DNA of 64,000 nt from Escherichia coli (GCF_013315695.1 NZ_CP054353.1); one strand, 5' to 3'; positions 1 to 64,000 are shown, numbered from the stretch's first letter. The notes: generated by a model not told the origin, from the sequence alone. Program-made: numbers and translations.

Positions 1-1039
1 TGCCGTAATGGACGATGAAGCGAGTGCGAAACTTCTTAAAACGATGCTACAGCAACAGGGTAGCCGCACCGAAGTCTTAAGTGGGCAACAAGCCGCTTGC
101 GATATGGCAGCGCTTGAGGATGTTGATCAGGTGATGGCAGCCATTGTTGGCGCTGCTGGGCTGTTACCTACGCTTGCTGCGCTCCGCGCGGGTAAAACCA
201 TTTTGCTGGCCAATAAAGAATCACTGGTTACCTGCGGACGTCTGTTTATGGACGCCGTAAAGCAGAGCAAAGCGCAATTGTTACCGGTCGATAGCGAACA
301 TAACGCCATTTTTCAGAGTTTACCGCAACCTATCCAGCATAATCTGGGATACGCTGACCTTGAGCAAAATGGCGTGGTGTCCATTTTACTTACCGGGTCT
401 GGTGGCCCTTTCCGTGAGACGCCATTGCGCGATTTGGCAACAATGACGCCGGATCAAGCCTGCCGTCATCCGAACTGGTCGATGGGGCGTAAAATTTCTG
501 TCGATTCGGCTACCATGATGAATAAAGGTCTGGAATACATTGAAGCGCGTTGGCTGTTTAACGCCAGCGCCAGCCAGATGGAAGTGCTGATTCACCCGCA
601 GTCAGTGATTCACTCAATGGTGCGCTATCAGGACGGCAGTGTTCTGGCGCAGCTGGGGGAACCGGATATGCGTACGCCAATTGCCCACACCATGGCATGG
701 CCGAATCGCGTGAACTCTGGCGTGAAGCCGCTCGATTTTTGCAAACTAAGTGCGTTGACATTTGCCGCACCGGATTATGATCGTTATCCATGCCTGAAAC
801 TGGCGATGGAGGCGTTCGAACAAGGCCAGGCAGCGACGACAGCATTGAATGCCGCAAACGAAATCACCGTAGCTGCTTTTCTTGCGCAACAAATCCGCTT
901 TACTGATATCGCCGCGTTGAATTTATCCGTACTGGAAAAAATGGATATGCGCGAACCACAATGTGTGGATGATGTGTTATCTGTTGATGCGAACGCGCGT
1001 GAAGTCGCCAGAAAAGAGGTGATGCGTCTCGCAAGCTGA
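1..1039 (+). CDS. dxr: 1-deoxy-D-xylulose 5-phosphate reductoisomerase, 5-prime end cut by window edge
   Basis: ORF 8..1039 stays open in frame back to the window start; translation ends ...EVMRLAS as in Dxr; followed by uppS-cdsA. Confidence 0.95.
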
Positions 1040-1143
1040 GGATAATCCGGCTACAGAGAGTCGCGCTATTTGTTAGCGTAGGGCTTCAGTGATATAGTCT
1101 GCGCCATCTGATCGTAAGTAGTTGGCTTTATAAGGTCAGGTAT

Positions 1144-1169
1144 GCCGTGGTTTTACACGGCTTTTTTTT
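1144..1169 (+). terminator. Rho-independent terminator-like hairpin between dxr and uppS
   Basis: Stem gccgtg / cacggc with 6-nt loop, followed by a run of 8 T. Confidence 0.6.
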
Positions 1170-1224
1170 GTATAGGCTTCAGTATTCCTGAGTACCGTAA
1201 ACCCTGTCAGGGAATAAAAAACGC

Positions 1225-1986
1225 GTGATGTTGTCTGCTACTCAACCACTTAGCGAAAAATTGCCAGCGCATGGCTGCCGTCATGTTGCGATCATTATGG
1301 ACGGCAATGGTCGCTGGGCAAAAAAGCAAGGGAAGATTCGTGCCTTTGGGCATAAAGCCGGGGCAAAATCCGTCCGCCGGGCTGTCTCTTTTGCGGCCAA
1401 CAACGGTATTGAGGCGTTAACGCTGTATGCCTTTAGTAGTGAAAACTGGAACCGACCAGCGCAGGAAGTCAGTGCGTTAATGGAACTGTTTGTGTGGGCG
1501 CTCGATAGCGAAGTAAAAAGTCTGCACCGACATAACGTGCGTCTGCGTATTATTGGCGATACCAGTCGCTTTAACTCGCGTTTGCAAGAACGTATTCGTA
1601 AATCTGAAGCGCTAACAGCCGGGAATACCGGTCTGACGCTGAATATTGCGGCGAACTACGGTGGACGTTGGGATATAGTCCAGGGAGTCAGGCAACTGGC
1701 TGAAAAGGTGCAGCAAGGAAACCTGCAACCAGATCAGATAGATGAAGAGATGCTAAACCAGCATGTCTGTATGCATGAACTGGCCCCTGTAGATTTAGTA
1801 ATTAGGACTGGGGGAGAGCATCGCATTAGTAACTTTTTGCTTTGGCAAATTGCCTATGCCGAACTTTACTTTACAGATGTTCTCTGGCCCGATTTCGATG
1901 AACAAGACTTTGAAGGGGCGTTAAATGCCTTTGCTAATCGAGAGCGTCGTTTCGGCGGCACCGAGCCCGGTGATGAAACAGCCTGA
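1225..1986 (+). CDS. uppS: Undecaprenyl diphosphate synthase
   Basis: 253-aa ORF with GTG start, recognisable UppS sequence (MMLSATQPLSEK...); synteny. Confidence 0.95.
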   Translation: MMLSATQPLSEKLPAHGCRHVAIIMDGNGRWAKKQGKIRAFGHKAGAKSVRRAVSFAANNGIEALTLYAFSSENWNRPAQEVSALMELFVWALDSEVKSLHRHNVRLRIIGDTSRFNSRLQERIRKSEALTAGNTGLTLNIAANYGGRWDIVQGVRQLAEKVQQGNLQPDQIDEEMLNQHVCMHELAPVDLVIRTGGEHRISNFLLWQIAYAELYFTDVLWPDFDEQDFEGALNAFANRERRFGGTEPGDETA

Positions 1987-1998
1987 TGGGGGTCGCTT

Positions 1999-2856
1999 TT
2001 GCTGAAGTATCGCCTGATATCTGCTTTTGTGTTAATACCCGTCGTCATCGCGGCGTTGTTTCTGTTGCCGCCGGTGGGGTTCGCCATTGTAACGCTGGTG
2101 GTCTGCATGCTGGCAGCGTGGGAATGGGGACAGCTTAGCGGTTTTACCACTCGTGCGCAGCGAGTATGGTTGGCGGTGTTATGCGGGTTATTGTTGGCGC
2201 TGATGCTTTTTCTGTTGCCGGAATATCACCGAAATATTCATCAACCGCTGGTTGAAATCTCACTTTGGGCTTCGCTGGGTTGGTGGATTGTCGCGCTATT
2301 GCTGGTGCTGTTTTACCCAGGTTCCGCAGCAATCTGGCGTAACTCTAAAACATTGCGCATTATTTTTGGCGTGCTAACCATTGTTCCCTTCTTCTGGGGC
2401 ATGCTGGCGTTACGGGCCTGGCACTACGACGAGAATCATTACAGTGGCGCAATATGGCTGCTCTATGTCATGATCCTGGTATGGGGCGCTGACTCTGGCG
2501 CATATATGTTTGGCAAATTGTTTGGTAAACATAAGCTGGCACCGAAGGTTTCTCCGGGTAAAACCTGGCAAGGCTTTATCGGTGGACTCGCGACTGCAGC
2601 GGTAATCTCATGGGGTTATGGCATGTGGGCGAATCTCGACGTCGCTCCCGTCACCTTACTCATTTGCTCTATTGTCGCAGCGTTAGCCTCAGTGCTCGGC
2701 GATCTGACCGAAAGTATGTTTAAGCGTGAAGCAGGAATTAAGGACAGCGGTCATTTAATTCCAGGACACGGTGGTATTTTAGATCGTATTGATAGCCTGA
2801 CGGCTGCGGTACCGGTCTTTGCTTGCTTGTTGTTACTGGTATTCAGGACGCTTTAA
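1999..2856 (+). CDS. cdsA: CDP-diglyceride synthase (phosphatidate cytidylyltransferase)
   Basis: 285-aa polytopic membrane ORF with TTG start; synteny after uppS. Confidence 0.93.
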
Positions 2857-2867
2857 CGGAAGGTAAT

Positions 2868-4220
2868 ATGCTGAGTTTTCTCTGGGATTTGGCTTCGTTC
2901 ATCGTTGCACTGGGTGTACTTATCACCGTGCATGAATTTGGTCATTTCTGGGTTGCCCGGCGTTGTGGTGTTCGCGTTGAGCGTTTCTCAATAGGGTTTG
3001 GTAAGGCGCTCTGGCGGCGAACTGATAAGCTCGGCACCGAATATGTTATCGCCCTGATCCCGTTGGGCGGTTATGTCAAAATGCTGGATGAGCGCGCAGA
3101 ACCGGTCGTTCCGGAACTCCGCCACCATGCCTTCAATAATAAATCTGTCGGCCAACGAGCGGCGATTATTGCCGCAGGTCCGGTTGCAAACTTCATTTTT
3201 GCTATCTTTGCCTACTGGCTGGTTTTTATTATTGGTGTGCCTGGTGTACGTCCGGTGGTTGGCGAAATAGCAGCCAATTCGATAGCTGCGGAAGCACAAA
3301 TTGCACCAGGTACGGAACTAAAAGCCGTAGATGGTATCGAAACGCCTGATTGGGATGCCGTGCGTTTGCAGTTGGTCGATAAAATTGGCGATGAAAGCAC
3401 CACCATTACGGTAGCGCCATTTGGCAGCGACCAACGGCGGGATGTAAAGCTCGATTTACGTCACTGGGCGTTTGAGCCTGATAAAGAAGATCCGGTAACT
3501 TCGCTGGGGATTCGTCCTCGTGGGCCGCAAATTGAACCTGTACTGGAAAATGTGCAGCCAAACTCGGCGGCAAGCAAGGCAGGTTTGCAAGCAGGCGACA
3601 GGATCGTTAAAGTCGATGGTCAGCCCTTAACGCAGTGGGTGACCTTTGTGATGCTTGTCCGGGATAACCCGGGTAAATCCTTAGCGTTAGAAATCGAAAG
3701 GCAGGGGAATCCCTTGTCTTTGACATTAATCCCGGAGAGTAAACCGGGTAATGGTAAAGCGATTGGTTTTGTCGGTATTGAGCCGAGAGTCATTCCTTTG
3801 CCAGATGAGTATAAAGTTGTACGCCAGTATGGGCCGTTCAACGCCATTGTCGAAGCCACGGACAAAACGTGGCAGTTGATGAAGCTGACGGTCAGTATGC
3901 TGGGAAAATTGATCACCGGTGATGTGAAACTGAACAACCTCAGTGGGCCGATCTCTATCGCCAAGGGGGCTGGGATGACAGCGGAACTCGGGGTTGTTTA
4001 TTACCTGCCGTTTCTTGCGCTTATTAGCGTGAACTTAGGGATAATTAACCTGTTTCCGTTGCCCGTACTTGACGGGGGGCATCTGCTGTTCCTTGCGATC
4101 GAAAAGATCAAGGGCGGACCGGTATCCGAGCGGGTTCAAGACTTTTGTTATCGCATTGGCTCGATTCTGCTGGTGCTGTTAATGGGGCTTGCACTTTTCA
4201 ATGATTTCTCTCGGTTATGA
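2868..4220 (+). CDS. rseP: Site-2 protease of the sigma-E pathway (zinc metalloprotease)
   Basis: 450 aa from the ATG at 2868; HEFGHF zinc motif near N-terminus; the supplied ORF 2823..4220 carries a 15-codon upstream extension. Confidence 0.93.
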
Positions 4221-4231
4221 GAGTTAGTTAG

Positions 4232-6682
<2,451 letters not shown>

Positions 6683-6803
6683 GTGTTCTCCACAAAGGAA
6701 TGTAGTGGTAGTGTAGCGATGACTTTAGGCGATCAATATAAGATCGCCGGGCCACGCAAAGAACTGCACCTTCCGGTGCAAATGGGATGGTAAGGAGTTT
6801 ATT

Positions 6804-7289
6804 GTGAAAAAGTGGTTATTAGCGGCAGGTCTCGGTTTAGCACTGGCAACTTCTGCTCAGGCGGCTGACAAAATTGCAATCGTCAATATGGGCAGCCTGT
6901 TCCAGCAGGTAGCGCAGAAAACCGGTGTTTCTAACACGCTGGAAAATGAGTTCAAAGGCCGTGCCAGCGAACTGCAGCGTATGGAAACCGATCTGCAGGC
7001 TAAAATGAAAAAGCTGCAGTCCATGAAAGCGGGCAGCGATCGCACTAAGCTGGAAAAAGACGTGATGGCTCAGCGCCAGACTTTTGCTCAGAAAGCGCAG
7101 GCTTTTGAGCAGGATCGCGCTCGTCGTTCCAACGAAGAACGTGGCAAACTGGTTACTCGTATCCAGACTGCTGTGAAATCCGTTGCCAACAGCCAGGATA
7201 TCGATCTGGTTGTTGATGCAAACGCCGTTGCTTACAACAGCAGCGATGTAAAAGACATCACTGCTGACGTACTGAAACAGGTTAAATAA
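6804..7289 (+). CDS. skp: Periplasmic chaperone Skp
   Basis: 161-aa ORF with GTG start and signal peptide; lies between bamA and lpxD. Confidence 0.95.
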
Positions 7290-7292
7290 GTA

Positions 7293-8318
7293 ATGCCTTC
7301 AATTCGACTGGCTGATTTAGCGCAGCAGTTGGATGCAGAACTACACGGTGATGGCGATATCGTCATCACCGGCGTTGCGTCCATGCAATCTGCACAAACA
7401 GGTCACATTACGTTCATGGTTAACCCAAAATACCGTGAGCATTTAGGCTTGTGCCAGGCGTCCGCGGTTGTCATGACCCAGGACGATCTTCCTTTCGCGA
7501 AAAGTGCCGCGCTGGTAGTGAAGAATCCCTACCTGACTTACGCGCGCATGGCGCAAATTTTAGATACCACGCCGCAGCCCGCGCAGAACATTGCACCCAG
7601 TGCAGTGATTGACGCGACGGCGAAGCTGGGTAACAACGTCTCAATTGGCGCTAACGCGGTGATTGAGTCCGGCGTTGAACTGGGCGATAACGTGATTATC
7701 GGTGCCGGTTGCTTCGTAGGTAAAAACAGCAAAATCGGTGCAGGTTCGCGTCTCTGGGCGAACGTAACCATTTACCATGAGATCCAGATCGGTCAGAATT
7801 GCCTGATCCAGTCCGGAACAGTGGTAGGCGCAGACGGCTTTGGTTATGCCAACGATCGTGGTAACTGGGTGAAGATCCCGCAGATAGGTCGCGTAATTAT
7901 TGGCGATCGCGTGGAGATCGGCGCATGTACTACCATCGATCGCGGTGCGCTGGATGACACTGTTATTGGCAATGGTGTGATCATTGATAACCAGTGCCAG
8001 ATTGCACATAACGTCGTGATTGGCGACAATACGGCAGTTGCCGGTGGCGTCATTATGGCGGGCAGCCTGAAAATTGGTCGTTACTGCATGATCGGCGGAG
8101 CCAGCGTAATCAACGGGCATATGGAAATATGCGACAAAGTGACGGTTACGGGCATGGGTATGGTGATGCGTCCCATCACTGAACCAGGCGTCTATTCCTC
8201 AGGCATTCCGCTGCAACCCAACAAAGTCTGGCGCAAAACCGCTGCACTGGTGATGAACATTGATGACATGAGCAAGCGTCTGAAATCGCTTGAGCGCAAG
8301 GTTAATCAACAAGACTAA
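7293..8318 (+). CDS. lpxD: UDP-3-O-(3-hydroxymyristoyl)glucosamine N-acyltransferase
   Basis: 341-aa ORF with left-handed beta-helix hexapeptide repeats; synteny. Confidence 0.95.
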
Positions 8319-8422
8319 CGTTCCATCTTTTGTTCGCCAAACTTTACGGCCTGTCTCATTCTTACGATTGCGGCAGGCCGTGTTATTATTGTCGTTTCTT
8401 ATATTTTGACAGGAAGAGTATC

Positions 8423-8878
8423 TTGACTACTAACACTCATACTCTGCAGATTGAAGAGATTTTAGAACTTCTGCCGCACCGTTTCCCGTTCTTACTGGTG
8501 GATCGCGTGCTGGATTTTGAAGAAGGTCGTTTTCTGCGCGCAGTAAAAAATGTCTCTGTCAATGAGCCATTCTTCCAGGGCCATTTCCCTGGAAAACCGA
8601 TTTTCCCGGGTGTGCTGATTCTGGAAGCAATGGCACAGGCAACAGGTATTCTGGCGTTTAAAAGCGTAGGAAAACTGGAACCGGGTGAGCTGTACTACTT
8701 CGCCGGTATTGACGAAGCGCGCTTTAAGCGCCCGGTCGTGCCTGGCGATCAAATGATCATGGAAGTCACTTTCGAAAAAACGCGCCGCGGCCTGACCCGT
8801 TTTAAAGGGGTTGCTCTGGTCGACGGTAAAGTAGTTTGCGAAGCAACGATGATGTGTGCTCGTAGCCGGGAGGCCTGA
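8423..8878 (+). CDS. fabZ: 3-hydroxyacyl-ACP dehydratase FabZ
   Basis: 151 aa from the TTG at 8423 ([14 protein letters not shown]...); the supplied ORF 8330..8878 carries an upstream extension. Confidence 0.9.
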
Positions 8879-8881
8879 TAC

Positions 8882-9670
8882 GTGATTGATAAATCCGCCT
8901 TTGTGCATCCAACCGCCATTGTGGAAGAGGGCGCGTCGATTGGCGCGAACGCTCACATTGGTCCTTTTTGTATCGTTGGACCCCATGTCGAAATTGGTGA
9001 GGGTACCGTACTGAAATCTCACGTTGTCGTGAATGGTCATACTAAAATTGGCCGCGATAATGAGATTTATCAGTTCGCCTCCATCGGCGAAGTTAACCAG
9101 GATCTGAAATATGCTGGCGAACCGACCCGCGTGGAAATCGGCGATCGTAACCGCATTCGCGAAAGCGTCACCATTCATCGTGGCACAGTCCAGGGCGGTG
9201 GATTGACGAAGGTGGGCAGCGACAACTTACTGATGATCAATGCGCACATTGCGCACGATTGTACGGTAGGTAACCGCTGCATCCTCGCCAACAACGCAAC
9301 GCTGGCGGGTCACGTATCGGTTGACGACTTCGCGATCATCGGCGGCATGACCGCAGTCCATCAGTTCTGCATCATTGGTGCGCATGTGATGGTTGGCGGC
9401 TGCTCCGGTGTGGCGCAGGACGTCCCTCCTTATGTCATTGCGCAGGGTAACCACGCAACGCCGTTCGGTGTCAATATCGAAGGGCTGAAGCGCCGCGGAT
9501 TCAGCCGTGAGGCGATTACCGCTATCCGCAATGCGTATAAGCTGATTTATCGTAGCGGTAAAACGCTCGATGAAGTGAAACCGGAAATTGCTGAACTGGC
9601 GGAAACATATCCGGAAGTGAAAGCCTTTACCGATTTCTTTGCACGCTCAACGCGCGGTCTGATTCGTTAA
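8882..9670 (+). CDS. lpxA: UDP-N-acetylglucosamine acyltransferase
   Basis: 262-aa ORF with GTG start and hexapeptide repeats; synteny. Confidence 0.95.
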
Positions 9671-10818
9671 TGACTGAACAGCGTCCATTAACGATTGCCC
9701 TGGTCGCCGGAGAAACCTCCGGCGATATCCTGGGGGCCGGTTTAATCCGTGCTCTGAAAGAACGTGTGCCCAATGCCCGCTTTGTTGGTGTTGCCGGGCC
9801 ACGAATGCAAGCCGAAGGCTGCGAAGCCTGGTACGAAATGGAAGAGCTGGCGGTGATGGGCATTGTTGAAGTGCTCGGGCGTCTGCGTCGCTTACTGCAT
9901 ATTCGTGCCGATCTGACAAAGCGTTTTGGCGAACTGAAGCCAGATGTTTTTGTCGGTATTGATGCGCCAGACTTCAATATTACTCTTGAAGGTAACCTCA
10001 AAAAGCAGGGTGTCAAAACCATTCATTACGTTAGTCCGTCCGTCTGGGCGTGGCGACAGAAACGCGTTTTCAAAATAGGCAGAGCCACCGATCTGGTGCT
10101 CGCATTTCTGCCTTTCGAAAAGGCGTTTTATGACAAATACAACGTACCGTGCCGCTTTATCGGTCATACCATGGCTGATGCCATGCCATTAGATCCAGAT
10201 AAAAATGGTGCCCGTGATGTGCTGGGTATCCCTTACGATGCCCACTGTCTGGCATTGTTGCCGGGCAGCCGTGGTGCAGAAGTCGAAATGCTTAGTGCCG
10301 ATTTCCTGAAAACGGCCCAGCTTTTGCGTCAGACATATCCCGATCTCGAGATCGTGGTGCCGCTGGTGAATGCCAAACGCCGCGAGCAGTTTGAGCGTAT
10401 CAAAGCTGAAGTCGCACCGGACCTTGCTGTTCATCTGCTGGATGGAATGGGCCGTGAGGCGATGGTCGCCAGTGATGCGGCGCTACTGGCGTCGGGTACG
10501 GCAGCCCTGGAGTGCATGCTGGCGAAATGCCCGATGGTGGTGGGATATCGCATGAAGCCTTTTACCTTCTGGCTGGCGAAGCGGCTGGTGAAAACCGAGT
10601 ATGTCTCGCTGCCAAATTTGCTGGCGGGCAGAGAGTTAGTCAAAGAGTTATTGCAGGAAGAGTGTGAGCCGCAAAAACTGGCTGCGGCGCTGTTACCGCT
10701 GTTGGCGAACGGGAAAACCAGTCACGCGATGCACGATACCTTCCGTGAACTGCATCAGCAGATCCGCTGCAATGCCGATGAGCAGGCGGCACAAGCCGTT
10801 CTGGAGTTAGCACAATGA
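9670..10818 (+). CDS. lpxB: Lipid-A-disaccharide synthase
   Basis: 382-aa ORF; its start overlaps the lpxA stop. Confidence 0.95.
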
Positions 10819-11411
10819 TCGAATTTGTTTATCCACACACGCAGCTGGTTGCGGGTGTGGATGAAGTTGGACGCGGGCCGTTGGTTGGCGCGGTGGTTAC
10901 CGCTGCTGTAATCCTTGACCCGGCGCGCCCAATTGCCGGGCTGAATGATTCCAAAAAGCTGAGCGAAAAACGCCGTCTGGCGCTCTGTGAAGAGATCAAA
11001 GAGAAAGCGTTGAGCTGGAGTCTGGGCCGCGCGGAACCTCACGAAATCGACGAACTGAATATTTTACATGCGACCATGCTGGCGATGCAGCGTGCCGTCG
11101 CTGGACTGCATATTGCGCCGGAATATGTGTTGATTGATGGTAACCGCTGCCCGAAATTACCGATGCCTTCGATGGCTGTGGTGAAAGGCGATAGCCGCGT
11201 ACCGGAAATCAGTGCCGCGTCTATCCTGGCGAAAGTGACGCGTGACGCCGAAATGGCGGCGCTGGATATTGTTTTCCCGCAATATGGTTTTGCCCAACAC
11301 AAAGGGTATCCAACCGCTTTTCATCTGGAAAAACTGGCTGAACACGGCGCGACCGAACACCATCGGCGCAGCTTTGGGCCTGTCAAACGCGCACTGGGAC
11401 TTGCGTCCTGA
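10815..11411 (+). CDS. rnhB: Ribonuclease HII
   Basis: 198-aa ORF overlapping the lpxB stop by 4 nt. Confidence 0.95.
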
Positions 11412-11447
11412 TTCTTGTGTCGAGATTAAGTAAACCGGAATCTGAAG

Positions 11448-14400
11448 ATGTCTGAACCACGTTTCGTACACCTGCGGGTGCACAGCGACTACTCGATGAT
11501 CGATGGCCTGGCCAAAACCGCACCGCTGGTAAAAAAGGCGGCGGCGTTGGGTATGCCAGCACTGGCGATCACCGATTTCACCAACCTTTGCGGTCTGGTG
11601 AAGTTCTACGGAGCGGGACATGGCGCAGGGATTAAGCCCATCGTCGGGGCGGATTTTAACGTCCAGTGCGACCTGCTGGGTGATGAGTTAACCCACCTGA
11701 CGGTGCTGGCGGCGAACAATACCGGCTATCAGAATCTGACGTTGCTGATCTCAAAAGCGTATCAGCGCGGGTACGGTGCCGCCGGGCCGATCATCGATCG
11801 CGACTGGCTTATCGAATTAAATGAAGGGTTGATCCTTCTTTCCGGCGGGCGCATGGGCGACGTTGGACGCAGTCTTTTGCGTGGTAACAGCGCGCTGGTA
11901 GATGAGTGTGTCGCGTTTTATGAAGAACACTTCCCGGATCGCTATTTTCTCGAGCTGATCCGCACCGGCAGGCCGGACGAAGAAAGCTATCTGCACGCGG
12001 CGGTGGAACTGGCGGAAGCGCGCGGTCTACCCGTCGTGGCGACCAACGACGTGCGCTTTATCGACAGCAGCGACTTTGACGCACACGAAATCCGCGTCGC
12101 GATCCACGACGGCTTTACCCTCGACGATCCTAAACGCCCGCGTAACTATTCGCCGCAACAATATATGCGTAGCGAAGAGGAGATGTGTGAGCTGTTTGCC
12201 GACATCCCCGAAGCCCTTGCCAACACCGTTGAGATCGCCAAACGCTGTAACGTGACCGTGCGCCTTGGTGAATACTTCCTGCCGCAGTTCCCGACCGGGG
12301 ACATGAGCACCGAAGATTATCTGGTCAAGCGTGCAAAAGAAGGCCTGGAAGAGCGTCTGGCCTTTTTATTCCCTGACGAGGAAGAACGTGTTAAGCGCCG
12401 CCCGGAATATGACGAACGTCTGGAGACTGAACTTCAGGTTATCAACCAGATGGGCTTCCCGGGCTACTTCCTCATCGTTATGGAATTTATCCAGTGGTCG
12501 AAAGATAACGGCGTACCGGTAGGGCCAGGCCGTGGCTCCGGTGCGGGTTCACTGGTGGCCTACGCGCTGAAAATCACCGACCTCGATCCGCTGGAATTTG
12601 ACCTGCTGTTCGAACGTTTCCTTAACCCGGAACGTGTCTCCATGCCTGACTTCGACGTTGACTTCTGTATGGAGAAACGCGACCAGGTTATCGAGCACGT
12701 AGCGGACATGTACGGTCGTGATGCGGTATCGCAGATTATCACCTTCGGTACGATGGCGGCGAAAGCGGTGATCCGCGACGTAGGCCGCGTGCTGGGGCAT
12801 CCGTACGGCTTTGTCGACCGTATCTCGAAACTGATCCCGCCCGATCCGGGGATGACGCTGGCGAAAGCGTTTGAAGCCGAGCCGCAGCTGCCGGAAATCT
12901 ACGAAGCGGATGAAGAAGTTAAGGCGCTGATCGACATGGCGCGCAAACTGGAAGGGGTCACCCGTAACGCCGGTAAGCACGCCGGTGGGGTGGTTATCGC
13001 GCCGACCAAAATTACTGATTTTGCGCCGCTTTATTGCGATGAAGAGGGCAAACATCCGGTCACCCAGTTTGATAAAAGCGACGTTGAATACGCCGGGCTG
13101 GTGAAGTTCGACTTCCTCGGTTTGCGTACGCTCACCATCATCAACTGGGCGCTGGAGATGATCAACAAGCGGCGGGCGAAGAATGGCGAGCCGCCTCTGG
13201 ATATCGCCGCGATCCCGCTGGATGACAAGAAAAGCTTCGACATGCTGCAACGCTCGGAAACCACGGCGGTATTCCAGCTTGAATCGCGCGGCATGAAGGA
13301 CCTGATCAAGCGTCTGCAACCTGACTGCTTCGAAGATATGATCGCACTGGTGGCACTGTTTCGCCCCGGTCCGTTGCAATCAGGGATGGTGGATAACTTT
13401 ATCGACCGTAAACATGGTCGCGAAGAGATCTCCTATCCGGACGTGCAGTGGCAGCATGAAAGCCTGAAACCGGTACTGGAGCCAACCTACGGCATCATCC
13501 TGTATCAGGAACAGGTCATGCAGATTGCCCAGGTGCTTTCTGGTTATACCCTCGGTGGCGCGGATATGCTGCGTCGTGCGATGGGTAAGAAAAAGCCGGA
13601 AGAGATGGCTAAGCAGCGTTCTGTATTTGCTGAAGGTGCAGAAAAGAACGGAATCAACGCCGAACTGGCGATGAAAATCTTCGACCTGGTGGAGAAATTC
13701 GCGGGTTACGGATTTAACAAATCGCACTCTGCGGCCTATGCTTTGGTGTCATATCAAACGTTATGGCTGAAAGCGCACTATCCGGCGGAGTTTATGGCGG
13801 CGGTAATGACCGCCGATATGGACAATACCGAGAAGGTGGTGGGCCTGGTGGATGAGTGCTGGCGGATGGGGCTGAAAATCCTACCGCCGGATATAAACTC
13901 CGGTCTTTACCATTTCCACGTCAACGACGACGGCGAAATCGTGTATGGTATTGGCGCGATCAAAGGGGTAGGTGAAGGTCCGATTGAGGCGATCATTGAA
14001 GCCCGTAATAAAGGCGGCTATTTCCGTGAATTGTTTGATCTCTGCGCCCGTACAGACACCAAAAAGTTAAACCGGCGAGTGCTGGAAAAACTGATCATGT
14101 CCGGGGCGTTTGACCGTCTTGGGCCACACCGCGCGGCGCTGATGAACTCGCTGGGCGATGCGTTAAAGGCGGCTGATCAACACGCGAAAGCAGAAGCCAT
14201 CGGTCAGGCCGATATGTTCGGCGTGCTGGCAGAAGAGCCGGAACAAATTGAACAATCCTACGCCAGTTGCCAACCGTGGCCGGAGCAGGTGGTATTAGAT
14301 GGGGAACGTGAAACGTTAGGTCTGTACCTGACGGGACACCCTATCAACCAGTATTTAAAAGAGATTGAGCGTTATGTCGGAGGCGTAAGGCTGAAAGACA

Positions 14401-14930
14401 TGCACCCGACAGAACGTGGTAAAGTCATCACGGCTGCGGGGCTCGTTGTTGCCGCGCGGGTTATGGTCACCAAGCGCGGCAATCGTATCGGTATCTGCAC
14501 GCTGGATGACCGTTCCGGGCGGCTGGAAGTGATGTTGTTTACTGACGCCCTGGATAAATACCAGCAATTGCTGGAAAAAGACCGCATACTTATCGTCAGC
14601 GGACAGGTCAGCTTTGATGACTTCAGCGGTGGGCTTAAAATGACCGCTCGCGAAGTGATGGATATTGACGAAGCCCGGGAAAAATATGCTCGCGGGCTTG
14701 CTATCTCGCTGACGGACAGGCAAATTGATGACCAGCTTTTAAACCGACTCCGTCAGTCTCTGGAACCCCACCGCTCTGGGACAATTCCAGTACATCTCTA
14801 CTATCAGAGGGCGGATGCACGCGCGCGGTTGCGTTTTGGCGCGACGTGGCGTGTCTCTCCGAGCGATCGTTTATTAAACGATCTCCGTGGCCTCATTGGT
14901 TCGGAGCAGGTGGAACTGGAGTTTGACTAA
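11448..14930 (+). CDS. dnaE: DNA polymerase III alpha subunit
   Basis: 1160-aa ORF with PHP and polymerase domains; synteny. Confidence 0.97.
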
Positions 14931-14942
14931 TACAGGAATACT

Positions 14943-15902
14943 ATGAGTCTGAATTTCCTTGATTTTGAACAGCCGATTGCAGAGCTGGAAGCGAAAATCG
15001 ATTCTCTGACTGCGGTTAGCCGTCAGGATGAGAAACTGGATATTAACATCGATGAAGAAGTGCATCGTCTGCGTGAAAAAAGCGTAGAACTGACGCGTAA
15101 AATCTTCGCCGATCTCGGTGCATGGCAGATTGCGCAACTGGCACGCCATCCACAGCGTCCTTATACCCTGGATTACGTTCGCCTGGCATTTGATGAATTT
15201 GACGAACTGGCTGGCGACCGCGCGTATGCAGACGATAAAGCTATCGTCGGTGGCATCGCCCGTCTCGATGGTCGTCCGGTGATGATCATTGGTCATCAAA
15301 AAGGTCGTGAAACCAAAGAAAAAATTCGCCGTAACTTTGGTATGCCAGCGCCAGAAGGTTACCGCAAAGCACTGCGTCTGATGCAAATGGCTGAACGCTT
15401 TAAGATGCCAATCATCACCTTTATCGACACCCCGGGGGCTTATCCGGGCGTGGGCGCAGAAGAACGCGGTCAGTCTGAAGCCATTGCACGCAACCTGCGT
15501 GAAATGTCTCGCCTTAGCGTACCGACTATTTGTACCGTTATCGGTGAAGGTGGTTCTGGCGGCGCGCTGGCGATTGGCGTGGGCGATAAAGTGAATATGC
15601 TGCAATACAGCACCTATTCCGTTATCTCGCCGGAAGGTTGTGCGTCCATTCTGTGGAAGAGCGCCGACAAAGCGCCGCTGGCGGCTGAAGCGATGGGTAT
15701 CATCGCTCCGCGTCTGAAAGAGCTGAAACTGATCGACTCCATCATCCCGGAACCGCTGGGCGGCGCTCATCGTAACCCGGAAGCGATGGCGGCATCGTTG
15801 AAAGCGCAACTGCTGGCGGATCTGGCCGATCTCGACGTGTTAAGCACTGAAGATTTAAAAAATCGTCGTTATCAGCGCCTGATGAGCTACGGTTACGCGT
15901 AA
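14943..15902 (+). CDS. accA: Acetyl-CoA carboxylase carboxyltransferase alpha subunit
   Basis: 319-aa ORF; synteny after dnaE. Confidence 0.96.
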
Positions 15903-15926
15903 TTCGCAAAAGTTCTGAAAAAGGGT

Positions 15927-15937
15927 CACTTCGGTGG
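15927..15937. repeat. Left copy of the 11-bp target-site duplication flanking IS4 (cacttcggtgg)
   Basis: Identical 11-mer immediately precedes the IS4 left end and immediately follows its right end. Confidence 0.85.
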
Positions 15938-17363
15938 TAATGCCGATCAGTTAAGGATCAGTTGACCGATCCAGTGGCTGTGTAAGAATCCGGAAACGCT
16001 CACTTGTTTCCGGATTTTTTTATGCACATTGGACAGGCTCTTGATCTGGTATCCCGTTACGATTCTCTGCGTAACCCACTGACTTCTCTGGGGGATTACC
16101 TCGACCCCGAACTCATCTCTCGTTGCCTTGCCGAATCAGGTACTGTAACGCTACGCAAGCGCCGTCTTCCCCTCGAAATGATGGTCTGGTGTATTGTTGG
16201 CATGGCGCTTGAGCGTAAAGAACCTCTTCACCAGATTGTGAATCGCCTGGACATCATGCTGCCGGGCAATCGCCCCTTCGTTGCCCCCAGTGCCGTTATT
16301 CAGGCCCGCCAGCGCCTGGGAAGTGAGGCTGTCCGCCGCGTGTTCACGAAAACAGCGCAGCTCTGGCATAACGCCACGCCGCATCCGCACTGGTGCGGCC
16401 TGACCCTGCTGGCCATCGATGGTGTGTTCTGGCGCACACCGGATACACCAGAGAACGATGCAGCCTTCCCCCGCCAGACACATGCCGGGAACCCGGCGCT
16501 CTACCCGCAGGTCAAAATGGTCTGCCAGATGGAACTGACCAGCCATCTGCTGACGGCTGCAGCCTTCGGCACGATGAAGAACAGCGAAAATGAGCTTGCT
16601 GAGCAACTTATAGAACAAACCGGCGATAACACTCTGACGTTAATGGATAAAGGTTATTACTCACTGGGACTGTTAAATGCCTGGAGCCTGGCGGGAGAAC
16701 ACCGCCACTGGATGATACCTCTCAGAAAGGGAGCGCAATATGAAGAGATCAGAAAACTGGGTAAAGGCGATCATCTGGTGAAGCTGAAAACCAGCCCGCA
16801 GGCACGAAAAAAGTGGCCGGGACTGGGAAATGAAGTGACAGCCCGCCTGCTGACCGTGACGCGCAAAGGAAAAGTCTGCCATCTGCTGACGTCGATGACG
16901 GACGCCATGCGCTTCCCCGGAGGAGAAATGGCGGATCTGTACAGTCATCGCTGGGAAATCGAACTGGGATACAGGGAGATAAAACAGACGATGCAACTGA
17001 GCAGGCTGACGCTGAGAAGTAAAAAACCGGAGCTTGTGGAGCAAGAGCTGTGGGGTGTCTTACTGGCTTATAATCTGGTGAGATATCAGATGATTAAAAT
17101 GGCGGAACATCTGAAAGGTTACTGGCCGAATCAACTGAGTTTCTCAGAATCATGCGGAATGGTGATGAGAATGCTGATGACATTGCAGGGCGCTTCACCG
17201 GGACGTATACCGGAGCTGATGCGCGATCTTGCAAGTATGGGACAACTTGTGAAATTACCGACAAGAAGGGAAAGGGCCTTCCCGAGAGTGGTAAAGGAGA
17301 GGCCCTGGAAATACCCCACAGCCCCGAAAAAGAGCCAGTCAGTTGCTTAACTGACTGGCATTA
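15938..17363 (+). mobile_element. IS4 insertion sequence, complete copy (1426 bp)
   Basis: Terminal inverted repeats taatgccgatcagttaag (left) and cttaactgactggcatta (right; 16 of 18 match when reverse-complemented); a single transposase ORF; flanked by an 11-bp direct repeat. Confidence 0.9.
16022..17350 (+). CDS. insG: IS4 transposase (DDE family)
   Basis: 442 aa from the ATG at 16022 ([14 protein letters not shown]...), recognised as IS4-family transposase; the supplied ORF starts 6 codons upstream. Confidence 0.85.
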
Positions 17364-17374
17364 CACTTCGGTGG
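17364..17374. repeat. Right copy of the 11-bp target-site duplication flanking IS4
   Basis: cacttcggtgg repeated directly after the IS4 right end, followed by cccttttttat, the remainder of the split accA terminator. Confidence 0.85.
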
Positions 17375-17437
17375 CCCTTTTTTATCGCCACGGTTTGAGC
17401 AGGCTATGATTAAGGAAGGATTTTCCAGGAGGAACAC

Positions 17438-19579
17438 ATGAACATCATTGCCATTATGGGACCGCATGGCGTCTTTTATAAAGATGAGCCCATCAAAGAA
17501 CTGGAGTCGGCGCTGGTGGCGCAAGGCTTTCAGATTATCTGGCCACAAAACAGCGTTGATTTGCTGAAATTTATCGAACATAACCCTCGAATTTGCGGCG
17601 TGATTTTTGACTGGGATGAGTACAGTCTCGATTTATGTAGCGATATCAATCAGCTTAATGAATATCTCCCGCTATATGCCTTCATCAACACCCACTCGAC
17701 GATGGATGTCAGCGTGCAGGATATGCGGATGGCGCTCTGGTTTTTTGAATATGCGCTGGGGCAGGCGGAAGATATCGCCATTCGTATGCGTCAGTACACC
17801 AACGAATATCTTGATAACATTACACCGCCGTTCACGAAAGCCTTGTTTACCTACGTCAAAGAGCGGAAGTACACCTTTTGTACGCCGGGTCATATGGGCG
17901 GCACCGCATATCAAAAAAGCCCGGTTGGCTGTCTGTTTTATGATTTTTTCGGCGGGAATACTCTTAAGGCTGATGTCTCTATTTCGGTTACCGAGCTTGG
18001 TTCGTTGCTCGACCACACCGGGCCACACCTGGAAGCGGAAGAGTACATCGCGCGGACTTTTGGCGCGGAACAGAGTTATATCGTTACCAACGGAACATCG
18101 ACGTCGAACAAAATTGTGGGTATGTACGCCGCGCCATCCGGCAGTACGCTGTTGATCGACCGCAATTGTCATAAATCGCTGGCGCATCTGTTAATGATGA
18201 ACGATGTAGTGCCAGTCTGGCTGAAACCGACGCGTAATGCGTTGGGGATTCTTGGTGGGATCCCGCGCCGTGAATTTACTCGCGACAGCATCGAAGAGAA
18301 AGTCGCTGCTACCACGCAAGCACAATGGCCGGTTCATGCGGTGATTACCAACTCCACCTATGATGGCTTGCTCTACAACACCGACTGGATCAAACAGACG
18401 CTGGATGTCCCGTCGATTCACTTCGATTCTGCCTGGGTGCCGTACACCCATTTTCATCCGATCTACCAGGGTAAAAGTGGTATGAGCGGCGAGCGTGTTG
18501 CGGGAAAAGTGATCTTCGAAACGCAATCGACCCACAAAATGCTGGCGGCGTTATCGCAGGCTTCGCTGATCCACATTAAAGGCGAGTATGACGAAGAGGC
18601 GTTTAACGAAGCCTTTATGATGCATACCACCACCTCGCCCAGTTATCCCATTGTTGCTTCGGTTGAGACGGCGGCGGCGATGCTGCGTGGTAATCCGGGC
18701 AAACGGCTGATTAACCGTTCGGTGGAGCGGGCGCTGCATTTTCGCAAAGAGGTCCAGCGGCTGCGGGAAGAGTCTGACGGTTGGTTTTTCGATATCTGGC
18801 AACCGCCGCAGGTGGATGAAGCCGAATGCTGGCCCGTTGCGCCTGGCGAACAGTGGCACGGCTTTAACGATGCGGATGCCGATCATATGTTTCTCGATCC
18901 GGTTAAAGTCACTATTTTGACACCGGGGATGGACGAGCAGGGCAATATGAGCGAGGAGGGGATCCCGGCGGCGCTGGTGGCAAAATTCCTCGACGAACGT
19001 GGGATCGTAGTAGAGAAAACCGGCCCTTATAACCTGCTGTTTCTCTTTAGTATTGGCATCGATAAAACCAAAGCAATGGGATTATTGCGTGGGTTGACGG
19101 AATTTAAGCGCTCTTACGATCTCAACCTGCGGATCAAAAATATGCTGCCCGATCTCTATGCAGAAGATCCCGATTTCTACCGCAGTATGCGTATTCAGGA
19201 TCTGGCGCAAGGGATCCATAAGCTGATTCGTAAACACGATCTTCCCGGTTTGATGTTGCGGGCATTTGATACCTTGCCGGAGATGATCATGACGCCACAT
19301 CAGGCATGGCAGAGACAGATTAAAGGTGAAGTAGAAACCATTGCGCTGGAACAACTGGTCGGTAGAGTATCGGCAAATATGATCCTGCCTTATCCACCCG
19401 GCGTACCGCTGTTGATGCCTGGAGAAATGCTGACCGAAGAGAGCCGCACGGTACTCGATTTTCTACTGATGCTTTGTTCCGTAGGGCAACATTACCCCGG
19501 TTTTGAAACGGATATTCACGGCGCGAAACAGGACGAAGACGGCATTTACCGCGTACGAGTCCTAAAAATGGCGGGATAA
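17438..19579 (+). CDS. ldcC: Lysine decarboxylase, constitutive
   Basis: 713-aa PLP-dependent Orn/Lys/Arg decarboxylase; GGAGG ribosome-binding site upstream; synteny after accA. Confidence 0.93.
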   Translation: MNIIAIMGPHGVFYKDEPIKELESALVAQGFQIIWPQNSVDLLKFIEHNPRICGVIFDWDEYSLDLCSDINQLNEYLPLYAFINTHSTMDVSVQDMRMALWFFEYALGQAEDIAIRMRQYTNEYLDNITPPFTKALFTYVKERKYTFCTPGHMGGTAYQKSPVGCLFYDFFGGNTLKADVSISVTELGSLLDHTGPHLEAEEYIARTFGAEQSYIVTNGTSTSNKIVGMYAAPSGSTLLIDRNCHKSLAHLLMMNDVVPVWLKPTRNALGILGGIPRREFTRDSIEEKVAATTQAQWPVHAVITNSTYDGLLYNTDWIKQTLDVPSIHFDSAWVPYTHFHPIYQGKSGMSGERVAGKVIFETQSTHKMLAALSQASLIHIKGEYDEEAFNEAFMMHTTTSPSYPIVASVETAAAMLRGNPGKRLINRSVERALHFRKEVQRLREESDGWFFDIWQPPQVDEAECWPVAPGEQWHGFNDADADHMFLDPVKVTILTPGMDEQGNMSEEGIPAALVAKFLDERGIVVEKTGPYNLLFLFSIGIDKTKAMGLLRGLTEFKRSYDLNLRIKNMLPDLYAEDPDFYRSMRIQDLAQGIHKLIRKHDLPGLMLRAFDTLPEMIMTPHQAWQRQIKGEVETIALEQLVGRVSANMILPYPPGVPLLMPGEMLTEESRTVLDFLLMLCSVGQHYPGFETDIHGAKQDEDGIYRVRVLKMAG

Positions 19580-19635
19580 CTTGCCAGAGCGGCTTCCGGG
19601 CGAGTAACGTGCTGTTAACAAATAAAGGAGACGTT

Positions 19636-20025
19636 ATGCTGGGTTTAAAACAGGTTCACCATATTGCGATTATTGCGACGGATTATGCGGTGAGCAAAGC
19701 GTTTTACTGCGATATTCTTGGTTTCACGCTGCAAAGCGAAGTCTATCGCGAAGCGCGCGATTCGTGGAAAGGGGATTTGGCGCTTAATGGGCAATATGTG
19801 ATTGAGCTTTTCTCATTTCCGTTCCCGCCGGAGCGCCCCAGCCGACCGGAAGCTTGCGGCCTGCGTCATCTGGCTTTTAGCGTTGATGATATCGATGCGG
19901 CAGTGGCGTACCTTGAAAGCCATAACGTGAAGTGTGAAGCCATCCGTGTCGATCCCTACACGCAAAAACGCTTCACGTTCTTTAACGATCCGGACGGACT
20001 GCCGTTGGAACTGTATGAGCAGTAA
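19636..20025 (+). CDS. yaeR: Glyoxalase/VOC family protein
   Basis: 129 aa from the internal ATG (MLGLKQVHH...); the supplied ORF starts 9 codons upstream. Confidence 0.85.
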   Translation: MLGLKQVHHIAIIATDYAVSKAFYCDILGFTLQSEVYREARDSWKGDLALNGQYVIELFSFPFPPERPSRPEACGLRHLAFSVDDIDAAVAYLESHNVKCEAIRVDPYTQKRFTFFNDPDGLPLELYEQ

Positions 20026-20089
20026 GGCTTGTCATCGCCATATTTGCCCGGTAACGTGCCGGGCATTGCTACTGTAAAATCGCATCATC

Positions 20090-21403
20090 ATGACACTCAC
20101 GCTCAATAGACAACTTCTCTCCTCACGCCAGATTCTGGTGGCCTTTAGCGGCGGGCTTGACTCCACCGTTCTGCTGCATCAGTTGGTGCAGTGGCGGACG
20201 GAAAATCCGGGCGTCACTCTACGCGCTATCCATGTGCATCACGGTTTAAGTGCCAATGCCGATGCCTGGGTTACGCATTGCGAAAACATCTGCCAACAGT
20301 TGCAGGTGCCGCTGGTGGTCGAGCGCGTGCAACTTGCGCAAGAAGGACTGGGCATTGAGGCCCAGGCGCGGCAGGTGCGTTATCAGGCATTTGCTCGTAC
20401 CCTGTTACCCGGTGAAGTGCTGGTCACCGCGCAACATCTCGACGATCAATGTGAAACCTTTCTGCTGGCGCTAAAACGCGGTAGCGGCCCTGCCGGGCTT
20501 TCGGCTATGGGGGAAGTTTCGGAGTTTGCCGGAACACAGCTTATCCGCCCGTTGCTCGCCCGCACGCGGGGGGAACTGGAGCAGTGGGCATTGGCGCATG
20601 GTTTACGCTGGATTGAAGACGAAAGTAATCAGGACGACTCATACGATCGTAACTTTCTGCGCCTGCGCGTAGTGCCGTTATTGCAGCAGCGTTGGCCGCA
20701 TTTTGCCGAAGCAACGGCCCGCAGCGCTGCACTTTGTGCTGAGCAAGAGAGCCTGCTGGATGAACTGCTGGCAGATGATTTAGCACACTGCCAAACGCCG
20801 CAGGGGACGCTGCAGATTGCGCCAATGCTGGCGATGAGTGATGCCCGTCGCGCGGCGATTATCCGCCGCTGGCTGGCAGGGCAGAATGCACCGATGCCTT
20901 CCCGCGACGCGTTGGTGCGGATCTGGCAGGAAGTGGCGCTGGCGCGAGAAGATGCTTCCCCCTGTTTACGTTTGGGGGCGTTTGAAATCCGCCGCTATCA
21001 ATCGCAACTGTGGTGGATTAAATCCGTCACTGGGCAAAGCGAAACCATTCTGCCGTGGCAGACGTGGCTACAACCGCTGGAATTACCGGCGGCGCTGGGA
21101 AGTGTACAGCTTACTGCAGGAGGCGATATTCGCCCTCCGCGTGCAGACGAAGCGGTCAGCGTGCGTTTCAAAGCGCCTGGATTGCTACATATTGTCGGGC
21201 GCAATGGTGGGCGTAAGTTAAAGAAAATCTGGCAAGAGTTAGGCGTTCCGCCGTGGCTACGTGACACCACGCCACTGCTGTTTTATGGCGAAACGCTGAT
21301 TGCGGCGGCAGGGGTATTTGTGACGCAAGAAGGTGTGGCTGAAGGTGAGAATGGCATAAGTTTTGTCTGGCAGAAAACGCTTAGTCAAGTGAAAGCCGGA
21401 TAA
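20090..21403 (+). CDS. tilS: tRNA(Ile)-lysidine synthetase
   Basis: 437-aa ORF with N-terminal SGGxDS PP-loop ATPase motif. Confidence 0.92.
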
Positions 21404-21436
21404 GACGCATCAAACGTCGCATCCGGCGAAAGTCAA

Positions 21437-21697
21437 TCAGGACTCGCTCACCACCACCGTACCGATTTCCGGGTGGCTAAAGCTGGTAATTTTATCCAGA
21501 CGCAGCTCGCGGGTTGTACCAGCGGCCTCGACGACCAGATACTCCACATTTTTGCGGGAGACTAAATTGCTGGCCTTCGCCTGCAATTTTTCGCCATCTT
21601 TCAGCTCAAGTGTCAGCATTAAATGATGCTGGCAGGCGAGCTCAAGATTATCGTAATCATCACAATTGATTGGTTGATACGTATCATTCATTGACAT
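21437..21697 (-). CDS. rof: Rho-binding anti-termination protein Rof
   Basis: 86-aa ORF ([23 protein letters not shown]...). Confidence 0.88.
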
Positions 21698-21884
21698 AAT
21701 CGCTCACCAGTAAGTTTGCCGCAGCGTATGCTGCTTTTTCCCTGACAGCCTCAGAAAGGGCGTCGTCGGCAGCCATTTCATTCAGCACTTTCAAAACGCA
21801 GCCCAGCGCGTCCGGAACGTATCCTAAGTCTCCGCTGGCGATTTCCGCGTACCGCTTGCGTATTAACTCACAATATTTTTCCAC
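21684..21884 (-). CDS. yaeP: Small protein YaeP
   Basis: 66 aa from the internal Met; overlaps the rof start by 14 nt. Confidence 0.8.
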
Positions 21885-22049
21885 ATGCCCTCCTGTCAGC
21901 ACTCTGACTTAACCGTGGATGCAAGTCTAAGCCTACGAAGATAAACTCTGTTTCGCAAGGTGACTATACCACACTCATTTCTGCAATATCAGCGTCGCAA
22001 CTGCACGTATTCCGTTACAATGGCCTCCTGATTCGAAAGGAGTTTTCTT

Positions 22050-22595
22050 ATGGCGCTTAAAGCGACAATTTATAAAGCGACGGTTAATGTGGCCGATCTC
22101 GACCGCAACCAGTTTCTCGATGCCTCTCTGACGCTGGCGCGCCATCCTTCAGAAACCCAGGAGCGTATGATGCTGCGCCTGCTGGCGTGGCTAAAATATG
22201 CCGATGAACGTCTGCAATTTACCCGTGGTTTGTGTGCCGATGATGAGCCGGAAGCGTGGCTGCGTAACGATCATTTGGGTATTGATTTGTGGATTGAGCT
22301 GGGGCTGCCGGATGAGCGACGGATTAAGAAAGCCTGCACCCAGGCCGCAGAAGTGGCGCTGTTTGCCTATAATAGTCGGGCGGCGCAAATCTGGTGGCAG
22401 CAAAATCAGAGCAAATGTGCGCAGTTTGCCAATCTTTCCGTCTGGTATCTGGACGATGAACAACTGGCGAAAGTGAGCGCCTTTGCCGATCGTACCATGA
22501 CGCTGCAGGCAACGATTCAGGATGGCGTGATCTGGTTATCAGATGATAAGAATAATCTGGAAGTGAACTTAACCGTCTGGCAACAACCTTCATGA
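22050..22595 (+). CDS. yaeQ: YaeQ family protein
   Basis: 181-aa ORF; synteny. Confidence 0.88.
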
Positions 22596-23014
22596 TTGTG
22601 ATTTCCCGACATGTTGCTATCCCCGATGGTGAGCTTGAGATCACCGCCATTCGTGCGCAGGGCGCGGGCGGGCAGCATGTTAATAAGACCTCAACGGCTA
22701 TTCATCTGCGTTTTGACATTCGGGCGTCCAGCCTGCCAGAGTATTACAAAGAGCGTCTGCTCGCCGCCAGCCATCATTTGATCAGCAGTGACGGAGTGAT
22801 TGTCATTAAGGCACAGGAATACCGCAGTCAGGAACTGAACCGCGAAGCGGCGCTGGCCCGGCTGGTGGCAGTGATTAAAGATTTAACAACAGAACAAAAA
22901 GCCCGACGACCTACGCGGCCCACCCGTGCATCGAAAGAGCGCAGGCTGGCATCGAAAGCACAAAAATCAAGCGTGAAGGCGATGCGCGGCAAAGTGCGCA
23001 GCGGTCGGGAATAA
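22592..23014 (+). CDS. arfB: Peptidyl-tRNA hydrolase ArfB (alternative ribosome rescue factor B)
   Basis: 140-aa ORF with GGQ motif ([12 protein letters not shown]) and basic C-terminal tail. Confidence 0.92.
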
Positions 23015-23027
23015 AAAGAAGGAATGG

Positions 23028-23738
23028 ATGGTGAAAAAAGCGATAGTGACAGCGATGGCTGTAATCAGCCTCTTTACTCTGATGGGATGTAATAATCGGG
23101 CCGAAGTCGACACGCTTTCTCCGGCGCAGGCTGCCGAACTGAAACCGATGCCGCAAAGTTGGCGCGGCGTGCTGCCGTGTGCCGATTGCGAAGGGATCGA
23201 AACCTCTTTGTTCCTCGAAAAAGATGGAACCTGGGTGATGAATGAACGCTATCTTGGTGCGCGTGAAGAGCCTTCCTCTTTCGCTTCCTACGGTACATGG
23301 GCGCGAACCGCTGACAAGCTGGTATTAACCGACAGCAAAGGTGAAAAGTCATATTATCGGGCGAAAGGAGATGCGCTGGAGATGCTCGATCGTGAAGGTA
23401 ATCCGATTGAATCGCAGTTCAACTATACGCTGGAACCGGCACAATCCAGTTTACCCATGACGCCGATGACCCTGCGGGGCATGTATTTTTATATGGCTGA
23501 TGCGGCGACCTTCACTGATTGCGCGACCGGAAAACGTTTCATGGTAGCGAATAACGCAGAGCTGGAGCGTGGCTACCTGGCTGCGCGCGGTCATAGTGAA
23601 AAACCGATGTTACTGTCATTAGAAGGGCACTTTACGCTTGAGGCTAATCCGGATACCGGTGCGCCAACCAAAGTATTAGCGCCCGATACGGCAGGTAAAT
23701 TTTACCCGAACCAGGAATGCAGTAGTTTGGAGCAGTAA
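23028..23738 (+). CDS. nlpE: Outer-membrane lipoprotein NlpE (Cpx pathway sensor)
   Basis: 236-aa ORF with lipoprotein signal peptide (lipobox LMGC) and CxxC motif. Confidence 0.92.
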   Translation: MVKKAIVTAMAVISLFTLMGCNNRAEVDTLSPAQAAELKPMPQSWRGVLPCADCEGIETSLFLEKDGTWVMNERYLGAREEPSSFASYGTWARTADKLVLTDSKGEKSYYRAKGDALEMLDREGNPIESQFNYTLEPAQSSLPMTPMTLRGMYFYMADAATFTDCATGKRFMVANNAELERGYLAARGHSEKPMLLSLEGHFTLEANPDTGAPTKVLAPDTAGKFYPNQECSSLEQ

Positions 23739-23767
23739 TTGAACGCCGGAGCATTCTCCGGCTTTTA

Positions 23768-24592
23768 TCACCGAGTCAGCCCAACAAAGCGGCCTGCCTT
23801 GATATAAATCCCAGGCTTCATGTGCCCAACATACTGTAACTGCGTTTCTGGCTTAAACGCAGAGATATCGCCAGTACGCATATGCATCAGATCGGCAGGG
23901 CTAATCCAGCCTGATTGCGCCAGCGTAAGCGGATGCCCGGCTTTGGCAAATGCATCAGTGACAAATTCCGAACAAAACCACGACTTTTTGTCTCCTTCGC
24001 CCATACTGCTTAACTGCGCTTTCGCCAGGCCGCTGACGCACTGTTGACGAAAATCCTCGGAGAATGGATTTAGTGAGCACATCTGGCGAGTCACCATAAA
24101 TGGAATAAATTCGACAATGCCGCGATAGTTGTAACCGCTATCTTTAATTTTGTTGGCGAACGCGGTGATTTCTGTGGCTTGTTGCGGGGTAAGATCCGGG
24201 ACTCGTAAGACGAAAAGCTTATCACTATGCTTTATGGCTTTTTTAAGGGAAACAATCTGGACGCCAGCGCCTGTCGCTTCGGCAACGTTGTTATCTCCCA
24301 AATAGATTGCAACGTGACTCACAGAGGAAGTGCTGAATACGCGGATACCAAATGAGGTTACCCCAAGGCTTGAGGAGAAAAGCAAATCGCCGGGTTTGAG
24401 ATCTGGTTCCGTTATTTCTTTTATTGATTGTTCGGTGAAAGAGCTTTGATGCTGGAATTTAACAGCCCATGTTTTCGCCTCGGCATTTACCACTGTGGCT
24501 GATGAGTCTGGCTGGCTGATATCAACGGTACAGGCCGAAAGTACAAGAAAGCAGGGGAAAAGCAGGCGGCAGTACGCCTTTGGTTTATCCAT
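23768..24592 (-). CDS. yaeF: NlpC/P60-family lipoprotein YaeF
   Basis: 274 aa from MDKPK; lipobox LSAC; the supplied ORF is 3 codons longer. Confidence 0.85.
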   Translation of the reverse strand: MDKPKAYCRLLFPCFLVLSACTVDISQPDSSATVVNAEAKTWAVKFQHQSSFTEQSIKEITEPDLKPGDLLFSSSLGVTSFGIRVFSTSSVSHVAIYLGDNNVAEATGAGVQIVSLKKAIKHSDKLFVLRVPDLTPQQATEITAFANKIKDSGYNYRGIVEFIPFMVTRQMCSLNPFSEDFRQQCVSGLAKAQLSSMGEGDKKSWFCSEFVTDAFAKAGHPLTLAQSGWISPADLMHMRTGDISAFKPETQLQYVGHMKPGIYIKAGRFVGLTR

Positions 24593-24644
24593 TTTATACA
24601 ATCCATGTAAAAAAGGGCCCCGAAATTCAGGACCCTTTCTGGCA

Positions 24645-26363
24645 TCAGCCTTTAATCTGTTTCACCAGATAATCGACGATGTCACCAGTCTTAATTAACT
24701 GTTTCTCGCCGTTACGACGATATTTATATTCGATATCATCGTTGTCGAGGTTACGGTCGCCCAGCACAATAGTGTGCGGAATACCGATCAGTTCCATATC
24801 AGCAAACATCACGCCCGGACGCTCTTTGCGGTCATCCAGCAGCACTTCGATACCTTGTGCGCGCAGTTCGCTGTACAGTTTCTCAGCAAGTTCCTGTACG
24901 CGGAAGGATTTGTGCATGTTCATTGGCAGAATCGCCACCTGGAACGGCGCGATAGCGTCAGGCCATACGATGCCGCGTTCGTCGTAGTTCTGCTCAATCG
25001 CCGCTGCTACCACACGCGTTACACCGATACCGTAGCAACCCATCGTCAGGATTTGGTTACGGCCATCTTCACCCTGTACGGAGGCTTTCAGTGCTTCGGA
25101 GTACTTGGTACCCAGCTGGAAGATGTGACCGACTTCGATACCACGTTTGATCAGCAGCGTACCCTGACCATCCGGGCTTGGATCGCCAGCCACCACGTTG
25201 CGGATATCAGCAATTTCCGGGGTAGCGACATCGCGATCCCAGTTGATACCGAAGTAGTGTTTACCATCGATGTTAGCACCAGCAGCGAAATCACTCATCG
25301 CCGCAACGGTACGGTCAATCACCACCGGAATCGGCATGTTTACCGGACCCAGTGAACCCGGACCGGCTTTAACCACGGCACGAATTTCTTCTTCGGTCGC
25401 AAAAGTCAGTGGGCTGGCAACCTGCGGCAGTTTTTCTGCTTTAACTTCGTTCAGCTCGTGGTCACCACGCACCAGCAGCGCAACCAGCGGGAAGCTACTG
25501 CCTTCAACCGCTTTAACCAGCAGAGTCTTCACCGTTTTCTCAATCGGCAGATTGAACTGTTCAACCAGTTCCGCGATGGTTTTCGCGTTCGGCGTATCAA
25601 CCAGCGTCATTTCCTGGGTAGCAGCAGCGCGCGGTTCTTTCGGCGCGATAGCTTCTGCCAGCTCAATGTTCGCTGCATAGTCAGAGGTGTCGGAGAAGAC
25701 CACATCGTCTTCACCGCTCTGCGCCAGCACCTGGAATTCGTGAGAGGCGCTACCGCCGATAGAACCGGTGTCGGCCTGTACGGCGCGGAAATCCAGCCCC
25801 ATGCGGCTGAAGATTTTGCTGTAGGCCGCATACATTGCATCGTAGGTTTCCTGCAGGGATTCCTGAGAAGTATGGAAAGAGTAAGCATCTTTCATCAGGA
25901 ATTCGCGGGAACGCATGACGCCGAAACGCGGACGCACTTCGTCGCGGAACTTGGTCTGGATCTGATAGAAGTTCAGCGGCAGCTGTTTGTAAGAGCTCAG
26001 CTCGTTACGAATCAGGTCAGTGATAACTTCTTCATGAGTTGGGCCGAGTACGAACGGACGCTCGCCACGGTCAACAAAACGCAGCAGTTCCGGACCGTAC
26101 TGTTCCCAACGACCACTCTCTTGCCACAAATCGGCTGGCTGAACCACCGGCATTAACACCTCGATCGCACCGGCGTTGTTCATCTCTTCACGCACGATGT
26201 TTTCGACTTTTTTCAGAACGCGCACGCCGGTCGGCAGCCAGGTATATAACCCGGAGGCCAGCTTGCGGATCATCCCGGCGCGCAGCATCAGCTGATGGCT
26301 GATCACCTCGGCGTCGGCAGGTGTCTCCTTGAGAGTGGAGAGCAGGTATTGGCTAGTACGCAT
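24645..26363 (-). CDS. proS: Prolyl-tRNA synthetase
   Basis: 572 aa from the internal Met ([13 protein letters not shown]...); the supplied ORF carries an 18-codon upstream extension. Confidence 0.95.
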
Positions 26364-26473
26364 GTTGTTACGGTTCCAGTTGGAAGGTAGAACAGGCTCA
26401 AGGCGAGCCTGGGACAAAAAAAGTGATTTAGTTTACCAGTGCAAAAGAAATGTCAAAAGAGAAGGGCGTGAAT

Positions 26474-27181
26474 TTAACGCGGTTCCAGCGCAAAGACTTC
26501 AAAACCTGCGTCGGTGACGCGCCAGCGAACATTAAAATCATGCAGCCAGACGGCATAGGTTTTGCCCGTTTCCTCACCTTTACGATAGGCCGGGCGCGGG
26601 TCCTGCGCCAGTACTTCGCGGATAAACAGCGTTAACTGCGGATAACGCTTCTCCAGCGTCAAAAGCTGCTTTTCGACCTCTGCGGTAAAACACACCGCCA
26701 TTTCTGCCGCTGGCGCACTTTGCGCATAGCTGGCACTGGCATCGGGAAGCGATTCGGCAAAGGGGAGATACGGTTTGATATCCACTACCGGCGTACCATC
26801 GACCAGATCCAGACTGCCGAGCTTCAGAATCACGCTGTCTTTATGGCAAACAACCTCTTTCAGCTCTACCAGCGACATACCAATTGGGTTAGGGCGAAAA
26901 GTGGAGCGCGTAGCGAAAACACCCATTCTGGCATTACCGCCAAGACGAGGCGGACGCACAGTCGGACGCCAGCCGCCTTCCATCGTTTGATGAAAGACGA
27001 AAAGGATCCATAAATGGCTGAATGCTTCCAGGCCGCGAACGGCGTCGGCCTGGTTGTAGGGAGCAATGAGATGTAGTTCGCCGTTGGCGCTTTTTACCAG
27101 ACCTGGCTGGCGCGGAACGGCGAATTTTTCTTTATAGGGCGAGCGAATAACGCCTATTTGCTCGAACTGGAAACTGCTCAT
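26474..27181 (-). CDS. trmO: tRNA (adenine37-N6)-methyltransferase (YaeB/TsaA family)
   Basis: 235-aa ORF (MSSFQFEQIGVIRSPYKEKF...); synteny. Confidence 0.88.
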   Translation of the reverse strand: MSSFQFEQIGVIRSPYKEKFAVPRQPGLVKSANGELHLIAPYNQADAVRGLEAFSHLWILFVFHQTMEGGWRPTVRPPRLGGNARMGVFATRSTFRPNPIGMSLVELKEVVCHKDSVILKLGSLDLVDGTPVVDIKPYLPFAESLPDASASYAQSAPAAEMAVCFTAEVEKQLLTLEKRYPQLTLFIREVLAQDPRPAYRKGEETGKTYAVWLHDFNVRWRVTDAGFEVFALEPR

Positions 27182-27582
27182 TTCGCCGTGATGTTAAGCG
27201 CAGAACCGATACATACAGCCTGACGATAGCAGCCTGGCGTACCGCTGGTGACTTCGCAGCTATGCAGTAATACCGCATTGGCTTTCATTTTCGAGGCGTT
27301 GATTTGCATCCGCTTACGTGCGGTTGGAATGCTCGGCGGAGAGTCCTGATTAGAGGCCTGGCAAGAGTCGCCACTGACTTCACCGAGATCGCGGAACGGT
27401 TTGCCGACTAATTCTTCTGCATTGGTATAAATTCGGACCGGCGTGGCGCGCGGCGCTTTCGGTTTTGCAGGCTCCGCTTTCGGCTGGGGTGCAGTGCTTT
27501 GAACGGGTTCGACAGGGGATCTGCTTAACATGGAACAGCCGCTTAGCATGAGTGCTACTAAACAGATCGGTAAAGCACGCAT
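27178..27582 (-). CDS. rcsF: Outer-membrane lipoprotein RcsF (Rcs phosphorelay sensor)
   Basis: 134-aa ORF with lipobox LSGC and a proline/lysine-rich linker; its stop overlaps the trmO start. Confidence 0.93.
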   Translation of the reverse strand: MRALPICLVALMLSGCSMLSRSPVEPVQSTAPQPKAEPAKPKAPRATPVRIYTNAEELVGKPFRDLGEVSGDSCQASNQDSPPSIPTARKRMQINASKMKANAVLLHSCEVTSGTPGCYRQAVCIGSALNITAK

Positions 27583-27644
27583 AGTATTTCCTCAATGTAT
27601 GATCAAAACGTCAATATTGAATCAGGCGCTTGTAAAAATGACAA

Positions 27645-27662
27645 GACGGGCAAGCGCCCGTC
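27645..27662 (-). terminator. Hairpin downstream of metQ, probable terminator
   Basis: On the minus strand gacgggcgcttgcccgtc is followed by a T-rich tract. Confidence 0.5.
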
Positions 27663-27699
27663 CTGAATGATATTACAAATTGTGGAAACAGCCTAAATA

Positions 27700-28515
27700 T
27701 TACCAGCCTTTAACAGCGCCGCCGTTAAACACTTTGTTTGCTGCTTCGTAAACTTCGTCAGACTGATAAGCCTGAACGAATTTCTTCACGTTTTCGGCGT
27801 CTTTGTTGTCTTCACGCGTTACGATCAGGTTTACGTACGGGGACTCTTTATCTTCGACAAAGATACCGTCTTTCGCTGGAGTCAGGCCAATCTGGCTGGC
27901 ATAGGTGGTATTGATAACTGCCAGAGCGATTTGCGCGTCGTCCAGAGAGCGCGGCAGCTGCGGTGCTTCCAGTTCAACAATTTTCAGATTTTTTGGGTTC
28001 TCAACAACATCAAGAACGGTCGGCAGCAGGCCAACGCCATCTTTCAGTTTGATCAAGCCCACTTTTTGCAGCAGCAGCAGTGAACGACCAAGGTTAGTTG
28101 GGTCGTTTGGCACGGCAACCTGCGAACCATCCTGCAGTTCATCCAGTGATTTGATTTTCTTGGAGTAACCTGCAATCGGATAAACAAAAGTGTTGCCTAC
28201 TGCGACCAGTTTGTAGCCACGATCTTTCAGTTGCTGATCAAGGTACGGTTTATGCTGGAAGGCGTTGGCGTCGATATCGCCTTTGCTCAATGCTTCGTTT
28301 GGCAGAACATAGTCGTTGAAGGTTACCAGCTCAACGTCCAGGCCATATTTGTCTTTCGCAACTTTCTGCGCGACTTCTGCAACCTGCTGTTCGGCACCAA
28401 CAATCACGCCGACTTTAATGTGGTTTGGATCTTTTTCATCCTGACCGCAGCCTACCAGTGCCAGTGATCCAATCAGGGCTCCCACTGCCGCAAAGGTTTT
28501 GAATTTGAACGCCAT
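27700..28515 (-). CDS. metQ: D-methionine ABC transporter substrate-binding lipoprotein
   Basis: 271-aa ORF with lipobox LVGC. Confidence 0.95.
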   Translation of the reverse strand: MAFKFKTFAAVGALIGSLALVGCGQDEKDPNHIKVGVIVGAEQQVAEVAQKVAKDKYGLDVELVTFNDYVLPNEALSKGDIDANAFQHKPYLDQQLKDRGYKLVAVGNTFVYPIAGYSKKIKSLDELQDGSQVAVPNDPTNLGRSLLLLQKVGLIKLKDGVGLLPTVLDVVENPKNLKIVELEAPQLPRSLDDAQIALAVINTTYASQIGLTPAKDGIFVEDKESPYVNLIVTREDNKDAENVKKFVQAYQSDEVYEAANKVFNGGAVKGW

Positions 28516-28554
28516 ACCTTATTCCTTCTTCAATTATTTATGTTGTGTTGAACG

Positions 28555-29208
28555 TTACTTGCGAGTGACTGCCCGGACGATGCGGTCGCCTGCGAACTGA
28601 ATTAAATAAACCAGAATGACCAGCAATACCAGTACCGTATTCATCACCGTCGCGTTATAGCCGATGTAGCCATACTGATAGCCAATCTGACCTAAACCAC
28701 CGGCACCGACTGCACCACCCATCGCGGAATAACCGACCAGGGTAATCAGGGTGATAGTTGCCGCATTCACCAGACCCGGCAAAGCTTCCGGTAACAGCAC
28801 TTTACGGACGATCTGCATTGGCGTGGCACCCATTGCGCGGGAAGCTTCAATTAACCCGGTTGGGATCTCCAGCAGAGCGTTCTCGACCATACGGGCAATA
28901 AACGGTGCTGCACCAACGGTTAACGGAACAATCGCTGCCTGCAAACCAATCGATGTACCGACAATAACGCGGGTAAACGGAATCATCCATACCAGCAAGA
29001 TAATGAACGGGATGGAACGGAAAATGTTCACAATCGCAGAAACGGTACGATACAGCTTCGCGTTAGCAATAATTTGCCCCGGACGCGTGACATAAAGCAG
29101 GACGCCAACCGGCAGACCAATCACAAACCCAAAAAATCCGGATACGAAGGTCATTGCCAGCGTTTCCCATACGCCACGAACCAGCAGCCACATCATCGGC
29201 TCAGACAT
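28555..29208 (-). CDS. metI: D-methionine ABC transporter permease
   Basis: 217-aa membrane ORF. Confidence 0.95.
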
Positions 29209-30232
29209 AACCCAGTACCTCTACTTTTACATGGTGTTCCTGCAGCCAGGCAATGGCGGCTTGCGTATCTTGTTGTGTGCCGTGCATTTCAGTCAGCATG
29301 ATGCCGAACTTAACGCCACCGGCGTAATCCATCTGCGCGCTAATAATGTTGTTGTTGACGTTGAAACGACGCGCGGTTTCAGAAAGCAGTGGGGCATCGA
29401 CCGATTGACCGGTAAACTCCAGACGCAGCATCGGCACGCAGTCAGTGAATGGCTCCGCTTGCAGACGCTCCTGATAATCTTCCGGGATATCCAGATGCAG
29501 GGTCGACTGAATAAACTTCTGCGCCAGCGGCGTTTTCGGATGCGAGAACACTTCACTTACCGTGTCCTGCTCGATCAGTTCGCCATTACTGATAACCGCC
29601 ACGCAATCACAAATGCGCTTCACAACGTCCATTTCGTGGGTGATCAACAGAATCGTCAAACCCAGACGGCGGTTAATGTCTTTCAGCAGTTCGAGAATAG
29701 AACGTGTCGTTGCCGGGTCCAGCGCGCTGGTGGCTTCATCACACAGCAATACTTTGGGATTGCTGGCTAATGCACGGGCAATCGCCACACGTTGTTTCTG
29801 CCCACCGGAAAGATTCGACGGGTAGCTATCATGCTTATCGCCAAGACCAACCAATGACAGCAATTCCGTCACGCGACGTTTGATCTCGTCTTTCGGTGTA
29901 TTGTCCAGCTCCAGCGGCAGAGCCACGTTGCCAAAAACAGTACGCGAAGAGAGCAGGTTAAAATGCTGGAAAATCATACCAATCTGGCGACGAGCTTTGG
30001 TCAACTCGGATTCTGACAGCGTGGTCAGTTCCTGGCCATCGACCAGCACGCTACCCTCGGTTGGGCGCTCCAGCAGGTTTACACAACGTATAAGCGTACT
30101 CTTACCCGCGCCTGAGGCACCGATAACGCCATAAATTTGTCCAGCTGGCACATGCAGGCTGACGTTGTTCAACGCCTGGATGGTGCGGGTGCCCTGGTGG
30201 AACACTTTGGTGATATTCGAAAGTTTTATCAT
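29201..30232 (-). CDS. metN: D-methionine ABC transporter ATP-binding protein
   Basis: 343-aa ORF with Walker A (GASGAGKST) and ABC signature (LSGGQKQR); its stop overlaps the metI start. Confidence 0.95.
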
Positions 30233-30419
30233 TGATTATTTATTATCGTCATTAAGTTAGTCGTGGCATTTCGAATGCCTAGAACGGGCAACGCCGTCAA
30301 TGAAATGGATGTTAAGGCATCCAGACGTCTAAATCAATCAGGTTTATGCGAAGAGCACTTTCTTGCAGGTCGAAACATGCGATACTAGCGTCACATGCCT
30401 TATTAAGGAGCTATAAAAG

Positions 30420-30992
30420 GTGGCGAAGAGCGTACCCGCAATTTTTCTTGACCGTGATGGCACCATTAATGTCGATCACGGCTATGTCCATGAGATCGAC
30501 AACTTTGAATTTATCGACGGTGTTATTGACGCCATGCGCGAGCTAAAAAAAATGGGCTTTGCGCTGGTGGTAGTAACCAACCAGTCTGGCATTGCTCGCG
30601 GTAAATTTACTGAAGCACAGTTTGAAACGCTGACCGAGTGGATGGACTGGTCGCTGGCGGACCGCGATGTCGATCTGGATGGTATCTATTATTGCCCGCA
30701 TCATCCGCAGGGTAGTGTTGAAGAGTTTCGCCAGGTCTGCGACTGCCGCAAACCACATCCGGGGATGCTTTTATCGGCACGCGATTATTTGCATATTGAT
30801 ATGGCCGCTTCTTATATGGTGGGCGATAAATTAGAAGATATGCAGGCAGCGGCTGCGGCGAACGTGGGAACAAAAGTGCTGGTGCGTACGGGTAAACCTG
30901 TTACGCCTGAAGCAGAAAACGCGGCGGATTGGGTGTTAAATAGCCTGGCAGACCTGCCGCAAGCGATAAAAAAGCAGCAAAAACCGGCGTAA
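30420..30992 (+). CDS. gmhB: D,D-heptose 1,7-bisphosphate phosphatase
   Basis: 190-aa ORF with GTG start and HAD motif FLDRDGTIN. Confidence 0.92.
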
Positions 30993-31035
30993 TGATTAAA
31001 AGATGAGCGGTTGAAATAAAAATGCATTTTTCCGC

Positions 31036-31063
31036 TTGTCTTCCTGAAACGACTCCCTATAAT
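31036..31063 (+). promoter_or_regulatory. rRNA operon promoter P1 (sigma70)
   Basis: -35 ttgtct and -10 tataat separated by 16 bp, with an A/T-rich tract upstream (aaataaaaatgcattttt). Confidence 0.75.
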
Positions 31064-31145
31064 GCGCCTCCATCGACACGGCGGATGTGAATCACTTCAC
31101 ACAAACAGCCGGTTCGGTTGAAGAGAAAAATCCTGAAATTCAGGG

Positions 31146-31173
31146 TTGACTCTGAAAGAGGAAAGCGTAATAT
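31146..31173 (+). promoter_or_regulatory. rRNA operon promoter P2 (sigma70)
   Basis: -35 ttgact and -10 taatat separated by 16 bp. Confidence 0.7.
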
Positions 31174-31213
31174 ACGCCACCTCGCGACAGTGAGCTGAAA
31201 GCCGCGTCGCAAC

Positions 31214-31226
31214 TGCTCTTTAACAA
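31214..31226 (+). promoter_or_regulatory. boxA antitermination element in the rRNA leader
   Basis: tgctctttaacaa matches the rrn boxA consensus. Confidence 0.75.
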
Positions 31227-31357
31227 TTTATCAGACAATCTGTGTGGGCACTCGAAGATACGGATTCTTAACGTCGCAAGACGAAAAATGAATACCAAGT
31301 CTCAAGAGTGAACACGTAATTCATTACGAAGTTTAATTCTTTGAGCATCAAACTTTT

Positions 31358-32899
<1,542 letters not shown>

Positions 32900-32967
32900 C
32901 CTTAAAGAAGCGTACTTTGAAGTGCTCACACAGATTGTCTGATGAAAATGAGCAGTAAAACCTCTAC

Positions 32968-33044
<77 letters not shown>

Positions 33045-33086
33045 AATTTGCACCGCAAATTTGAAGAGGTTTTAACTACATGTTAT

Positions 33087-33162
33087 GGGGCTATAGCTCA
33101 GCTGGGAGAGCGCCTGCTTTGCACGCAGGAGGTCTGCGGTTCGATCCCGCATAGCTCCACCA
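33087..33162 (+). tRNA. alaV: tRNA-Ala (anticodon TGC) in the 16S-23S spacer
   Basis: ggggctatagctcagctgggagagcgcctgctttgcacgcaggaggtctgcggttcgatcccgcatagctccacca. Confidence 0.97.
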
Positions 33163-33345
33163 TCTCTGTAGTGATTAAATAAAAAATACTTCAGAGTGTA
33201 CCTGCAAAGGTTCACTGCGAAGTTTTGCTCTTTAAAAATCTGGATCAAGCTGAAAATTGAAACACTGAACAACGAAAGTTGTTCGTGAGTCTCTCAAATT
33301 TTCGCAACACGATGATGAGTCGAAAGAAACATCTTCGGGTTGTGA

Positions 33346-36249
<2,904 letters not shown>

Positions 36250-36343
36250 ACAACGCCGAAGATGTTTTGGCGGAAGAGACATCGATAAGTAAGCTTGATA
36301 ACAGATTAAATCAGAACGCAGAAGTGGTCTGATAAACAGAATT

Positions 36344-36463
36344 TGCCTGGCGGCCTTAGCGCGGTGGTCCCACCTGACCCCATGCCGAACTCAGAAGTGA
36401 AACGCCGTAGCGCCGATGGTAGTGTGGGGTCTCCCCATGCGAGAGTAGGGAACTGCCAGGCAT
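36344..36463 (+). rRNA. rrfH: 5S ribosomal RNA
   Basis: tgcctggcggcc...gggaactgccaggcat; 120 nt. Confidence 0.98.
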
Positions 36464-36515
36464 CAAATTAAGCAGTAAGCCGGTCATAAAACCGGTGGTT
36501 GTAAAAGAATTCGGT

Positions 36516-36592
36516 GGAGCGGTAGTTCAGTCGGTTAGAATACCTGCCTGTCACGCAGGGGGGCGCGGGTTCGAGTCCCGTCCGTTCCGCCA
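36516..36592 (+). tRNA. aspU: tRNA-Asp (anticodon GTC), rrn-distal; variant copy
   Basis: 77 nt ending CCA; identical to the copy at 45517..45593 except G at 36563 where the other copy has T. Confidence 0.95.
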
Positions 36593-36604
36593 CTTATTAA
36601 GAAG

Positions 36605-36632
36605 CCTCGAGTTAACGCTCGAGGTTTTTTTT
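36605..36632 (+). terminator. Rho-independent terminator of the rrn operon
   Basis: cctcgag / ctcgagg stem with 6-nt loop, followed by a run of 8 T. Confidence 0.85.
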
Positions 36633-37272
36633 CGTCTATATTTCTATTATTGCTTAAATCGCAAAAATCCTCTGCGTTTTACGCCCTTTTTCCGCAACAT
36701 TCTAAAGCCCATAATCACTTCAGTTAACGAAAATAGCATTAAAAGAGGCATATTATGGCTATCCCTGCATTTGGTTTAGGTACTTTCCGTCTGAAAGACG
36801 ACGTTGTTATTTCATCTGTGAAAACGGCGCTAGAACTTGGTTATCGCGCAATTGATACCGCACAAATCTATGATAACGAAGCCGCAGTAGGTCAGGCGAT
36901 TGCAGAAAGTGGCGTGCCGCGTCATGAACTCTACATCACCACTAAAATCTGGATTGAAAATCTCAACAAAGCTAAATTGATCCCGAGTCTGAAAGAGAGC
37001 CTGCAAAAATTGCGTACCGATTATGTTGATCTGACGCTAATCCACTGGCCGTCACCAAACGATGAAGTCTCTGTTGAAGAGTTTATGCAGGCGCTGCTGG
37101 AAGCCAAAAAACATGGGCTGACGCGTGAGATCGGTATTTCCAACTTCACGATCCCATTGATGGAAAAAGCGATTGCTGCTGTTGGCGCTGAAAACATCGC
37201 TACTAACCAGATTGAACTCTCTCCTTATCTGCAAAACCGTAAAGTGGTCGCTTGGGCTAAACAGCACGGCAT

Positions 37273-37281
37273 CCATATTAC
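37273..37281. repeat. Left copy of the 9-bp target-site duplication flanking IS1 (ccatattac)
   Basis: Identical 9-mer directly before and after the IS1 termini. Confidence 0.9.
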
Positions 37282-37336
37282 GGTGATGCTGCCAACTTAC
37301 TGATTTAGTGTATGATGGTGTTTTTGAGGTGCTCCA

Positions 37337-37612
37337 GTGGCTTCTGTTTCTATCAGCTGTCCCTCCTGTTCAGCTACTGACGGGGTGGTGCGTAACGGCA
37401 AAAGCACCGCCGGACATCAGCGCTATCTCTGCTCTCACTGCCGTAAAACATGGCAACTGCAGTTCACTTACACCGCTTCTCAACCCGGTACGCACCAGAA
37501 AATCATTGATATGGCCATGAATGGCGTTGGATGCCGGGCAACAGCCCGCATTATGGGCGTTGGCCTCAACACGATTTTACGTCACTTAAAAAACTCAGGC
37601 CGCAGTCGGTAA
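37337..37612 (+). CDS. insA: IS1 InsA (transposition inhibitor; N-terminal part of InsAB' transposase)
   Basis: 91-aa ORF with zinc-finger cysteines (CPSC...CSHC). Confidence 0.92.
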
Positions 37613-38034
37613 CCTCGCGCATACAGCCGGGCAGTGACGTCATCGTCTGCGCGGAAATGGACGAACAGTGGGGCTATGTCGGGGCTAAATCGCGCCAGCG
37701 CTGGCTGTTTTACGCGTATGACAGGCTCCGGAAGACGGTTGTTGCGCACGTATTCGGTGAACGCACTATGGCGACGCTGGGGCGTCTTATGAGCCTGCTG
37801 TCACCCTTTGACGTGGTGATATGGATGACGGATGGCTGGCCGCTGTATGAATCCCGCCTGAAGGGAAAGCTGCACGTAATCAGCAAGCGATATACGCAGC
37901 GAATTGAGCGGCATAACCTGAATCTGAGGCAGCACCTGGCACGGCTGGGACGGAAGTCGCTGTCGTTCTCAAAATCGGTGGAGCTGCATGACAAAGTCAT
38001 CGGGCATTATCTGAACATAAAACACTATCAATAA
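37531..38034 (+). CDS. insB: IS1 InsB reading frame (expressed as InsAB' by -1 frameshift at the ttaaaaaac motif, 37588..37594)
   Basis: 167-aa ORF in the -1 frame relative to insA, overlapping its 3-prime end; slippery A6C sequence present. Confidence 0.88.
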
Positions 38035-38049
38035 GTTGGAGTCATTACC

Positions 38050-38058
38050 CCATATTAC
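38050..38058. repeat. Right copy of the 9-bp target-site duplication flanking IS1
   Basis: ccatattac repeated immediately after the IS1 right end. Confidence 0.9.
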
Positions 38059-38331
38059 TTCCTATATGACGCTGGCGTATGGTAAGGCCCTGAAAGATGA
38101 GGTTATTGCTCGTATCGCAGCTAAACACAATGCGACTCCGGCACAAGTGATTCTGGCGTGGGCTATGGGGGAAGGTTACTCAGTAATTCCTTCTTCTACT
38201 AAACGTAAAAACCTGGAAAGTAATCTTAAGGCACAAAATTTACAGCTTGATGCCGAAGATAAAAAAGCGATCGCCGCACTGGATTGCAACGACCGCCTGG
38301 TTAGCCCGGAAGGTCTGGCTCCTGAATGGGA

Positions 38332-39246
38332 TTAAGCCTCTCTGACAGCTCCTCCGGGAGCTGTTTTTACATGCTCGCTAAGGAAATCGATAAAAGCCCG
38401 GATGCGTGTACTTACCGCACGGTCGCTGTAATATACGGCACTGAATGGCATTTCCACTGGCAATACTTTATCTGCCATTAACTCCACCAATTCTCCGCGA
38501 GCGATTTCTCTGTCGATCATGTAGTCGGACAAACACGCAATCCCGTTGCCACTCAGGCAAAGCTGTTTCAGTGTTTCCCCACTATTGGATGACAAACCGT
38601 ACTTCACCTCATGTAATTGTCCATCGCTACAGGCTATCGGCCAGGTATTGAGGGAAGCGGGTTCAGTGAATCCCAGGCAAACATGTTGCTTTAAATCGTC
38701 GATCGTTTCTGGCTTCCCGTAGCGGGAAATATAATCGGGGGAGGCGATAATTTTTCGATAACTGTTAAATAACGGCCTGGCACGTAAGCTGGAATCCGTT
38801 AACGTACCGGCGCGTATCGCGACATCCACTTTTCTTTCGATCAAATTAATAATTGTTTCGGAGGAGACTAGTGATAAAGTGACTTCCGGATAGCGTTCAC
38901 GGAAAGGCTTAATCAACGGCATCAGAAAGTGCAGCACCACTGGAGTTGCGGCATCGATGCGCAACAGTCCACGCGGTGTATTACGCGTCTCCATAATTTC
39001 TGATTCTGCCGCTGCCATCTCCTGCAAAATTGACTGTACGCGACGAAAATAACGCTCGCCTTCTTCCGTCAGGCTAAGTTGCCGCGTGGTCCGATTAAGC
39101 AGGCTAACGCCAAGTTTCATCTCCAGCTTTTTCACCGCCCGGCTTACCGCTGAGTTTGCTTGCCCTAATTGTTCCGCTGCCCGGCTAAAGCTGCCGCTTT
39201 CGACGACCGAAACAAAAATGGCGAGTTCTTCCGACGTGGCTTTCAT
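38332..39246 (-). CDS. yafC: LysR-family transcriptional regulator
   Basis: 304-aa ORF with N-terminal helix-turn-helix and LysR substrate-binding domain; convergent with dkgB. Confidence 0.9.
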
Positions 39247-39435
39247 TTTTGCTCCTGTTGCAAAATAGATGAGATATTTTGAATTTATTTGTCATTAAAC
39301 CATCAGGATGCGTGATATGTCATCCGATTTAATGTTCTCAATAATGAGCAAATTTCTGACCGGTGTAAGCACTTGCTTACATGACAATATACAATTGCTC
39401 GTTGAAAGAGTGAGCTAAAATCCCTATAACAGTAG

Positions 39436-40287
<852 letters not shown>

Positions 40288-40363
40288 GGTATGTCAGGTC
40301 TGCCACAGGGCAGACCAACGTTTGGCGCTGCCCTTTTTAATCAAACAATAAAAGGACAGCGCA

Positions 40364-41134
40364 ATGACAACACAATCCCACCATGACCACGTAGAAAAGC
40401 AGTTTAGCTCGCAGGCCAGTGAGTATTTAACCAGTACCGTACATGCATCCGGGCGAGATTTACAGCGCCTGGCGGTGCGTCTGGCTGATTATCCTGATGC
40501 AAGTGTACTTGATATGGGCTGCGGAGCAGGGCATGCCAGCTTTGTCGCTGCGCAGAACGTGAGCGCGGTGGTGGCGTATGACTTATCTGCCCAAATGCTG
40601 GATGTCGTGGCACAAGCTGCCGAAGCCCGGCAACTGAAAAATATCACCACCCGCCAGGGTTATGCCGAAAGTCTGCCATTTGCCGATAACGCATTTGATA
40701 TTGTTATCAGCCGTTATTCTGCCCATCACTGGCATGATGTTGGTGCAGCACTGCGTGAAGTGAATCGGGTATTGGAACCCGGCGGTAGGCTGATTGTGAT
40801 GGACGTAATGTCTCCGGGTCATCCAGTGCGCGACATCTGGTTACAGACGGTAGAAGCATTACGCGATACCTCTCACGTACGAAACTACGCCAGCGGTGAG
40901 TGGTTGAAGTTAATCAATGAAGCCAATCTGATAGTTGATAATTTAATTACAGATAAGTTACCGCTGGAATTTTCTTCATGGGTAGCGAGAATGCGTACGC
41001 CAGAAGCGTTAGTAGACGCTATTCGCATTTACCAACAGAGCGCATCGACAGAGGTGAAAACGTATTTTGCCTTGCAGAATGATGGCTCTTTCACCAGTGA
41101 TATCATCATGCTAGAAGCACATAAAGCGGCATAA
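40364..41134 (+). CDS. yafE: SAM-dependent methyltransferase (UbiE/COQ5-like)
   Basis: 256-aa ORF with motif I VLDMGCGAGHAS; the true start may be downstream. Confidence 0.8.
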   Translation: MTTQSHHDHVEKQFSSQASEYLTSTVHASGRDLQRLAVRLADYPDASVLDMGCGAGHASFVAAQNVSAVVAYDLSAQMLDVVAQAAEARQLKNITTRQGYAESLPFADNAFDIVISRYSAHHWHDVGAALREVNRVLEPGGRLIVMDVMSPGHPVRDIWLQTVEALRDTSHVRNYASGEWLKLINEANLIVDNLITDKLPLEFSSWVARMRTPEALVDAIRIYQQSASTEVKTYFALQNDGSFTSDIIMLEAHKAA

Positions 41135-41142
41135 ATAAAAAA

Positions 41143-41169
41143 GGCACCGGGGGAATCGGTGCCTTTTTT
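41143..41169. terminator. Bidirectional terminator between the convergent yafE and mltD
   Basis: ggcaccg / cggtgcc stem flanked by an A-run upstream and a T-run downstream. Confidence 0.7.
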
Positions 41170-41182
41170 ATTATCTGGTTTG

Positions 41183-42541
41183 TCAGGAGTCTGGCATGCT
41201 GTTGTTTTTCACAAACAACGTCAGCTTATCGCCTGGTTGCAGATTCGCAGTATCGCTGTTCCAGCGCATTACATCTTTGATGTTCACGCCGTGGCGTTTA
41301 GCAATGCTTGAAAGCGAATCGCCTTTGCGCACACGATACGTAATGCTATCGCTGTTGTTTGCCAGTCGCTGTGCGCTACTGCCTGCACCAATCGTCAAAC
41401 TTTGGCCTGGCTTCAGCTTAGATCCGCGCAGTTTGTTCCACTGCTGCAAATCTTTGGTGCTTACGCCGAGACGTGAAGCGATACTTGAAAGCGTGTCGCC
41501 AGAGCGTACGGTGTAAACACGGCTGTTAAGCGGCGTATTGTCAGCAACCAGCGTCGACTGTACAGCAGCAATTTCGCCTGAAGCCAGAGATTCACGCAGT
41601 TGATCTGCATGCTTCTTTGGCACCATCACGTACTGCGGACCACTCGCGCCCAGCGTGGAGCCTTTTACGCCTGCGTTGAATGTCTTCAGCTTGCTGACGG
41701 AAATCCCCGCCATATCTGCAACCTTTGCCATTTCAACCGGGCTGCTCAGGTGCACACGCGCCAGAGCACGGCTTTCATCGGTCGTTGGCAGACGTACGCC
41801 ATAACGCTTGCTGTTTTTGAGAATATCACTCAATGCCAGCATCTTAGGCACGTACTGCTTCGTTTCCTGCGGCAACGGTAACGACCAGAAGTCCGTGGAT
41901 TTCCCTCGCGCTTTGTTCGTTTTAATTGCCTTCATGACTCGACCTTCGCCGCTGTTATAAGCAGCTACGGTCAGAAGCCAGTCGCCGTCAAACATCTTGT
42001 TCAGACGCTGCATCATGTTCAGCGCGGCAGTTGTTGAAGCAACAACATCGCGACGCGCGTCATAATTGCGGGTCTGTTTCAAACCATAATTGCGCCCCGT
42101 GCTCGGAATGATCTGCCAGATGCCCGCGGCATTGGCGCCAGACGTTGCGTGAGGATCAAAAGCGCTCTCCACTATGGGTAGTAGTACCAGTTCCATAGGC
42201 ATGTTACGTTTTTTAACTTGCCCGGCTATCCAGTACATATACGGCTCTGCCCGTAAAGTTACATCGTGGAGATAGCTCTTATTGCGTAAATATTTCTGTT
42301 TCTGTTCGCGAATCCGGTCGTTTTCCGGAATTCCCATCTTTAGCTCGTCGCCAATGAAAGCCCACAAGTCACCATCTGGCGCGATAGACGTCCCATCGTC
42401 CATCCATCGAGCCTGACTTGTAAACTTTGCTGCTTCCCCTTGACCAGCTGCAGAAAGGCTCTGTGCGTGCTGTTGAACGTTGCCGGTGCTCTGGCAACCC
42501 ACGAGCAGGACAGAGGCGAGTAATATCGCTTTTGCCTTCAT
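41183..42541 (-). CDS. mltD: Membrane-bound lytic murein transglycosylase D
   Basis: 452-aa ORF with lipoprotein signal (LVGC), transglycosylase domain and C-terminal LysM repeats. Confidence 0.93.
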   Translation of the reverse strand: MKAKAILLASVLLVGCQSTGNVQQHAQSLSAAGQGEAAKFTSQARWMDDGTSIAPDGDLWAFIGDELKMGIPENDRIREQKQKYLRNKSYLHDVTLRAEPYMYWIAGQVKKRNMPMELVLLPIVESAFDPHATSGANAAGIWQIIPSTGRNYGLKQTRNYDARRDVVASTTAALNMMQRLNKMFDGDWLLTVAAYNSGEGRVMKAIKTNKARGKSTDFWSLPLPQETKQYVPKMLALSDILKNSKRYGVRLPTTDESRALARVHLSSPVEMAKVADMAGISVSKLKTFNAGVKGSTLGASGPQYVMVPKKHADQLRESLASGEIAAVQSTLVADNTPLNSRVYTVRSGDTLSSIASRLGVSTKDLQQWNKLRGSKLKPGQSLTIGAGSSAQRLANNSDSITYRVRKGDSLSSIAKRHGVNIKDVMRWNSDTANLQPGDKLTLFVKNNSMPDS

Positions 42542-42612
42542 GTGTGTGTCAATAGTTGCTTAAAAGACGACCGATCATAACGGCGAACGGAGCCGATGAC
42601 AAGAAAGTTTTA

Positions 42613-43371
<759 letters not shown>

Positions 43372-43401
43372 TTACCTCTCAGTGTGAAACGGAAGGTTGT
43401 G

Positions 43402-44124
43402 ATGAAACCGGCAAGAGTCCCTCAAACTGTCGTGGCTCCTGATCGCTGGGGCGATTTGCCCTGGGGAGAGCTTTATCGCAAGGCGCTGGAGCGCCAGCTC
43501 AACCCGTGGTTCACTAAAATGTATGGTTTTCATCTGCTTAAGATTGGCAATTTAAGCGCAGAAATCAATTGCGAAGCGAGCGCGGTTTCTCATCAAGTGA
43601 ATGTTTCTGCGCAAGGACTGCCCGTCCAGGTGCAGGCGGACCCACTTCATCTTCCTTTTGCCGATAAATCCGTTGATGTTTGTCTACTGGCACATACATT
43701 GCCGTGGTGCACCGATCCGCATCGTTTATTGCGTGAAGCCGATCGGGTATTGATTGATGATGGCTGGCTGGTGATTAGTGGCTTCAATCCCATCAGTTTA
43801 ATGGGATTACGCAAACTTGTGCCGGTATTGCGCAAAACCTCGCCCTATAACAGCCGGATGTTTACTCTGATGCGGCAGCTGGACTGGCTCTCTTTGTTGA
43901 ATTTTGAAGTGCTACACGCCAGCCGTTTCCACGTTCTCCCGTGGAACAAACACGGTGGAAAACTATTGAATGCGCATATTCCTGCGCTTGGTTGCTTACA
44001 ACTTATTGTCGCCCGGAAACGGACTATTCCTTTAACGCTAAATCCGATGAAACAGAGTAAAAACAAGCCACGAATTCGCCAGGCGGTTGGAGCCACCCGG
44101 CAATGTCGTAAACCACAGGCTTAA
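43402..44124 (+). CDS. yafS: Methyltransferase-like protein YafS
   Basis: 240 aa from the internal Met; the supplied ORF starts 6 codons upstream. Confidence 0.82.
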
Positions 44125-44588
44125 ACTTCGACTTGATAGCCCGTATCTTCCAGTGTGGGATTCATCGCTGCGGCACGAGCCAGTTCATCGCAACGTTCGT
44201 TTTCTGGATGACCGGCATGGCCTTTAACCCATTCCCATTTGATTTGATGCTGCCCCAGCGCAGCATCAAGACGTTGCCAGAGATCGACATTTTTTACTGG
44301 TTTTTTGTCTGCTGTTTTCCAGCCACGTTTTTTCCAGTTATGGATCCACTGGGTGATACCCTGGCGGACATACTGGCTGTCGGTACTCAAAATGACTTCG
44401 CAATGTTCTTTTAACGCCTCCAGCGCGACAATAGCGGCCATCAACTCCATACGGTTGTTGGTGGTGCGGGTGTAGCCTGCGCTAAAGGTTTTCTCGCGTC
44501 CGCGATAGCGTAAAATAGCGCCGTAACCCCCAGGTCCAGGATTACCCAGACACGAACCATCGGTGAAAATTTCTACCTGTTTAAGCAT
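44121..44588 (-). CDS. rnhA: Ribonuclease HI
   Basis: 155 aa from [23 protein letters not shown]; the supplied ORF carries a 24-codon upstream extension. Confidence 0.95.
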
Positions 44589-44652
44589 CTCTGGTAGACT
44601 TCCTGTAATTGAATCGAACTGTAAAACGACAAGTCTGACATAAATGACCGCT

Positions 44653-45384
44653 ATGAGCACTGCAATTACACGCCAGATCGTTCTCGATACCGAAACTACC
44701 GGTATGAACCAGATTGGTGCGCACTATGAAGGCCACAAGATCATTGAGATTGGTGCCGTTGAAGTGGTGAACCGTCGCCTGACGGGCAATAACTTCCATG
44801 TTTATCTCAAACCCGATCGGCTGGTGGATCCGGAAGCCTTTGGCGTACATGGTATTGCCGATGAATTTTTGCTCGATAAGCCCACGTTTGCAGAGGTAGC
44901 CGATGAGTTCATGGACTATATCCGCGGCGCGGAGCTGGTGATCCATAACGCAGCGTTCGATATCGGCTTTATGGACTACGAGTTTTCGTTGCTTAAGCGC
45001 GATATTCCGAAGACCAATACCTTCTGTAAGGTCACCGATAGCCTTGCGGTGGCGAGGAAAATGTTTCCCGGTAAGCGCAACAGCCTCGATGCGTTATGTG
45101 CCCGCTACGAAATAGATAACAGTAAACGAACGTTGCACGGGGCATTACTCGATGCCCAGATCCTTGCGGAAGTTTATCTGGCGATGACTGGTGGTCAAAC
45201 GTCGATGGCTTTTGCGATGGAAGGAGAGACACAACAGCAACAAGGTGAAACAACAATTCAGCGCATTGTGCGTCAGGCAAGTAAGTTACGCGTTGTTTTT
45301 GCGACAGATGAAGAGCTTGCGGCACATGAAGCCCGTCTCGATCTGGTGCAGAAGAAAGGCGGAAGCTGCCTCTGGCGGGCATAA
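44653..45384 (+). CDS. dnaQ: DNA polymerase III epsilon subunit (3-prime to 5-prime proofreading exonuclease)
   Basis: 243 aa from [17 protein letters not shown]; divergent from rnhA. Confidence 0.95.
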
Positions 45385-45516
45385 ATACCTGTAAAAGGCG
45401 CTAAAAATAGCGACTTGGGCGATTTTTGCAGCAAACGATTCAAAAGATGAGAAAAACCGTTGACGAAGGGTGAGGCAATCCGTAATATTCGCCTCGTTCC
45501 CAACGGAACACAACGC

Positions 45517-45593
45517 GGAGCGGTAGTTCAGTCGGTTAGAATACCTGCCTGTCACGCAGGGGGTCGCGGGTTCGAGTCCCGTCCGTTCCGCCA
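45517..45593 (+). tRNA. aspV: tRNA-Asp (anticodon GTC)
   Basis: ggagcggtagttcagtcggttagaatacctgcctgtcacgcagggggtcgcgggttcgagtcccgtccgttccgcca. Confidence 0.97.
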
Positions 45594-45600
45594 ATATTCA

Positions 45601-45640
45601 GAAAGCCCGAATCATTACTGATTCGGGCTTTCGTCGTTTA
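45601..45640 (+). terminator. Hairpin downstream of aspV, probable terminator
   Basis: gaaagcccgaatca / tgattcgggctttc stem with ttac loop; weak T-run. Confidence 0.6.
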
Positions 45641-45691
45641 AGTTCCAGAGAAAAATAGCCACGAAACTTATCTCGTAGCCATATTCACCCT

Positions 45692-46471
45692 CTAACGAAA
45701 TGTGAATTCATCCGCATCCCGCCATGCCGGAAACTTTTCTCTATACTCCCGCAACGCCACCATCGACAGCTCCGCATCAATGCGCGTTGCCTGATGCGCG
45801 TCGGCAGTAGCGATAATCTCGCCCTGTGGATTAATCACCCTGCTGTCACCACGATAATGGCAGCCGTTGCCATCGCTGCCGACGCGATTGCATCCCGCCA
45901 CATACGCCTGATTCTCAATCGCGCGGGCTGTCAGCAATGCCTGCCAGTGCAGAGAGCGCGGAGCAGGCCAGTTGGCGACGTACAGGGCGAGGTCATAATC
46001 GTTGAGATTGCGCGACCACACCGGAAAACGTAAGTCGTAGCACACCAGCGGCAAAATACGCCAGCCGCGCCATTCCACAATTACTCGCGCATTGCCCGCT
46101 TTATAATGCAGATGCTCATCTGCCATTCGGAACAGATGACGCTTATCATAAAAATGTACCGTGCCGCCCGGCTCAACCAGCAAAAAGCGGTTAACCGAAC
46201 CAGACTCCGTTTGTAATGCAACACTGCCTGCAATCAGCGCATTGCACCGCTGCGCTTTGGCTGTCATCCAGTTCACTACGTCATTTTGTGCTAGCGACGA
46301 AGCTGCCGCTTCCATGGCAAAGCCGCTGGTAAACATCTCCGGCAGAACGATCACATCGCGCCCGGTAATACCTTCCAGTTGACGATCAAAATGGCGCAGG
46401 TTGGCAGGGCCATCCATCCACACCAGTGGTTGCTGCAAAAGCGTAATCTTCAAACCAGGCACGGTGTACAA
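45692..46471 (-). CDS. yafV: Carbon-nitrogen hydrolase (omega-amidase) family protein
   Basis: 259-aa ORF, nitrilase-superfamily fold; synteny with ivy-fadE. Confidence 0.88.
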   Translation of the reverse strand: MYTVPGLKITLLQQPLVWMDGPANLRHFDRQLEGITGRDVIVLPEMFTSGFAMEAAASSLAQNDVVNWMTAKAQRCNALIAGSVALQTESGSVNRFLLVEPGGTVHFYDKRHLFRMADEHLHYKAGNARVIVEWRGWRILPLVCYDLRFPVWSRNLNDYDLALYVANWPAPRSLHWQALLTARAIENQAYVAGCNRVGSDGNGCHYRGDSRVINPQGEIIATADAHQATRIDAELSMVALREYREKFPAWRDADEFTFR

Positions 46472-46615
46472 CTCCTTTATGCGAAGGGTTTTATAACTCT
46501 AACACCTTATCAGGCAGTTGCCTTAGCGCAGAATAAATTGATAACAAATGCTGATATTGGAAATATCTGATTTGCAAATTATCGTGTTATCGCCAGGCTT
46601 TAGGAGGTTAATAAC

Positions 46616-47089
46616 ATGGGCAGGATAAGCTCGGGAGGAATGATGTTTAAGGCAATAACGACAGTCGCCGCTCTGGTCATCGCCACCAGTGCAATGGCGC
46701 AGGATGATTTAACCATTAGCAGCCTGGCAAAGGGCGAAACCACCAAAGCTGCATTTAATCAGATGGTACAAGGGCATAAGCTGCCAGCCTGGGTGATGAA
46801 AGGCGGTACTTATACCCCCGCACAAACCGTGACATTGGGAGATGAGACGTATCAGGTGATGAGCGCGTGCAAACCGCATGACTGTGGCTCGCAACGTATC
46901 GCTGTGATGTGGTCCGAGAAATCTAATCAGATGACGGGGCTGTTCTCGACCATTGATGAGAAAACGTCGCAAGAGAAACTCACCTGGCTGAATGTGAACG
47001 ATGCGCTTTCGATTGATGGTAAAACGGTGCTGTTCGCGGCGTTGACCGGCAGCCTGGAAAACCATCCGGATGGCTTTAATTTTAAATAA
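46616..47089 (+). CDS. ivy: Inhibitor of vertebrate lysozyme
   Basis: 157-aa periplasmic ORF containing CKPHDCG. Confidence 0.92.
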   Translation: MGRISSGGMMFKAITTVAALVIATSAMAQDDLTISSLAKGETTKAAFNQMVQGHKLPAWVMKGGTYTPAQTVTLGDETYQVMSACKPHDCGSQRIAVMWSEKSNQMTGLFSTIDEKTSQEKLTWLNVNDALSIDGKTVLFAALTGSLENHPDGFNFK

Positions 47090-47105
47090 TTAGCCGATAA
47101 AGAAA

Positions 47106-47127
47106 CGGAGCCTTTCGGCTCCGTTAT
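47106..47127. terminator. Bidirectional terminator between the convergent ivy and fadE
   Basis: cggagcc / ggctccg stem with tttc loop. Confidence 0.65.
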
Positions 47128-47131
47128 TCAA

Positions 47132-49576
47132 TTACGCGGCTTCAACTTTTCGCACTTTCTCCGGCAACTTTACCGGCTTCGTCGCAAGCTCTTCCGGATC
47201 AAAGTCATCAACATTAATACTGCGCAGACGGCTTTCTTCAGCTTTCACAAGAATAGCTGCTTCATCTTTATCAATCAGCCCCTTCGCCAGCGCGTTGTGC
47301 GCCAGTTCATCCAGACGGGTAAACGGCAGGTTTTTACCCAACTCTTTACAGATCCGCTGATGAATCGGGTCGGCGGCAATCACATCCACCAGCGCCTCTT
47401 CCAGTAAACCAACCGGGTTATGCTTGCTCGGCGTCAGGTACTGACCGCGGCCAATACGTGAGCGGGTGGCGTTTGGCACTTGTAAAATCTTCGCCACTTT
47501 ATGATCCAGCTTGTCAGACGGTGCCAGATAATGACGTCCGGTCGGGAAGATCACCACATTCAGCAGCCCGGCAACCACGCGGTTCGGGAAGTTTTGCAGT
47601 AAATCATCCATCGCCTGTTCTGCCTGATACAGCGCATCCTGTACGCCCCAGTGCACCAGCGGCAGGTCGGCTTCATTACGGCCTTCGTCGTCATAACGCT
47701 TCAGAACGGCAGAGGCGAGGTAAAGCTGGCTTAAAATATCCCCCAGACGTGCCGAGATACGCTCGCGACGTTTCAGGCTGCCGCCCAGGACCGCCATCGA
47801 GACATCAGAAAGCAGGGCGAGGTTGGCGCTCAGGCGGTTCAGATGCTGATAATAACGTTTAGTGGCATCGCCAGTTGGTGTGCTGCTGGTTAAACCGCGC
47901 GTCAGGCCCAGCCAGAAGCTGCGAACTTTGTTGCTACCGACGTGACCGATATGTTTGAACAGCAGTTTATCGAACGCGTTGACGTCATTGTTCTTCGCCG
48001 CTTCCATCTCTTCCAGCACGTACGGATGGCAACGAATCGCTCCTTGTCCGAAGATCATCATGCTGCGGGTCAGAATGTTGGCCCCTTCAACGGTGATGGC
48101 AATCGGTGCGCCCTGGTAAGCTCGTGCCAGGAAGTTGCTCTGCCCGAGCATAATGCCTTTACCACCAGTGATATCCATCGCATCAATAATCGACTGCTGC
48201 CCACGGTGGGTACAATGATACTTAACGATAGCCGACAGCACGGCAGGTTTTTCACCGATCATAATGCCGTAGGTAATCAGCGATGCCGCAGCATCCATTA
48301 CATAAGCGTTTCCGGCAATACGCGCCAGCGGCTCTTCAATCCCTTCCATCTTACCAATAGAGATTTTGAACTGACGGCGGATGTGCGCATACGCACCCGT
48401 TGCCAGCGCTACCGATTTCACGCCGCCGGTTGAGTTGGAAGGCAGGGTGATACCGCGGCCTACCGAGAGGCACTCCACTAGCATCCGCCAGCCTTGCCCG
48501 GCCATTTTTGGTCCGCCGATAATGTAATCGATCGGTACGAAGACATCTTTACCGCGCGTCGGTCCGTTCTGGAACGGCACGTTCAGCGGGAAGTGGCGAC
48601 GACCAATTTCCACGCCCGGCGTGGTGGTCGGGATCAGCGCACAGGTAATACCTAAATCTTCTGCGCCACCCAGCAGTTTTTCCGGGTCGGAGAGTTTAAA
48701 CGCCAGACCAAGCACGGTCGCAATCGGTGCGAGCGTAATGTAACGTTTGTTCCAGGTCAGACGCATCCCCAGCACCTGCTGGCCCTGCCATTCCCCCATG
48801 CAGACAATCCCGGTATCCGGGATAGCGCCTGCATCGGAACCCGCTTCCGGGCTGGTCAGTGCAAAGCAAGGGATTTCCTGACCACGCGCCAGACGCGGCA
48901 GATAGTGATCTTTCTGCTCGTCAGTGCCGTAATGTTGCAGTAGCTCACCCGGGCCTAATGAGTTTGGCACGCCGACGGTAATCGCCAGGATCCCGCTCAC
49001 GCCGGAGAGTTTTTGCAGCACGCGAGACTGGGCATAAGCCGAGAACTCCAGCCCGCCGTACTCTTTTTTGATGATCATCGCGAAGAAGCGATGCTCTTTA
49101 AGATACGCCCACAGCTCCGGCGGCAAATCCGCCAGCTCATGGGTAATCTGGAAATCATTCGCCATCCGGCAGGCTTCTTCTACCGGACCGTCGAGAAACG
49201 CTTGCTCTTCAGCGGTCAGGCGCGGCTGCGGATAGTTATGCAGCTTTTTCCAGTCCGGCTTGCCCTGGAACAAATCGCCTTCCCACCAGGTGGTGCCCGC
49301 ATCAATCGCTTCTTTCTCAGTGCGCGACATCGGCGGCATCACCTTACGGAAACCGCGAAATACCGGCGCGGAAATCATCGACTTACGCATAGGCGCAAAG
49401 TTAAATGGCACGAGGATAATGGCCAGAGGCACCAGTACCCACGCCGACCACAGACCAGCAACGCCGAGTGCGGCTGTCCAGGCGAGCAAAATCAGACTGC
49501 TGATAAATAAGCTCACGCGGTGATAGAACAACGCGCCGAGCAGGACAACCGTAGCGAGAATACTCAAAATCATCAT
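47132..49576 (-). CDS. fadE: Acyl-CoA dehydrogenase
   Basis: 814 aa from [14 protein letters not shown]; the supplied ORF carries a 26-codon upstream extension. Confidence 0.95.
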
Positions 49577-49815
49577 AACGAAAAGCCCCTTACTTGTAGG
49601 AGGTCTGACCACTTGTGATGATATGGTTGTAGTGGATGTAAAAACATTTAGCAATACGTTTACAATATAATTACAACAAAGCTCACATTGTTGCTGTTTT
49701 TATCCGCACTTCAGGTCAAAAAGTCCTGGTCATAGCACCTGCCCGTACTTCTCGCTTTTGGCGGTATCCGGTACACTGCATTTTGTCTATTACATTTATG
49801 CTGAAGGATATCCTC

Positions 49816-50394
49816 ATGTACCAGGATCTTATTCGTAACGAACTGAACGAAGCGGCGGAAACGCTGGCTAATTTTTTAAAAGATGACGCCAATATTCACG
49901 CCATTCAGCGCGCGGCGGTCCTGTTAGCAGACAGCTTTAAAGGCGGTGGCAAAGTGCTTTCTTGCGGCAACGGCGGCTCCCATTGCGACGCTATGCACTT
50001 TGCCGAAGAGTTGACCGGTCGCTACCGTGAAAACCGTCCGGGCTACCCGGCGATTGCCATTTCTGACGTCAGCCATATTTCCTGCGTCGGTAACGATTTT
50101 GGTTTCAATGATATTTTCTCCCGTTACGTTGAAGCGGTAGGTCGCGAAGGCGATGTACTGCTGGGGATCTCCACCTCCGGTAACTCTGCAAACGTGATCA
50201 AAGCGATCGCGGCGGCGCGTGAGAAGGGGATGAAAGTGATCACCCTGACCGGTAAAGACGGCGGCAAAATGGCTGGCACGGCGGATATCGAAATTCGCGT
50301 ACCGCACTTTGGTTATGCCGACCGCATTCAGGAGATCCACATTAAAGTGATCCATATCCTGATCCAGTTAATTGAAAAAGAGATGGTTAAGTAA
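49816..50394 (+). CDS. gmhA: Sedoheptulose 7-phosphate isomerase
   Basis: 192 aa from [17 protein letters not shown]; SIS domain. Confidence 0.95.
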
Positions 50395-50509
50395 GGTCTT
50401 TTCTCCCTTTCAGGGAGAGGGCCGGGGTGAGGGTAACAGCCTGCACCTTTTTACTTTTTAATCAATCTTCGCCGGGGGCCATGCGCTCCCGCTGTTGTGG
50501 AGGTTACCC

Positions 50510-51277
50510 ATGTGCGAATTGCTCGGGATGAGCGCCAACGTCCCTACCGATATCTGCTTTAGTTTCACCGGACTTGTACAGCGTGGTGGTGGAACCGGGC
50601 CACATAAAGATGGCTGGGGCATTACCTTTTACGAAGGTAAAGGCTGTCGCACATTTAAAGATCCGCAACCCAGCTTTAATTCCCCCATCGCCAAACTTGT
50701 CCAGGACTACCCGATAAAATCCTGTTCGGTTGTGGCTCATATTCGCCAGGCCAATCGGGGCGAGGTGGCGCTGGAAAATACTCACCCGTTTACCCGCGAG
50801 TTATGGGGACGTAACTGGACTTATGCCCATAACGGGCAACTGACGGGGTACAAATCACTGGAAACCGGCAACTTCCGCCCGGTCGGTGAAACCGACAGCG
50901 AAAAAGCCTTCTGCTGGCTCCTGCATAAATTAACGCAGCGTTACCCGCGCACACCGGGCAATATGGCGGCAGTGTTTAAATATATCGCCTCACTGGCGGA
51001 TGAACTGCGGCAGAAGGGCGTTTTCAACATGCTGCTTTCTGACGGACGCTATGTAATGGCGTATTGCTCGACTAATTTACACTGGATCACCCGCCGCGCG
51101 CCGTTTGGCGTGGCAACGTTGCTGGATCAGGATGTGGAAATCGACTTCAGCTCGCAGACCACACCGAATGATGTGGTCACGGTGATTGCAACACAGCCGC
51201 TGACGGGCAATGAAACCTGGCAAAAGATTATGCCAGGCGAATGGCGCTTATTTTGCCTCGGGGAGCGTGTAGTTTGA
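50510..51277 (+). CDS. yafJ: Class II glutamine amidotransferase-like protein
   Basis: 255 aa beginning MCELLG (N-terminal nucleophile Cys2). Confidence 0.88.
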
Positions 51278-51988
51278 TGCCAGCTGTGGCTGCACAACTT
51301 CGTGGCTTAACGGCTTGCTGACCACGTAACGGCCATTGACCACAGAAACGGTCGGTGGCTTACGGGTTTGCTCAAAGTAGTCGTAACCTGGCTTCAGCTG
51401 CTCCCAGAAGTCCTTAAAGTTGGAATATTTATGGCGCTTCATATTGGCGTCGGTCATGCGGAACGGGTAAATACTCACTTGCACGCTCGGCTGACCAAAA
51501 ACCAGCGCACCAGTAACGAACTGGAAGATCTCATCAATACCCTGATTGGTCATCGCGTAGCAGCCGATGGAAACACAATCGCCGTGGATCATCAGATATT
51601 TCCCTTCATAACCATGCGCACGGTCATAGGCATTGGGGAATCCAATATTAATCGCTTTGTAGTAACGGCTGTCTGGTTTTAACTGATTACGCTGGACGCT
51701 ATAAAACCCTTCCGGGCTTTTGAAATCGCCCTGACGCTGTTTTGGCCCTAAGCCGCCGGAATATTTACAGATTTTATAGCTGTCGAGCAGTTGATATTGC
51801 TCGCCCATTTTGACGTAGAGATCGAGCGTACGTTCTTCCTTGAAGATCTGGATGTAGACAGGGGATCCCATCAACTGCTGCTTATACTCTTTGCTCACTG
51901 GCGTGGTCGAGCTACTGCTGCCCAGCAAACCGGCAAACGAAACGCACGGGATCAACAACATCGCAAGAATTAATGCGATTTTACGCAT
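51248..51988 (-). CDS. yafK: L,D-transpeptidase-fold periplasmic protein
   Basis: 246-aa ORF with signal peptide; convergent with and overlapping yafJ. Confidence 0.88.
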
Positions 51989-52143
51989 ACTGCTTATTCC
52001 TTGATAAAACGGTTACACACGCCAGGACGGCAAAATGGATCCCAAATCGGAATAGTCTGGATTGGGAAGGCTCACATTATCACCAAAAGAGTTTTACGCA
52101 AGCCTGTCGGCGCAGGGTTTACAAATTTCATCGGCAGCGGGCT

Positions 52144-52422
52144 TTACCCAAAGAGCGCCGCGTGAGTTCCAGTTCTCTCAAATCGTAAAAGTTTATCGGT
52201 AAGTTTGTAAATCAGGATCCAGTCCGGTTCGACATGAGCATCGCGATAACCTTTCCATGAACCTTGCAGCGGGTGGTCTTTATAAACAGCTGGAAGCAGT
52301 AAAGTATTATTGATAAGAAGCGTCATAAGATATTTCAATTTATTCATATCCTTATGACGCTTTTGTGCAAGTTTTACATCCTTTGAAAATTGTCCCGAGT
52401 ATTCAATATCCCTTTGAATCAT
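52144..52422 (-). CDS. yafQ: Type II toxin YafQ (RelE/ParE-fold mRNA interferase)
   Basis: 92-aa ORF immediately downstream of dinJ. Confidence 0.92.
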   Translation of the reverse strand: MIQRDIEYSGQFSKDVKLAQKRHKDMNKLKYLMTLLINNTLLLPAVYKDHPLQGSWKGYRDAHVEPDWILIYKLTDKLLRFERTGTHAALFG

Positions 52423-52424
52423 AT

Positions 52425-52685
52425 TTAAATTCCTAATTTATCAAATAAATCATCGGCGTCTTTGGCCTTATGAACACCAACGCCAGCTTCGCTGTTTTTG
52501 ATTGATTGAATAGTTAATTGATTAGGCTCGCGTAAATCAAACGGCAATGCCTTTTCACGCGCGACCTTTGTGAGGGTTATGCGAACCAGGTCAGAGATGG
52601 TCAGCCCCATCCCGGCCAGTACGTCCGCCGCCTGATTCTTCAGATCTTCATCGATTCGGGCGCGAACAAACGCGTTAGCAGCCAT
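52425..52685 (-). CDS. dinJ: Type II antitoxin DinJ
   Basis: 86-aa ORF (MAANAFVRARIDEDLKNQA...), 2 bp upstream of yafQ. Confidence 0.92.
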   Translation of the reverse strand: MAANAFVRARIDEDLKNQAADVLAGMGLTISDLVRITLTKVAREKALPFDLREPNQLTIQSIKNSEAGVGVHKAKDADDLFDKLGI

Positions 52686-52701
52686 TGGGGTATCTCCTGT
52701 G

Positions 52702-52717
52702 CTGTATATTTATTCAG
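52702..52717. promoter_or_regulatory. LexA box (SOS box) upstream of dinJ
   Basis: ctgtatatttattcag is a CTGT-N8-tCAG palindrome matching the LexA consensus, 17 bp upstream of the dinJ start. Confidence 0.75.
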
Positions 52718-52894
52718 CTTGAATTGTAGCTCAAATGAGCAACAGCGACAATCTATGAGTAATTTAATAAACGGATGTTTTTACATAATTAACTGAAATA
52801 TATTTATTAATTTTATAATAATGGTTTATTAAGTTTGTTCAGGTACGGGCCGGGATACACTGCAACATCAATGCATGACCAGCCATTATTGAGT

Positions 52895-53726
<832 letters not shown>

Positions 53727-53820
53727 ATCTGTGCATTTTTTGCGAGCCGCTTTCCCGTTTTTCCATCACCTCATTGCTGACCTTTCCTTTTCTTCTTACC
53801 GTTGAGAAAAAGGAGTCGCT

Positions 53821-54318
53821 ATGTCTGAATATCGTCGTTATTACATCAAGGGGGGAACATGGTTTTTCACGATAAATTTGCGGAATCGTCGAAGCCAACT
53901 TTTGACCACCCAGTACCAGACGCTCCGTAACGCCATTGTTAAAGTTAAGCGAGCCAGACCTTTTGAAATTAACGCCTGGGTAGTCTTGCCAGAGCATATG
54001 CACTGTATCTGGACATTACCTGAAAGCGATGATGATTTTTCCTCTCGCTGGCGTGAGATTAAAAAACAGTTCACTCAAACTTGCGAAATGAAAAATATCT
54101 GGCAACCGCGTTTTTGGGAGCACGCCATCCGCAATACCAAAGATTATCGCCATCATGTTGATTATATTTATATAAATCCAGTAAAACATGGCTGGGTAAA
54201 GCAAGTGAGTGATTGGCCATTCTCAACGTTCCATCGCGATGTCGCGAAAGGGTTATATCCCATCGATTGGGCGGGGGACGTAACGGATTTAAATGCTGGC
54301 GAGCGTATTATTTTATAA
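53821..54318 (+). CDS. rayT: REP-associated tyrosine transposase
   Basis: 165-aa ORF (IS200/IS605 TnpA-like) flanked on both sides by REP sequences. Confidence 0.9.
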   Translation: MSEYRRYYIKGGTWFFTINLRNRRSQLLTTQYQTLRNAIVKVKRARPFEINAWVVLPEHMHCIWTLPESDDDFSSRWREIKKQFTQTCEMKNIWQPRFWEHAIRNTKDYRHHVDYIYINPVKHGWVKQVSDWPFSTFHRDVAKGLYPIDWAGDVTDLNAGERIIL

Positions 54319-54326
54319 TTGTGCGC

Positions 54327-54436
54327 TGATGCCGGATGCGCTTACGCTTATCCAGCCTACGAATCGTGCCTTAACAGTAGGACGGATAAGGCGTTTACGC
54401 CGCATCCGGCAGTTGTGCACCGGTGCCGGATACCTA
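54327..54436. repeat. REP/BIME palindromic elements
   Basis: tgccggatgcgcttacgcttatccagcctac ... gtaggacggataaggcgtttacgccgcatccggc. Confidence 0.8.
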
Positions 54437-56527
54437 CATCAACGCCCCCATAATCTTCAACTCCAGCTCGTCCGGCACTTCGTTATACGACAGCACATGC
54501 AGCCCCGGTGCAAACAATCTCGCATAGCGCGCCAGCAAAGGGCGCAACTGCGGTGGCACCAGCAGCACAGGGTCTTTCCCCGCCGCTTTCATCTGCTCCT
54601 TCACCTGCGGCATCGTGTTCTGGAACTGGTTAAGCATATTCGGGTCCACCGGCACGCTGTCGAGCATCACTTTGCCGCCCTGTTGCGCCTGATTCACTAC
54701 GTTGGTCAGCAGATTTTCCAGCTCATTATTCAGCGTATACACCGTCAGCTCCTGTTTGCGAACGAACGGATGGGTAATGCTGCGCCGCAGCGCCAGGCGC
54801 ACATCGGCCGCCAGCAGAATATGATCTTTAGTCACCGCACTACTGGCGACCAGCACGGTGGCGATGGTGACGATATCGCGCAGGGAAACGCCTTCGGTCA
54901 GCAGCGTCCGGTACACTTTCAGCAACTGGCTGTAGTTGAGCGCCGCGCTCAAATCTTCCGCCAGGCGCGGTGCCATCGACGACAGGCGGTTATGCAACTG
55001 CGTGATGTCATCATAGTTAAATAATTCAGGAATATAGCTGCGCACAATCTTATTCACATGGGTGGCAATCACGCTGGCGCTGTCGATCACCTGATACCCC
55101 ATATTCAGCGCCTTCGCTTTCTGCGCAGGCTGGATCCAGGTGACCGGCATCCCATATGCCGGGTCATTCCCCAGTACGCCGTCAATCTCGCCGTAGGTTT
55201 CGCTGGAGGGCAACGCCATCAGTTTATCTGCCGGAATATCCGCTTCATCGGCCTTAATGCCGTTGATGAATATGGCGTACTGGCTGGGCTTGAGGCGGAA
55301 GTTTTCCCGAATACGGATCTCCGGCAGCAGCACGCCGTTGCCGTCGGAAATCACCTGCCGCACGCCGCGAATCCGCTGGGTGAGCGGGTTACCTTGGGCT
55401 TTATCGACCAGCGCCACCAGCTTGTAGCCGAGACTTAAGCTGATAGGCTCGATCAGCGGAATGGTTTCCCAACTGACCTGTTGCTCGCTGGTTTCGGTGA
55501 TGGTGCGGGTCAGTGTTTCGAGGCTTTTCTCTTCCGCCTCCGCCGCCTGCGGGCGTTTGCTCATCCGCCAGCCGGTAAAGCCAAGCAGGGCGCTGAACAG
55601 CAAAAATGGCAGATGCGGCATCCCCGGCACCACCGCCAGCACAAACATGATCCCGGTGGCGGTGTAGAGCACCGACGGGCTTGCCAGCAGCTGGTGGCGC
55701 ACGTCATGGGCGATATCGCCGTTGTCGCTGACGCGGGTGACGATAATTGCCGCCGCGGTGGAGAGCAGCAGGGACGGGATCTGCGCCACCAGGCCGTCGC
55801 CGATGGTCATCAGCACATATTGCTGGAAGGCGGCGTCGGCGCTCAGGTTGTATTTGAAGATGCCGATACAGACGCCGCCGATCAGGTTGATCGCCAGAAT
55901 CATCATCCCGGCGATGGCATCGCCGCGCACAAACTTCGATGCCCCGTCCATCGCGCCGTAGAAATCGGCCTCGCTGGCAACATCTTTACGCCGTGTTTGC
56001 GCCTGCGCCTGGTTGATCAATCCGGCGTTAAGATCGGCGTCAATCGCCATCTGCTTGCCGGGCATCGCGTCCAGGGTAAAGCGGGCAGAAACCTCGGAAA
56101 TACGCTCGGCCCCTTTGGTGACGACGATAAAGTTGATGATCATCAGGATGATAAACACCACAAAGCCGACGACAAAGTTGCCGCCAATCACCACCTGACC
56201 AAATGACTCAATCACCTTACCCGCCGCGCCTGCGCCGAGATGCCCGTGCAGCAGCACCACGCGCGTAGAAGCAACGTTAAGCGTCAGGCGCATTAAAGTG
56301 GTGATCAGCAAAATGGTCGGGAACAGGCTGAATTCCAGCGGTCGTTTCGCCGACACCGCCACCAGCAGCACCATCACCGCCAGCACAATGTTGAAGGTGA
56401 ACAGAATATCCAGCAGCGCAGGCGGCAGCGGCAGAATAACCATCGCCAGAATACAAAGTATAACCAGCGGTACGCCGAGATTACCGCCGCGCAGCAGCGC
56501 GAGGAACGATTTAGTTGTTTTCGCCAT
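54434..56527 (-). CDS. lfhA: Flagellar-type export apparatus protein, FlhA homologue (second flagellar system)
   Basis: 697-aa ORF with N-terminal polytopic membrane domain and FlhA-like cytoplasmic domain; intact. Confidence 0.85.
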   Translation of the reverse strand: MAKTTKSFLALLRGGNLGVPLVILCILAMVILPLPPALLDILFTFNIVLAVMVLLVAVSAKRPLEFSLFPTILLITTLMRLTLNVASTRVVLLHGHLGAGAAGKVIESFGQVVIGGNFVVGFVVFIILMIINFIVVTKGAERISEVSARFTLDAMPGKQMAIDADLNAGLINQAQAQTRRKDVASEADFYGAMDGASKFVRGDAIAGMMILAINLIGGVCIGIFKYNLSADAAFQQYVLMTIGDGLVAQIPSLLLSTAAAIIVTRVSDNGDIAHDVRHQLLASPSVLYTATGIMFVLAVVPGMPHLPFLLFSALLGFTGWRMSKRPQAAEAEEKSLETLTRTITETSEQQVSWETIPLIEPISLSLGYKLVALVDKAQGNPLTQRIRGVRQVISDGNGVLLPEIRIRENFRLKPSQYAIFINGIKADEADIPADKLMALPSSETYGEIDGVLGNDPAYGMPVTWIQPAQKAKALNMGYQVIDSASVIATHVNKIVRSYIPELFNYDDITQLHNRLSSMAPRLAEDLSAALNYSQLLKVYRTLLTEGVSLRDIVTIATVLVASSAVTKDHILLAADVRLALRRSITHPFVRKQELTVYTLNNELENLLTNVVNQAQQGGKVMLDSVPVDPNMLNQFQNTMPQVKEQMKAAGKDPVLLVPPQLRPLLARYARLFAPGLHVLSYNEVPDELELKIMGALM

Positions 56528-57650
56528 CCAGTTTAAGCACCTCTTTGGGAATGGAAATATGTCTGTTCAGGGCCGGGCGCGGCTGTGCGCCCTCGCGCCA
56601 GTGTTTCATTTGCAGGACGTAGGTCAGAACGTGGGCGATAGCCCGGTAAAGCTGAAACGGAATTTGTTGGTTCACCTGCGTGGTGTAGTAAACCGAGCGC
56701 GCCAGCCGCGGGAACTCGACCACTTCCACCTGATTCTCAGCGGCGACCTGGCGAATATAGAGGGCGATTTCATCGGTGCCTTTTGCCACCACAAACGGCG
56801 CGGCGGCGCGAGACTGGTCATACTGCAACGCCACGGCGTAGTGGGTCGGGTTGGTGATCACCACGTTGGCTTTCGGCACCACTTTGCGGATTTGCCCCAT
56901 CGCCAGCTGCCGTTGCAGCCGTCGCACGCGCGCCTTCACTTCCGGCTTGCCTTCCTGATTTTTGTACTCTTCTTTCAGCTCCTGCTTGGTCATCTTCAGC
57001 CCTTTGGTAAACAGGGCTTTCGCCAGCGGCACGTCGATAAGCGCAAAGAAGATAAACAGGATGACAAAGTTGCGCATCACGCTGGCGTAGAGCGACAAAC
57101 CCTCATTCATCGCCAGTTTGAACGGCAGCGCTTGCAGGCCGAGGAAGGCGGCAAAGTTATTGCGCAGGCTAATCCACAGCATCACCAGCACCACCACCGA
57201 CTTCGCCGTCATCTTTCCCGTTTCCGCCAGATGTTCACTGGAAAACAGCCGCCCAATCCCTTTTAACGGGCTAATTTTGCTGAAATCCGGGAGGATTTTT
57301 TTCGGCAGAAACAGCCAGCCGCCAGGCACCAGCGAGGAGAGCAGCGCAGCGGCGGGCATCGGCAGCAAGGTAAGAATAAACTTGCCGAGAATTAACAGGT
57401 GATGGCGCAGAAACTGGCCGATCACATCCGGGTTATTAATCTCCTGCGCGTACTGATGCACGCTGATAAAACTCTCACGCACAAAATCGGCATACCACGG
57501 GAAGCTGCTGGAGATCACCACAAACGCCGCAAACAGGCTCGCCGCCAGCCCCATATCCTTCGAGCGCGGCAGTTGCCCCTCTTCACGCGCTTTACGCAGC
57601 TTTTGCGCCGAGGGTTTCTCTGTTTTTTCTTCGCTGCTGCTATCCGCCAT
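56511..57650 (-). CDS. lfhB: Flagellar-type export apparatus protein, FlhB homologue
   Basis: 379-aa ORF with an FlhB-like N-terminus (MADSSSEEKTEKPSAQKLRKAREEGQ...). Confidence 0.85.
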   Translation of the reverse strand: MADSSSEEKTEKPSAQKLRKAREEGQLPRSKDMGLAASLFAAFVVISSSFPWYADFVRESFISVHQYAQEINNPDVIGQFLRHHLLILGKFILTLLPMPAAALLSSLVPGGWLFLPKKILPDFSKISPLKGIGRLFSSEHLAETGKMTAKSVVVLVMLWISLRNNFAAFLGLQALPFKLAMNEGLSLYASVMRNFVILFIFFALIDVPLAKALFTKGLKMTKQELKEEYKNQEGKPEVKARVRRLQRQLAMGQIRKVVPKANVVITNPTHYAVALQYDQSRAAAPFVVAKGTDEIALYIRQVAAENQVEVVEFPRLARSVYYTTQVNQQIPFQLYRAIAHVLTYVLQMKHWREGAQPRPALNRHISIPKEVLKLDGENN

Positions 57651-58422
57651 AGTGACCTTTCAGCGCGTCGAGTTGCTGCAACACAAAATTCGCCAGATGC
57701 AGATAGTGATCCGGCAGGTTGTAGAGCAGGGTGGCGAAGCAAACCAGCCCCGCCAGCATGTTGATGGGAAAGCCGAGCGAAAAAAGGTTCAGCGGCGGCG
57801 CAATGCGGTTAAGCAGGCCAAAGCAGCCCTGCACAATCAGCATGATAAAAGTGGTCGGCAGCGCCAGCAGTGATGCGGACGCCAGCACCCAGCTAAAGGC
57901 CAGCGCGATGGTGCGCAGGGGTTGCGGATGCAGCGCGTTGCCAATCGGCCAGTAGGTGAAGCCCTTATACAGCACGCTTACCAGCAGCAGATGCCCGTCC
58001 ATGGCAAAAAACAGCAGGATCGCGTAGACGTTAATTAACTCTGCCAGCACGGTTGTTGATGCGCCGCTGCTCGGGGCGTTCATCACCGCCATGCTCATCC
58101 CCATATTGAACGAGAGAATTTGCCCGGCCAGTTGCAGCGCCAGAAACAGAAACTGAAACATCAGCCCGAACAACATGCCCCATAATATTTGCTCCACCGT
58201 CAGGATCAGGCTATTGAGCGATAGCAGGTCGTGGGGAATGGGATGGGGGATCAACGGCGTGATGATGATCGCCAGCGCCAGCGACAATATAATCCGCACG
58301 CGCACGGTCAGGGCGCTGTTATCCAGCACCGGCACATAGCGCAGAAACGCCATAATGCGCACGAAGGGGAACCACAGCCCCAGCACCAGATCCATCAGTT
58401 GCGTAACGTCGCTTGTGCGCAT
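57640..58422 (-). CDS. lfiR: Flagellar-type export apparatus protein, FliR homologue
   Basis: About 260-aa polytopic membrane ORF from the internal Met; the supplied ORF extends to 58473. Confidence 0.8.
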   Translation of the reverse strand: MRTSDVTQLMDLVLGLWFPFVRIMAFLRYVPVLDNSALTVRVRIILSLALAIIITPLIPHPIPHDLLSLNSLILTVEQILWGMLFGLMFQFLFLALQLAGQILSFNMGMSMAVMNAPSSGASTTVLAELINVYAILLFFAMDGHLLLVSVLYKGFTYWPIGNALHPQPLRTIALAFSWVLASASLLALPTTFIMLIVQGCFGLLNRIAPPLNLFSLGFPINMLAGLVCFATLLYNLPDHYLHLANFVLQQLDALKGHYGG

Positions 58423-58423
58423 C

Positions 58424-58696
58424 TTAATGCACCAGCAGGGCGGCCTGACTAAACAGATGAATGCAGAGATCATGCAACTGGATAATCATCCATTTGCCGC
58501 ACACCCCCAGCACCACCAGCGTGACAATCAGCCTTGGCAAAAAGCTCAGGGTCTGTTCGTTAATCTGCGTCACCGCCTGGAACACGCTCACCAGCAGGCC
58601 GACCAGCAGGCTTGGCACCACCAGTACCGAAACCAGCAAAATCACTACTTTAATGCCGCTGGCGACAATGTCGGCGGCTACGTCTACGGTCAACAT
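58424..58696 (-). CDS. lfiQ: Flagellar-type export apparatus protein, FliQ homologue
   Basis: 90-aa two-helix membrane ORF. Confidence 0.82.
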   Translation of the reverse strand: MLTVDVAADIVASGIKVVILLVSVLVVPSLLVGLLVSVFQAVTQINEQTLSFLPRLIVTLVVLGVCGKWMIIQLHDLCIHLFSQAALLVH

Positions 58697-58698
58697 AA

Positions 58699-59451
58699 TC
58701 AGCCCAGCCCCAGCCCGCGAATGCTGGTGGTGAGCGTGCCGATGGTCAGCGACCAGCCGTCAATCAGCACAAACAGCATCAGTTTAAAGGGCAGCGAAAC
58801 AATCAGCGGCGACAGCATCATCATCCCCATCGCCATCAGTACGCTGGCGACAATCAGGTCGATAACCAGAAACGGGATGTAAATCATAAAGCCAATCTGG
58901 AAAGCGGTTTTCAGCTCGCTCAGTACATAGGCGGGCACCACGATGGAGAGATCCTGGTCGGCGGCATTGCCCTTCGCGCCGCCGATGGTCATGATTTGCG
59001 CCATCGCTTTTTTGTCGGTCTGCGCCAGCATAAAGCGTTTTAGCGGCGTCGCGGCGGTGCTTAACGCATCGGTCAGGGTAATCTGATCGTTTTCAAACGG
59101 CACTACCGCGTGGTCGTAAATATTGAGCCAGATGGGGCGCATTACCAGCAGGGTGAGTGAGAGCGCAATACCTATCAGAATGCGGTTCGGCGGCGTTTGT
59201 TGCAGCCCCAGCGCCTGGCGCAGCAGCGACAGCACGATAATAAAGCGCGTAAAGCAGGTCATCATCAGCACCATCGTCGGCAGCAAACCGACGAGGGTCA
59301 TCAGAATCAGTACCTGAATTTTGACGCTGTACTCCTGAGTGTTGCCGTGGGTCACCACGTTAAGTAGCGCAATATCGCCACCCTGGGCCAACGCCAGCGG
59401 CGCAAGCGCCAGCAGCCCAAGGCCCAGCGCCAGTTGAGTGCGGCGTTTCAT
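58699..59451 (-). CDS. lfiP: Flagellar-type export apparatus protein, FliP homologue
   Basis: 250-aa ORF with signal peptide and conserved FliP C-terminal region. Confidence 0.85.
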   Translation of the reverse strand: MKRRTQLALGLGLLALAPLALAQGGDIALLNVVTHGNTQEYSVKIQVLILMTLVGLLPTMVLMMTCFTRFIIVLSLLRQALGLQQTPPNRILIGIALSLTLLVMRPIWLNIYDHAVVPFENDQITLTDALSTAATPLKRFMLAQTDKKAMAQIMTIGGAKGNAADQDLSIVVPAYVLSELKTAFQIGFMIYIPFLVIDLIVASVLMAMGMMMLSPLIVSLPFKLMLFVLIDGWSLTIGTLTTSIRGLGLG

Positions 59452-59819
59452 GGTGCCAGGTCGTTGATATCGCGGGTGTTAAACTCCAGCACGCGCAGGC
59501 CGTACTTCTCGTTGACCACCACCACTTCCGCTTTGCCCAGCAGGATATTGTTCACTTTAATATCCAGCGGCTCCCCGGCGAGTTTATCCAGCTCAATCAC
59601 CGTGTCGTCGTCGATGTTAAGCAGGTCGGCTAACATAATTTCCACCGACGACACTTCCAGCGTTAAGGTCACCGGAATGCGTTTCAGCAGCGTCATCGAG
59701 TCGGAAAAGCGGTCTTCCAGGCGGGTGACCAGCGTTTCGGCGTCGGCGGATTTCGTGACAGGCGCAACTTCATCGGCGAGGCCAAAATCCCCGGCTAAAA
59801 TATCGTCTTGTTTACTCAT
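59448..59819 (-). CDS. lfiN: Flagellar switch protein, FliN homologue
   Basis: About 124 aa from the internal Met, with C-terminal SpoA-like domain; the supplied ORF extends to 59879 and would overlap lfiM by 68 bp. Confidence 0.78.
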   Translation of the reverse strand: MSKQDDILAGDFGLADEVAPVTKSADAETLVTRLEDRFSDSMTLLKRIPVTLTLEVSSVEIMLADLLNIDDDTVIELDKLAGEPLDIKVNNILLGKAEVVVVNEKYGLRVLEFNTRDINDLAP

Positions 59820-60663
59820 GGCTATTCTCATTCTTGCCCGCCAGCTCCGACAAAAACAGTTTGTCTTTGTCTTCCACAATCAGGGCGCTAAATAATTCAG
59901 ATTGCCCAATCGCCACCGGGAACGTTTCTCCCAGCGAGATGGGTAAAATATCCCCGGCTTTTATCTGCGCCAGATCGGCGACATTCATCGATAGCTCGGC
60001 GATTTTGACGTTCAGGGTCAGCGGCAGGGAGCGGATGATTTCTTTAATCAGGGCCGGTTTATTAACGGATTTCGCCACCTGCTGCGGTTTACTGTGCTCG
60101 CTGTGGCGGATCAGATTCAAAATAAAATCGGTGTGGGCGTCGTCGAGCAAAATACGAAAACTGCTCTCTTCATCGCCCGCAAGGGTAAAGGTTAATTGAT
60201 ACGCCCAGTGGGTAATCACCGTGCTGCTGTCCAGTTTTAATTTCAGCGCAATACCGGAGGTTTGCAGATTAAAGATCAGCGTGCAGATATCCAGCGCGAG
60301 TCGGTTCTTTAACCGCGTTTCGGTTTTGGTCGGCAGCCCGTTATGCGCTTTCGCCTCTTCAAGAGAGGACTCCAGACCATAAAAATTGCCCAGCAGCATT
60401 AACAGCAAGGAGCGATCAATATCAAACGCCAGATGCCCGACCTGGGAAACCATCAGTTCGGCGTTTTTATTAATAATATCCATTTCGCAGCCAATCTTTT
60501 TTAGGGTGATATTGCTGCGATGCTTTTTGAGAAAGTAGCTGCCAAGATGCGAATCAATCACGTCAAAATTCCCCGTAAACAGGGTCGGCAGGCGATGGTA
60601 GGGGCGTCCGAGCCGATTACCTTCTAATTTAAAGATGCCTGGCGTTTTACTGTACTTCAGCAT
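59812..60663 (-). CDS. lfiM: Flagellar switch protein, FliM homologue
   Basis: 283-aa ORF at the head of the minus-strand lfiMNPQR-lfhBA block. Confidence 0.75.
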   Translation of the reverse strand: MLKYSKTPGIFKLEGNRLGRPYHRLPTLFTGNFDVIDSHLGSYFLKKHRSNITLKKIGCEMDIINKNAELMVSQVGHLAFDIDRSLLLMLLGNFYGLESSLEEAKAHNGLPTKTETRLKNRLALDICTLIFNLQTSGIALKLKLDSSTVITHWAYQLTFTLAGDEESSFRILLDDAHTDFILNLIRHSEHSKPQQVAKSVNKPALIKEIIRSLPLTLNVKIAELSMNVADLAQIKAGDILPISLGETFPVAIGQSELFSALIVEDKDKLFLSELAGKNENSHE

Positions 60664-60842
60664 GGCTTACTTTCTCTGCTGTAATGGTATGGGCGTTGTT
60701 GTGCACGCAAATCCGGCAGTGACACAAGGTGAGGTATTAAATAGAGGGGGCGTGAAAGGGGCAAATTATTAATAGGGTGAAAAAATAATTAAATTATTAA
60801 AGGGCGAGGTATCGGGCATCGTCATAAAACATTGCACGAATT

Positions 60843-60925
60843 GTAGGCCTGATAAGAGGCGCAGCGTCGCATCAGGCATCGGTGCACAATTGCCGGATGG
60901 CGGCGTAAACGCCTTATCCGGCCTA
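60843..60925. repeat. REP/BIME palindromic elements in the lfiM-lafK divergent intergenic region
   Basis: gtaggcctgataagaggcgcagcgtcgcatcaggc and gccggatggcggcgtaaacgccttatccggcctac. Confidence 0.8.
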
Positions 60926-61050
60926 CGGTTCTAACTCATTGTTTATCAACAAATAATATTTTTATTATCGTTTAATTCGAACTTGTTAATCCCGCCGGTG
61001 ATACGCTTCAGAACATCCTGTTTTCTGTCGCTACTTATATCGTTCACCCT

Positions 61051-62037
61051 ATGTCTGAACTTATTGCAACTGCCGCTTCCAGCATTAACGCTTTTACTCT
61101 GGCAAAGCGTGTCGCCGCCTTTAACGTGCCGGTGCTCATTCAGGGCGAAACCGGCGCGGGCAAAGAATGCGTGGCGAAATATATTCACACCGTAGCCTTT
61201 GGTGAAAATGAAAGCGCACCCTATGTCGGCGTGAACTGCGCGGCGATCCCGGAAAATATGCTGGAATCCACGCTATTTGGCTATGACAAAGGCGCATTTA
61301 CCGGCGCAATTGCCAGCGTGCCAGGAAAAATGGAACTGGCAAATAACGGCTCCTTATTGCTCGATGAAATTGGTGAAATGCCGCTGGCGCTACAGGCCAA
61401 AATATTACGCGTGTTGCAGGAACAACAGGTTGAGCGATTAGGCAGCAACCGACAAATCAAACTCAATTTTCGCCTGATTGCCTGCACCAATAAAAACCTG
61501 GAGCAGGAAGTTGCCGCCGGACGTTTTCGTGAAGATCTCTATTATCGTCTGGCGGTTATCCCTATTACCATGCCGCCACTGCGTGAACGCCTGAACGATA
61601 TTATTCCGCTGGCGGAGTCATTTATTAAAAAATACTCCACGGTGCTGGTGAAAAATATCACCCTGTCCGAATCCACCCGCCGTGCGCTGCTTAATTACCG
61701 CTGGCCCGGTAACGTGCGCCAACTGGAAAACGCCATTCAGCGGGGAATGATTTTAAATCGCGACGGCGTAATTTACCCGGATGCATTAGGCCTGCTGGAA
61801 ACGGACGTTGCTGACCACAGCGAACTGCAATGGCCTGTTCAGCCCGCCGTCCACATTGCCGAAACCAGCGATTTGGGCCAGCACGGACGAAGCGCGCAAT
61901 ATCAATATATCGCCGACCTGATGCGTAAATATCAGGGCAACCGCAGCAAAATCGCCGACCTGTTAGGCATTACCCCGCGCGCACTGCGCTATCGACTGGC
62001 CTCCATGCGCAAGCAAGGTATCGAAGTTTTCTCCTGA
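61051..62037 (+). CDS. lafK: Sigma54-dependent transcriptional activator (AAA+ and HTH domains only)
   Basis: 328-aa ORF; Walker A GETGAGKE at about residue 32, GAFTGA sigma54-contact motif, C-terminal HTH; no receiver or other N-terminal domain. Confidence 0.8.
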   Translation: MSELIATAASSINAFTLAKRVAAFNVPVLIQGETGAGKECVAKYIHTVAFGENESAPYVGVNCAAIPENMLESTLFGYDKGAFTGAIASVPGKMELANNGSLLLDEIGEMPLALQAKILRVLQEQQVERLGSNRQIKLNFRLIACTNKNLEQEVAAGRFREDLYYRLAVIPITMPPLRERLNDIIPLAESFIKKYSTVLVKNITLSESTRRALLNYRWPGNVRQLENAIQRGMILNRDGVIYPDALGLLETDVADHSELQWPVQPAVHIAETSDLGQHGRSAQYQYIADLMRKYQGNRSKIADLLGITPRALRYRLASMRKQGIEVFS

Positions 62038-62051
62038 CCCGGAAGTTAAAA

Positions 62052-62393
62052 ATGAGCATTACCACAATCAACAGCACCATGCAGGCGCAAATCATGCAGG
62101 ACGTGCAGCGGATGCAGGCCAACGCCCAGGCACCGGTGCTGCCCGCCATGACCTTCAGTTCCACCGACCCGGACGTTTCGTTTAACCGCATTATGAGCGG
62201 TGCGCTCGGTCATGTTGACCAGTTCCAGCAGGTGGCGGAGCAGCAGCAAACGGCTGTCGACACGGGCAAAAGTGATGACCTTGCCGGGGCGATGATCGCC
62301 AGCCAGCAGGCGTCGCTCTCTTTCTCCGCGCTGGTGCAGGTGCGCAACAAAATCGCCACCGGATTTAACGATCTGATGAGTATGTCGATCTAA
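62052..62393 (+). CDS. lfiE: Flagellar hook-basal body protein, FliE homologue
   Basis: 113-aa ORF with conserved FliE C-terminus (...VQVRNKIATGFNDLMSMSI). Confidence 0.8.
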   Translation: MSITTINSTMQAQIMQDVQRMQANAQAPVLPAMTFSSTDPDVSFNRIMSGALGHVDQFQQVAEQQQTAVDTGKSDDLAGAMIASQQASLSFSALVQVRNKIATGFNDLMSMSI

Positions 62394-62397
62394 CCCT

Positions 62398-64000
62398 ATG
62401 AATGCACAAATAAAGAAGTTAACCCAGGCGTTTCCGGCGTTTCGACTGCGTCTTGCAGATAACAAACGCTGGGCATTGATGGCGGGAGTGGGGCTTGCCG
62501 TTGCGGCGACGGCGATTATCGTCAGCGTACTGTGGACCGGTAATCGCGGCTACGTCTCGCTCTACGGACGCCAGGAAAATCTGCCCGTGTCGCAGATTGT
62601 CACCGTGCTGGATGGCGAAAAGCTCAGCTACCGCATCGACCCGCAAAGCGGGCAGATTCTGGTGCCGGAAGATGAACTGTCGAAAACGCGCATGACCCTT
62701 GCTGCCAAAGGCGTGCAGGCGATCTTGCCCAGCGGCTACGAGCTGATGGACAAAGACGAAGTGCTCGGCAGCAGCCAGTTCGTGCAGAACGTGCGCTACA
62801 AACGCAGCCTCGAAGGGGAGCTGGCGCAGAGCATTATGTCGCTGGACGCGGTGGAGAGCGCGCGGGTGCATCTGGCGCTCAACGAAGAGAGCTCGTTTGT
62901 GGTCAGCGATGAGCCGCAAAACAGCGCCTCGGTGGTGGTGCGTCTGCATTACGGCGCGAAGCTGAATATGGACCAGGTGAACGCCATTGTGCATCTGGTT
63001 TCCGGCAGCATTCCGGGGCTGCACGCCAGCAAAGTTAGCGTCGTCGATCAGGCGGGAAATCTGCTGACCGACGGCATTGGCGCGGGCGAAGCGGTTTCAG
63101 CCGCTACCCGTAAACGCGATCAGATCCTCAAAGATATTCAGGACAAAACCCGCGCCAGCGTGGCGAACGTGCTGGATTCGCTGGTCGGCAGCGGGAATTA
63201 CCGCGTCAGCGTCATGCCGGATCTCGACCTCAGTAATATCGATGAAACTCAGGAACACTACGGCGACGCGCCGAAAATCAACCGCGAAGAAAACGTGCTG
63301 GACAGCGATACCAATCAGGTGGCGATGGGTGTGCCCGGTTCGCTTAGCAACCGCCCGCCGGTTGCACCTAATCAGGTTACTAACGGCGCGATGCCCGCCG
63401 ACGAAAATCGCTCGCCGGAAGCCCTTTCGAAACACAGCGAAAGCAAGCGCGATTACTCTTACGACCGCAGCGTCCAGCATATTCAGCATCCCAGCTTTAC
63501 GGTGAAACGCCTCAACGTGGCGGTGGTGCTCAATCAAAACGCTCCGGCGCTGAAAAACTGGAAGCCGGAGCAGACCACGCAGCTTACCGCGCTGCTGAAC
63601 AATGCCGCCGGGATCGACGCGCAACGTGGAGACAATCTCACCTTATCGCTGCTTAACTTTGTCCCGCAGGCGGTGCCGGTCGAACCAATTATTCCGTTGT
63701 GGAAAGATGACAGCGTGCTGGCCTGGGTGCGGCTGATTGGCTGCGGCCTGCTGGCGCTGTTGTTGCTGTTCTTTGTGGTGCGCCCGGTAATGAAACGACT
63801 GACGGCGGTACGTGCGCCGGTTATCACACCAGAACCGGAAGCTGTCAGCGAACCGTGGATTGCCATGCCGGAAGAGGAACGCAAAAACGTCGATCTGCCG
63901 TCGCTGCCCGGCGATGACAGCCTGCCGTCCCAGAGTTCCGGCCTCGAAGTAAAACTCGAGTTCCTGCAAAAACTGGCCATGAGCGACACCGATCGCGTAG
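62398..64000 (+). CDS. lfiF: Flagellar MS-ring protein, FliF homologue (3-prime end cut by window edge)
   Basis: Open frame from the ATG at 62398 to the window end (over 530 codons) with N-terminal and late transmembrane segments typical of FliF; absent from the supplied ORF track, presumably because no stop codon lies inside the window. Confidence 0.8.
   Translation, partial: MNAQIKKLTQAFPAFRLRLADNKRWALMAGVGLAVAATAIIVSVLWTGNRGYVSLYGRQENLPVSQIVTVLDGEKLSYRIDPQSGQILVPEDELSKTRMTLAAKGVQAILPSGYELMDKDEVLGSSQFVQNVRYKRSLEGELAQSIMSLDAVESARVHLALNEESSFVVSDEPQNSASVVVRLHYGAKLNMDQVNAIVHLVSGSIPGLHASKVSVVDQAGNLLTDGIGAGEAVSAATRKRDQILKDIQDKTRASVANVLDSLVGSGNYRVSVMPDLDLSNIDETQEHYGDAPKINREENVLDSDTNQVAMGVPGSLSNRPPVAPNQVTNGAMPADENRSPEALSKHSESKRDYSYDRSVQHIQHPSFTVKRLNVAVVLNQNAPALKNWKPEQTTQLTALLNNAAGIDAQRGDNLTLSLLNFVPQAVPVEPIIPLWKDDSVLAWVRLIGCGLLALLLLFFVVRPVMKRLTAVRAPVITPEPEAVSEPWIAMPEEERKNVDLPSLPGDDSLPSQSSGLEVKLEFLQKLAMSDTDRV

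What the first reader, a model, noticed from the sequence alone, without database searches (positions are those of the whole stretch)
61051..62037. The Flag-2 sigma54 activator lacks any N-terminal regulatory domain
The ORF starts 31 codons before the Walker A motif (GETGAGKE) and contains only the AAA+ sigma54-interaction domain (GAFTGA present) and a C-terminal HTH. The reading frame has a stop at 60973..60975 and no alternative start between it and the ATG at 61051, so a longer N-terminus cannot be encoded in this strain. A REP cluster lies just upstream (60843..60925). Either the activator is naturally domain-less, which in other sigma54 activators means constitutive activity controlled by partner proteins or expression level, or an N-terminal domain has been lost.
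Basis: partly seen in the sequence, partly recalled or inferred. Interest (0 to 1): 0.5.

Follow-up and report, generated by a model that had tools for sequence, protein, structure and literature searches.

The report
Receiver-less LafK activator of Flag-2
The regulator of E. coli's second (Flag-2) flagellar gene set really does lack an N-terminal sensor domain, but every enterobacterial copy is built this way, so it is the normal form and not a defect of this strain.

Summary
ORF 61051..62037 (+) encodes a 328-aa sigma54 activator made of an AAA+ domain (Walker A at residues 32-39, GAFTGA at 81-86), a lid and a Fis-type HTH. An in-frame TAA lies at 60973-75 and a REP pair lies upstream.

This is LafK of the Flag-2 locus. 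The same 987-nt CDS is annotated in other E. coli, and 1277 of 5426 complete genomes hold the stretch. Orthologues in at least 12 enterobacterial genera are 324-348 aa with the same domains. The gene is under strong purifying selection (dN/dS 0.065), and conservation with Citrobacter begins exactly at the ATG.

Syntenic LafK proteins of Aeromonas, Vibrio, Photobacterium and Shewanella are 420-477 aa and carry a degenerate receiver-like N-domain. The absence is thus a trait of the whole enterobacterial clade, probably an old loss. No remnant is left upstream.

The likely mode of action is a constitutively competent activator whose dose sets its output. It would act at consensus sigma54 promoters before lfgB, lafB and a fliB-like gene. 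Each promoter is preceded by GGAAA-N6-TTCCGCC, a motif also found before lateral fliD in two Vibrionaceae.

LafK was already listed with PspF and HrpRS as a domain-less activator. Interest is low.

The parts
61051..62037 (+). lafK CDS: 328-aa receiver-less sigma54 enhancer-binding protein of the Flag-2 locus
   Evidence: ORF. Pfam domains. RefSeq CDS WP_001570963.1 in the identical genome. dN/dS is 0.065 against a second E. coli lineage.
61066..61566 (+). AAA+ sigma54-interaction domain (residues 6-172)
   Evidence: PF00158, E 1.2e-63, model positions 3-167 of 168. The best solved relative is the AAA+ domain of a chain deposited as 'Flagellar regulatory protein C' (FlrC), 4qhs.
61144..61167 (+). 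Walker A GETGAGKE (residues 32-39)
   Evidence: Translation. G35, G37, K38 and E39 are invariant in alignment A1.
61291..61308 (+). GAFTGA sigma54-contact loop (residues 81-86)
   Evidence: Translation. G81, T84, G85 and A86 are invariant in A1.
61363..61368 (+). Walker B Asp-Glu (D105, E106)
   Evidence: Invariant in A1.
61582..61788 (+). AAA+ lid domain (residues 178-246)
   Evidence: PF25601, E 1e-19.
61900..62001 (+). Fis-type HTH_8 DNA-binding domain (residues 284-317)
   Evidence: PF02954, E 2e-8. The recognition-helix residues R310, L312, R313 and Y314 are invariant across enterobacterial, Aeromonas, Vibrionaceae and FleR sequences.
60973..60975 (+). In-frame TAA that closes the lafK frame upstream of the start codon
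   Evidence: Sequence. Conserved in the divergent E. coli lineage.
60664..61050 (.). Divergent lfiM-lafK intergenic region (44% GC)
   Evidence: No recognisable sigma54 promoter and no strict sigma70-like promoter. No receiver-domain remnant. Outside the REP it is more conserved between E. coli lineages than lafK synonymous sites.
60838..60931 (.). REP pair (BIME-like), two inverted REP units
   Evidence: Inverted arms 60838-56 and 60913-31, and an internal palindrome. The stretch matches thousands of E. coli genomes, which hold several matching places each. It is present at the same place in the other Flag-2 lineage.
59812..60663 (-). lfiM (FliM-like switch protein), first gene of the divergent lfiMNPQR-lfhBA block
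   Evidence: ORF. RefSeq annotation.
62052..62393 (+). lfiE (FliE), 14 nt downstream of lafK, so probably co-transcribed with it
   Evidence: The activator gene lies directly upstream of fliE in every lateral cluster examined.
62398..64000 (+). lfiF (FliF), cut by the end of the window
   Evidence: RefSeq annotation mapped from L003 with offset 49507.

Best explanation
The ORF is LafK, the sigma54-dependent activator encoded in the Flag-2 (lateral-type) flagellar locus of E. coli.

It is a naturally receiver-less enhancer-binding protein. The polypeptide begins at the first residues of the AAA+ domain and ends with a Fis-type HTH, the same layout as PspF. This layout is fixed in the whole enterobacterial Flag-2 clade and is under purifying selection.

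Its syntenic counterparts in Aeromonas, Vibrio, Photobacterium and Shewanella carry an extra N-terminal receiver-like domain that is already degenerate. The enterobacterial form is therefore most simply read as the end point of an old domain loss from a FlrC/FleR-type response regulator.

Inferred mechanism: with no cis-acting regulatory domain, and no kinase gene annotated anywhere in the locus, LafK should assemble and hydrolyse ATP whenever it is made. Control then lies in lafK expression, from the conserved, AT-rich lfiM-lafK intergenic region that lacks a sigma54 promoter. LafK would bind as a dimer to the inverted repeat GGAAA-N6-TTCC(GCC), which sits 37-48 nt upstream of the -24 element. 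From there it would remodel sigma54 holoenzyme at the lfgB, lafB and fliB-like promoters.

Shown: architecture, conservation, synteny, promoters, motif co-occurrence.
Inferred: constitutive activity, dose control, motif as the LafK binding site, and direction of change (loss rather than gain).
For: Architecture: Pfam finds only Sigma54_activat, AAA_lid_14 and HTH_8, and the AAA+ match starts at model position 3. The protein is colinear with the PspF model, residues 3-315 against positions 7-319 of 329.

Normal form: 1277 of 5426 complete E. coli genomes hold the whole stretch. RefSeq annotates a 987-nt CDS in the two records examined. Orthologues in at least 12 other enterobacterial genera are 324-348 aa with the same Pfam set.

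Selection and start codon: dN/dS is 0.065 at dS 0.217 between two E. coli lineages. Similarity with Citrobacter starts exactly at the ATG.

Synteny: the activator gene sits directly upstream of fliE in E. coli, Hafnia, Citrobacter, Budvicia, Aeromonas hydrophila and a Vibrio marisflavi-like contig.

Long relatives: proteins that NCBI names LafK in Aeromonas are 420-460 aa and carry PF00072. Vibrio and Photobacterium proteins are 441-463 aa. E. coli M1 aligns at about residue 130 of these, where the AAA+ domain begins.

Degenerate receiver: Vibrio and Photobacterium have Ser at the phospho-acceptor position. Aeromonas keeps the Asp and Lys but lacks the acidic pair and the Thr.

Clade-wide trait: the enterobacterial clade has 100% bootstrap support and all its members are short. 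No receiver remnant lies upstream in five Flag-2 loci.

Targets: there is a perfect TGGCACGGCAATTGCT 37 nt before lfgB, TGGCACGCCTTTTGCC 32 nt before lafB, and CGGCACGCTTATTGCA 35 nt before a fliB-like gene. The lfgB and lafB sites were reported independently for E. coli PCN033 (PMC4578781).

Motif: GGAAA-N6-TTCCGCC precedes all three promoters. The combination of motif and promoter recurs before lateral fliD in Vibrio rotiferianus and Photobacterium galatheae, and before flgB in Enterobacteriaceae bacterium B14.

Literature: LafK is listed with PspF and HrpRS as an activator without a signal-recognition domain (PMC3162934).
Against: - No experiment here shows that E. coli LafK is active or constitutive. 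Flag-2 of ST131 strain EC958 was not expressed under laboratory conditions (PMC4637896).
- The NJ tree is unrooted, and its midpoint root falls on the enterobacterial branch. Loss versus gain of the N-domain therefore rests on parsimony with the wider family.
- On sequence identity alone, E. coli LafK is as close to Pseudomonas FleR (50%) as to Aeromonas LafK (49-51%). Orthology rests mainly on synteny.
- The motif was defined from the same three promoters it is said to mark. Only the cross-genus hits are independent. The exact pattern was found in a limited set of Flag-2-bearing species, and 8 matches lie in unrelated taxa with no flagellar homologue downstream.
- No promoter for lafK itself was identified.
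- The Francke et al. listing cites a V. parahaemolyticus paper, yet the Vibrio proteins seen here do have an N-terminal extension.
Confidence: 0.8

Rival explanations
1. The short form is a lesion of this strain or species. A deletion, a REP insertion or a frameshift removed an N-terminal domain, leaving a truncated and possibly defective activator.
For: A REP pair lies 126 nt upstream of the ATG. Relatives outside the Enterobacterales have an N-terminal domain.
Against: The same 328-aa CDS occurs in a lineage diverged by dS 0.22, with dN/dS 0.065. Lengths of 324-348 aa are seen in at least 12 other genera. tBLASTn finds no receiver remnant in five intergenic regions, with a best E of 0.2 on the wrong strand. 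Similarity with Citrobacter starts at the ATG.
Confidence: 0.01
2. LafK is not left to expression level alone. It is held in check after translation by a partner anti-activator, as PspA holds PspF or HrpV holds HrpS.
For: The best-studied receiver-less activators are controlled this way (established knowledge of PspF and HrpRS, which are grouped with LafK in PMC3162934). Intact Flag-2 loci stay silent in the laboratory. The locus holds uncharacterised genes such as lafZ and lafW.
Against: No candidate partner was identified or tested here. In V. parahaemolyticus and Aeromonas the published control of LafK is described at the transcriptional level (PMC4481668).
Confidence: 0.12
3. The receiver-less state is ancestral for the lateral-flagellar activator. 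The receiver-like domain of the Aeromonas, Vibrio and Shewanella proteins was gained or retained separately, so nothing was 'lost' in Enterobacterales.
For: The midpoint root of the NJ tree falls between the enterobacterial clade and all the others. Receiver-less activators next to fliE also exist in polar-type clusters of other Gammaproteobacteria.
Against: Both neighbouring clades carry N-terminal domains, as do most of the 150 best representatives of the family. The non-enteric N-domains look like decaying receivers rather than new acquisitions. The best structural relative is FlrC, a response regulator.
Confidence: 0.12
4. LafK and the whole Flag-2 locus are a decaying relic in E. coli, and the short activator is functionless.
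For: Flag-2 is deleted in K-12 and inactivated by a frameshift in strain 042 (PMC4578781). No LafA expression was seen in EC958.
Against: All Flag-2 genes of this genome are annotated intact, with no pseudogene flags. lafK has dN/dS 0.065. All catalytic motifs are intact. The target promoters are at or one base from consensus.
Confidence: 0.05

Closest known systems
LafK of the E. coli 042 Flag-2 locus and other enterobacterial Flag-2 loci (Ren et al. 2005; De Maayer et al. 2020, PMC6993521)
   Same: Same gene in the same position (lfhAB-lfiRQPNM-lafK-lfiEFGHIJ), between yafL/rayT and dinB. Same 328-aa length and domain set. Identity to other E. coli copies is 95-97%.
   Different: Nothing of substance. 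This window carries one of two E. coli allele lineages that differ by about 6% in nucleotides.
LafK of Aeromonas hydrophila and the lateral-cluster activators of Vibrio and Photobacterium
   Same: Syntenic, directly upstream of fliE of the lateral cluster. Identity over the AAA+ and HTH regions is 47-51%. The HTH recognition helix is conserved. Sigma54 promoters lie before flgB and fliD. The same GGAAA-N6-TTCCGCC element lies before lateral fliD in two Vibrionaceae.
   Different: These proteins are 420-477 aa, with an N-terminal receiver-like domain of about 105-130 residues that E. coli LafK lacks entirely.
PspF, and HrpR/HrpS: enhancer-binding proteins without a regulatory domain
   Same: Same architecture of AAA+ domain from residue 1 plus a C-terminal HTH. 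Colinear with the PspF model. Grouped together in the literature (PMC3162934).
   Different: Not orthologous. LafK scores 203 bits against the curated cut-off of 529 for NCBIfam PspF model PRK11608, and 236 against 444 for TIGR02974. No PspA- or HrpV-like partner is known for LafK. The regulon is flagellar.
FlrC / FleR, the response regulators of polar flagellar hierarchies
   Same: Best solved-structure match is the AAA+ domain of a chain deposited as 'Flagellar regulatory protein C', 4qhs (E 1e-74). The gene sits directly upstream of fliE as flrC/fleR does. Identity to Pseudomonas FleR is 50%.
   Different: No receiver domain, no phospho-acceptor Asp, and no adjacent histidine kinase gene.

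Membership tests
Bacterial enhancer-binding proteins (sigma54 activators, AAA+) | Sigma54-interaction AAA+ domain (PF00158) with Walker A and Walker B | tested here: met
   PF00158, E 1.2e-63, residues 6-172. GETGAGKE at 32-39 and D105-E106.
Bacterial enhancer-binding proteins (sigma54 activators, AAA+) | GAFTGA loop that contacts sigma54 | tested here: met
   GAFTGA at residues 81-86. Conserved in all 16 aligned sequences.
Bacterial enhancer-binding proteins (sigma54 activators, AAA+) | Sigma54-type (-24/-12) promoters at plausible target operons | tested here: met
   Sites matching 10-11 of 11 consensus positions lie 32-37 nt before lfgB, lafB and a fliB-like gene. One 11/11 site was found against 0.02 expected in shuffles. 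The lfgB and lafB sites were also reported in PMC4578781.
Bacterial enhancer-binding proteins (sigma54 activators, AAA+) | ATP-dependent open-complex formation with sigma54 holoenzyme | not testable with these tools
   Requires biochemistry or genetics.
Regulatory-domain-less enhancer-binding proteins (PspF / HrpRS type) | No domain N-terminal to the AAA+ module | tested here: met
   The AAA+ match starts at residue 6, model position 3. The upstream frame is closed by TAA. The same holds in at least 12 other genera.
Regulatory-domain-less enhancer-binding proteins (PspF / HrpRS type) | Control in trans by an anti-activator protein (PspA, HrpV) | not tested
   No partner was searched for. None is annotated as such in the locus.
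PspF orthologues | Score above the curated NCBIfam cut-off | tested here: not met
   PRK11608 scores 203 against a cut-off of 529. TIGR02974 scores 236 against 444.
LafK (lateral-flagellar sigma54 activator) | Encoded inside a lateral-type flagellar cluster, directly upstream of fliE | tested here: met
   Shown for E. coli, and for Aeromonas hydrophila. Shown for a Vibrio marisflavi-like contig, and for Hafnia, Citrobacter and Budvicia.
LafK (lateral-flagellar sigma54 activator) | N-terminal receiver-like domain as in the Aeromonas and Vibrio proteins | tested here: not met
   Absent in E. coli and in all enterobacterial orthologues. This separates an enterobacterial subtype from the others. 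It does not remove the protein from the syntenic orthologue group.
LafK (lateral-flagellar sigma54 activator) | Required for expression of lateral flagellar genes | not testable with these tools
   Needs a lafK mutant and reporter fusions.
FlrC / FleR two-component response regulators | Receiver domain with phospho-acceptor Asp, and a cognate kinase gene | tested here: not met
   No receiver domain. No histidine kinase is annotated in the 38-kb locus.

The most novel reading that the evidence does not exclude
Lacking any cis-regulatory domain, enterobacterial LafK might be kept inactive by an as yet unidentified partner protein, a PspA- or HrpV-like anti-activator encoded in or near Flag-2. 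Release of that brake, rather than transcription of lafK, would then be the unknown signal that turns on the otherwise silent Flag-2 flagella of E. coli.
Probability: 0.1. Interest if true: 0.5.

Novelty: already known. Interest (0 to 1): 0.2.

Why it matters
It matters little as a discovery. E. coli LafK, its sigma54-interaction domain and the sigma54 sites before lfgB and lafB are already in the literature and in RefSeq. Activators without a regulatory domain are also a recognised class that already lists LafK.

The useful by-products are modest:
- A clear statement that the receiver-less form is fixed across Enterobacterales, whereas the Aeromonas and Vibrio counterparts keep a degenerate receiver.
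- A testable candidate enhancer, GGAAA-N6-TTCCGCC, shared from Vibrionaceae to Enterobacteriaceae.
- The practical implication that ectopic lafK expression may be enough to wake up silent Flag-2 loci. That would help answer the open question of when E. coli uses this second flagellar system.

Tried and rejected
- Receiver-coding remnants: tBLASTn of ten receiver-like N-termini found nothing in the E. coli upstream region or in four other Flag-2 intergenic regions.
- Apparent receiver-bearing close homologues: P0050, P0070, P0118 and P0078 (61-73% identity) turned out to be in-frame chimeras. They join GlnG, TyrR or another regulator to the LafK C-terminus on short metagenome contigs, so they are not natural forms.
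- P0152, a 368-aa 'short' Vibrionaceae protein, is a truncated call of a 462-aa protein.
- Promoters for lafK: no sigma54 site scored above 7 of 11 in the lfiM-lafK intergenic region. The strict sigma70 and terminator scan found nothing.
- NCBIfam has no LafK model. All hits for both the E. coli and the Aeromonas proteins fall below cut-off.
- The representative-library search returned a very large, unnamed family. Cluster look-ups gave few names.
- Loci fetched around Hafnia, Citrobacter and Budvicia lafK did not reach the lfgB promoter, so they could not test motif conservation.
- Ren et al. 2005, Stewart and McCarter 2003, and Kim and McCarter 2004 are not held in the library.
- A first tree script timed out.

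Full report
**1. The observation**

An ATG at 61051 opens a 328-codon frame that ends at 62037. The frame is closed upstream by TAA at 60973-60975, and the 25 codons in between hold no ATG, GTG or TTG. Walker A (GETGAGKE) is residues 32-39, GAFTGA is residues 81-86, and Walker B Asp-Glu is residues 105-106.

Pfam finds Sigma54_activat at 6-172 (E 1e-63, starting at model position 3 of 168), AAA_lid_14 at 178-246 and HTH_8 at 284-317. It finds nothing else. The protein is colinear with the NCBIfam PspF model, residues 3-315 against profile positions 7-319 of 329. It scores far below that family's cut-off, 203 against 529.

The upstream REP cluster is real. Two inverted REP units lie within 60838-60931. 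That stretch alone matches thousands of E. coli genomes, which hold several matching places each.

**2. What the gene is**

The window is 100% identical over its last 14,493 nt to E. coli isolate AF3, NZ_OZ547117.1. There the ORF is annotated as a 987-nt 'sigma-54 interaction domain-containing protein'. It lies between a FliM-like gene on the opposite strand and fliE-fliF-fliG-fliH-fliI-fliJ.

The full locus runs from lfhA to lafU between rayT/yafL and dinB. [quoted passage not shown] The ORF is therefore lafK. No gene of the locus carries a pseudogene flag, and no histidine kinase is annotated in it.

**3. Is the short form peculiar to this strain?**

It is not. The evidence:

- 1277 of 5426 complete E. 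coli genomes hold the whole 60700-62100 stretch.
- A genome only 94.6% identical annotates the same 987-nt CDS.
- Between these two lineages lafK has dS 0.217 and dN 0.014, giving dN/dS 0.065. The ATG and the upstream TAA are both conserved.
- Against Citrobacter amalonaticus, nucleotide similarity is absent upstream and begins exactly at the ATG. This is the signature of a true start codon.
- Protein homologues at 58-97% identity come from Citrobacter, Leminorella, Enterobacter, Scandinavium, Pseudescherichia, Atlantibacter, Siccibacter, Budvicia, Pantoea, Paramixta, Hafnia, Pragia and Regiella. All are 324-348 aa with the same Pfam set.
- In Hafnia, Citrobacter, Budvicia and one unnamed contig, the gene sits in the same place between fliM and fliE.

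This is the normal form.

A few apparent exceptions are artefacts. P0050, P0070, P0118 and P0078 are in-frame chimeras that join GlnG, TyrR or another regulator to the LafK C-terminus on short metagenome contigs. P0009 and P0010 are frameshift or deletion fusions with FliE and FliG.

**4. Comparison with Vibrio and Aeromonas**

- Proteins that NCBI names 'lateral flagellar response regulator transcription factor LafK' in Aeromonas are 420-460 aa and carry a Pfam receiver hit.
- In A. hydrophila the gene is syntenic, in the order fliMNPQR-flhBA, lafK, fliEFGHIJ.
- A Vibrio marisflavi-like contig has motY-like, activator, fliEFGHIJ, and the full protein is 462-463 aa.
- Named Vibrio, Photobacterium, Enterovibrio and Grimontia proteins of this group are 441-463 aa. 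These include V. rotiferianus, V. diabolicus and V. coralliilyticus.
- Shewanella and Ferrimonas proteins are 431-435 aa.

In the alignment, E. coli M1 falls at about residue 130 of these proteins, where the AAA+ domain starts.

The extra domain is a degenerate receiver when measured against Pseudomonas FleR (D11, D12, D54, T82, K104). Vibrio and Photobacterium have Pro-Asn, Ser, Val and Arg at those positions, so they have no phospho-acceptor. Aeromonas keeps the Asp and the Lys but lacks the acidic pair and the Thr.

A neighbour-joining tree of the shared core gives three groups:

| Group | Bootstrap | N-terminal state |
|---|---|---|
| Enterobacterial clade | 100% | all short |
| Aeromonas / Vibrionaceae / Shewanella clade | 80% | all long |
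| FleR-type clade | 96% | mostly long |

No trace of receiver-coding sequence remains in the lfiM-lafK intergenic regions of five Flag-2 loci. The best tBLASTn E-value is 0.2, on the wrong strand, and the longest stop-free stretch is 62 codons.

My reading is that a FlrC/FleR-type response regulator became an orphan pseudo-receiver protein in lateral clusters. It then lost the domain entirely at or before the base of the enterobacterial Flag-2 lineage. The direction of change is inferred by parsimony, because the tree is not rooted.

**5. How it probably works**

All catalytic and sigma54-contact motifs are intact and invariant. The best solved relative is the AAA+ domain of a chain deposited as 'Flagellar regulatory protein C' (FlrC), 4qhs.

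In the full locus I found three intergenic sigma54 promoters at or one base from consensus:

| Promoter sequence | Position |
|---|---|
| TGGCACGGCAATTGCT | 37 nt before lfgB |
| TGGCACGCCTTTTGCC | 32 nt before lafB (fliD) |
| CGGCACGCTTATTGCA | 35 nt before a fliB-like gene in the variable region |

The first two were already reported for E. coli PCN033 (PMC4578781). RpoN-binding sites before flgB2, lafA and lafB are reported in V. parahaemolyticus (PMC9817140). Neither lfiM nor lafK has a recognisable sigma54 promoter.

Each of the three promoters is preceded, 37-48 nt upstream and in the same orientation, by GGAAA-N6-TTCCGCC, whose GGAAA and TTCC arms form an inverted repeat. This pattern was derived from these same three sites, so its enrichment in the locus is circular.

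An exact scan of about 100,000 species genomes for the motif plus promoter gave 23 matches on 21 stretches of DNA.

- Fifteen matches are followed by a homologue of flgB, fliD or the fliB-like gene. Thirteen of these are in Escherichia, Citrobacter, Pseudocitrobacter or Enterobacteriaceae bacterium B14, where flgB is 64% identical.
- The other two lie before the lateral fliD of Vibrio rotiferianus and Photobacterium galatheae, 35-36% identical, in the order lafA-fliD-fliS.
- Eight matches in unrelated taxa have no flagellar homologue downstream. My rough expectation for chance matches, assuming equal base frequencies, is about 3.5.

The HTH recognition helix is conserved between the E. coli and Vibrionaceae proteins. 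The repeat is thus a good candidate for the LafK enhancer.

With no regulatory domain and no kinase gene annotated in the locus, the simplest model is an activator that is competent whenever it is present. Its output would then be set by lafK expression. Consistent with this, the lfiM-lafK intergenic region outside the REP is more conserved between E. coli lineages than lafK synonymous sites. Control by a partner protein, as with PspA and PspF, cannot be excluded.

**6. Relation to what is known**

Francke et al. 2011 class LafK with PspF and HrpRS as activators that lack a signal-recognition domain (PMC3162934). E. coli LafK and its PF00158 domain are mentioned for PCN033. RefSeq annotates the 328-aa form routinely. 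The finding is therefore already known in substance.

The Francke listing cites a V. parahaemolyticus paper, whereas the Vibrio-group proteins seen here do carry a degenerate N-terminal extension. The label fits the enterobacterial proteins better than the Vibrio ones.

Flag-2 of ST131 strain EC958 was not expressed under laboratory conditions. It differs by about 6% in nucleotides from the locus of strain 042 (PMC4637896). This matches the two allele lineages seen.

**7. Verdict**

A strain-level loss or a sequencing error is excluded. Interest is low (0.2). This is an ordinary, conserved and previously catalogued architecture, with a modest comparative footnote and a testable enhancer candidate.

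Noticed in passing
Outside the window, same genome: L003 23751-23768 (+), 36862-36879 (+), 22210-22227 (-). Also L017 4026-4107 (-), L026 7104-7186 (+), L027 887-969 (-).: GGAAA-N6-TTCCGCC, whose GGAAA and TTCC arms form an inverted repeat, lies 37-48 nt upstream of each of the three sigma54 promoters of the Flag-2 locus. The same motif plus promoter precedes lateral fliD in Vibrio rotiferianus and Photobacterium galatheae, and flgB in Enterobacteriaceae bacterium B14. It is a candidate LafK enhancer.
   Followed up: partly
L003 22157-22172 (-), upstream of the gene at L003 21193-22122: A third near-consensus sigma54 promoter (CGGCACGCTTATTGCA) lies 35 nt before a gene annotated 'hypothetical'. 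Its Citrobacter and Hafnia counterparts carry the FliB_C (flagellin lysine methylase) Pfam domain. The PCN033 passage I read named only the lfgB and lafB sites.
   Followed up: partly
Proteins P0050, P0070, P0118, P0078: These are in-frame chimeras. The N-terminal part comes from GlnG (NtrC), TyrR or another response regulator, and the C-terminal part from E. coli LafK. The joins fall at conserved motifs (FREDLYYRL, PPLRER, WPGNVRQLEN). All are on 2-5 kb ENA metagenome contigs and are probably assembly artefacts. They could mislead a domain-architecture survey.
   Followed up: partly
window 60664-62037, compared with L002: E. coli carries two Flag-2 allele lineages about 6% apart (dS 0.22 in lafK). 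In the whole search, which includes REP-only matches, only 5 records have a best match at 99% identity or more. The lfiM-lafK intergenic region outside the REP is more conserved than lafK synonymous sites, which suggests regulatory constraint.
   Followed up: partly
window 53641-54410: A rayT (REP-associated tyrosine transposase) gene lies at 53821-54318, directly beside lfhA. It is flanked by REP copies at 53641-53674 and 54377-54410.
   Followed up: no
L008 7001-8038; L009 7001-8053; L005 6001-7011: Receiver-less activators of 336-350 aa sit directly upstream of fliE in polar-type clusters (flagellin-flaG-fliD-fliS-fleQ-...). These come from a Steroidobacteraceae MAG, a Pseudomonadales MAG and an unnamed metagenome contig. 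In the Pseudomonadales contig the gene follows a HisKA/HATPase kinase gene with only a 5-nt gap. Loss of the receiver from FleR-position activators seems to have happened more than once.
   Followed up: no
window 61030-61050: No Shine-Dalgarno-like sequence precedes the lafK ATG (tatatcgttcaccctATG). No sigma70-like or sigma54 promoter was detected in the 387-nt intergenic region. How lafK is transcribed and translated remains open.
   Followed up: partly
L003 24207-24638 (outside the window): lfgC (flgC) and all other Flag-2 genes are annotated intact in this genome. In strain 042, by contrast, lfgC is reported to be frameshifted.
   Followed up: no
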